Source: Macrostomum lignano
Lineage: Eukaryota
Assembly: GCA_002269645.1 (NCBI GenBank)
Contig: NIVC01001730.1
Coordinates: 180,924 to 244,923, forward strand
Reading direction: 5' to 3'
Length of the DNA stretch: 64,000 nucleotides
Shown: one piece after another, positions 1 through 64,000 of the stretch
Layout of the letters: the number at the start of each line of letters is the position of its first letter
Numbering within the stretch: position 1 is the stretch's first letter
Translations under genes and position numbers: made by a program
Notes under the pieces: model-generated
Database searches by the model: none
Told to the model about the DNA's origin: nothing
Seen by the model: only the letters and a program-made list of their open reading frames with translations

Positions 1-2091
1 AAAAAGTGTTAAACGTTTACACAATTATTGAGTTTAGTTGAGCTCTTACTGGAATGAAATTTTTACAGCTCTATTGAAATTGAGTTGTATACGGGAACTT
101 GTTCAAATGAACTCATCATTAAATGGATTCTGGAATTGTAACTTGCTGAACACATTAATTATTTTTTCTGATCAGCTTCTCTATCATAAGAAGCGCTGCT
201 CCAACAGCACAGCGCTGTTGTGCGTTATTTTTTATTGTCCGCGATCGTCACGACTAATGCGTCTCACAGCTTACAATCCCATTCTGTGCATGCCGCTTTT
301 ACACTGTCTTTGTACCTAATCAAGCAGTGTTATCTGGCTAATAACTTGTGTGTGCAAATAATCTCTTACCCTCCTTCATTGATTCTGAACTTTTATACGG
401 ATTTATTAACTAGCTGTTTATTCACGATTAATAACTATGTACATCATAATAAGCAATTATGTTATCAATGATTTCCTGTGTCAGATAACTGTGAATTTAA
501 ATAGAACATGCAAAATAATGTGTGTGCAACAAATAATTTTCCATCGAGATGTGTTAACTGTTTCACTTTTGGTTATTTTATTGATTAGCAGGTGAAAGAT
601 GGAGGTAAAGCGAGGTGGGCATAACTTCCAGTAATTACGGTTCAATTACGATTCAAAGTTTTTAATAAAATACCTTATTAAGGCTTACGATGACAAACTA
701 TAGGGCACACTTAATCTGAGAAGCAAACTTATCTTTTAGTCGTTTTAATTGGGACAATTGAGATAATTATAATTGAGATAATTATAATTGAGATAATTGT
801 CCATCCTGTCCATCCTGCGCTATAAGTTCTGAAAAGCCTCATAACTAAGATTAGACTACAGATAAAGATAAGGCCGCAATTACATTTATTGCACCTCTGA
901 AGATAGATAAGTAAAAAAATGCTTGATTGAAGTAGCTAATCAGCCTCGATCAGGTCTTATGAACTTTGCTAGCAGAAAATCTGCTAGTGGCGATTGTGCT
1001 CATGCTCACCGAAATTAGGCATATTTTGCTTAATAACATATAGCTCAAATAGATCACCTGTAGATGAAAGGGTGAAAGTGCAACACTCTCGGTCCCCAGG
1101 CATGCACGAAACAAAAACTGGAACTCTAGCCTGGAAATTTGTGACTTCTTGGAAATCCGGATCCCCTTACAAACAGGTAGATCGAGCACAGGTAGAGCTC
1201 GTAGATTGGTGGAGGGGGTCATGAGACGAGACGACCATTTAAATTTTATTAATCTTAGTTTGTACATTTTTGAAGCAATAGTGAGGTGGAAGGGAGGTGG
1301 GAAGTTGGGAACACGACATTAAAAGCTACGAGTAATATCTGTGGACGCTCTCGAGAAGTAATGCATAATTTTTTATGATTGAGGAACTCCAGAAACTAAT
1401 TTCTCTAGTTAAAGAGCAGCACTTTTATTCAAAATGAGACGGAGGCCGATTGTCTAAACTGAAAAGTTGGGCAGTAGCGCATAAGTGAAGCCAAGATTCA
1501 GTGATAAAGAAAGAATGTTTGCTTGCAAGTTGCAATTAGCAGTTTTTCCAAATCCAATCTGAAATTATTTTATTGACCTGTGTCTGTCTATTTTCGTGTT
1601 AATTTGCAATTATTGTCTTGCCAAAGGCAAAGCTAGTAACAAACGCGTGATTTTAAGGAGCGGGCGTAAATAGACTGTTTAAACTTATAAGGAGTATTAT
1701 ATACTTTTATAATTAAAGTATATATATAATGGGCTCCCGAAGAAAGGACAGAACAGAACCACATAGGAAAATTCCTATTGAGTCTTGGTAAAGTTTACGA
1801 CACTTCTCGTTTGGGACTCGATCCGCGAAATAAAAAGGGGGCAGGGGGCCTATTTCGTCTCCCCTCACTCAAGTCACCCACCCCCCGGCGCTCCGGGGGT
1901 CTAATCGATAAACTGGCCTCAACCCTAGCTTTTGGTTGGCTGTAGCCCACACCCACCCCCTCCCTAAACTGGTCTGCTCACTACATTGGCCTGTAAGAAA
2001 TCAACTGGGACCCCGAGGGAGCCACTACTATTATAACCTTGCAGTTTTCAACCTACCTTTTCTCTTCAGTGTGTAAGGACATGATTCCATC

Positions 2092-5000
2092 ATGAAGAAA
2101 ATTGCTATTGTTGTTCTTGGTAAGCTTTAATTTTTTATTAATTCGCATTGTGCATGCGCATCAAACACCACTGTTAATCACACTACAAGAAATTACAATT
2201 CTGACCACTAGTGTAGATAGTTATGGTCTCGAGACTTCAATCAAGCATTAAACAGCCCACACACACACTGCACACACAAATTCAATACGATTACAACACA
2301 CACACGATCTTGTGTTTCAATTTTCATGCGCTAAACTTTTCGTCTTTACTTTTTACCAATCCAATTGCCCTGTCCTGCAAGGCAAGCTCGATTAGCCTTC
2401 GGTCGGTTCAGTATTACAATAGTATTATTATTCTATTTGAATTCTAATATAATTATATACTTACTTAGTGTGTTTGCAAGAAACACAGTGTTCGTGTCAA
2501 TTGACAATTGTGTATTCGAGACGCGGGAATTAAGACAAGATCACATTCACCTTGTCACACTTCAATTAGTCTTAGATATAAGAAGATCGATTAAACAAAA
2601 GTCCAAACCATTGACCGACTTGACTGCTCACGCACACAGCACACTAGAAGACTCAATGGCAGGCCCGATTGGCGAATTTTTTAGTTTAAAAAAATGCTAT
2701 CAAAATCACAATTTCAAGTCTTAGCAATTAAATAGTACATTTTTATAGAATATGCTTCGATTGCGGCTAATTGAATTCATGTAATATCCATCCATGTACA
2801 TGCACGCAGAGATGTCTCGATTTTGATCCAGCTTTTGACATGATTGCGCCATCGCCATAATCAGTTTTTGATCAAAGTCGTGATATAACCGATTCCAAGT
2901 ATACTTGATCTCAAAGAATCTGAGCATTCACTTTGCCGGTATTTGCCTGCCTGCGTCTAGCACGTAATCATCCAACACTGAATTGCCAGGTGCTATCGTG
3001 TCGATCGATCTTGTTACCTATGTGGCTGAGCTTGTGAACACAAATTCCCCCTGATTGAGTATCGCTATTGTTGCGTATTTTTTTACCCGAATACGGTTGG
3101 GTATGTATGGTGGGGGTTTAGCTTTAGTTGCATACCCCATCACCCTTCACACAGGTCGATATTAGATCCGCGGACCATATAAAAGCATTAGGGAGGCCCC
3201 CTTTGAGCAAGAAAATCTTCGCTACGGCTCCTGGTCTTCGGGCCTCAATTTTATATTTTGCCTTAGTTACTCCAGCAATCCGCCTCGATCAACTTTTCTG
3301 GCCTTATAAAGCAGCAGTATATCATGTACGAGTATTATTTCTGGGGTAAGAATAAACTTCATTCAACTTTCTTGTGTGCACAAGCACAACACGTTGTAGA
3401 ATTTGCTTATTAGCTGGCGAAGCATTGCATATTATAAACAAATAGATAGTTACTCCTGCCGTTTACCTGTATATCATGATTATTAGACTTTTTGAGTTTG
3501 TGTTGCATTTAACTTTCACAAACCCAAAACCCACCGCTTTCAACTGCAGCAAGCCTATTGCTGCTGGCAACAGCAGCAGCCAGGCAGCCACATCTGGAAG
3601 GATGCAGACTCAGAATTACCGAGAATTCATCTTTTGTTAATTATTCAACCAACGCCGCTATTGTTTGCAAAGTGAGGCGCTGCAGAGTCGGCAAGGAGGC
3701 CGTCCGCTGGTCAAAGGATGGAGCGCCGATCCAGTTCGGCTCGGATGGGTCTTCGATGGCGGTTGGCGAAGAAAACAGCTCGCATTTGTAAGTCTGTCAC
3801 TTTCTGTGTCTGACTTTGGGATCTGAACTCGCCCCGGGATCTGGCCTTGGGATCTGAACTCGCCCCGGGATCTTACTTTGGGATCTGAACTCGCCCGGGA
3901 TCTTACTTTGGGATCTGAACTCGCCCCAGGATCTGGCCTTGGGATCTGAACTCGCTTCGGGATCTGGCTTTGGGATCTGAACTCGCTTCGGGATCTGGCC
4001 TTGGGATCTGAACTCTCCCCGGGATCTGGCCTTGGGATCTGAACTCGCCCCGGGATCTGGCTTTGGGTTGGGATCTGAACTCGCCTCGGGATCTGGCTTT
4101 GGGTTGGGATCTGAACTCGCCTCGGGATCTGAATGGGATTTGACCTTGCCCTTGGAGATCTGAACTTTCCCCAGGATCTGAATGAGGTCTTATCTTCATT
4201 TGCCTCGGCAGTTTAGAAACAGAACTTGCCTATTTTTTATTTATGAAGTATTACTTATTAAAGGCGCCTTTCGCAGGCAATGAAATTTAAGCCTAAAGCT
4301 TGCAAATTAGTTTCCCTGATCCGTATTACAAGCTATATTTGGAATTTTACCTGTGGACCCCCTGTCTCACCCTCCGCAGCTGGAGTCCATATCTCGGGCT
4401 GAAGCAGCAAACTCGCAGCAAGAAGAGCGAGCTCATCATGTCTCTAGTAACACCTGAGCTGGCCGGCACCTACACCTGCAGCCTGTGCCAGCCCGGCCAG
4501 CCCCTCCGAGCCTGTCCCGTCCAGGCCAGCACCACCATCGCAGTGGACAGCATGTATCCCGCCACGCGGCGGCTGCTACCTGTCCATCCGCCTCTAATCA
4601 GGGAATTGTTGCGCCAGGCCAGCTCAGCTGAGATGAAGCAGAGCCCCGGCAGAGCCTACCTGTCTCGCAAAAGTGATTTCTATAACCAGCTCGGCTCTCT
4701 GAACGCTCCATCGAGGCTAAACTTCAGGCTGCTGGTCCTGAGGCCGTCCTCTGCAGCCACGCCGGCGGCACCCCCGAGTGTCCGCTGGCTGCAGGAGTCC
4801 AACGGGAGGCGCCGTCTGCAGCCGCCAATCGAGCCGGTGGGCCCGAGTTCGATTCTACAGGTGCCCTGCCAGCCAGATGATCTGGGAGTGTTCAGCATCC
4901 CCAGGGAGCTGCAGAACCGTCTGGAGTGCTACAAATCAAGTGTGCAGATTCAAGTCACCAGGGACACGATTGGGATCTACAGGTGAGTCCATTGTCCAGC

Positions 5001-8000
5001 CTCTTTAACTAATTCCTTGCATCGATAAGAATTGTATTTAGCAGTTTTCAGTAATCAGGTTGGCCTTAGCTTTAATTGTGTCATATCCTGTCCTGACTGT
5101 CCCCTGGTCCCTTGTCCTCTGGTCCTTTATCCCTTGTCCCCTTGTCCATTGTCCCCTGGTCCCTTGTCCTTTGTCTCCAGGTCCCTTGTCCCCTTGTCCC
5201 TTGTCCCCTTGTCCCCTTGTCCCTTGTCCCCTGGTCCTTTGTCCCTTGTCCCCTGATCCCATGTTTCCTGGTGTCTTGTCACGTAGCCCCTTAGTAACCT
5301 GATCCCTTGTCCTCTGATCCTGTGCTGTGGTGTTCCCAGGTTCTTGTTCTCGGTCAACGCCTGCTTGTCTAGATTGTTAAATTGCTCCTATCTTCCAGTC
5401 ACTTACTTTCGTCTAGACCAGGCGCGCAAATATCAACTACTATGAGCTGGGGTTTATAACTATGCTCTGCCCAAATCCTGCCTCGTCTTCAGCTGCAAAG
5501 TTCGGCTCAACGGCTCGCTGGCTTTTAAGACGCCGCCCTTTCGTGCCCTGTCAGTTCCCTCCGTGTTGGTCCCCTCCGCCCCGCGCGCCGTCGCCCCGTC
5601 CGCCAACGGGCCGGCAACGTCGCCTCCGCTGTCGACGAAGCCGCCTCGGCGCGTGTGGCCCCAGGAGCTGCGGATCCCGACAATCAGCTTCAGCAGCAAC
5701 ACCAGCAAGTGCGCCGGATCCAGCCTCACCCTGGTGTGCCGCATCAGGCCCAGCTTCGCCAAGATGCAAATCCGATTCCTGCCCGCTGCTGCTGACTTCG
5801 ATGCCAACGGTAACTGCTGCTGACTGAGTCTCTATCTAAGTACTTTTAGGCCAGGATCCCTTGCTATTCTCTTGTTAAGTGCCTGAGAATGTCCATCAGA
5901 TAAGGCCACGCCTTAGCAACTATGCGTCTATAGGGTTCTAATGGGATCCCGAATCTAACCCTGATCGAATCTCATCTCGGGATTCCACTTCCCATTCTGA
6001 GTCTAATCTCGGGATCCCGATTCCCATTGAGTCTAATCTCAGGATCCCGATTCCCATCCTGAGTCTAATCTCAGGATCCCGATTCTCATTCTGAGTCTAA
6101 TCTATCTCAGGATCCCGATTCCCATCCAGAGTCTAGTCTCAGGATCCCGATTCCCATTCTGAGTCTAATCTCAGGATCCCAATTCCCATCCTGAGTCTAA
6201 TCCCGGGATCCCGATTCCCTTGCTGAGTCTAATCCCGGGATCCCGATTCCCTTGCTGAGTCTAATCTCGGGATCCCGATTTTCATCTCTCAGCATATCAT
6301 TGTCTCTCATAAATTCACGCAAAGCCGTAAGTCTTAGTCAAAAAGCCCAGGCCGCAAATCCTAAGACCGTTCCGTTGAAAATCCCATTCTCAATTCTCCC
6401 CACCCTGTCAGCCACTGTCCTGGGCAGCTACTCCCTGAACAGCAGCTCGGGCCTCTGGATCGGCTCCCGCTTCGTCATCGCCTCGGGCCGCAGTCAGGAC
6501 GGCGTTCTCGAGGTGACGCTGGCCAACCTGACGGTGCTGAACTCTGGCTGGTACAGCTGCAGCGGCGAAGTGCTCGACAAGAAGTACGAGCGTTGGCCCG
6601 AGGCCAAGGGCATGCACCTGGATGTTGTGCCTCACTGCTTCCGGCAGGAGCGGGGTGAGCTGCTGCTGTCTCATGCTTTTGGTTGCTGCCAGCTGCCTTT
6701 TTGTGTTTTCGTCAGTCAGTCTTCCGTCTGTCATCGCACCCGAATCCTGAACTATTTAGGCTCGGCTACTGGCAGTGAAATTTCCAGAATTATGCAGACT
6801 TGTTGATCGTCAATAAAATTTATTTTTTGTTTTCTTTGAACTTGTTTCGCATGTCTTTCATCTTGTCTCTCCTAGAGGCAGCAATAAGCCTTGACTTCTA
6901 TTGATATTACCCTGCGCTCACCTTTTTTGCTTATCGTGGTCATTTATCGTGCCATTGCTGCTTTGCACTGACCAGGCCCTTGGTTCCACAGTTAAAACTG
7001 GAAGGAACCGAAAGACTACAAGAACAGTTGCCTTATCTGTCTCTTTGGCTGTCTTTTATTCTGTCAAACAGCTCGGTGGGAGGTACTGAGCACAGTTTTG
7101 TTGGTGAACTCAACTAGGACTCTGGTTTAGTGCTCGTGTGTGTTTTGTGTGCCTTGTTTGCTCCGCTGAAATTGGTTCAACGCGATAGTGTGCTCTTCTT
7201 ACTGAATGGGGCGGGGGTTCGCTCCACGATCTAGGGTCGCACGGCAACAAAGGTTCTAATACATAAATCTTTATTATACTTAAAGAATTGCTGAGATAAA
7301 ATGTGTGCAAGTCTTTATTGACGTACATCATAAAATCACTCCGGGTTGTTTCGATGCCAGAGAAAAATCAAGGAAACTTTGTAGTTGGTTACCGGCTATA
7401 TGGGGCGTCAGACAGATGGACAGACAGACAGACACTGACAGACAGGCAGACAGTCTCTTCTCTCTTTTCGAATATCCTGTCCTCTTCTCTCCTCGAATAT
7501 CCTGTCCTCTTCTCTATTCCATTTATCTTTCCCTCTTCAAACCCGCAGTCCAACTGCTTGCTCTTACATAAATACCTAGGCGGAAGCGCTTACTGTTAGG
7601 CCTACCCGCATTGCTTCCCGCAGGTTTCCAGCTTCACAGTATCGCCTACACGGCCATTGGGGTCGGCGCCGCACTGTTGGTGTCCCTGGTCGTCTCCACC
7701 CTGCTCTACCTGTACTACCTGCAAAAGCGCCGCTCTGCGCCCCTGGTCAAACGTCTGCGCATCGTGAACGTGGACAATGGCGAGCTGTACCAGCGCAACC
7801 GGACGGAGAATTCCGACTCTCCGCTGCTCGGCCAGAGCAGCTACTACAGGCAAGAGTCTCTGGACAGGCCCGGCTGGAGTCTGACTGTACCAGAAGTAGT
7901 CGTGGAGCAGGTGGGTCCGAGGGGTCGCCGGTTGTTCAACCGGAGAGGCGGCAGCAGCAGAGGCAGCGGGGCTTCGGAGGCCAATCGGGAAGTTCGATAC

Positions 8001-11000
8001 ATTATCCCAGCCTGCCAGGTGTTCGAGCTTGATCGGAAACGGTGAGCTATTTATCTTTTTTTGAAATCTAAATCTGGAATGAGTCTTGTGTTATTCAATT
8101 TTCAATATCTCCGATCCCCACCGCTAATTCCCCCGACTCCAATCTCAACTCCCACCGCTACTTCCCCCGACTCCAATCTCAACTCCCACCGCTAATTCCC
8201 CGACCCCAATCTCCGATCCCCACCGCTAATTCCCCCCGACTCCAATCTCAACTCCCACCGCTACTTCCCCCGACTCCAATCTCAACTCCCACCGCTAATT
8301 CCCCGACCCCAATCTCCGATCCCCACCACTAATTCCCCCGACTCCAATCTCAACTCTCATCGCTAATTCCCGACTTTAATCTCCGATCCCAACCGCTAAT
8401 TCCCCGACCCCAATCTCCGATCCCAACCGCTAATTCCCGACTTTAATCTCCGATCCCAACCGCTAATTCCCCGACCCCAATCTCCGATCCCAACCGCTAA
8501 TTCCCGACTTTAATCTCCGATCCCAACCGCTAATTCCCCGACCCCAATCTCCGATCCCAACCGCTAATTCCCCGACCCCAATCTCCGATCCCAACCGCTA
8601 ATTCCCCGACCCCAATCTCTTACTAAATTAATAATTATAATCCGTCCTGCAGTATTCATGTGGTCCGCAAGATTGGTCAGGGCGCCTTCGGCACTGTGCT
8701 CTCCGGCCAATACACCTTCTCTGGAACCAGTATACACAACGTGGCGATTAAGATGCTCAAGCGTGAGTCTACTCGAGTCTGCTGTGATGCACTGGCTAGC
8801 CTGAGTCAGTCTATAGAGCTCACGGGGTGGGAATGTGTTGGCCACCAGGACTCAACAATAACATCTCCTACCATCCCCGATTCCCGCAAAGATTTCCTGA
8901 GGCCCACAAGCCCGCCAGACAGAGCCAGCATCTGCCTGCCTGTCTGTCTGTCTGGCGCTCTGAATGCTTTTAATTGGGACAGACGCGAGACGCGGCCCTA
9001 TTATGGAGTCTGGGAGGCTTCACCTTTTTAGAGTGCTCCACCCCACCTTTACAGCCACTTCCTCAACTTCCTCAGTTCCCAGTCCACCCATCATTGAGCT
9101 GGCTAGGAGCCCGTCTGCTTTTGGGTGCAAGCTTTACCACCTCGACTGGCAGAAATCTAAAATTATGCCTGGGGATATTGTTATTATATTATTCCCAAAT
9201 TGTATTATTGGAGCTCAGCTAGCTCCAGGTCTGAACCGCACAGTCAAGGACTTGAGAAGGGCTAGATTTTTCTTGAGTAGTTTTTAGACAGTCCCTTTGT
9301 TACCAGTTTTAGGCTTTGAGCCTGTTTTTTCAAATCAAATTATTCATTATTGGGCTATAGCAGACTTAGACCTGGGAATCAACTCAACAATTTGAGCACT
9401 TTGTGTGCTTATTGCTCGTGCTCAGCTCAATTGGCCAGCTGTTTTGGTGCCTGGGAGGGAAAAAGGTGCCTGGCCCGTCCAGGGCAGTCTTTGTAGCGTC
9501 TGTGTTTGCACTCTAGCCTATTGACATTCAGCGACAAAGACTCGTAGGCAATTATTGACTCTGTAGTGAGCAATCGGTCAAGAAAAATTCACCTGCTCCC
9601 TGTCTGAGCGCACCTGTGTAGCTTGCTAATTATTCCTTCGCCCCGTGTATCAAAATCACTTTGCAGGCGACTACTCGGAAGAGGAGATGATTGCGCTGGT
9701 CAAGGAGATAGAGATCATGAAAATGATGAGGTCGAACCCGCATCCGAACATTATTAAACTGGTTGGCGTCTGCACCAAAGGAGGTGAGTGAATGGTTTGC
9801 ACGATATGGGACTACGAGACTAGGGACTCGATATGGGACAGCAAGATTAGGGACTCGATATGGGACTACGAGACTAGGGACTCGATATGGGACAGCAAGA
9901 TTAGGGACTCGATATGGGACTACGAGACTAGGGACTCGATATGGGACAGCAAGATTAGGGACTCGATATGGGACTACGAGACTAGGGACTCGATATGGGA
10001 CTACGAGACCCATTGGACTTACGAGACCCTTGGGACTCGATATGGGACTACGAGACTCTTGGGACTCGATATGGGACTACCGACTACGAGACTCTTGGGA
10101 CTCGATATGGGACTACGAGACCCTTGGGACTCGATATGGGACTACGAGACCCTTAGGACTCGATATGTGACTACGAGACTCTTGGGACTCGATATGGGAC
10201 TACGAGACTAGGGTCTTGATATGGGACTACGAGACCCTATTTACTCTGTGTGGGACTACGAGACTCTAGAACTCCATATGGGACTATGACTTCAGGGACT
10301 CGATGGGATTCTATGGGCCAAAAGACAGAGTATGAGACTGTAAGACTCTAGGGACTCAATATGGAGATCTGGAGCTCGATTGGTGGCTATAAGACTCTTA
10401 GGATGTGTTGTCCTCTGTTTGTCTCTCCCGGCTTTTCCATTGCTATCTTGAGGCTGTATTTAAGCGTATGCTTCAACCTTTAATAGTATCTGGGTTAAGG
10501 TCCGCACCAAACAATCCCACGGGGGAAGCAAATGTGAGGCGACCCCAGCGTTATCAGAAAATGGGAACACAAATTTAAACGCACTCAATCCACTTGAGTG
10601 TTGGAGTGGAACGAAAGAAAATATATAAAATGCACTGGGCTGTTTGACAGATGGGAACCATTTTAATACTTAGCCCGCCTGTGCCCCTGTGTCCGACTAA
10701 TTTAGTGAGCTCTTTGTCTGAGCAAACCAAGTCTTATAGTATATTTCCACAGTATGGGAAGCAGCTGTTTAACTTAAAAACTTCCCCAAGGCGCCGGAGG
10801 GGGAGGCAGGTTTATTCCCCTCGGCACCACGCTGGGGAGGCGTGCTTCCCAGTGCTTTTGAAATCAACAACACATGATGGGCCTCTTTTATGAGCAGAAG
10901 GAGCTGGATTGAGTACAATGCACGGGTAAAGGGCGGAAGTAACTGTGACTCCTGAGCTAGCCAAATACCCGTACTTCGTCATCTGATTAGTGACTAGCAG

Positions 11001-13573
11001 GAATAAATCAACGAGATTCCCATCCCACGTATTCGAAGTTTAACTCCTTTAAGGCCGCCCTCGACCCTCCAGTGGCTTCATGTTCCCAATTATTATGAAA
11101 ATCTTGTTGTAGGCGTATTGCACGGATTTACACGAATTACACGGAAGTTCAGGGTCTACACGTACTGAATTTGTTAATAAAACAGTCAGAATTGCGAGTA
11201 GTTATAAAGATTGATTAAAACAAATATATTTTTTATAATGAACAAACAGCCTATGCCAGTGTTGCTCAAAAACAGATAAGAGATAAAAGGAGAGAAAAGA
11301 TGCAAGAGAAAATAAGAGGCGAGATGAGACAAACCTTGAGCGTACCGGATTGCTATTGTGAAGTTTCAAAGGACCCCCCTCCTCCCAAAGACAGAGAACA
11401 TTTTTTTTAAATCCCTGATCAATGTTTCATTTTGATTATTTTCATTTCGCGTTACACAAAACATCGTAAAATCGAAAACGGGTCTAAAATAAGAGGGGCT
11501 AAGGGAGTGTCCGGCGGCAACTAAATATGGCCATTCCTAGAGGCTACGAGTTTCCTATTCCAACTTCGAGCAATTTTCGTGGAGGCGCCTCCCCGTAACC
11601 TTCCCTTCCCGTCCCTTCCTGTCTCCCTTCCCAAGCTTCCAACTTAAGTGGCAAATTGGAAGGCCAGAGAGTGCAGTTTGTTTTGATTGCCCCAAACCCG
11701 GAGACGCCGAGGAGACTCTTAAGGGCTTTTTATATGAGCGCATCTTTATTAGGCCATCGGTTGAGTGAGCTGAGCAAAAATTTCCTTCTTTTGAGAAGAG
11801 CGATATGGGGGCCTAGGTTCAAGTTCGAATTCTCTTTATTCTTAATTTCGTTGCGTTCATAAACTCGACCTGCATTATAAAAAATATCAACTTTCTCTCC
11901 TTTTTTGTTCAGCAGAGCAGGCTGAGAAGCTGTAAAAAGGCGCTATTTTCTTTAAAGATTTCTGCCATTTCTCATGCACTGCCGCTCGGGAGGTTCAATT
12001 AACGGGCAATTTAGCTGCTGCTGCTGCTGCTGCTGCTACTGTAGTTTAGTTAAAATAGTTTCGGAGAGCCTCGAAGAGGCCCTGGATGGCGTTCCCAGGG
12101 TCCAAGCAGCCGGCGCTAGTACTGCTTCAGCTGGTGAGAGAGTTAGTGCTCGATTTGCCTCGGCTCCCCTCAAGGCCCGAGCACGGGAATGGCTTTTTAC
12201 AAGCGTGGGTACGGGGAGGGTGAGAGCGAGGGCTTGTGACCCCTATTGGCACTTAGGGGACCCGCTTCCTTGGTTTTTCAGCTTCAGGAGTTAGAGGGGA
12301 GTAGCGAAGTGATTGATTGATGAAGCAGGAGCTGGGAGGCTGCGCCTGATTTTCGGACACGGCCTGACTTAGCTGAATCAGCCGACGTTGTTGATTCAAT
12401 TGTCACGTGTTGTTAACAGTGCCTTAGCTATATATGGTTTCAACGTAATGCATTAGATTGAAGTTAATATTGATTATTTAATATTGTACAGGTGCAACTT
12501 AATATCACCAACATCAAGAGATACTTTTCAAGACACCAAACCTAGGGTTCGTTTCCGTATCGATATGCGGAAGCATTAACTCAGGCTCTTTTGCAAAAAA
12601 TTTGGGCCTAAAGCAGGGGTGAGGGGCCCGCAAAGCCTCTCTATCCGGCCCTAGGGTCTTTTGAAACTTCACAATAGCAATCCGGCCGGCTCAATGCTTA
12701 TGTCTCTTCTCAGGTGGTCATATGATTTGTGGAGCTATAAATTAACTGATTAAATTTTATAATTGTGCACAGGCAGGAGTGCTTTTTTGTTTAAAAATAA
12801 AAGTGCACATATTCGGAGAACAACCCCTATCCACCGCTCTCGCGCCCGCCCTCAGGCCCAGTGCTGCTTCTGACTGAGCTGGCACTTTACGGCAATTTAA
12901 GAGACTTCCTAAAACAGCGCCCTGTCACCTCGAAGCAGGCCGACTACATGAATGTGCTGCCAGACACTCGCGAGGTCTGCTTCACGCCCTGCGTGCGGCC
13001 TGTTCAGCTGCTGCACTTCAGCCGGGACGTGGCCAGGGCGCTGCAGTTCATGGCCGACATAAAGGTGCGTGAGCTGCTCTAGGGCATTCATGATTGGTGT
13101 ACAGTTGCGCAATGTGATGCTTGAGAGGATATGGATTGGAAAGATTATGAATTGGGAAGATTATGAATTGGGAAGGTTTAGAAATAGAAACTTTTGTTTG
13201 GGAATATTGATTCTAAGCAAATTGGTTTATTAAAAACATATATACTTGTATACAATTTGACTGTTATATATGGACAGTTCGTTAATCAGCGATTGTGATG
13301 CCTGTTTTCTGCACAGATTGTCCACAGGGACATTGCCGCGAGAAACATTCTGGTGGCCAACTCCGACGAGAAAGGCAAAATTGTTGCCAAGGTATCCGAC
13401 TTCGGGCTAACAAGGAACGTCTCCGACAAGGATTATTATCGAGTCATCACCGAGGTGAGCTCAGGATTTGTTTTGCTGGATAGATAGATAGATAGACAGA
13501 CAGATAGATAGATAGATAAATAGATAGATAGATAGATAGATAGATATATAGATAGATAGATAGACAGATAGAC

Positions 13574-13620
<47 letters not shown>

Positions 13621-13621
13621 C

Positions 13622-13652
<31 letters not shown>

Positions 13653-13653
13653 C

Positions 13654-13696
<43 letters not shown>

Positions 13697-13764
13697 CAGA
13701 TAGATAAATAGACAGATAGATAGATAGATAGACAGACAGATAGATAGATAGATAGATCTTAGAC

Positions 13765-13819
<55 letters not shown>

Positions 13820-13820
13820 C

Positions 13821-13859
<39 letters not shown>

Positions 13860-13860
13860 C

Positions 13861-13955
<95 letters not shown>

Positions 13956-14011
13956 CAGATAGATAGACAGATAGATAGATAAGATAGATAGATAGATAGA
14001 TAGATAAGATG

Positions 14012-14049
<38 letters not shown>

Positions 14050-14099
14050 CAGATAGATAGACAGATAGATAGATAAGATAGATAGATAGATAGATAGAT

Positions 14100-14135
<36 letters not shown>

Positions 14136-14185
14136 CAGATAGATAGACAGATAGATAGATAAGATAGATAGATAGATAGATAGAT

Positions 14186-14253
<68 letters not shown>

Positions 14254-17200
14254 CTGTCTATCGTAGCATCGTAATAGAAACAGTTTATTGTATTCTGTCG
14301 CCTGCTCCGGGTGGCCCCTCACCGATTTTTTCAGTCTGTGATTTACGAATGCCCAGTAAATTTTAGCCAGCCGCTGCTTTCCTAGCTTTCAGTGAAAGCT
14401 GTTCAAATATTTGTAAATGTGGCCGCAGCGCACAGATGCACTAAAGACCTTTGGGGGGCAGGTGCAGCTGTACTAAAACTACAGTTTCGCTTCCAACTCG
14501 AACAAGCCCACACTTGCTGTCCTTAGTAGTGAAGACCATAGTGAAATATCTGGACCAGGGGGGCTGTTTTCATTCAAATAATTTGATCATTCCGGCTACT
14601 GAAACTTGTGTGATCTGCCTGCCCGCCTGTCTGTCTGATTGGAACAGGCCTGTTTTTGTTTTCGTCTGGCCTTTTGGCTAGGGAGGGGGGCAGCTCAAGT
14701 ACAGAGCAATGTCACATGTCACGTGGTCGTGGTGTAACCCACACCTTTCGAGATAGGAACTACGAGAGCAGAGTATAGTTGCGGGGTTGTAATAACTTAT
14801 ACTAACCGGTAGAATTTCCCAATACGATCTTGAGTATTTTACAAGCATCTTATATTTTGCAGGGCAAGCTGCCGGTGAAGTGGCTGGCTCCGGAGTGCTT
14901 GAAGTCGCAGTACTTCTCCAGCAAATCTGATGTGTAAGTTCTGTGTACATTGTTTGTATTTGTGAGCAATTCTGCTTAGTACTAGCAAATCACCTTTAAT
15001 AACTATGGGTTAGTGGGTATCTCAAACCGTGAATCCATGGAGTCAACCGGTATCTCAAACTGTGAATCCCTCGAGTCAACCGGTATCTCAAACCGTGAAT
15101 CCCTCGAGTCAACCGGTATCTCAAACCGTGAATCCCTCGAGTCAACCGGTATCTCAAACCATGAATCCCTTAAATCAACCGGTATCTCAAACCGTGAATC
15201 CCTTGAGTCAACCGGTATCTCAAACCGTGAATCCCTTAAGTCAACCGGTATCTCAAACCGTGAATCCCTTGAGTCAACCGGTATCTCAAACCGTGAATCC
15301 CTTAAGTCAACCGGTATCTCAAACCGTGAATCCCTTGAGTCAACCGGTATCTCAAACCGTGAATCCCTTAAGTCAACCGGTATCTCAAACCGTGAATCCC
15401 TCGAGTCAACCGGTATCTCAAACCGTGAATCCCTTAAGTCAACCGGTATCTCAAACCGTGAATCCCTTGAGTCAACCGGTATCTCAAACCGTGAATCCCT
15501 TGAGTCAACCGGTATCTCAAACCGTGAATCCCTTAAATCAACCGGTATCTCAAACCGGGAATCCCTCGAGTCAACCAGTATCTCAAACCGTGAATCCCTC
15601 GAGTCAACCGGTATCTCAAACCGGGAATCCCTTGAGTCAACCGGTATCTCAAACCGTGAATTTCGAGAACCTATCGTGGTCACCAGTTCCTTGAATCCAT
15701 TCACACACTTCACACACCTATTCCATTTTAGTCTGGTATTTAAATTTCAATAAACTGCATTTAAAAGTGTTTTTCATTGTTGCTAGAAGGCTCAGATGAA
15801 GTGAGGGATGCTGACTAAACAGCCCAGTTCAGGAGTTATTACTCAAAACGGCACGTTTGTCTCCGTCCGCCAATTAGTGTCTAAACGGGAGGCGCTCCAG
15901 CAGCCATAAATTATGCATGTCCACACCGTCCCCCCCCCCGAGTTGCGGGACTCCACCCTTCTCAAGTTTGCTCAGTTCAGCCCGTCGCTGTGGCGGTCGG
16001 CAGCGGAGCGGCTGCGGCAAAGTCAGGCCCTCCACCCGGACTAAGAAGGCAATTAATTATAATTAAATTGCTGCCCTATTCTCAGCCCGCGATTGACCAA
16101 TAAGCTGGGCTTTGAGTCTCTTTGTCTCTCTGCTCCCCTCCCCTAGTAGCAGCAGCAGCAGCTCATTTTGCTCCTGACAGACACCCCGCCTAAATCGCCC
16201 GGGAAGGTGACGATCTGATAAATCTCCCAGCGATCAAAATTGAGCTAATCCTGATCCAGTTTCTCGGCGTTAGGAGGGGATTGAAAGAACCGGGAAGTGT
16301 TGTTGGAATTCCGCTATAGATTGTCATTAATAACTGATTTTCTAGCTCCGTTTGCTAGCAGCGCGTGAAAAGGCTGACGGTGAGAATAGCGGAGTTCGCC
16401 ATTCTTCGGCATTCTCCTCCTGCTGCTACTCCTCCCTTTTATTCCCCGGCCACACAATCGGAATTATAGAATGGCAGAAACCTTTGCCTGTGCATAAATC
16501 TTTACCGCCAGACAGTCAATGCAATAGCGTAATAACATAGCAGTGCAGCTGCGACTTCATTGCTCAGCTCGCCCCTCCACAACTGGCCTGCGCGGAACCG
16601 CCACGCGGTCGGGGGGGGGGGGCGCCATGAGATCTTCACTTCACCGCCAGTTTTGTAAGCACAGCGCGGCGGCGGCGGTATACCGTAAAATATCCCCCCT
16701 CTCTACAGTGTGTGCGTTGCAGGTTTTTTTACCGCGTGGCATTCATAGAAATCCAGATCGGATCACGTGATTCCACGTGAGTGAGTCGTGGCTTAGGGAC
16801 GCGGGTAGCACGGGGAGGCGGGCGGGAGAGGTGGAAGAGAACAAGGCTCCTATAATATAGTTCCTCTCTTTGTTGCGCGCGTGGAAAGTCCTTTGTGCTG
16901 ATGGATGCAGCGCATTGAGTGAGTTCTTGCTTACCTGCCGGGCGTTTTGGGATGATTTTTGACCTAACCTACCGGTTGAATTTTATTAATTGCAACTGGC
17001 TTAGCTTTGAGAGTTGTTCACGCGCCGGTGAAAGTAAAATTTATGATTGCTCAATGGCCTCGCTCACACAATAACAGCGAGGCGATTCCTGATCCCAACG
17101 GTGGGATAAAGGACGAATTTTGAGAAGCAAAACAGCAGCAATTCCCAGGCCAACCTTGCGCGCTTTATTGGTTGAGGGAATGCTTTTTCACAGAGCAGCC

Positions 17201-18735
17201 TTTAAAAGCCCCGCTGCTGGCCTCAAAACTTGAAAAGTGCGCGAAAGCCTTTTCAGCTACTGCTGGCCTGGCTGAAGGGACAAGTGAAGGGGGGTATAAA
17301 TAACTCCCCGCCCCTTCCCTCCGGTCCTAAACAGGGAATCTGATCCTGCGTGCACTGCTGCACCCCCAAAAGCTGCTGTAAATTTGCTTGCTCCTTGCCC
17401 CATTTCAGCTCTTTGACCTTGCGTATGCACTTAGTAAAAATATTTGAATCCTATTCCGGTGCGTCACTGCAGAACGTTGGGGCTTGTTTTTCTAGTTTCA
17501 AAGTTTAACGAGTTTCTTCGCTTCTATTCACGTTCAATTCTCCTAAATCTGGTTTCCCCTACTCGAACCCTTTATGATCCCATCTCGAATCCATGAAACC
17601 CCTTCTCGAATCCATGAAATCCTATCTCCGAATCCATGAAACCCCATCTGGAATCCATGAAATCCCATCTCAGTATCCATGAAACCCCATCTCGAATCCA
17701 TGAAATCCCATCTCAGTATCCATGAAACCCCATCTCGAATCCATGAAATCCTATCTCCGAATTTATAAAATCCCATCTCAGTATCCATGAAACCCCATCT
17801 CGAATCCATGAAATCCTATCTCCGAATTTATAAAATCCCATCTCAGTATCCATGAAACCCCATCTCGAATCCATGAAATCCTATCTCCGAATTTATAAAA
17901 TCCCATCTCAGTATCCATGAAACCCCATCTCGAATCGATGAAATCCCATCTCAGAATGCATGAAATCCCCATCTCAGAATCCATGAAATCCCATCTCAGA
18001 ATCCATGAAACCCCATCTCGAATCGATGAAATCCCATCTCAGAATGCATGAAATCCCCATCTCAGAATCCATGAAATCCCATCTCAAAATCCATGAAGTC
18101 CCCTCTCAACTCTATGAAATCCAAATATACTATATCTCTAAGTTCCAATCTCAAATTCCATGAAATCCCTATCTCAAAATCCATGAAATCCCATCTCAAC
18201 TCCATAAAACCCCATCTCAAATCCATGTAATCCCATCTCAACTCCATAAATCCCCATCTCAAAATCCATGAAATCCCATCTCAACTCCATAAAACCCCAT
18301 CTCAAATCCATGTAATCCCAATCTCAAATCCCTGATATTCCCATCTCAAAAATCCGTAAAATCCTCTTGTCAAATCCTTGAAATCCTCTTATCGAATCCA
18401 TTAAAACTTGCCAACTCCACTGCTCAAAGCAGTTTAAAATCGTTCCATTCAACGCCTAGCAAGCCTCCTTGAATTGCAGCTGGGCCTACGGCATCCTCCT
18501 CTACGAGATATTCTCCAAAGGCGAGACCCCGTACCCCGGCGTGTCGCCGAACGGGGTGCTGCCGTACCTGGAGGCCGGCGGTGTCAATCCGCAGCCGGTG
18601 CTCGCCGGCGAGGGCCTCTACGGCCTCATGCGCGACTGCTGGGCCTGGGAGTCGCGCGATCGGCCCAGCTTCGAAAGCATCCTGGCCCGGCTGGACGGAC
18701 TCGAGAGGTGCTACGAGCACACCGACCTTCCGTGA
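2092..18735 (+). CDS. Ig-domain receptor tyrosine kinase, FGFR-like; 12 coding exons, about 915 aa
   Basis: Phase-consistent GT-AG exons: 2092-2119, 3550-3787, 4380-4982, 5493-5809, 6412-6654, 7624-8041, 8653-8762, 9667-9783, 12856-13064, 13317-13454, 14863-14933, 18480-18735 (2748 nt). Signal peptide [20 protein letters not shown]; three Ig-like domains (IVC..RWSKDG..GTYTC; RW..DTIGIYSC; LTLVC..NSGWYSC); TM segment [27 protein letters not shown] followed by QKRR; intact kinase motifs [51 protein letters not shown]. Confidence 0.92.
3815..4182. repeat. 31-bp minisatellite, RTK intron 2
   Basis: Unit GGGATCTGAACTCGCCCCGGGATCTGGCCTT. Confidence 0.95.
5096..5262. repeat. Degenerate 7-8-bp tandem repeat, RTK intron 3
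   Basis: CCCTTGT and CCCCTGGT units. Confidence 0.85.
5945..6282. repeat. 32-bp minisatellite, RTK intron 4
   Basis: Unit GAGTCTAATCTCAGGATCCCGATTCCCATTCT. Confidence 0.93.
8105..8620. repeat. 33-35-bp minisatellite, RTK intron 6
   Basis: Unit CCAATCTCCGATCCCAACCGCTAATTCCCCGACC. Confidence 0.95.
9803..10290. repeat. 27-bp minisatellite (54-bp dimer at its 5' end), RTK intron 8
   Basis: GGGACTCGATATGGGACTACGAGACTA alternating with GGGACTCGATATGGGACAGCAAGATTA. Confidence 0.95.
13479..14252. repeat. (GATA)n/(GACA)n microsatellite, about 770 bp, RTK intron 10
   Basis: Continuous GATA run with GACA interruptions. Confidence 0.98.
15016..15662. repeat. 33-bp minisatellite, RTK intron 11
   Basis: Unit GGTATCTCAAACCGTGAATCCCTCGAGTCAACC, about 19-20 copies. 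Confidence 0.97.
17560..18400. repeat. About 22-bp degenerate minisatellite, RTK intron 11
   Basis: Unit CATCTCGAATCCATGAAATCCC and variants. Confidence 0.93.
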
Positions 18736-18771
18736 CCGTCCGTGTCACTTTGCCTGGCAACTGGATTCATG

Positions 18772-20235
18772 CCAAGACAACTCGATATCCCATCTCAGAA
18801 AAACTCGATATCCCATCTCAGAAAAACTCGATATCCCATCTCAAGACAACTCGATATCCCATCCCCAAGACAACTCGATATCCCATCTCAGACAAACTCG
18901 AAATCCCATCTCAAAACAACTCGATATCCCATCTCAGACAAACTCGATATCCCATCTCAGAAAAACTCGATATCCCATCTCAGACAAACTCGATATCCCA
19001 TCTCAGACAAACTCGATATCCCATCTCAGACAAACTCGATATCCCATCTCAGACAAACTCGATATCCCATCCCTAGACAAACTCGATATCCCATCCCCTA
19101 GACAAACTCGATATCCCATCTCAGACAAACTCGATATCCCATCTCAGACAAACTCGATATCCCATCTCAGACAAACTCGATATCCCATCTCAAGACAACT
19201 CGATATCCCATCTCAAGACAACTCGATATCCCATCTCAGACAACTCGATATCCCATCTCAGACAACTTGATATCCCATCTCAGAAAAACTCGATATCCCA
19301 TCTCAGACAACTCGATATCCCATCTCAGAAAAACTCGATATCCCATCTCAGACAAACTCGATATCCCATCTCAAGACAACTCGATATCCCATCTCAGACA
19401 AACTCGATATCCCATCCCCTAGACAAACTCGATATCCCATCCCCTAGACAAACTCGATATCCCATCCCCTAGACAAACTCGATATCCCATCTCAGAAAAA
19501 CTCGATATCCCATCTCAGACAAACTGGATATCCCATCTCAAGACAACTCGATATCCCATCTCAGACAAAATCGATATCCCATCTCAGACAAACTCGATAT
19601 CCCATCTCAGACAAACTCGATATCCCATCTCAAGACAACTCGATATCCCATCTCAAGACAACTCGATATCCCATCTCAGACAACTCGATATCCCATCTCA
19701 GACAACTCGATATCCCATCTCAGAAAAACTCGATATCCCATCTCAGACAACTCGATATCCCATCTCAGAAAAACTCGATATCCCATCTCAGACAAACTCG
19801 ATATCCCATCCCCTAGACAAACTCGATATCCCATCTCAGACAAACTCGATATCCCATCTCAGACAAACTCGATATCCCATCTCAAGACAACTCGATATCC
19901 CATCTCAGACAAACTCGATATCCCATCCCCTAGACAAACTCGATATCCCATCCCTAGACAAACTCGATATCCCATCCCCTAGACAAACTCGATATCCCAT
20001 CTCAGACAAACTCGATATCCCATCTCAAGACAACTCGATATCCCATCTCAAGACAAATCGATATCCCATCTCAGACAACTCGATATCCCATCTCAGACAA
20101 CTCGATATCCCATCTCAGAAAAACTCGATATCCCATCTCAGACAACTCGATATCCCATCTCAGAAAAACTCGATATCCCATCTCAGACAAACTCGATATC
20201 CCATCTCAAGACAACTCTAGATCCCACTCGCAATA
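18772..20235. repeat. 22-24-bp minisatellite directly after the RTK stop codon
   Basis: Unit AACTCGATATCCCATCTCAGACA, about 60 copies. Confidence 0.97.
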
Positions 20236-22290
20236 CAACTCAAAATCCCATAATTTGATTCTGATTGCCAGTTCTCAACTTCCAGTTTCGCAGCGAGTGC
20301 AGTAACAAAGTTTGCCAACTTGCTAATGAGCACTAAAGCAACGCATCAGCTGTTCATTTATTATTTTTCTACGAACTTCATCACCATCATGTTTCGATTG
20401 ACCGTGCTGCAAAATCAATCTTGCTCTATTTTTTAGCTCGTAGACAATATTTTCCGCTTCACGCACGCATATGCTGTCCATACTACTTGCTATCGTCTGG
20501 CCAGGGAATCCCCCGCCACTTTATTACTTTTCGAACCCCTTTTTTTCCCTGTCTGTTGCCCCCACCCACAGCAAATTGGCATTACATTTAGCCAGCGCGC
20601 TCTGTACCTGTGTACATATGCACAAATAGTAGCTATTTTGCCATATATAAGCTTGATATTTTGGTGCTTGAACTCCCAATTTTGCCATCCCAAAGATGCA
20701 GCTGCGAGGCCCCAGTCCGATTTACAGATCAGTCTGCTATTTTTTTGTTTAAATTCATTTTTATTGTTTGCAAGTCTACAGGTGAAAGAGGCCCTAGCCG
20801 TAAAGTTTCCTAGTAAATGATTAATATTATTTTACCTATAATTAATATTATAATAATCTTTTCTAAGCGTCATCCCCGTGTGTTTTTAAAAAAGGCAGCC
20901 GTACAGGTACAGTGTACAATATGCAATGTACATAAGGTGCGTTTATATTCGCCTAGATACATATTTATGCATACAACATTTCGCATTTTTCAGCTCTGAA
21001 TGTCAATTTAACTGCAAACAGTCAATTATTGCTTGCAGTTGAAAAGCTGAAATTGCAAAATTTGTAAGGCAAGCAATTCATGCTCTATGATGAAGTGAAG
21101 CTCATGCCCCTCTGCTGTCATTTGTATTTTTTCGCTCATGTCCCGTAAACAAATGAGTGGCCTGCAAGGATCTTGTTTATTATATGCAGGTGCGTTTCCG
21201 CCGAAGCAGCTGATCTCCCATAATTATTCAATTCGTCTTGTACATGCAGCGGCCGTGCGCTGATCAACTAATATATTTGTGTTTATTTATTTTCTTCTAT
21301 ATTGTGCATTACCAGACCCTATGCATATGCTATTTTACAAGCCCTATATATGTATATATACTGTGTCATCTTGGGCCCCTGTGTGTGCGGCCTCGATTTT
21401 GCGTTACTCTCTAGTTGCAGCGTCCTTGTACTTTAGTTCTCCATGGCAACAGGACTCTGTTCCAATATGATCGAAGCCTGAAGCCCCCAGACCTGCCCGA
21501 TCGCATTTACTTGACTGGGTCTGCAGTTTTCTCCCGAAACTTCCCCTTGCGACTGCCCAGGCTCCGCCGCTACTGAGGGCTTCTGATGGATTGAATTTAT
21601 TGCAGTTTGATAAATATTAAGTTTATTGGCTCTGTTCTATTCGATACAGGAGTGTACTGATTTATGAACATGAAAATCAATCCATCACTAGCTTTCTTAT
21701 TAAATGCGGAGTAGGCCTGCATCTTTTTTGCCCCCCCCCCCACTCTCTCGTTCTGTTTTGGTGTTTTTTTGCTACCTTTGACTGAAATAAAATCATTGAA
21801 TTAAAAAAATCAAGGCGCCTTATACTTTTGTTTCGATGGATGGCAGATTGATAGAGGAGCGAAAGCAGACTAATAACAGAGCGAAAGGAGACTAATAGCG
21901 GAGCGAAAGCAGACTGATTGCAGAGACTAATAGCAGAGTGAAAAGCAAAAGTTAAAGCTCTATGTACGCTATTTGACGCATTATATACATTTGCGAACAC
22001 TTCGAGTCAAATGAACATTCTCCAAAACCCCGAGAGCTTGATCAACATCCTATACATATCAAGTCGAAAGATTTCTCAATCGTATATGGTCTGATTCAAT
22101 CTATATAACTACGAACGAGAGTATTACCCACTAGCCATAGACAGAAAACTTTTATTTGTGGATCAACTGCGTAAAAAGCATTGATAAGGTGACAGCAAAT
22201 ACAGAACCTACTATTGCAACTGAGCAAACGTCACTTAGCCAGATACGTCAACAGCATTGCTATATAACCAACATTGACAAGCCATCGCGA

Positions 22291-23469
22291 ATGGACTCCG
22301 ACAAGTGTTCCGAGAACGACGCCTCTGGTAAATCCGAAGAACCGATGCCGAGGAAAAGCAGCACAGTGTCGCTCGGTGTCGACGTTCCTCCTGATTGCAC
22401 CATTGACTTAGCGGAGTTGGTGAAGCGGCTGCTCAGCTTCCAGCCTCCCAACGATGACTACTCTGTGCACCCAGAGCTGACCGCACAGGACTGCCTCATC
22501 GTGTGCCACATGGCGATCAAGTACCTGAGCAGCAGCACCAGCGTCTGTGTACAAACGGACTCGCCCATCAACATTGTCGGCGACCTTCATGGCCAGTTCC
22601 ACGACCTGCTGCGCTTCTTTGACCAGCTGGGCCAGCCGCCTCAGGCCAAGTTCCTGTTTCTGGGCGACTACGTGAACAAGGGCAAGTTCTCTCTGGAGGT
22701 GATTGTTCTGCTGCTGAGCCTGATGCTGATGTACCCAGACTCGGTCGTGCTGCTCCGCGGCAGCTCCGAGTGCGCCAGCAAATGCAGTCACTACGGCTTC
22801 AAGGACGAGTTGATTGGCCGCTTCGGTGCCAACAGCGGCACCTCGGTGTTTGTCGGCTTCCTCCGCTGCTTCCAGTGGCTACCGCTGGCCGCCATCGTAG
22901 GCGGGAAGCTGCTGTGCTGCCACGGCGGAGTGTCGCCGAGCTTCGAGCTGGAGCCGTTCGCGTCCGGTCAGCCGGAGACCAACGCCGACTTGCTGAACAA
23001 TAAGATCGAGCGGCCGTTCGAGCTGCAACAGTTCGGCCTGGCGTGCGACCTGCTGTGCTCGGACCCGATGAAGTCGCCAGCTCGGGACAACTTCGAGGTC
23101 TCCGTGCCGGAGGGAGAGCGGCTGAAGCTCAACTGGGTGACGCGCGGACGCAGCTGCTCCTATCACTTCTCTAAGGAGGCTCTGTCGGAAGTGCTAAGGA
23201 TTCTAAACTTGTCTCTACTGATTCGGGGCAAGTGTCACGGCCCTGATGGCTTCAACGTGCTTTTGGACCGCCGCTGCGTCGCCCTAATCAGCTCCACCGA
23301 CTACCTGGGCCAGAAAAAGAACAACGCCTCCGTGCTGCAGATTGACAGCAGCAACATCAACACGAGGAAGCCGGGCGCGTTCTTCGTTCTGTGCCCAGTC
23401 AAAGCTGCGGCGAAGCACCTGCAGCATCTCTGGCAGAGTGCTGGCGAGATTGCCGGTGAAAAGAAATGA
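22291..23469 (+). CDS. Intronless PP1-like (PPP family) Ser/Thr phosphatase homolog, copy A, predicted pseudophosphatase, 392 aa
   Basis: ORF from the ATG at 22291. PPP motifs are recognisable but altered: GDLHG, GDYVNKG (canonical GDYVDRG), RGSSE (RGNHE), HGG, DLLCSDP (DLLWSDP), RGKC (RAHQ), SSTDY (SAPNY). Confidence 0.9.
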   Translation: MDSDKCSENDASGKSEEPMPRKSSTVSLGVDVPPDCTIDLAELVKRLLSFQPPNDDYSVHPELTAQDCLIVCHMAIKYLSSSTSVCVQTDSPINIVGDLHGQFHDLLRFFDQLGQPPQAKFLFLGDYVNKGKFSLEVIVLLLSLMLMYPDSVVLLRGSSECASKCSHYGFKDELIGRFGANSGTSVFVGFLRCFQWLPLAAIVGGKLLCCHGGVSPSFELEPFASGQPETNADLLNNKIERPFELQQFGLACDLLCSDPMKSPARDNFEVSVPEGERLKLNWVTRGRSCSYHFSKEALSEVLRILNLSLLIRGKCHGPDGFNVLLDRRCVALISSTDYLGQKKNNASVLQIDSSNINTRKPGAFFVLCPVKAAAKHLQHLWQSAGEIAGEKK

Positions 23470-24224
23470 AGCGACACTCCGTTATTGCATTTATTTCTGT
23501 TTGTATTGAAAAAGAAATTATTTTGAATTCGCATTACATTTTAAGTTACTGGAAGAGATTAAAGATTTACGCAACTCAATCACACGGTCCAAAAAAAGAC
23601 TAAGGATTCTGTTTTCAATGCATGGACTTGGTCATTGTTGTCGAAAAACTTTTCAGCTGGTTGAAAAAACTTGGTAACCTTAGTCTTTTGAGTTGTTCGA
23701 TTCAACGCCGCGAGAACGAGCGATCTCAGCTCAAAGTGAGGCCTAAAAGGCACAAAACACACCACCCACCCCAGCGCCGCAAACCCACCCCCACGGGTGG
23801 AGCCAAACAACCCCTCCTAGCCAATCGCAAACGCCGGTTAGCCCACGCCGTACAAGCCGACTAGGCAAACCGGTCATCATAGATAGTGTTCTGAATCAAT
23901 CTAATTCATTTCTGGTGTGAAAGCGTGATCCTCTACATGTATCTTAATTCGAGAAATTCTCTTAAGCTTAGTTGGCGACACCACCAAGTAGTCGGAGCTC
24001 TCCTTCAAATCAAGGACACGATTGGTACTTGGGTCTGAGTGGATTCAATAGCTAGCGGCTTGTCTTCGCGTTCGCGTTCGCCTTCGTGTATTCGCGTTCA
24101 TGCAGGTGAAGATGAATGTACATATGGCCAAGTTTTTTGCCATAGGGTACGAGCATGCTTCTCAACCAGAAACCTTGGGCAGGTAGTTTTCGGTATGCAG
24201 CAGCCTTCGGTGACTTATATTTGG

Positions 24225-24445
24225 CATGCAGCCTTCCTTCATGCAGCCTTCCTTCATGCAGCCTTCCTTCATGCAGCCTTCCTTCATGCAGCCTTCCTTC
24301 ATGCAGCCTTCCTTCATGCAGCCTTCCTTCATGCAGCCTTCCTTCATGCAGCCTTCCTTCATGCAGCCTTCCTTCATGCAACCAATTCCTTCATGCAGCC
24401 TTCCTTCATGCAGCCTTCCTTCATGCAGCCTTCCTTCATGCAACC
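24225..24445. repeat. 15-bp tandem repeat between the two phosphatase genes
   Basis: Unit CATGCAGCCTTCCTT, about 14 copies. Confidence 0.95.
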
Positions 24446-25289
24446 TTCGGCACTTACTTGTACATCTTTTTTTCTGTTTGTACATCAGCCTGGTGATTTT
24501 ATGGCATGATTGATGCCAGTACAGCACAAGAAGCCTTAGGGATCGAGCAGCATTGCAAAAAAAATGTAAGTTGGTTAATTTTAACTTTGGTCTTTTAGCT
24601 GCCGTCGGCATATTTTATGTAATCATGTCGTTTAGATGTAATGTGTTGACGTTGTTCAGCTAGGGCTTTCGACCTTTTACAGACTATATACTCGTAGCGA
24701 ATGTTAAACTGCGGACCAAGCCTCATCGGAGAAAATGGATTTACAGAATAGTCTGAAAAGCTGACAATGCAATTCTAGTTGTTGGGGGTCGGTTGGTCTC
24801 TACTTTAGATTTTCTGAGTACAGAGAATAAGTTCTTACGTAATGGTACTTTCCTAGTGCTGTTGATCGAACAACACATCAAAATGATAATGGCAATCAAG
24901 AAAACTCGAGCACATGCATAGAGTGTGGTAAATGAAAGTTTTTTCCGTTTATACTTATTTATTTTTTTGGTCTGAAGCAAAAGCAGAGGAATCGTCTCTT
25001 GGCCGAGGCGAAACCGAGGCCTGGATGCGAGTCCGAAGCTTATGCTTCAGACCAAAGACAAAAATAAACGGAAATAATATATTTATACCCCGTTTGGCCA
25101 TATTAACACTGTAAATTTAACCATAGAGAAATTTTGATTTGATGCCGTTCACAAAAACGACTGTGTTGGGTAGTTAAGAGTGAGTAGTTGTCTCTATCTC
25201 TACTAAACCTTCTCTGTGACGTTTTCGACTAATTTGCTGCATGAGTGATGTCGATAGCGTCAGCTTTGAATTACTTAGTCTTGCTGAAG

Positions 25290-25530
25290 TCGAAGCTGTC
25301 TAAAGTGACTTGCCATTGGCACCCGCAACCGACTATCCGAGTTTGAGCAAGCGCGATCTCAACTACGTTCTTAAGTGCTTTATCTTAGAGATCCGAAATT
25401 AACGTGGTGATTGCTATGGCGCTTCAGCGTTGAAGAATTACTTTCAGCATGCTGCAATACTACTTGTTCAAACACTGCGGAAAGCCATGGAGCCTCTGGA
25501 AGGACCGGGGAATTCAATGAGAGCCGACGT
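25290..25530 (+). mobile_element. Decayed Crypton-like (DUF3504 tyrosine-recombinase family) fragment
   Basis: DLNYVLKCFILEIRN*RGDCYGASALKNYF/MLQYYLFKHCGKPWSLWKD/EFNESR (one stop, small indels) resembles the recalled LNYWL..FVLE.R..DG..Y.P.TL....LQRYL....FKD.EF motif. Confidence 0.5.
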
Positions 25531-26131
25531 CCGAAGAGAAACTCTGCTCGGAAGATGTGATTGCGATTGGTAGTGATGTCCACGACAACTGGTGAGTTCT
25601 GTGATTTGGGGGGGGGGGTCAATGTGGAGTTGTGCGTGGTGATTGTCTACTTTGATTGAGTTGATCTGTTACGACCCATTGACTCACTTTTACCTGTCAA
25701 GCCAAAAAAACTGGTTAACAACTGCTCGCTTTTCTAAAACATTATAATCTGTTGTTTGTACATGTATTTCTCAAGGACCACTGTAGTAGTAGTGGTCCTT
25801 GGTATTTCTTTGAGTACTTTCTTGTGGCTCATTCGTTTGTCTTATTTATTTGGATCGTTTATTTGGCCGGGACAAATAAACGTCTTTTACATTGGACCAT
25901 AGACTCATTCGGCGCGGCCAAAAGGGGTCTAAAATTTACTCCGTAAATAGGTATATGCCAGATTGACGCTCCAGATCACGGAACCTTCACTCGCACTGGT
26001 GCAAATAAACGATCTGTGCACTTGCTTGCAACTGACGAAGGATTGGCCATAGACATCGGCACAAGTGGGGCATACCTAGAGCAACAAGCAACGGTGGCCA
26101 TTGGTTTTCGTTGAACTCATTCAGAACCAGC

Positions 26132-26723
26132 TATACCTTTTCAAGCTCGACTTTGGCAAAAGTGACTTCAATTTTGGCAGCCCATAGAAAAAGCATACGC
26201 CTGCCAGCAACATATCTATGGTCAACTGTGGTAGAATCGGTTAAAGCGTGCATTCAACTTTGGCAAAAGTGAGCGAATTTTGGCAACTCAACCGAACAAG
26301 ATGCCGAACGCGCGTATATCGCTGCAGGATCGAGAACGGCTGGTGCGCAGCTACCAAGAAGGAAGAGACTGGAGACGACTGGCGAAGGACCTCGACATAA
26401 AGAGAACCACGGCCGACACAATCACAGGTTTGTCACTGAAGATCGCGTTGCGCTGAAGCAAGGCGAGGAGCCGTGAGGCCAAAACTTACACCACCAATGT
26501 TAAATGCTGTGACTCGGTTTGTTGAAGAGAAGCCCACCATAACGGTGAGGGAGATGAAGTTTATTGTGTTGCCAAAATTCGCTCACTTTTGCCAAAGTTG
26601 AATGCACGCTTTAACCGATTCTACCACAGTTGACCATAGACATGTTGCTGGCAGGCGTATGCTTTTTCTATGGGCTGCCAAAATTGAAGTCACTTTTGCC
26701 AAAGTCGAGCTTGAAAAGGTATA
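26132..26723 (+). mobile_element. Internally deleted Tc1/mariner-type DNA transposon with 156-bp TIRs and flanking TA
   Basis: 26132-26287 is the near-perfect reverse complement of 26568-26723. Each TIR carries CTTTGGCAAAAGTGA twice. The interior encodes the transposase N-terminal HTH (MPNARISLQDRERLVRSYQEGRDWRRLAKDLDIKRTTADTI; RPKLTPPMLNAVTRFVEEKPTITVREM) but no DDE domain. Confidence 0.88.
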
Positions 26724-26761
26724 TTAGCTGAATATCAGAAGTCAGTCCAATTATCACAAAG

Positions 26762-27943
26762 ATGGCAGCGGCAGACGCACAGGCTTGCACGCCTGGTTGC
26801 GCCAAGATGCAGAGCGCCGAGAGTTCCGCCACTCAGGCACCAATGCTAGAAAATAGAAGCAACGCCTCTGCTGTTGTCATGGACCATGCCAACTTAGCGG
26901 AGCTGGTGAAGCGGCTGCTCAGCTTCCAGGCGCCCAACGATGATTACTCGGTGCACCCAGAGCTGACCGCACAGGACTGCCTCATCGTGTGCCACATGGC
27001 GATCAAGTACCTGAGCAGCAGCACCAGCGTCTGTGTACAAACGGACTCGCCCATCAACATTGTCGGCGACCTTCACGGCCAGTTCCACGACCTGTTGCGC
27101 TTCTTTGACCAGCTGGGCCAGCCGCCTCAGGCCAAGTTCCTGTTTCTGGGCGACTACGTGAACAAGGGCAAGTTCTCTCTGGAGGTGATTGTTCTGCTGC
27201 TGAGCCTGATGCTGATGTACCCAGACTCGGTCGTGCTGCTCCGCGGCAGCTCCGAGTGCGCCAGCAAATGCAGTCACTACGGCTTCAAGGACGAGTTGAT
27301 TGGCCGCTTCGGTGCCAACAGCGGCACCTCGGTGCTTGTCGGCTTCCTCCGCTGCTTCCAGTGGCTACCGCTGGCCGCCATCGTAGGCGGGAAGCTGCTG
27401 TGCTGCCACGGCGGAGTGTCGCCGAGCTTCGAGCTAGAGCCGTTCGCGTCCGGTCAGCTGGAGAGCAACGCCGACTTGCTGAACAATAAGATCGAGCGGC
27501 CGTTCGAGCTGGAGCAGTTCGGCCTGGCGTGCGACCTGCTGTGCTCGGACCCGATGAAGTCGCCTGCTCGGGACAACTTCGAGGTCTCCGTGCCGGAGGG
27601 AGAGCGGCTGAAGCTCAACTGGGTGACGGGCGGAGGCAGCTGCTCCTATCACTTTTCTAAGGAGGCTCTGTGCTCCTCACTGAGATCTGTGAATGCGGCT
27701 CTGCTGGTCCGTGGACGTGAGATCGCTAACGAAGGCTTCGCTGTGCGGCACGACCGTCTCTGCATCACCCTGTGCAGTGCGCCAGGGTACCACGGCACGC
27801 GCGGTAACAAGGGAGCCGCGCTGCAATTCGAAGACAGAGAAGTTAATTTAGACAGACCCGGATCGTTTTTCGTTTTGACACCCAGATCTGAGCTGCTGTC
27901 GGAAAAGAGCAGAAGCTTTCTGTATTGGCATTCCACCGCCTAG
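26762..27943 (+). CDS. Intronless PP1-like phosphatase homolog, copy B, predicted pseudophosphatase, 393 aa
   Basis: Same motifs as copy A across the core; C-terminal RGREIANEGF (canonical RAHQVVEDGY) and SAPGYHG (SAPNYCG). Confidence 0.9.
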   Translation: MAAADAQACTPGCAKMQSAESSATQAPMLENRSNASAVVMDHANLAELVKRLLSFQAPNDDYSVHPELTAQDCLIVCHMAIKYLSSSTSVCVQTDSPINIVGDLHGQFHDLLRFFDQLGQPPQAKFLFLGDYVNKGKFSLEVIVLLLSLMLMYPDSVVLLRGSSECASKCSHYGFKDELIGRFGANSGTSVLVGFLRCFQWLPLAAIVGGKLLCCHGGVSPSFELEPFASGQLESNADLLNNKIERPFELEQFGLACDLLCSDPMKSPARDNFEVSVPEGERLKLNWVTGGGSCSYHFSKEALCSSLRSVNAALLVRGREIANEGFAVRHDRLCITLCSAPGYHGTRGNKGAALQFEDREVNLDRPGSFFVLTPRSELLSEKSRSFLYWHSTA

Positions 27944-28004
27944 GAGTTCAATACAGCGCTGTGGCTCGGCAACTATGATGCTTGTACTTGACGCTGGCCT
28001 TGGT

Positions 28005-28589
28005 CAGGGTTTTTTTTTTACCCCAATTAGTACCCCATGGGGTATTAGTCAACTGATTTGGGGTACTATTTTGCCCATTAATACCCCAGAATGGGGTACT
28101 ATTTTTTCGACTTTAATTCAAACAAGTTAAGCTTTTTTCTAAAATTTGCTGTTCAATTAAAATTCTGACTGGGCTGGTATGGGTCTTTGTACTAAGGTAT
28201 ATCCACTCGTGTGGTGAGTCAGACTGTCAGGCTAAAACTCTAAAAGTGAGAGAGGGTTGGAATTGGAAACTGATCTAATTGGAATTAGATTTAGATTAGA
28301 TTGCGATACTGCAACGCCATCTAATTTACTTGAAATTTCGAAATCTAGCTTGTTCAGCCTTCAACGAAAGACACAAGAATGCAGTCAAACATTAGCAGCT
28401 GTGTTTTAACTCTAAATATAGTCTTGATTAAGTTATTTGACTGCGCCAGAATCAATTTTTATAAGAATTCAAGTTAACTACAGAGGCAAAATTAGAAATT
28501 TCATGGGGTATTACTCCTCCAAAATGGGGTACTACTCAGAGGCTTGATACCCCAATTCGGGTACTAATCAATAGCGAAAAAAAACACTG
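28005..28589. mobile_element. Putative non-autonomous hAT-like element or MITE
   Basis: Imperfect inverted ends CAGGGTTTTTTTTTTACCCCAATTAGTACCCC and GGGTACTAATCAATAGCGAAAAAAAACACTG, with subterminal GGGGTACT/AGTACCCC motifs near both ends. No clean TSD. Confidence 0.45.
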
Positions 28590-31500
28590 CTTGGGATCAT
28601 GAATTAATTTCCTTGAAGATTTTCGATTTTGGTCGATTTTTAACCCTTTTACACGTGGGTTCTTTCGGGTTTGCTGCCAGGCAGATTGTCCCGAAATATT
28701 TGCACATTTTAGACGTGACGGATATTCGCCGGAGCCCCGAGCTGGAGCTACTGCCACGTGCAATGAATTTATGTATCATATGTACTGTTGTCCATTGTAC
28801 ATGTACATGTATACACTGTTACATGTAAGATCAGCATTCACGTGGACCCTCTCAAATCAGAAACGGAAAAGGTTAAGTTATTAAAGCTTCTTTAAATTAC
28901 GTAAATTGAGATTTTGTGCATGAAAACACCCAAAAATGAGTACGAGTATCTCTTCGACAAAGTTAGTGCGCAAATAAATTCCAGCTCAGTATATGACTTT
29001 TGAGTGATGCAACTTGCGCCACGCGACGCAGAGTTGGGCTGGGTGAGGAGGGATTGGGAAGAGCGGAGGGCGAAGATTGGATGGGATTGAAGCTTCCGCA
29101 CGGTGTACAAACCCGGTGTGTAGTCTGTAATTTAATGATCGATTCACAGTTTCTACACCCGGTAAGTAGTTCAACGCAGAGACAGCGCTTTAATCGCACC
29201 CGCCGGAAAAATCACAACAATTCCTGTCTGCGGTTGCTATTGCGCAGCAGGAAAGCGTCGTTCACTTTCGACTCGTGCTCGTCGATTCGGTGTCTTTCGA
29301 CATCGAAAACATTCGTGTAACATTATACATACACCGACGGCACACAGTCGAAGCGAGTCATCATACGAATGACGGACCCGTGCGACTTGACGCCCGAGAC
29401 AATCATTCGACAGTTAGTAGGATGCCGCAGAGTGTACAAGCCATGGCCGCGGTCAACTGTCTAATGGTGTGCAGATCCAATAGAGGGCCATTCCAGACTC
29501 ACTTGATGCACACCAGTTCAGAAGCTGACGATGCCTCTCATTGCCGCCCAGGGTGCTGGTCGTTGGTTTTATGCTATTTGCGACAACAAATTCGTGGCAT
29601 GAGTATCCGCGGAGTAAAGTATCTAGATGACACTCTGGCCGGTCTGCATCTTGAACAGGGGGTCGGCCCGGCCCACGGGCCACATACGGCCCTGAAGCCT
29701 CTCTATCCGGCCCTTGGGCCCTTTAAAGCCGCTCGCTCATGGTTTGTCTCTCCTCTCCTCTCTTTTCTCTCCTCTCCCGTCTCCTCTTATCTCATCTCTC
29801 ATCTCTCATCTCCTCTTTCCTCTTCTCTCTGATCTATTCCCCACTCCTTTCTCACCTGGCCCGCAGCAATGATCTAGACTCTTTATCTGGCTTATTATTC
29901 AAGTACAATTGCACATGTCCTGTGCTGTGCCTAAAAACCATTAAAATGACACGGCGGTTTTATGAATATATTTTGTCATTCTTACATGTTAGCTGACTGC
30001 GTAACAAATGTGTAACAGAGACGATAAGAGATTCATAAAACCAAATATTCGAGCTGTGCCATTCTGTTTTCATGATTTTTAGGTACAGGAAATATTCGTA
30101 GAATAGAAGATTGACAAAGAAAGTTTATAATTTTCTAAACAAAGCTCTATGAATATCAATAGAGCTATAAGAAAGTCACAACATATCAAAAGAGAAACAT
30201 TGGGTCTGCCTCCCATCGAAAGCAATAACAATGTTTGTGTTGAAAAAATGAAAACTTCCTATCTCCGTAGTCTATTTTTTCGGCGAAAACCAGCCTTCTT
30301 AACTTTTTCTAAGAGACGTATTTTGTCGTCGATTATTCTACTTTGAGTAGTCATGGATCAGAAGAAGCGCTGTATACGGCATAGTCTATGGGCAAAGTTT
30401 TCGTTGTTGCGGCCGTTTGACCTTTTTTGCAAGCCCATCGGGTAACTACTATCCGTATCCGATCTAACATGGAAAAGTACAAACTGCGAGTCAGCAACCT
30501 AGCCCGTTTGACCAATAAGCTGGGGTCCATGCTACACTAGTCTTTTGCACATGGGCCGTCGATAAAATCAACAGGAAGTTCAAAGAGTTCTATAATTTAG
30601 AATTTAGGATGCTAATTATGAGAAGAAATTCTTGAATACATGTAAATCTGTCTGTCTCGCCTGTCTGTTCGTTTCTAATTTATTCGAATTTCGCTATACC
30701 CCCTGGCCATAGACACAAAAAGGATTTATTTGGCAAGGCCGAATCGGATTCTCGGAAAGTGCACACATATTCTATACATCTATACTGCATTGACTGTTAT
30801 TTAAATTTAAATTTATTGTAAAATGAATTCAACAGCTGCTGTCGAATCAATGGATGAATTAATTGATAAGAATTACTCAATGAATACATGACTGAATAAA
30901 TTTTATGTAATAGTCTAACAGGGCAACGGTTGAATTTATTGTTATCTATAGATTACATGCATCGTCGTCAGTCGACAGTAAGGGGGCGGATACGCCGGCT
31001 GATTTTACTAAGCATTTAATGTATATATATGTACAGACATCCACGATCTGTGCATCATCTGCAGGTTTTATAAACTAACCGTGTACTTTATTCGTATTTT
31101 CACGTATTTTATTCGTATTATTCGTATTTTGTGATTAAAGTTGGGAGCACACAAAGGCCGAAGCAAACTGCAATGGGTTATTAATAAATGTGAGAAAAAA
31201 ATAGTTTAAAGTCCTCTTTCTTGCATGCAGGATTAATAAGTAGTAATAAGTTTGGCTCAGGCAAGAAGCCTGTTTGGCCAATATATTTTTGTGTATTTTA
31301 AGATTACTTCAGGAACAGAAGGCAATATTTTAGCATTAGTTATTTACTACGATTCCAAGTACGAGTTTTGCAATATGGTATTTGAAAGAACGCGTAAATT
31401 TTTTTGACGAAACTTTGGACGACTAACGAGGTGAAAGAAAAAGCAAGGAGTTAAAAAAGTATTGAGGAGTTATACTTTTATGTATGTAGTTGGCGATATT

Positions 31501-31960
31501 GCGCAAAACATTTTAGCCCATAGGTTATAAAAAAGTTATATAGATATTAATCAGGTGATAACAAAATTGTATAAAATATAATATTTGAAAGAGCGCCGAG
31601 ATACAATGAGGACATTTAAATTCTTCGGCTTAAAATACTTAAACAAAATAATAAACCAGTGGAAGAAAAAATTATTAGACAAAAAAAATCTAAGGAGGAA
31701 AAATATTAATAGTTTAGACAGAAATAGCTTTTGTCTTTTATTGTACCTCTTAATTTCTGTAAAGGGTTTACATATCCAAGTTTTAAGTTACTCTTTCTGC
31801 AATAATTTTTCTCTGTGTGCCAAAATAGCGTAATCGCACGGAGTCAAAGTGCGTCTATGTAGAACTATTTTGACATAGGAAGTAAATATAATTAGTAATA
31901 TACGTCCTGATGGTTGTGGGTTTATAATATTTTTACAATAGTTCTGTAATAGTTCTGTAA

Positions 31961-34900
31961 ATGAGTGACTTATATGCAGGAATTACATTGAGTCCAATAT
32001 TTTGGGTAAGTCGCGATTGAAATCGAACAAGCAAACCTTAATTAACCGCTAATTTTGTCCATTTTTACTTCAATCGATACTATTTCTCATAATTGACGCA
32101 TGTATAAATTTTCCTTTACATTTAAAGCAAATTTAATGATTTCTCTACTTTACAAGCATAATTTGTAGTTTTATCTTATGTAATCGTTTTTAGTCATTAA
32201 AAAACATTGTCAGATTAATGGTCATTAGTAAAGTTAGTAAAATTAGTAAAACGAGTAAAATATGATAAAAAAGAAACGATTTTTTATAGCAATATCTTGC
32301 AGTTTTGAAAATTTCATTATAAAATACTCATCAGTTCACTATTCATATTAAATATTTTACAGGCATCTTTAATTGGTGGTCTACTAGCGTTTCTACTTTT
32401 GTGTCTGATTATCTGTTTGGTATGCCAAAAGTGCATATTAAATCGGTAAGAACCTTGGGCCATATCCATGTTCTTGATATCCATTTACTCAGTATTTCAA
32501 ATCATAGGACTTTGGTACTTTTCATTGTCTTAAGCTATCACTATGTCATAGAAGCTTACTGATGTGATTCAGTAAGCTCAATACAATTGCCTTTCTTGTC
32601 TGCTCCAATAATCTACCCACCCTCCCCTGTCTACCCACCATCCCCACCCTCCCCTGTCTGCAGTGTCTACCCAACCTCCCGTGTCTACCCACCCTCCCCA
32701 CCCTCCCGTGTCTACCTACCCTCCTCTGTCTCCAGTGTCTACCCATCCTCCCCAACCTCCCGTGTCTACCGACCCTCCCCTGTCTGCAGTGTCTACCCAC
32801 CCTCCCCACCCTCCCGTGTCTACCGACCCTCCCCTGTCTGCAGTGTCTACCCACCCTCCCCACCCTCCCGTGTCTACCCACCCTCCCCACCCTCCCGTGT
32901 CTACCCACCCTCCCCACCCTCCCGTGTCTACCCACCCTCCCCACCCTCCCGTGTCTACCCACCCTCCCCTGTCCGCAGTGTCTACCCACCCTCCCCACCC
33001 TCCCGTGTCTACCCACCCTCCCCACCCTCCCGTGTCTACCCACCCTCCCCACCCTCCCGTGTCTACCCACCCTCCCCACCCTCCCGTGTCTACCCACCCT
33101 CCCCACCCTCCCGTGTCTACCCACCCTCCCCACCCTCCCGTGTCTACCCACCCTCCCCACCCTCCCGTGTCTACCCACCCTCCCCACCCTCCCGTGTCTA
33201 CCCACCCTCCCCTGTCTACAGTGTCTACCCATCCTATCCACCCTCCCGTGTCTACCCACCCTCCCCTGTCTACAGTGTCTACCCATCCTATCCACCCTCC
33301 CGTGTCTACCCACCCTACCCACCCTCCCCTGTCTACCCAACCTCCCCTGTCTACCCACCCTCTCCTGCTTACCCACCCTACCCGTCTACCCACCCCCTGT
33401 CTTCCCATGTCTCTCTTATCTACCCAGCTTCCCCACTTTCTAGCTTCCTGTTCATCGCCCCCAAATCAATCAATTTTCAATTTCCCCCCACCCGCCAGCC
33501 GGAGCGGCTACTCGCAGCTGGAGAACGGGTCCAGCAGCCTGGACACGTCCGGCACCCTGGAGATCATGAACGCCAGCATCAAGGAGGAGAGCGAACAGAT
33601 CAGGCATTCGGCATTTCTAATGCTGCAATTTCACTTGAGAAATGGCCGCCAATGGATAGTGAAGGACCACCTTAGCCAGCTGGGCACCAGAAGATCCTGG
33701 AACTGGTTCAGCGTCACTTCAGCTGGCGGTGATCGTTTCTGCCTGCTGCTGCTCAGCCCCTACGTGTCCGACCCGGGGCTCTGCCCGCTGCCTCTCAAAC
33801 AGAAGAGCTTCGCCTGCGTCAGGCAGTGGCTGGAAGGACTGCGGGTGACTGCATGGGCGGCACCCTCATTTGGGAGTGACACCCTCCCTGAGGAATTGAG
33901 TGACTGCACCCTCCCTGAGGAATTGAGTGACTGCACCCTCCCTGAGGAATTGAGTGACTGCACCCTCCCTGAGGAATTGAGTGACTGCACCCTCCCTGAG
34001 GAATTGAGTGACTGCACCCTCCCTGAGGAATTGAGTGACTGCACCCTCCCTGAGGAATTGAGTGACTGCACCCTCCCTGAGGAATTGAGTGACTGCACCC
34101 TCCCTGAGGAATTGAGTGACTGCACCCTCCCTGAGGAATTGAGTGACTGCACCCTCCCTGAGGAATTGAGTGACTCCCTCCCTGAGGAATTGAGTGACAC
34201 CCTCTCTGAGGAATTGAGTGACACCCTCCCTGAGGAATTGAGTGACTCCCTCCCTGAGGAATTGAGTGACTCCCTCTCTGAGGAATTGAGTGACACCCTC
34301 CCTGAGGAATTGAGTGACTGCACCCTCCCTGAGGAATTGAGTGACTGCACCCTCCCTGAGGAATTGAGTGACTGCACCCTCCCTGAGGAATTGAGTGACT
34401 GCACCCTCCCTGAGGAATTGAGTGACACCCTCCCTGAGGAATTGAGTGACACCCTCCCTGAGGAATTGAGTGACACCCTCACTCTTCTGCTCACCAAAAT
34501 CTATTATTCGGTTTCCTTGCAGCACGAATGCCTGCTGCTTGGCCAGCTTGACCTGATTGAGAAGCACTCCCGATTCCTGCACATTGTGCCCTTCTGTCCG
34601 AAAGGCAGCGTGCGAGATTTCATCTGCCAGGTATGGAGTAACCTGCTCTCCGCAGACACCAGACACCCCGCCCTTCCTCCGCAGACAAACCCGCTGTACC
34701 CGCACCAGACACCCCGCCCTTCCTCCGCAGACAAACCCGCTGTACCCGCACCAGACACCCCGCCCTTCCTCCGCAGACAAACCCGCTGTACCCGCACCAG
34801 ACACCCCGCTTTCCCTCCGCAGACAAACCCGCTGTACCCGCACCAGACCCTTGCCCTTCCTCCGCAGACAAACCCGCTGTACCCGCACCAGACACCCCGC

Positions 34901-37610
34901 CCTCCCTCCGCAGACAAACCCACTGTACCCGCACCAGACACCCCGCCCTTCCTCCGCAGACAAACCCGCTGTACCCGCACCAGACACCCCGCTTTCCCTC
35001 CGCAGACAAACCCGCTGTACCCGCACCAGACACCCCGCCCTTCCTCCGCAGACAAACCCGCTGTACCCGCACCAGACACCCCGCCCTCCCTCCGCAGACA
35101 AACCCACTGTACCCGCACCAGACACCCCGCCCTTCCTCCGCAGACAAACCCGCTGTACCCTCACCAGACACCCCGCCCTTCCTCCGCAGACAACCCGCTG
35201 TACCCGCACCAGACACCCCGCCCTCCCTTCGCAGACAAACCCGCTGTACCCGCACAGGACACCCCGCCCTTCCTCCGCAGACAAACCCGCTGTACCCGCA
35301 CCAGACACCCCGCTTTCCCTCCGCAGACAAACCCGCTGTACCCGCACCAGACACCCCGCCCTTCCTCCGCAGACAAACCCGCTGTACCCGCACCAGACAC
35401 CCCGCCCTCCCTCCGCAGACAAACCCGCTGTACCCGCACCAGACACCCCGCCCTTCCTCCGCAGACAAACCCGCTGTACCCGCACCAGACACCCCGCCCT
35501 TCCTCCGCAGACAAACCCGCTGTACCCGCACCAGACACCCCGCCCTCCCTCCGCAGACAAACCCACTGTACCCGCACCAGACACCCCGCCCTTCCTCCGC
35601 AGACAAACCCGCTGTACCCTCACCAGACACCCCGCCCTCCCTCCGCAGACAACCCGCTGTACCCGCACCAGACACCCCGCCCTCCCTTCGCAGACAAACC
35701 CGCTGTACCCGCACAGGACACCCCGTCCTCCCTCCGCAGACAAACCCGCTGTACCCGCACCAGACACCCCGCTTTTCCTCCGCAGACAAACCCGCTGTAC
35801 TCGCACCAGACACCCCGCCCTTCCTCCGCAGACAAACCCACTGTACCCGCACCAGACACCCCGCCCTTCCTCCGCAGACAAACCCACTGTACCCGCACCA
35901 GACACCCCGCTTTCCCTCCGCAGACAAACCCGCTGTACCCGCACCAGACGAAGGTGGCCCGTCGCCGCCATCCAGTTCCGCTCGGAAAGCTGCACGCCTG
36001 GTCCGGCCGAGTTCTGCGGGCCCTGCTGCACCTGCACAGCTGCGGGCTGCGGCCTCACGGCTTTGTACACGCTGGCAACGTGTTGCTAAGCAACGAAGGC
36101 GTCCAGCTGGGCGGCTTGGAGAGTGTCCTGACGGGTCAGGTGCCGCCGCGATGGCCGGAGCTGCGCCGACTCCTGCCAGCAGGCGGCCGAAGGCGCCACC
36201 TCACGGATTCAGTTGGGCTCGGACACCTGCTGTTCGAGATGGCAACCGGCTTCGAGCTGACAGCGACAGCCCCAACAGCGGTGGAGTTTCAGGCGAGTGT
36301 CCGAGGTGTCCGACTGGATAGTGAGGTTTCCGGCTGGATAGTGAGGTGTCCGACTGGATAGTGAGGTGTCCGACTGGATAGTGAGGTGTCCGACTGGGTA
36401 GTCAGGTTTCCGGCTGGATAGTGAGGTGTCCGATTGGGTAGTGAGGTGTCCGATTGGGTAGTGAGGTGTCCGACTGGATAGTGAGGTGTCCGACTGGATA
36501 GTGAGGTGTCCGACTGGATAGTGAGGTGTCCGACTGGATAGTGAGGTGTCCGATTGGGTAGTGAGGTGTCCGACTGGATAGTGAGGTGTCCGACTGGATA
36601 GTGAGGTGTCCGACTGGATAGTGAGGTGTCCGACTGGATAGTGAGGTGTCCGACTGGATAGTGAGGTGTCCGACTGGATAGTGAGGTGTCCGACTGGATA
36701 GTGAGGTTTCCGGCTGGATAGTGAGGTTTCCGGCTGGATAGTGAGGTTTCCGGCTGGATAGTGAGGTTTCCGGCTGGATAGTGAGGTTTCCGGCTGGATA
36801 GTGAGGTTTCCGGCTGGATAGTGAGGTTTCCGGCTGGATAGTGAGGTTTCCGGCTGGATAGTGAGGTTTCCGGCTGAATAGTGAGGTTTCCGGCTGGATA
36901 GTAAGGTTTCCGGCTGGATAGAGGTGTCCAACTGAATAGAGGCTTAATCTCAGAATGAGGCACATTTTGCTGGTGCTCACAGAGTGCATTCGACCGCCTT
37001 TCAGATCCTCGCAGCCAAGGGCCGAAAATACCGGCCACTGTTGGATGTCTTGAACTTCATCTTCGAGCGCCTGCCGTTCGGCAGCGTACCGGAGCTCGGT
37101 GCCATCGCTGATCACGCCTTCTTCGCCGGCTGCATGGTCGAGTTCCCGGTGGCCGAGACGGCCGCTGCCTCCGATTCCACCGCCTCGACAGCGGTGGTCG
37201 CTTCCTTTCTCAAGCGGGTGCGCAAGCGCCTGCCAGCAGGGGTTCGCAGCGGCGGCGTCGCGACAGCGGCCGCGGAAAGTCCGCGGCAGCCTCGGGACGT
37301 CCGGGCGCAGCCTCAGCCTCCGACTGCGCGAGCACCACCGCGGGCGCCTGAGCCTCCTCCGCCTCCTCCGCAAGCGCCTCCGCCCCCGCCACCTCCAGCG
37401 CCTCCCCCGCCGCCTCCAGCGCCTCCCCCGCCGCCTCCAGCGCCTCCCCCGCCGCCTCCAGCGCCTCCCCCGCCGGGGCCGCCGCCGCCACCGTCGCGCG
37501 CACCGGAGCGATCGACAGGTCGCGGCGCACTTCTGTCCGACATTCGCCGCGGCGCCAAATTGAAGAAGGTCGCCAATCTGACCAACGATAGAAGCGCGCC
37601 TCGATTGTGA
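31961..37610 (+). CDS. Slob: Slowpoke-binding protein/PXK-like pseudokinase with N-terminal TM anchor, polyproline and C-terminal WH2; 6 exons, about 518 aa
   Basis: Phase-consistent exons: 31961-32005, 32363-32445, 33499-33844, 34523-34630, 35924-36292 (GC donor CAG|GCGAGT, inferred), 37005-37610 (1557 nt). Slob/PXK-like segments LGTRRSWNWF, IVPFCPKGSVRDFI, GRVLRALLHL..HGFVHAGNVLL, GLESVLTG, DSVGLGHLLFEMATGFEL, LDVLNFIF; WH2 RGALLSDIRRGAKLKKV. Family assignment is from recalled motifs, not a search. Confidence 0.82.
32610..33395. repeat. 27-bp C-rich minisatellite, Slob intron 2
   Basis: Unit CCACCCTCCCCACCCTCCCGTGTCTAC. Confidence 0.95.
33870..34480. repeat. 27/24-bp minisatellite, Slob intron 3
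   Basis: Unit GTGACTGCACCCTCCCTGAGGAATTGA. Confidence 0.96.
34645..35947. repeat. 46-bp minisatellite spanning the Slob intron 4/exon 5 junction
   Basis: Unit CCAGACACCCCGCCCTTCCTCCGCAGACAAACCCGCTGTACCCGCA, about 28 copies. Confidence 0.96.
36296..36925. repeat. 20-bp minisatellite, Slob intron 5
   Basis: GTGAGGTGTCCGACTGGATA grading to GTGAGGTTTCCGGCTGGATA, about 31 copies. Confidence 0.96.
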
Positions 37611-38927
37611 AGCGACCGCACCTGGCTGCCTTCGGGCGCCGGTAAAACCAGCCGACTTCCGTGTTTTTATACTGGTTGTAAAAGTGCAATATTTTAATAG
37701 ATTCTTTCCTTATTTTCAGTGCAATAAGATTTCATTTTTGAGTTCCGATTTTGAGCCCTAATTTGATTTTGAAGGAATTTTTTTCTAGACATTTCTACTT
37801 AAAAATAAAGTTGACTTGCGATATTCGCGCCTTTTTCCGCCATTTACGAGCTTTCGACAAAGACTGACCTACTATCAGTAGCTCGAGTGCAATTGTGCAC
37901 TAAAAATAAAAAAGCAAATATGGTCAGAAATCTGATTTTAATGACGTCCGAATCTGCGCGATAAATGAAAGCCGCAAGAACAGTTGCGCCTGTCCTGCGC
38001 ATTCCTTAGGCGATTGTAGCATGTATTTTTATTATTTAAAAGTTCTACTTGTTTAGAAGGGGGGTACATCATGTCTAAACAGACACAGTGCTGGTTTGAA
38101 AGAAAAAGCTTTCTGCCTTTTACAGCCGCTGCAGTATATCAAAGCAAAAGACAGAACAGACGCAGAAACACACAGGCAGGGTGACACAAAACAGATTGAC
38201 GCGCTTTCACCGCTAAAGGATATTTTTAATCAATTAGTTAACTTTTGGTAAGTACACTAAATATAAGAACAATAGCACTGATTGATGTAAAAAAATGAGA
38301 AACAATAAAACAAGAAACGATACGCCACACGTAAAGCATGCTCGCAAGAGCTTACTGAGTAACAATTTAGTTGCAGTAGTAGTATGCTGCGCTTATGACA
38401 GTCGCAAATTAAGAAAGCAGGTTGGAAAAAAGACGCACGCGTACACATAGGTTGTACAGGAAATTTACAGAAAAAGAGCTGACAAATAATAACACATTAG
38501 AATTGATTGAGGACAAGCTCACAGTTGTGTACCGAATATGACAGTCGTGTTTCATAATATAATAATAATAAGAAGAACGCGTGCAGGTGTAAAAAAACTA
38601 ATGAAAAAGGTATTGCATAGTTCGTATAACGGGTGTCCCAAAAAGGCTTAACAATTTATTTGACTCCTGTTGGACTCTCTTGCACCCCGAGCTCTACTAG
38701 CTAAGCGGCATACCGACAGAAAACCTGTGTAAATCTGTACACAAGACGCTACAAGATCTATGCACATCTTAGCCTCCGCTTATTTTAATAGTACATCACC
38801 CATGATTTATAACCTCTATAAATATTACATCTATTTGATAAGAAACATCGTTAAATTTACGTTTTCTCGATCGCTTTACCTCGAGAAACAATTATAGTTA
38901 GATGCAGCCTCCTGTCCTCAGTGCTCT

Positions 38928-39274
38928 CCACAGATACTAGAATAGCTGGATGGGCCACTCAGCACATTTGCGTGTAAGCTACTGTCAGTTCAGTAGTAAG
39001 TTAAACAGAAGCATTTTGATGTATTTTTAAGGCCAAGGCTCAATTTATTGGCTCTTACCCCCCAGCTTAAACCCTCCAACCGCGCCTTTCCACACCACCC
39101 CACGCCCCGCCCCAATTTTTATTGCCTTTCTCGGAATTCCAGCCTAAAGCTGCCATGTACATTTCAGTGGACTGGCCAATGTACATTACTGCTGAACCAA
39201 TTAGCAAGCTGTTTTACGCCTGCAAGCTTGGGCTTCTGAACTTATCAAAGTCATTTCAGCTGCCTTTATTTTAT
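38928..39274 (+). repeat. Dispersed ~350-bp repeat, copy 1 (SINE/MITE-like)
   Basis: High similarity to the reverse complement of 61329-61682. Confidence 0.85.
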
Positions 39275-39914
39275 AAAATAGCTTTTTATTAGGTTAAAAA
39301 GCTATAGAATAATTAGGTTATTCTAGCTAGAATCTCTAGTGCTCTCTAATTGAATGCCGCTTTTTTTTCGCCAGAAAAAATTAGACTTACAAGTTCTCAG
39401 TCGGTAGTTAGCTGACTCCGAGCCCCGAGGGTGCCAAACCGAATAACAAGATAATTGAAAACGATCGAATTCCTTTCTCCAAGAAACGCCATTAGACAAG
39501 GCGAAATGAAAATCAATTGTTAGAACAGAGTCCAAAGCGATTTGAGAAAGAAAATTTTGCTGGGTAGAAAAAGCAACAATCAGAGAACAAAGAGAAAAGA
39601 ATTTTCGCTCCAAAAATTTTTTTGGCAATTTTTGTCTTTTTTCACAGTCTCCAACTGCCACGAAATAAAAACAAAAAATCTTCGCAACGACGCAGGGCTG
39701 AGCGACTGCGCTATCATCCCTGTAAGTAGTGCTTACTGCTTACTGGCAGTAGCATATATGGCACGCGATTCTAGATAAAATATTTATACATAAAATTGAT
39801 GCATACATATGATATGATTTCATAAGCAGTGCGTTCAGCCTGCGACTGAAAATGGCAAACAATTTTACTTTGCTACCTAGGAACTTTATCGACAGATTTA
39901 GGGACTGATCTCAG

Positions 39915-40750
39915 TAGGTCCAAAATCTCCCCCTAGTAGTTCTAAAATCTAACCCCTAGTAGCTCCAAAATCTCCCCCTAGTAGCTCTAAAATCTCACCC
40001 CTAGTAGCTCTAAAATCTCACACCTTTTAGCTCCAAAATCTCAACCCCAGTAGCTCAAAAATCTCCCCCCTAGTAGCTCCAAAATCTCCCCCTAGTAGCT
40101 CTAAAATCTCACCCCTAGTAGCTCTAAAATCTCACACCTAGTAGCTCCAAAATCTCACCCCTAGTAGCTCTAAAATCTCACCCCTAGTAGCTCCAAAATC
40201 TCAACCCCAGTAGCTCAAAAATCTCACCCCTAGTAGCTCCAAAATCTCCATCCCTAGTAGCTCCAAAATCTCAACCCCAGTAGCTCAAAAATCTCACCCC
40301 TAGTAGCTCCAAAATCTCCCCCTAGTAGCTCTAAAATCTCACCCCTAGTAGCTCTAAAATCTCACCCCTAGTAGCTCTAAAATCTCCCCCTAGTAGCTCT
40401 AAAATCTCACCCCTAGTAGCTCTAAAATCTCACACCTAGTAGCTCCAAAATCTCACCCCTAGTAGCTCCAAAATCTCACCCTAGTAGCTCTACAATCTCA
40501 CCCCTAGTAGCTCCAAAATCTCACCCCTAGTAGCTCCAAAATCTCACCCCTAGTAGCTCCAAAGTCTCACCCCTAGTAGCTCCAAAATCTCCATCCCTAA
40601 TAGCTCCAAAATCTCACCCCTAGTAGCTCCAAAATCACACCCCTAGTAGCTCCAAAATCTCACCCCTAGTAGCTCCAAAATCTCACCCCTAGTAGCTCCA
40701 AAATCTCACCCCTAGTAGCTCCAAAATCTCACCCCTAGTAGCTCCAAAAT
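39915..40750. repeat. 23-bp minisatellite, downstream of HIPK
   Basis: Unit CCCCTAGTAGCTCCAAAATCTCA, about 36 copies. Confidence 0.96.
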
Positions 40751-41209
40751 ACACAAAGCTGTTTAAAGCCAATCAGCACGCAGGACAGGACATGAGCAGG
40801 CAAGTGTAATAGAAAGCGCTAAAGATGCAAAAAGAAGTCTGTTATTTTCCTGTGCATTTCGATTATACAAATGACCAAAAATATGGCTATGCAATGCTCC
40901 TCTACGCATTTAGTTAGACCGCAATTATAATCATGAGCGCTAGTGAGGGTAAGTGAAGCGCAGAGTTACAAAAAACTTTCAAGCCGGATAAACGGGTTTT
41001 TAACATACATGCGATTATATATTGTTGCTACAGTTCGTGTGCGGAAATAAATATTTCATAAATACACGCACACACACGAGACAGCCTATACTACTCAAAT
41101 AGTAGTATTAATAAAAGCGTAATTTTTTCCAATCGTTCTTTTTTCTATTTTTTGTCAAAAACAAAGATAAAAAACTCAGAGCGACAACAAAGATCAGACA
41201 GCAGCTTCA

Positions 41210-50506
<9,297 letters not shown>

Positions 50507-51660
50507 TTAGCCCCTCGAGATTGATGCTTTAATGTTGCCTTATTCTGTTTAGATTGTAGGCGTTACCGTTCCTCTCCCCCCTGACTGTTAACTTTGCTTG
50601 ATGATTAGTCTGCTGCCTATTTACCTCACTGCTACTGCTGGCTACCTGTTCCGCGCCTGATCTCCCTGCATTAACTGCCGCTGATTCTCCTTTAGGCGAT
50701 CCGTTTTTTTATGGTCTGTTGTTTAATTAGGAGAAGAAAAACAGCATGAACGGGAGAGAAGTTATTAAAGATAATAAGTATTTAGTTAGCTATAATATAA
50801 AATTTAATTTAGTTCATTAGTTCCATACATGTGCAACCGCCCTTGATTTATACCACCATGCGACTTTTTGACCAAAAAATGCGACTTAGTTATGAAAGAA
50901 ACCTAAGCAAAATTAACGTAATTTTATATAAACGGCAGGAGTAAATATGACTGTATTATTAAGGCTAAATTCCTCGTCATCTACTTAGTACTTGGGTGGG
51001 CATTTTGCAACTTACCTTGGGTGGGCCCCTTGCCAGTCAGCTGGATCAGCTGGGTGTTGCACATGTATGATTAGTTTGCAGGTAGACCAAAAAACAAATA
51101 AAGGAATAATCCTATATTTTAGTCTGGGATACTTCTGGACACATTGAAATATTTTTAAGTTGTAACATTGCATAGTAAATGACAAATAAGTAGAGCTTTT
51201 TTAGACAATTTTTCACAAAATTAATTCATGAGTTGGGTCTGAGCATGCTAAATGGCTTGCTTTGTTATGTCTAAAGCTTAATGTAGAAAAAATAAAAGTG
51301 CAAAAACTATAATTATATAAGAATAAAAAAAATAAACATATATATGATATATCTAGCAAGCACAAATTGTGGCAGACCAAGGGCAAGTTGTAAAATTGAC
51401 CATTTTTGACAACTTTTAGATTTTTTTAAGTGAATTATAAAACTAAGTTTTATTTATAATCAAACAAAGCTACATGGCCAATGTAATTTTATAGGCTACA
51501 TATACATATATACCTATTAAATCATGATATAGGTACAATAAATACCATTTTAGTATATTTGGATATCCTTCAAAGCATCCTAATTAATACTCTATTACAA
51601 AAGAGCAATGTACTTGCAAATTGCAACTAGCTGTGATTCTAACCTATGACTATATATATA

Positions 51661-54056
51661 ATATGGTGTTCCAAAAGTAATTAGCCCCCTGTAGTAACTT
51701 CTAAACTGTGGTATATAAATGAATGAAAAAATATACACATGCACATGTATATGGGCCAAGCAGCTACGTAAAGTTTGGGCTTTCAGTCAAATACTTAAAA
51801 GAGTTTATCAGGCAGAATGTTAAGCCTAGCTTCTGCAGTGCAATGGGTACTTCAACCTAGTTATCTATGGTCACAAACTCTAACCAGAGCCGTGGTTTAA
51901 AAGCATTTTTACTGGTGCCTAAAGTTAGTAGTTGTCTTTCTGTTTCTGAGTTGCCTGCTATACTTTTCTATAGATGAAATGATTGTGAAATACTGAAATG
52001 AGTCACAATAAGGAGAAGGCCTGGTTTTTTGCTTACACAGGACAGCAAGAATGCTGTTGAAATTTACTGTGTGCTAAGTCAGATTTGGAATGATCAGGCG
52101 CCATGCTATGCCACTGTCAAAAACTGGCTGGCTGACTTTAAATCTGTAAGACAGACATCATTTGAAGACCTGCCTGATGTGGCTGGCCTGCTTTTGCAAG
52201 TGGGGACAACAGGTCGCAGGAAATTTTGATGTTGTATCCCTGCAGCACCCGGCCCAGCAGTAGGGTGGTCCTACAGGGTACAGTACAATCAGGTCCTTGC
52301 TAAGCCTGCACGCAGGCACTAGGGCGAGCACTTCCCCTGACAGTCTGGGGCATCAGGACGCACCCACGCAGTCTTCCCACACGTTGGGACGCAGTGGTGC
52401 AGGCCGCCTTTAGTGAGGCATTGGGACGCACTGGCTGGCGTAGAGGCATAGAGGCATATGGTAGGTATCCTTCTGACATATCAACCCCAACTAGCTGAGT
52501 TGGCATCTGGACACACAGACTCTCTGCCCCCCTAGGCAACCGAAAGAAAGAAGACAGGACGTGCACTTACTTAGCTGGCGGCTGTTGTTCAGGGCTTAGG
52601 TAGATGGCCTTTTTCAGTATATTTCTTTATCAAGGGGTCCAATCGTAACTTGGGCTATATATAGCTCTGACGAAAAGCCGAGTTCACAGAGAGAGGACAG
52701 TCAAGACGCGCACCACTCCAACCTGCCGCGAGCAATGTTAAATAGCACACGCCCACAGAGGGGGAGGGCCACGCGCTCTTAACTCCACCACCCCACCAAC
52801 CCCCCAGGGGATCGCAGCACCATGCCTGCCACTGGCCCAGCCAATCACTATGTGACTGGCTGGCTGCAACCAATCGCCACGCAGGGTGAGCAAACAAATG
52901 CCAAAACTCATACCAACTTAAGCCTCTGGCTATGGCAACGCAGAGGGGGGGAATAACAAAAAGTACTGTAAACAACTAGTTGAGGGGTGACTCAGCCGGC
53001 TGGGAGGCAGGTACACAGGCACTGTAAAAGTGCACAACACAACACTTGTTAGCGATGATCCACACATCATTGTGCAAGAGATTTCTGCAAAGACCGAGAT
53101 ACCCACTACAAATCTATAGAATCCATTGTCCTGAAATTCCACAATGTTGCTTCTTTCTGGGTACCAATGATCCTGACAGCACAGCAGATAGAGCAGAGGA
53201 CACTGCATATGGCCATTATCAGGGACAGGCTTGTGAGTGTAGGTGAGTAACAATACAACATCTACACTGTTGAGGACAAGATGTGGGTTTGATACAACAT
53301 AGAGTTTACATAGAGGGATGCTCAGGCTTGGATACCAGTTGGTATAGCCCAACCACAGGTTCTTGCCAGCAAGCTGACACCTCAGAAATGCATGTTGGTC
53401 ATTGCTTTCACTTGCAATAAACATTTTAGCATTCAAGCACTGCCATATGGAAGCAGCCTTAATAGTGACCTATACACCCAGTTTGTTCAGAGTACAGGCA
53501 ACAAGTGGTGTTCTCTGAGAAATCACTCCATACATCTTAAGGAGTTGATGTGGCAGCACAACACTCAACCACATGTTAAACAGTCTGTGCAAGACTTCTT
53601 TGCAAAGCAACAAGTAAAGACCTTTCATCAGCCACTTTACTCCCCTGATTTGAATTTGTGCAACTGCTGGCTGAACAACCATGTCAAGAACAGCCTATGC
53701 CAGGTGCATTTTCAAGACCTAGCAATGGTTAAAGAAGCGGCTCTACAATGTCTGAGATGGACAGAAGAATCCATGTTTTGAAAGGAACAGGACAAGCTTA
53801 TCACCCACTTGGGCCAAGTTATTGTATATGGCGGAGGCTACATTACTCCTGCTCAAGTTTTGTGTTGCATGTAAGACAGAGTTTCTCCTATTTTTGTATC
53901 CAAATACCCATTGGTAAAAGATTAATTGTTGAAAATTGGAATGTGTGTCTGGTTGTTGTTTCATTGCTTCATGGGTAAATTTGACATTTTGACTTTTCTA
54001 ATTGCTTTAGAAGGATATTTCCTTATAGGGGCTAATTATTTTTAGAGTATTGGATT
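51661..54056 (+). mobile_element. Degenerate mariner transposon, transposase pseudogene interrupted by an ~800-bp insertion
   Basis: HTH KNAVEIYCVLSQIWNDQAPCYATVKNWLADFK..SFED; then VSDDPHIIVQEIS, FWVPMILT, DKMWV, QHN.QPH, YSPDLNLCNCWL (mariner WVP and YSPDL motifs) with stops and frameshifts. Decayed TIRs share AAAA.TAATTAGCCCC. Confidence 0.8.
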
Positions 54057-54529
54057 ATATGCAAATGGCATTCTTTAAGTCTAAACTAGCCTATACAAGG
54101 AAGCCCAAGACTAAGACTTAACAAAAATTTAACATACCTAGCAAAAATAAAAAACAAAAATATATAAAACAAATAATAATTCACTAAGATTTACAAATTA
54201 TAGTTTATAAAAAACTATAACTTAGAAAAAGCAGTTCTTTAAAGTCTTTATATCTAAATTTAAATTTTTATCTTTAATATATAAATTTTATTTCTTTTAA
54301 AGCTATATATGCATTTTATATTTTTACAATATGAAATTTATTGGTTAAAATATTATGCTACATAAAACTGCTTTGAGTTTAGGCACATGGCACCAACCAT
54401 AAACAAAAGATTTTAGTATTTTTTCTAGTGTAGGTTAGGCCTTTACCATGGGGGTGTACAATCATTTTGTCAATTGCTTTTTGTCTGCTAGTAGACAAAA
54501 TACATTTTTTCAAAAAAAGAAATTAAATT

Positions 54530-55624
54530 TATTTGCGATTAACCTTGGATAATCGTGACCTTGGATTCCAGGGAGACCCGGCCAGTGTGCTTTGTGCTCA
54601 CGAAGCAGTTCTTTGTGCAGCCAGCAAAAGCAGCCCAGCAGATGACAGCGTCGAGACTGTCATAGCTGATGCTCCGAGCTACTCAGCCATTTTTTCTGCT
54701 GCTGATCATAGTGCCTTCAACCTTGAAGCCTTTGACGATTGGTCCGGTCCTGTGGGGCACAGCTGACCCAAGTTGAGGTGCCAGTCGCAAGTTTCTGCAG
54801 CTGATGAGCTGCATCGCTACACTAGTGAAGCGCCTCTGTCCAGGCCTCGAGACGCAAAAATGCAGATGGCCAACACACTGCGCTGGTGGTCGGTGAACCA
54901 CTTTAAGTATCCGCTACTAGCCAAAGTAGCTTGGAGGTTCCTTGCCGTGCCGCCATCCAGCGCCGATTCAGAGTGGCTCTTCAGTGCAGAAAGTCTCATC
55001 GTTACAGAAAAGAGAAATCGACTTTCACCGGAGACGGCGCAAATGCTATTATTTATCGACGGAAATTTAAATATTGAAATTTAGCAATTAAGTGTCTTTC
55101 ACTTTCAAGTTCAGACTGTCGACCAAAAAACTCTTTTATGCATGAATTATAACTACAGTGCAATAGCTACAATTATAACCGCGTGTACATACGACAATGC
55201 TGCAGTTACATGCACATGTACAGTTACATTACATGTACAATTCCTTCTTATTTTTACATGTAAACTTTCTTATTTATGTACTAACAATAGGTTTCCACCA
55301 AATGTTTAATAATACACTCATCGATTCAATGCCATAATGTTGTTTCGTATATCTTAATTGTTAAATATGTTAAACAATTCCTTGACGAATTAAGATTACG
55401 AATACTCTAATTTGCCTTTTACTTGTATGTAGTCTTTAAGATCCTTGAAATTCTTTTCTGGAAAATTCAACATTCAAATTTAAGTACGTGTTCAGCCACA
55501 TAACAAATTTAATCGGAAGGTTAAGTTAATTTAATTTATTATACTAAAAACTATATAAGTTCAATAATACTTAAAACATTTCGATTTCGATTTTGATTGA
55601 AATTCTGCTTTCGGTCCATCTCTA
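54530..55624 (+). mobile_element. hAT transposon 3' remnant (C-terminal dimerisation domain plus right end)
   Basis: 54773-55084 encodes DELHRYTSE..LRWW..KYPLLAKVAWRFLAVPPSSADSEWLFS..IVTEKRNRLSPE..LLF, the hAT dimerisation signature. A hAT-type terminus CATCTCTA lies at 55617-55624. Confidence 0.8.
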
Positions 55625-58365
55625 TTTGATTGCGGACTTTCCGAACAACCCTCATATTTGACATATATCAAGTTACTAGCAAGTTCAATATTATATAATA
55701 ATTGTTTTTCCTTCTATCATTATTGTTGTACACTAGGCCTACACATTTAACAAATAAAAATATTAGCAATAATAGATAGAATAGTGTAAATATTAGATGC
55801 TAATTAGGCTTAATCTCGAATCTTGATTGAATCCTGATTATCTTGAAAGTATACATCTTACATCTCGATAATCTCGAAAATACCCCTACAGTGGCCTACT
55901 TCCTATCCTAATATACATTTTTCATACTATTCTAGAAGTGTCAGATTACTATCATAGCTATCATAGCATGTAAAACTAGCATTTTAATATATATATTGTT
56001 CACAAAAAACTTAACATGATGCGGTCATACATTAGACCTAAATTACCGCACCTAGCCTAGTTAGCTTAGTCAGGCAACAGGCAACTTAGGTTTAGATGTA
56101 GACCCGCTTAGTTACGCCTAGTTGTACTATTGAACAAATGCAGCAGTCAGCAGTGCGTAGATGTTACTTTATCTCATTCCTGGATTTTTATATATCTTAT
56201 TATAGGTTTATTAAATCTTCTAAAGCTTAAAGCTTGTAAAAAGCTTTTGTTCTGTGAATTTGAGCGAACAGCAGTTGTAGTTGGTTGCCAATTGCCAGAG
56301 CTTCGCGCGCATATATTCAGCAATGTTTAGCTTTGAATTATATGCAGAAATATAAAAATAATAACATTGACTTATTTGTTCGAATTTTTTTAACTTAAAC
56401 ATAAAAAATGCTGATTAATTCATTTAAAGTCATGGTTTGACGAAAATAGGCCTGCATTTTTTATGTTTTGTTATGTTACACCAAAATTTTTACTAAATTT
56501 TCAGGGGCGCATAGCTGTCTGGAAAACTTGACGGCCGTGCACCGTGAGCTTTCTGTGTGAGCTTGCGTGTCATTCATGCCATATGATTCCTGATTAAAGT
56601 TCTAATGTGTGCGCTTAAAGAGCTCACACAGAAAGGTCACACAACCCTCAAATTTCCCGGCGGGGACACTGGGGACTTTACAAGGCACACAGTGTAAAGT
56701 CCCTGTGCGTACATGCATGACTGTGCACGTATCTAATATGATCATCGAATCTGCATGTTGACGTCTACAGATCTGCAGATAACGCCTCTATCGCCAGTTG
56801 TGCGACACCCGCTTAAAGTCGCCAGGATATATGCACACAAGCCCAGCCCTGACTTGACAACTAAACAAAATCCCCCCCCCCCAACAGACTGCTGCAGCAG
56901 GTGGGAATAAATGTATGTATAGCCCTATCTTTAAAGGCAGTGCATGATGACAAGCCTAGTAATGGTAGAGTTTGCATGGTACATCAGAATTATTTCCTAA
57001 ATGTATTATCTTTAGTATTTTATGAATTTAATCCTCAGTTAAGTAGGAGGAACATACGCAATGTACATTGCGTATATCTGTCGCTATAATTCAAGCTGAT
57101 CATATAACAATAATACTTTATTTTTTGAGTTTTTACAGAGAAATTAATACAAGTTACAAATAACAAATGCATAAAAAATACTAGCTCTAAGTGTTTGAGA
57201 ATGACCCATACAATGACCTATTGCTGACCTGACTAGCTGGGGGGGCAGTTCAAGAATAAAGCATTTTAGTCTCCATATAGTATATTTATAATCACAACTG
57301 CTGAAAAAACGAATAACTTTTGACCGTTCCGTAGATTGTCTCTAATGAAAACTGCAGTTGTCTCCAAATTACATGTATCTGATTGATCGCTACGGTTCAA
57401 TTATGCAATCAAATAGAAACTCTTTCTGAGGTTCTTTTTAAGCTACTTGTAAATCCAGGCACCTGTCTGACTGGGCATTACACTGGTAGAAGATTGATAA
57501 TGAGTCATAATAATATAAAGTCACTTTAACGTTTTTTATTTTTTGTTGTGAATGCCAAGAAACACCATTAAACTATAGTGCATTCCGTGATTATATAATG
57601 CTGGCAAATTCTACATATTTTGATATCTCTTTTTAATTGAAATTTCTAATGCAAACTGTAGCAAGTCGACCTGCAGCGTTTCAGTGAAAATTTGCTGTCT
57701 ATAGCTGCTAGATCGGTGCAGAAGACCGAAGCCCACACACTGCACAGCTGGTACGGGAAATGCTGCTTCTTCTTCTACACAGCTCCCGCGACGCCGGGGA
57801 CTGGGCGGTCCTGAGGGCACCCCACCTTCCGGAGAAAACGGCAGACCGAGTTCGCGTCGTCAAGGTCGAGGGGGGAATGCTGCTGCTGCTGCTGCTGATG
57901 CTTTTGATAACCAGCGAGGACAGGCGCGCATTCGGTGCGGTCTACATCGGCTCCATCCGCACTTTGAGAGTCGTTACCGAGCTACATGTATTTTCGGATA
58001 CTGACCTACGACCTCTTGCAAGTAGGAAAAAACACATTTAAGCTGATGGACACTGATGGATGCCCTGGAGAAGCAGCTGGACCCGCGCACTCTGCGATGC
58101 TGCGCTCTGCGTTTCGACGCAAACGACGCGCTTCCCCCAGCTGCCTCTGAGGGATGCGAGAGTCCCCAGTTCTGACTCTGACTGGAGAAGCTGGATTTTT
58201 GAAAAGTGCAGCCCAAAAGCGTGTGTTCTGACACCTCCCCCTCGGCGACCACTCGTGGCCGGCGCGGGGTGTATTTTGTTGTTGTTGCAAGCTGATATAA
58301 ATAATAAAATGTAAATTAATATTGATATAATTTCAAATTGCGTATATGAATCAACAGGAAAGGTT

Positions 58366-58371
58366 TTTATT
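58366..58371 (-). promoter_or_regulatory. Probable MANEA polyadenylation signal (AATAAA on - strand)
   Basis: TTTATT on the + strand, about 67 nt beyond the MANEA stop codon. Confidence 0.5.
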
Positions 58372-58437
58372 AAAATCAGACTAGATCGCATTAAAGATCG
58401 CTAATAGGGTTGCATACAGTAACTCAAACACAGATAT

Positions 58438-60825
58438 TTACAAGCCTGCACTCGTATCCGGTTTAAACAGAGCAGCGTACTGGGCAGTGAGGTCCAAATA
58501 GTGGTCCCGCTTGCGCGGCGTATAGTCCAGATAGCCGTACCGAGGCGCCGCCGGCTCAATCTGGGTGCCCTCGTGCCATTCGTTGAAGCTGGTGATGCTC
58601 AAGAAGACCGGCCGGGCGGCGATGGCCGTGCGAAGGCCATCAGTGTAGTAGCGACCGCCCTCGCGCTGCCTGGTGTTCTCGGCGTTCCAGGGCCGCACAG
58701 CCGTATCGATGTAACCGGGCCCGATGCTGGGCGCGAATGCGACTCCCGCGGTTGAGCACTGCCTGCTCATCGCGGCCCAGTTCGACCTGTTTTTGGACAA
58801 GTTAAGACGACTATTCACGTATTATTTAAGCTTTTTTGGCATTTGTGCAAATATTGTTTCATATTTGTTGCTAGTAGTATGCAACTCAATGTGCACAGCT
58901 AGCCAATGAAAGGCTGGGAGTAGACGAAGTACATGTACAATGCAAATGTAGCTGCTGTAGGTTGCTCCTGCGGCCGCCCCTCCGCAGCCCCTGATGCCGG
59001 CCCTGATGCCGCCCCTCCGCCGCCCCTGCTGCCGGCCCTCCGCCGCCCCTGCTGCCGCCCCTGATGCCGGCCCTGATGCCACCCCTGATGCCGCCCCTCC
59101 GCCGCCCCTGATGCCACCCCTGATGCCGCCCCTGATGCCACCCCTGATGCCGCCCCTCCGCCGCCCCTGATGCCGGCCCTCCGCCGCCCCTGCTGCCGCC
59201 CCTGATGCCGGCCCTGATGCCGGCCCTCCGCCGCCCCTGCTGCCGCCCCTGATGCCACCCCTGATGCCGGCCCTCCGCCGCCCCTGCTGCCGCCCCTGAT
59301 GCCGGCCCTGATGCCGCCCCTCCGCCGCCCCTGATGCCTTCCCTGATGCCGGCCCTCCGCCGCCCCTGATGCCGGCCCTGATGCCGCCCCTCCGCCGCCC
59401 CTGATACCGGCCCTCCGCCGCCCCTGCTGCCGCCCCTGATGCCGGCCCTGATGCCGGCCCTGATGCCGGCCCTGATGCCGGCCCTCCGCCGGCCCTGCTG
59501 CCGTCCCTGATGCCACCCCTGATGCCGCCCCTCTGGATACCCTGACATTGTGCCATTTTAGAAACTATTTTAACTCCCTAATCCGAATAGACACATTTGA
59601 TTTAGTAAATAAATCAAATATTTAGACTGCAAAACATTTTCCACAACACCCTAACCTAGTAGAAGCCTGCGTGAAGCCGTCAGCAGCAAAATAAGTATAC
59701 GCTCCATCGAAGCCGCTCTCTTTAATTGTTTGACAATCGCCAATCGACATAGCCAAGCCGAACATCAGGGCGTCCTCTGACTTGCCGCGGATGCTGGCAG
59801 ATCCGCCGAGACCGCCGCCAAGTAGCAGCGGGCGCCAGAGACTGCGCGGAATCCGATAGCTATCGTAGATATAGTGCACCGGCAGCCAGCGACCGTCGCG
59901 GGTCCGTTCTCGATAGAAAGCCGGATGCCTGGATGCAATAAATAAATAACATTAGCGCTTTATACTACTGATCTGGCGATATTAAGTAGGTGAGTAGGGA
60001 ATCTATGCAAGAATATGACTAAAAAAGATGTTGCTATTCAGAAGCAAGCACCCAGCAAGCAGTGGCGCGCTTGTCTGCCCGCCCCATCAATCCAGAATCC
60101 TCTGGTGAAACCGGTGAAAATAGGTCATGTTACCTGTATAAGATAATATTGATTTACAAACCTGGCATGAGTAGCGGCTATGTAGCGCAGATGACGGCGC
60201 AGATTAGCAGGCGACCTGCCCGCATAGGGTTCAATATGCAGAGCCAAGCGCAATTGGAATTCCCGAGCAGCCGACAGCAGCATTGGAACCAGCCGATCAA
60301 CCGGTCGACCATTGCCATCCGCCATGCCGGGCGGATACCAGGACACAACCACAGTACCAGCGCCCGACCGTCTGATCTGGGCAAAGTGGCGGCGTACAAC
60401 ACTGATATTGGCGCTAGAATAGGGACCCAGTTCCGGGTAAAATTGGCGCCAATGTCGCCAGGTGGCGTATGGCCGGCTTGGCTAAATTTTCGCGCCCGTT
60501 CAGCGTTCCAGTGCGGCAGGCGGCTGTGATTCCAGTGCAGCCAGGCGCCATCAGTGCCGGGCTCGCCGTACCAGGCGTAATAAAATATGTGCACACGATA
60601 GTTGGGCAGCGACGGCCCATTCTGATTGGCTGCCGGGGTAAGACTGGAAACAACCATCCCATCCTTCGCCTGGGCAGCCGGCGTCTCCGATTGGCTAGGA
60701 GGAGGAGGAGGCTGGGGAAAGCTACCAGCGAGCCAGATTATGCAGCCAATCAGAGCGGTCAGAGCCAAGCAGCGAGCCAATAAGCGCCGTTTCAACAGCA
60801 CGCGACGCAAGATTGGGGGTAACAA
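58438..60825 (-). CDS. MANEA: Glycoprotein endo-alpha-1,2-mannosidase (GH99), type II membrane protein; 3 exons; apparent 1-nt deletion at 60439-60442
   Basis: Exons 60825-60162, 59928-59656, 58786-58438. Motifs VHIFYYAWYG, DIGANF(YPELG), SWYPP, HIEPY, HPAFY, YIYDSY, GFDGAYTYFA, PSIGPGYIDT, SITSFNEWHEGTQIE (catalytic Glu pair retained). Adding one base to the A4 run restores GANFYPELG and makes the splice phases fit (1287 nt, 428 aa). Confidence 0.9.
58975..59535. repeat. GC-rich degenerate ~12-bp tandem repeat, MANEA intron 2
   Basis: Mixed CCCTGATGCCGG, CCCTCCGCCGCC and CCTGCTGCCGCC units. Confidence 0.92.
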
Positions 60826-61328
60826 TGCCTGGAGTTGGGCGAACGGGAGACAATAATTAAGGTAATCTAGTAAAGCTTAGATTTCAATAGCTAACTACAA
60901 TATTTTATTGACAGCCATATAGATAGAAATATCGATTTTTTAAGACGCTTGTTGGTAGATCTAACAGTTTGTAAAATGCTTTTTTGTTTGTTTTGCCTGC
61001 TCCACCTCGAAATTTATACAGTTTTAGGCGCATCAAATAGTTATTTAACACATGCATAAATGCATATTTGCACGAGGGCTGTGGGCACCCTGGCGAAACG
61101 CTTACGGACGGGGGGGAATGCTGAGATTTCAAGGCTTACTGGAAGCGTGGGTACATTATATACGCGTAATATTTTCATTATATCATTTTCAATGCTGAAA
61201 ATCTTCAAGGTTTGGTTAAAAATCATAGTATTTTAGGCAGTAGGTTTTGTTTGCCTTTGGAAATTTTATCTGTTGTGTGTAAATAAAAAGATTGACTGAT
61301 ACTTTCAGTTCAGTAGCAAAGAAAAATA

Positions 61329-61682
61329 TATAAAAAAAAGCAGCTGAAATGACTTTGATAAGTTTAGAAGCCCAATCTTGCAGGCGTAAACAACTTGCTA
61401 ATTGGTTCTGCAGTAATGTACATTAGCCAGTCCACTGAAATGTACATGGCAGCTTTTAGGCTGGAATTCCGAGAAAGGCAATAAAAATTGGGGCGGGGCG
61501 GGGGGTAGTGTGGAAAGGCGCGGTTGGAGGGTTTAAGCTGGTGGGTAAGAGCCAATAAATGAGCCTTGGCTTTAAAAATACATTAAAATGCTTTCTGTTT
61601 AACTTACTACTTGAACTGAAAGTACGAGTAGCTTGCACGCAAATGTGCTGAGTGGCCCGTCTAGTTACTCTAGTATCTATGG
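61329..61682 (-). repeat. Dispersed ~350-bp repeat, copy 2 (inverted)
   Basis: Reverse complement of 38928-39274, with scattered substitutions and indels. Confidence 0.85.
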
Positions 61683-62649
61683 TATTGTGTGGGATTCCTG
61701 GCAGTACCTAAACTTCACAGACATCATTATTCGCTAACATTCTGGCAACTAGCTAATATGAGCGTAATATTAAAAAAATTCGAAACTTCCAATTTAATCA
61801 TTATCTTGTGAAGACATTATAATAATAATAATACTAATAATAGCATTGACTGCGCAATATATTTGAATTGAATGAAAGTCACAGCAGCAGCAGTATTAAT
61901 AAGGCAGCAGTATGCTCGTAGCAACAAATTTGAACAATACTTTGCGTACATGCATACAAGTGCACAGGTATTGATCATGTCTGGGTTACAGGTGCTGCAG
62001 TCACTATTGAAAGACGGCACTATTAGCTTACAATATCAGTGATAAAGTAATACTACATGTAAACTTCATACTATACGTATTGCATTTTCAGATGGAAAAT
62101 CATTCGGTATAACTCAAAGCCGGTGCAAGCATCCTCACCATAGACTACTTAAGCTTCCCAGACAGTAAAGTAGTCACAGAAAAGAGCATTATTAACTAAT
62201 TTCGGTACAAAACTTTGAGCAATCTTGTTTTGTAATCATTTTATCAGAGAAAAATAAGAATAACAAATAATTGAAAGAGAAAATTTAATTAGCGAAAAGC
62301 GCGCAACTAAGCAAAAAAATACAATGCTTTGCATACATAAGCTGTCTGTCTGGTTTGAACATCATAATAAAAATATCCAGCTCAAAGAACGGCACACACA
62401 ACTTATTATTCACAATCCATCTCTTAGCACTCTGACACCAGAAGTGGTGCGCTTGTCATACAAACTTTCAGGTCGGTCAGGTTATAGATGTAGATATAAA
62501 CATTTGCAGGAGGGCTGCGGGGCACCCTCACGCAATGCCTTCAGCGACATTGTCAAACAACCAGCGCTGAGGCAGTGTTCGGCGCGGGTGGGGGTATGCA
62601 ATTTTTCGCGCCTTGTGTAAATTTTCGCGCCTATGAGTTCTCTACTATA

Positions 62650-63124
62650 AAACCTAGCGTAGGTGCAGTGGCGGAACAAGGAGCTTAACTTGACAAGTCC
62701 GCGCGCCGAATGAATGATGATCCGAATGATGCCGAATGAACCACAGGGCCCTGCTTGGACTCAACCGCAGGAACATCAGGACGGGTGATCATGGCTGTTT
62801 CGCTAGGCATCGCTATCTCCAGGAAAAAACCCGTAGCGAGGAATGCTCCTTCTGCCTCTCCGGTGTCGAGATTGCGGAGAATTTCATCTGTGACTGCCCC
62901 GCCGTCTTTACTCAGGACAGGTTCACCTACCTCGGCCCTAACCCGGACCTCTCCAGACGTTTTCAGGCCCGAGAATCTCTGCCAGCTCGTCCGTTAAGGC
63001 TCTAACGGGCGAGCGACCACCCACCTGGACTCTCCGGAGGCCAGCCGCCCGTGGTTGCCAGGGCTATCCGGATGCCCGGATGTCAATCAGACGAATGTTT
63101 CAGTTTATGAATAACTAAAAAAAT
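62650..63124 (+). mobile_element. 5'-truncated non-LTR retrotransposon (I/LOA/R1-like) 3' end
   Basis: LLGLNRRNIRTGDHGCFARHRYL..CSFCLSGVEIAENFICDCPA..DRFTYLG resembles the ORF2 C-terminal zinc-knuckle region (C-X2-C..H..C, here with H replaced by N). It is followed by a 3' UTR-like stretch and an A run at 63117-63124. Confidence 0.7.
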
Positions 63125-63328
63125 TCTAGGCAAACCACAAAGCTTGTGAGTGAATGAACTAGCTAGCACAATGAACAGGCAAAGCGTGTCTGAGATCGCA
63201 GCAAACAATTGAACTACAGGCTATAAGAATCTGTTGCTATCTAACATATTCGTTAGGCAGGGCGCTCCGTTCTAGTTGATCAAAGTCGACGCCCGGTATG
63301 CTGAAGTGATTAGCCAAATCCGTATCGT

Positions 63329-63707
63329 TCAGCCCGTAGCCAAACACCTTTTATCGCACGAATAGGCCGACACGTTGAAATCGTAGGCCCTGCCTAGCAC
63401 TACGTTCAGCGCCGACGTGTCGTACAGGTGGCAGCCGCTGTAACGAAAGTAGGCGGATGTCACGAATCGGCAACCGCTGCGAGCACTACGAAGGGCCGGC
63501 CCGACCCAGCGGGCAGCCAGCACGCTGGTCGGAGGCGCACCGGGACCAGGGCAACAGGAGGCGCCGGTGGACGAACGGCGAGGCGGCGAGGACAAGATGA
63601 GCGGCAGACACCATCCGGTGCAGGCGATAGTCGTGCAGACTAGCGTTGAGCAGCTCGAAGGTCTGCGGATGCGTGAACGCCGTAGTTGGCGGTGGAAACG
63701 ACCAGGC
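63329..63707 (-). CDS. Terminal exon of a DUF1647-like (putative glycosyltransferase-related) gene whose 5' part lies beyond the window; two apparent 1-nt deletions
   Basis: Pyrimidine-rich acceptor CCCCTTCCAG before 63707. Peptides TAFTHPQTFELL, RMVSAAHLVL, LLLPWSRCASD, (P)ACWLPAGS and GCHLYDTSALNVVL resemble recalled DUF1647 motifs (THP..M; PWV.CAL..CI.P.GS; CHRYDQSALN) but are spread over three frames. Confidence 0.55.
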
Positions 63708-64000
63708 CTGGAAGGGGAGGAGGGAGTGAATGAAAGGTTTCATTAATATCTTCTTGTAATACGGCAAAATAATTTATAGTTTCACTTCGGTCACGTTGGA
63801 AAGGGGCAGAGCAGTGCGGGAGCACGAGAATTTCCCGCAGGAAGTTTTCCGCGAGGTTTACAGGCGTGAGCTTTTCTTACAGGAGGGGTTTCCAGTCGGA
63901 ATTTCAAGTCAAATCCAATCTTTTTAAAATATTAGATTAGACTAGATATAGAACTAGACTAGAATAAATAGATAGATTATAACTAGACTAGAATAAAATA

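Follow-up and report, generated by a model that had tools for sequence, protein, structure and literature searches.

Predicted PP1-like pseudophosphatases encoded by an old pair of neighbouring genes in Macrostomum lignano

Two neighbouring intronless genes of Macrostomum lignano, here called copies A and B, encode PP1-like members of the PPP phosphatase family in which several essential catalytic residues are replaced. The explanation that we favour, and consider reasonably probable, is that they are an old lineage-specific pair that lost catalysis, stayed under selection, and are predicted to act as binding proteins. The genes lie in the window, a stretch of 64,000 nucleotides (contig NIVC01001730.1, positions 180,924 to 244,923, of GenBank assembly GCA_002269645.1). 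Both ORFs were full length and intact, at the coordinates given in an earlier note on this DNA (Table 1). The length of copy A is counted from the first ATG, the frame being already open from a TTG at 22156.

Table 1. Features of the copy A and copy B locus, in positions of the window
Feature	Coordinates	Strand	Evidence or remark
Copy A gene, predicted PP1-like pseudophosphatase, 392 aa + stop	22291..23469	+	ORF, Metallophos, AlphaFold2
Copy B gene, predicted PP1-like pseudophosphatase, 393 aa + stop	26762..27943	+	ORF, Metallophos
Copy A conversion/crossover tract, aa 39-298	22406..23185	+	blastn vs copy B, dS contrast
Copy B counterpart of conversion tract	26892..27671	+	blastn vs copy A
GDYVNKG (D92 kept; D95N, R96K)	copy A 22663..22683; copy B 27149-27169	+	
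GSSE replacing GNHE (N124S AAC>AGC, H125S CAC>TCC)	copy A 22759..22770; copy B 27245-27256	+	
LLCSDP (W206C)	copy A 23050..23067; copy B 27536-27553	+	
Copy A IRGKC: H248K (AAG), Q249C	23221..23235	+	beyond conversion tract
Copy B VRGRE: H248R (CGT), Q249E	27707..27721	+	beyond conversion tract
Copy B TGGGS: CGC>GGC twice, once deleting R221	27626..27640	+	
Intergenic spacer between copies A and B	23470..26761	.	15-bp tandem repeat at 24225-24448

Replacements at the active site

Residues were called from an alignment of both copies, human PP1 alpha and eight PPPs that look active, and are given in PP1-alpha numbering. Both copies retain D64, H66, D92, H173 and Y272, both carry D95N, R96K, N124S, H125S and W206C, and position 248 is lysine in copy A and arginine in copy B. 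The alignment reproduced all residue calls of the earlier note, including the loss of R221 in copy B alone; of the seven known copies, the window's copy B is the only one with R221G, while the other six have R221 and read TRGRS. The signature GDxHG-GDxVDRG-GNHE is incomplete, with GDLHG intact in both copies and the other two motifs degenerate. Further substitutions were found at Q249 in both copies and in the SAPNY strand of copy A (T265A, F267I, A269S and P270T), and the window's copy B bears the additional radical changes R294G and R221G.

The M2 metal of PP1 is held by D92, N124, H173 and H248. Two of these four ligands (N124S, H248K/R) are therefore among the losses, together with the general-acid dyad (H125S, D95N) and W206. 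The three M1 ligands D64, H66 and D92, as well as H173, D208, a basic residue at 96 (K96), Y272 and the PP1 fold, are kept. Among the 57 columns unchanged across nine active PPPs, losses in copy A fell on 7 of 15 columns in the active-site shell vs 6 of 42 elsewhere (P = 0.016), and those in copy B on 8 of 15 vs 3 of 42 (P = 4e-4). Chance is ruled out as the source of this pattern; 44 to 46 of the 57 columns are still kept, and the structural invariants are retained. Judged by their residues, copies A and B are predicted pseudophosphatases, that is, proteins with a phosphatase fold in which the essential residues N124, H125, D95 and H248 are replaced.

The statement that dead members are uncommon in the PPP family agrees with the literature and with a survey of the 147 nearest cluster representatives, in which only three full-length proteins had any real catalytic substitution. 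The Asn-His pair of GNHE was kept in 144 of the 147, the listed exceptions being P0159 (N124 kept, H125R), P0182 (N124K, H125Q) and the truncated P0193 (both residues kept).

Retention of D64, H66, D92, H173, D208, K96, R221 and Y272, and the aiming of the changes at the active site rather than at random, would fit proteins that are still enzymes, using one metal at M1, or a site rebuilt with S124/S125 and K/R248, and hydrolysing some (possibly non-protein) phosphoester. Other atypical metallophosphoesterases offer a likeness for such enzymes. The pattern GDxVxKG, found also in active Alph/ApaH-like PPPs, points the same way. However, PP1 activity requires both metals, N124 and H248 hold M2, the acid dyad is lost at both members, and the Asn-His pair is nearly constant in the survey above, so that persisting enzymatic activity appears quite improbable. 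Alphs share the exact second-motif pattern of copies A and B, a neutral residue for the second Asp and Lys for Arg; unlike A and B, they are a PPP group with second-motif substitutions alone and are not described as pseudophosphatases (PMC2175518). Because active Alph/ApaH-type PPPs carry this pattern, D95N/R96K alone is not diagnostic of death. To judge from their sequences, copies A and B are not Alph/ApaH-like: GDYVNKG fits, but the two copies lack GNHE, and their nearest kin are PP1-like proteins of eukaryotes.

Fold, relatives and the RVxF pocket

Pfam Metallophos (PF00149) matched copy A at E 1.6e-25 and copy B at 1.8e-23 (91 and 84 bits; cut-off 21.5). The best sequence matches among solved structures were PP1 alpha/gamma, at E ~1e-47 vs ~1e-38 for PP2A and calcineurin (per domain), which indicates that PP1 is the nearest PPP subfamily. 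The AlphaFold2 model of copy A (pLDDT 85.6) is a confident PP1 fold, with TM 0.93-0.94 to PP1 by Foldseek, and its top 50 structural matches were PP1, PPZ1 or Glc7 throughout. Copies A and B are thus PPP members by descent and fold, without an intact catalytic signature. They do not belong to the PP1 subfamily proper (PPP1C/Glc7 orthologs): identity to PP1 is only ~33%, the RVxF pocket is altered, and the PP1-type N-terminal domain STPPase_N (PF16891), which matches the mite PP1 P0014, found no match in either copy, nor in P0004 and P0005, with the threshold relaxed to E <= 5.

Four active-looking M. lignano paralogs, P0004 (BOX15_Mlig022352g3), P0005 (BOX15_Mlig013621g2), P0007 and P0008, are 45-56% identical to copies A and B and form one lineage-specific clade with them. 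The clade has in common insertions at three places (one behind HGG-SP, one behind SDP and one ahead of the last strand), a C-terminal [FLY]W motif and a degenerate RVxF pocket; P0005 is intronless like A and B, and P0004 has one intron. Unlike A and B, the four paralogs have canonical catalytic residues. Since all of them retain every catalytic residue (13 of 13 positions), the losses in A and B arose secondarily. Searches of 5.8 billion proteins and 1.84 billion representatives gave no ortholog from another species, the M. lignano paralogs remaining the nearest relatives.

The possibility that the C-termini came from different active paralogs (that of A P0005-like, that of B P0004-like) was unsupported, as neighbour-joining weakly pairs A with B (68%) and distances are ambiguous. 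A kinase gene near the pair in the window is HIPK-like; it is unrelated to the kinase beside P0004. RNA815_7008, a divergent PP1-like gene that is specific to the testis and gives deformed sperm when knocked down (Arbore 2015), was also considered; its N-terminal sequence matches neither A, B nor any paralog, and it is therefore a different gene.

The suggestion of the earlier note that the proteins could be decoys for RVxF-type PP1 regulators proved weak. Such decoys would titrate PP1 regulators (RVxF subunits, SDS22, inhibitor-2, inhibitor-3) off true PP1, an explanation with which the overall PP1 fold, the kept RVxF-channel positions (I169L, L243, R261, V/I264 and F293) and the preference of SDS22 for metal-deficient PP1 are consistent. 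However, the pocket residues are replaced (D242S/A, F257V, L289N/E, C291G) throughout the Macrostomum clade, active paralogs included, neither the SILK-site residues nor the acidic groove is conserved, and the low identity to PP1 is a further difficulty. In addition, SDS22 senses loss of M1, not of M2. We consider a decoy role very unlikely.

Gene conversion, selection and transcription

The earlier note had described a tandem pair. The adjacency holds, but the genes are not simple tandem duplicates: they are old paralogs whose core was homogenised by gene conversion. Only 780 nt of A and B align by blastn, at 97.8% identity; towards the N- and C-termini, divergence has gone beyond DNA recognition, and at the DNA level the spacer did not resemble the sequences that flank the other copy. 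The dS between A and B is 0.056 inside the tract and ~1.6 in the C-terminal third (saturated; dN 0.69). In copy A the tract spans GDLHG, GDYVNKG, GSSE, CHGG, LLCSDP and R221, so that all dead motifs fall inside it, position 248 excepted. In the unconverted C-termini, position 248 is basic in each copy through different codons, which, with synonymous sites saturated there, suggests that H248 has long been absent. Hybrid copies are present among the loci and copy number varies, both marks of unequal crossing-over. The old-paralog status, the 780-bp conversion tract and the hybrid copies are new in this analysis.

Two more haplotype or homeolog loci hold five further copies, none of them disrupted, and each shows the dead motifs of A and B. 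Copy A is 100% identical to a gene in L002, and copy B 97% identical to PAA48670.1 (BOX15_Mlig008226g1). All seven copies on the three loci are open over ~392 codons, and the sole indel is in frame. The seven differ by 16 synonymous vs 14 nonsynonymous changes (omega ~0.27, P = 4.6e-4), counts that are to be read with the caveat that events are few and that gene conversion blurs which mutations are independent. In the active paralog P0005, the three loci differ by 15 synonymous changes and no nonsynonymous ones (Fisher P = 0.0014 vs the dead copies). Purifying selection on the A/B clade is therefore relaxed yet real, and much weaker than that on P0005, which sets the genes apart from plain pseudogenes. 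For the two sister loci, GenBank carries gene models of the Mlig_3_7 annotation, which is purely transcript-based (RNA-seq); transcription of the gene family at these loci is thus supported indirectly, by evidence that is not copy-specific. No expression data for Mlig008226, Mlig009324 or Mlig008619 were found in the full-text literature and the supplements of M. lignano papers.

These data bear on an alternative that we regard as unlikely, namely that the genes are young non-functional relics whose core died recently and spread by gene conversion, the ORFs being open for lack of time. The relaxed constraint, the extra radical changes R294G and R221G in the window's copy B, the varying copy number and the failure to find an ortholog in another species would all fit such relics, as would the divergence of copy B between haplotypes, which in coding sequence (1.8%) is no lower than in intergenic sequence (1.5%). 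However, seven intact copies with a lone in-frame indel, the significant synonymous excess, the basic residue replacing H248 by different codons in two saturated C-termini, the retained structural invariants and the transcript-based gene models argue against them. The view of the earlier note that these are selected pseudo-enzymes, rather than decaying pseudogenes, agrees with the intact copies, the omega and the in-frame indel, the death of the enzyme being predicted. Loss of the catalytic residues under persisting selection suggests that copies A and B are probably non-catalytic binding proteins.

Predicted binding role and known PPP pseudophosphatases

Under the explanation of a selected binding pair, an active ancestor resembling P0004/P0005 gave rise to two intronless lineage-specific genes, which lost the acid dyad, the two M2 ligands and W206 and retained the M1 ligands and the PP1 fold. 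Gene conversion and unequal crossing-over hold the catalytic cores near-identical while the ends diverge. The proteins would no longer hydrolyse phosphoserine or phosphothreonine; most likely they would hold phospho-substrates or partners of the active paralogs, which such binding may compete with or buffer, and Lys/Arg at 248 may occupy or neutralise the empty M2 site.

By analogy with engineered PP1, a phosphopeptide trap is plausible. PP1 H66K folds and traps substrates although it lacks one metal, the lysine filling M1, and human PP1 H248K could not be purified (PMC10066265), suggesting that loss of M2 may destabilise the protein, barring compensating changes. Both mutants resemble copy A, a natural H248K, in the replacement of a metal-ligand histidine by lysine. 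They differ in that the engineered H248K is a single change, whereas A and B combine the change at 248 with N124S, H125S, D95N, W206C and Q249C/E, which may compensate. A more specific possibility, which seems doubtful, is a natural single-metal PP1 substrate trap with Lys/Arg 248 filling M2, acting as a dosage-sensitive antagonist of possibly sperm-specific active paralogs; phosphoproteins would be bound without hydrolysis, and concerted evolution would keep the trap copies uniform. If this were true, an animal pseudophosphatase of the PPP family would for the first time have a defined reader mechanism, and the compensating changes that allow a PPP fold without M2 would be revealed.

Dead PPP members are few but already known. 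PfPPP8, which belongs to the Plasmodium basal complex and has apicomplexan homologs, is a PPP-type pseudophosphatase that was measured to be inactive and proposed to be a phosphoprotein trap (PMC10317984), and was called, in 2023, the first experimentally characterised pseudophosphatase of the PPP family. Like A and B, it has a PPP fold and GDxVDRG substitutions including D95N, and was predicted to be inactive, a status that for A and B comes from sequence. Unlike them, PfPPP8 is a large multidomain protein with no kinship to A and B beyond the PPP fold; its metal ligand D92 is changed (GNLINRG) and catalytic substitutions are reported for this one core motif alone, whereas A and B keep D92 and have lost GNHE and H248. 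With D92 retained and M. lignano PP1-like genes as nearest relatives, copies A and B are, by these features, not of the PfPPP8 type. Arabidopsis PP7L ("inactive PP7") is likewise a PPP-family member without catalytic-centre residues, and works via its partners MAIN and MAIL1. PP7-inactive homologs were among the distant matches of our search; unlike A and B, PP7L is PP7/PPEF-related, with a plant nuclear function and neither a tandem pair nor gene conversion. The kinetoplastid kPPP and PP2B-like triplet, predicted PPP pseudophosphatases (PMC2175518), also have substituted catalytic residues, but belong to protist lineages and are not closely related. No animal PPP-family pseudophosphatase was found described in the literature searched, and A and B extend the known PPP pseudophosphatases.

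Because the A/B genes are lineage-specific, their importance is modest. UniProt labels the A/B proteins "protein-serine/threonine phosphatase", a database label that insight into their folding and partners would also correct. The locus is a clean case of concerted evolution confined to one gene segment. Furthermore, the pair is a compact natural experiment, as its closest paralogs are active, the losses fall precisely on M2 ligands and the acid dyad, and copy A bears the same H248K that destabilises human PP1. The folding and partners of copies A and B could show how a bimetal phosphatase becomes a binding module.

Fold and catalytic residues of copies A and B

The Pfam calcineurin-like phosphoesterase profile matched the proteins encoded by copies A and B at 91 and 84 bits, respectively, and the best solved-structure match of both was PP1 alpha/gamma (E about 1e-47), with PP2A and calcineurin trailing (per-domain E about 1e-38). 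The AlphaFold2 prediction for copy A, made from a 37-sequence alignment, was confident (mean pLDDT 85.6, pTM 0.85, core >90), and its 50 best PDB neighbours were without exception PP1, PPZ1 or Glc7 (target-normalised TM 0.93-0.94, rmsd about 2.6 A). The label "PP1-like" used in the earlier note is therefore correct for the fold and the nearest subfamily. A and B are not PP1 orthologs. They share only about 33% identity with PP1, profile search detected no PP1-type N-terminal Pfam domain in either, and the RVxF pocket was unconserved in the alignment with human PP1 alpha and other PPPs.

Catalytic positions were compared, in human PP1 alpha numbering, in an alignment of A, B, human PP1 alpha (a sequence that agrees with the PDB alignment), four Macrostomum lignano paralogs and four other PPPs. 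All residue statements made from the DNA alone were reproduced: D64, H66, D92, H173 and Y272 are kept in both copies, D95N, R96K, N124S, H125S and W206C are found in both, position 248 is H248K (AAG) in A and H248R (CGT) in B, and R221G occurs in copy B only. The corresponding motifs read GDLHG, GDYVNKG, GSSE, CHGG and LLCSDP. H125 is the general acid of PP1, and D95 is its partner. The first metal (M1) is bound by D64, H66 and D92 and the second (M2) by D92, N124, H173 and H248 (PMC10066265), and a proton donor mark is placed on H125 in PMC2175518. With three of three M1 ligands kept and two of four M2 ligands left, the description of the metal site as half-dismantled is accurate. Nine active-looking PPPs share 57 invariant columns, of which A retains 44 and B 46. 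Q249 is among the lost ones, as is, in copy A, the strand leading to the SAPNY loop, and the active-site shell has a disproportionate share of the losses (A, P = 0.016; B, P = 4e-4). The fold has been retained and the catalytic centre selectively rebuilt.

Relatives, gene conversion and selection

The nearest database proteins to A and B are all from the free-living flatworm M. lignano. The pair forms a clade with four active-looking paralogs (P0004, P0005, P0007 and P0008; paralog identity 45-56%), united by three shared insertions and by an [FLY]W motif at the C-terminus. In each of the four paralogs 13 of 13 catalytic positions are intact, so the dead state of A and B, meaning the loss of catalytic residues, is derived from an active ancestor. 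The P0004 gene contains a single GT-AG intron (2.7 kb, at codon 290). Like A and B, P0005 has no intron, and its three loci encode one and the same protein. In a clade-specific insertion adjoining the SDP loop, dead copies A and B both have the sequence KSPAR; it forms a complete S-P-x-R site of CDK type, is absent from the active paralogs and recalls the inhibitory TPPR in the PP1 tail.

Database searches and searches of 50%-identity representatives found no relative in other species closer than the M. lignano paralogs. Of the 147 nearest representatives, 130 were canonical at all 13 positions and the remainder were mostly truncated; real catalytic substitutions were present in only three full-length proteins (Heterodera, Aspergillus and metagenomic), none of which had the A/B pattern. 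RNA815_7008, a very divergent PP1-like gene of M. lignano, is testis-specific and required for normal sperm shape (PMC4490696), suggesting that divergent PP1-like genes of this species may work in sperm. Its N-terminal sequence ruled it out as a member of the A/B clade.

The sole blastn alignment between A and B is a tract of 780 nt with 97.8% identity; outside it, the 38-43 codons at the start, the roughly 95 codons at the end and all flanking DNA gave no alignment. Within the tract dS was 0.02-0.06; in the C-terminal third dS was about 1.6 (saturated) and dN 0.69, a distance as large as that of A or B from P0004 or P0005. The C-terminal parts of A and B have evolved at least twice as fast as those of the active paralogs (dN 0.45-0.69 versus 0.25). 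Recent tandem duplication was ruled out by the unalignable ends and flanks and the saturated C-terminal dS. A and B are thus old paralogs whose core has been kept uniform by unequal crossing-over or gene conversion. At the public sister locus L001, a hybrid copy has its N-terminus from B and its C-terminus from A, and the database protein A0A1I8HH36 (P0002) is the opposite hybrid, with its N-terminus from A and its core and C-terminus from B. The L001 triplet and P0002 look like two reciprocal products of unequal crossover inside the tract, so copy number varies at the locus. The tract contains every dead motif except position 248, so the loss may have been one event that later spread between A and B. 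H248 was replaced in both diverged C-termini, by a basic residue each time and with different codons, which weakly suggests either that H248 has long been absent or that a positive charge has been selected at this position.

The window is identical to neither of the two public loci (about 97-98% identity in alignable DNA), so it represents a third haplotype or homeolog, in a genome whose high redundancy is known. The public loci contribute five further copies (A and B at L002, three at L001), giving seven in total. All seven are open over their full length with identical dead motifs, the sole indel is an in-frame loss of 3 nt, and R221G is private to copy B of the window. When every segregating change was scored once, 12 synonymous and 11 nonsynonymous changes were counted in the shared core (P = 0.003) and 16 and 14 in the whole genes (omega about 0.27, binomial P = 4.6e-4), events that are not strictly independent since gene conversion can spread or erase variants. 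The active paralog P0005 showed 15 and 0 across three loci (Fisher P = 0.0014 versus the dead genes). The synonymous excess and the zero count in P0005 show that purifying selection acts on the dead genes, in clearly relaxed form. Thus the selection proposed in the earlier note, rather than a dN/dS near 1, agrees with the omega value and the seven intact copies, with the caveat on constraint that between-haplotype divergence of copy B is 1.8% in coding DNA, not below the intergenic 1.5%.

The Mlig_3_7 GenBank annotation is made up exclusively of transcripts, which derive from RNA-seq and a de novo transcriptome (PMC5730564). Its models cover A and B at L002 and B and the hybrid at L001, indirectly supporting transcription of the pair; no copy-specific or tissue expression records for these genes were found in the M. 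lignano literature searched.

Surroundings of the pair

Coordinates of the features (in the window unless a locus is named)
Feature	Position	Strand	Description
22-bp satellite array	17577-18405		about 38 copies; upstream of copy A
23-bp satellite array	18773-20251		about 63 copies; upstream of copy A
Copy A	22291-23469	+	uninterrupted ORF, 392 codons
Tract shared with B	22406-23185		in copy A
KSPAR, copy A	23074-23085		
15-bp tandem repeat	24225-24448		CATGCAGCCTTCCTT, about 15 copies; between A and B
Copy B	26762-27943	+	uninterrupted ORF, 393 codons
Tract shared with A	26892-27671		in copy B
KSPAR, copy B	27560-27571		
Repeat block	32616-36939		20-, 27- and 46-bp tandem repeats; within long ORF 32663-36361
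GC-rich low-complexity region	45353-49303		open on both strands, about 1300 codons: 1288 aa (+), 1316 aa (-)
HIPK-like kinase ORF	49340-50473	-	N-terminal part and kinase domain; HIPK2 E 9e-112
Glycosyl hydrolase family 99	60178-60825	-	partial match, E 5e-15
Sister copy A	L001:2225-3400		
Sister B/A hybrid	L001:6105-7298		
Sister copy B	L001:10001-11182		
P0004	L003:6001-9775		
P0005	L004-L006:6001-7146		same positions at three loci

Both satellite arrays recur at the sister loci, and the 15-bp repeat produces spurious ORFs in several frames. A WH2-domain gene is annotated at a sister locus where the window has the repeat block. The GC-rich region gave Pfam matches of repeat type only; it could be either non-coding repeat DNA or a structural gene of repetitive sequence. 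The HIPK-like ORF, unrelated to the kinase adjoining P0004, probably forms exon 1 of a longer gene, and the glycosyl hydrolase ORF is probably one exon.

Putative role of the dead copies

Because the general acid is gone and M2 is at half its ligands, canonical two-metal hydrolysis is predicted to be lost in A and B. An intact M1 site, K96, Y272 and, in most copies, R221 would remain, as would the substrate grooves to the extent that the clade possesses them. Residual or altered enzymatic activity is unlikely because the GNHE Asn-His pair is gone, even though active Alph-type PPPs normally carry D95N/R96K. The suggestion in the earlier note that the copies act as decoys for RVxF-type PP1 regulators is weak, because in the alignment the pocket is degenerate across the whole clade, active paralogs included. 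Non-catalytic binding of the active paralogs' phospho-substrates or partners would be the most likely role.

Experimental precedent in PP1 points in both directions for such a mechanism: PP1 H66K, in which the lysine blocks M1, is folded and serves as a substrate trap, whereas PP1 H248K, exactly the change in copy A, proved impossible to purify (PMC10066265). The natural proteins must therefore hold compensating changes, for which N124S, H125S, D95N, W206C and Q249C/E are candidates, or be unstable.

Pseudophosphatases of PPP type are already known, though few, and include PfPPP8 and its homologs, Arabidopsis PP7L and the predicted ones of kinetoplastids, which are of the same kind as A and B are predicted to be. 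The pair would add an independent animal example to these, with an unusual pattern in which M2 and the acid dyad are removed and M1 is kept, and with an unusual genomic behaviour.
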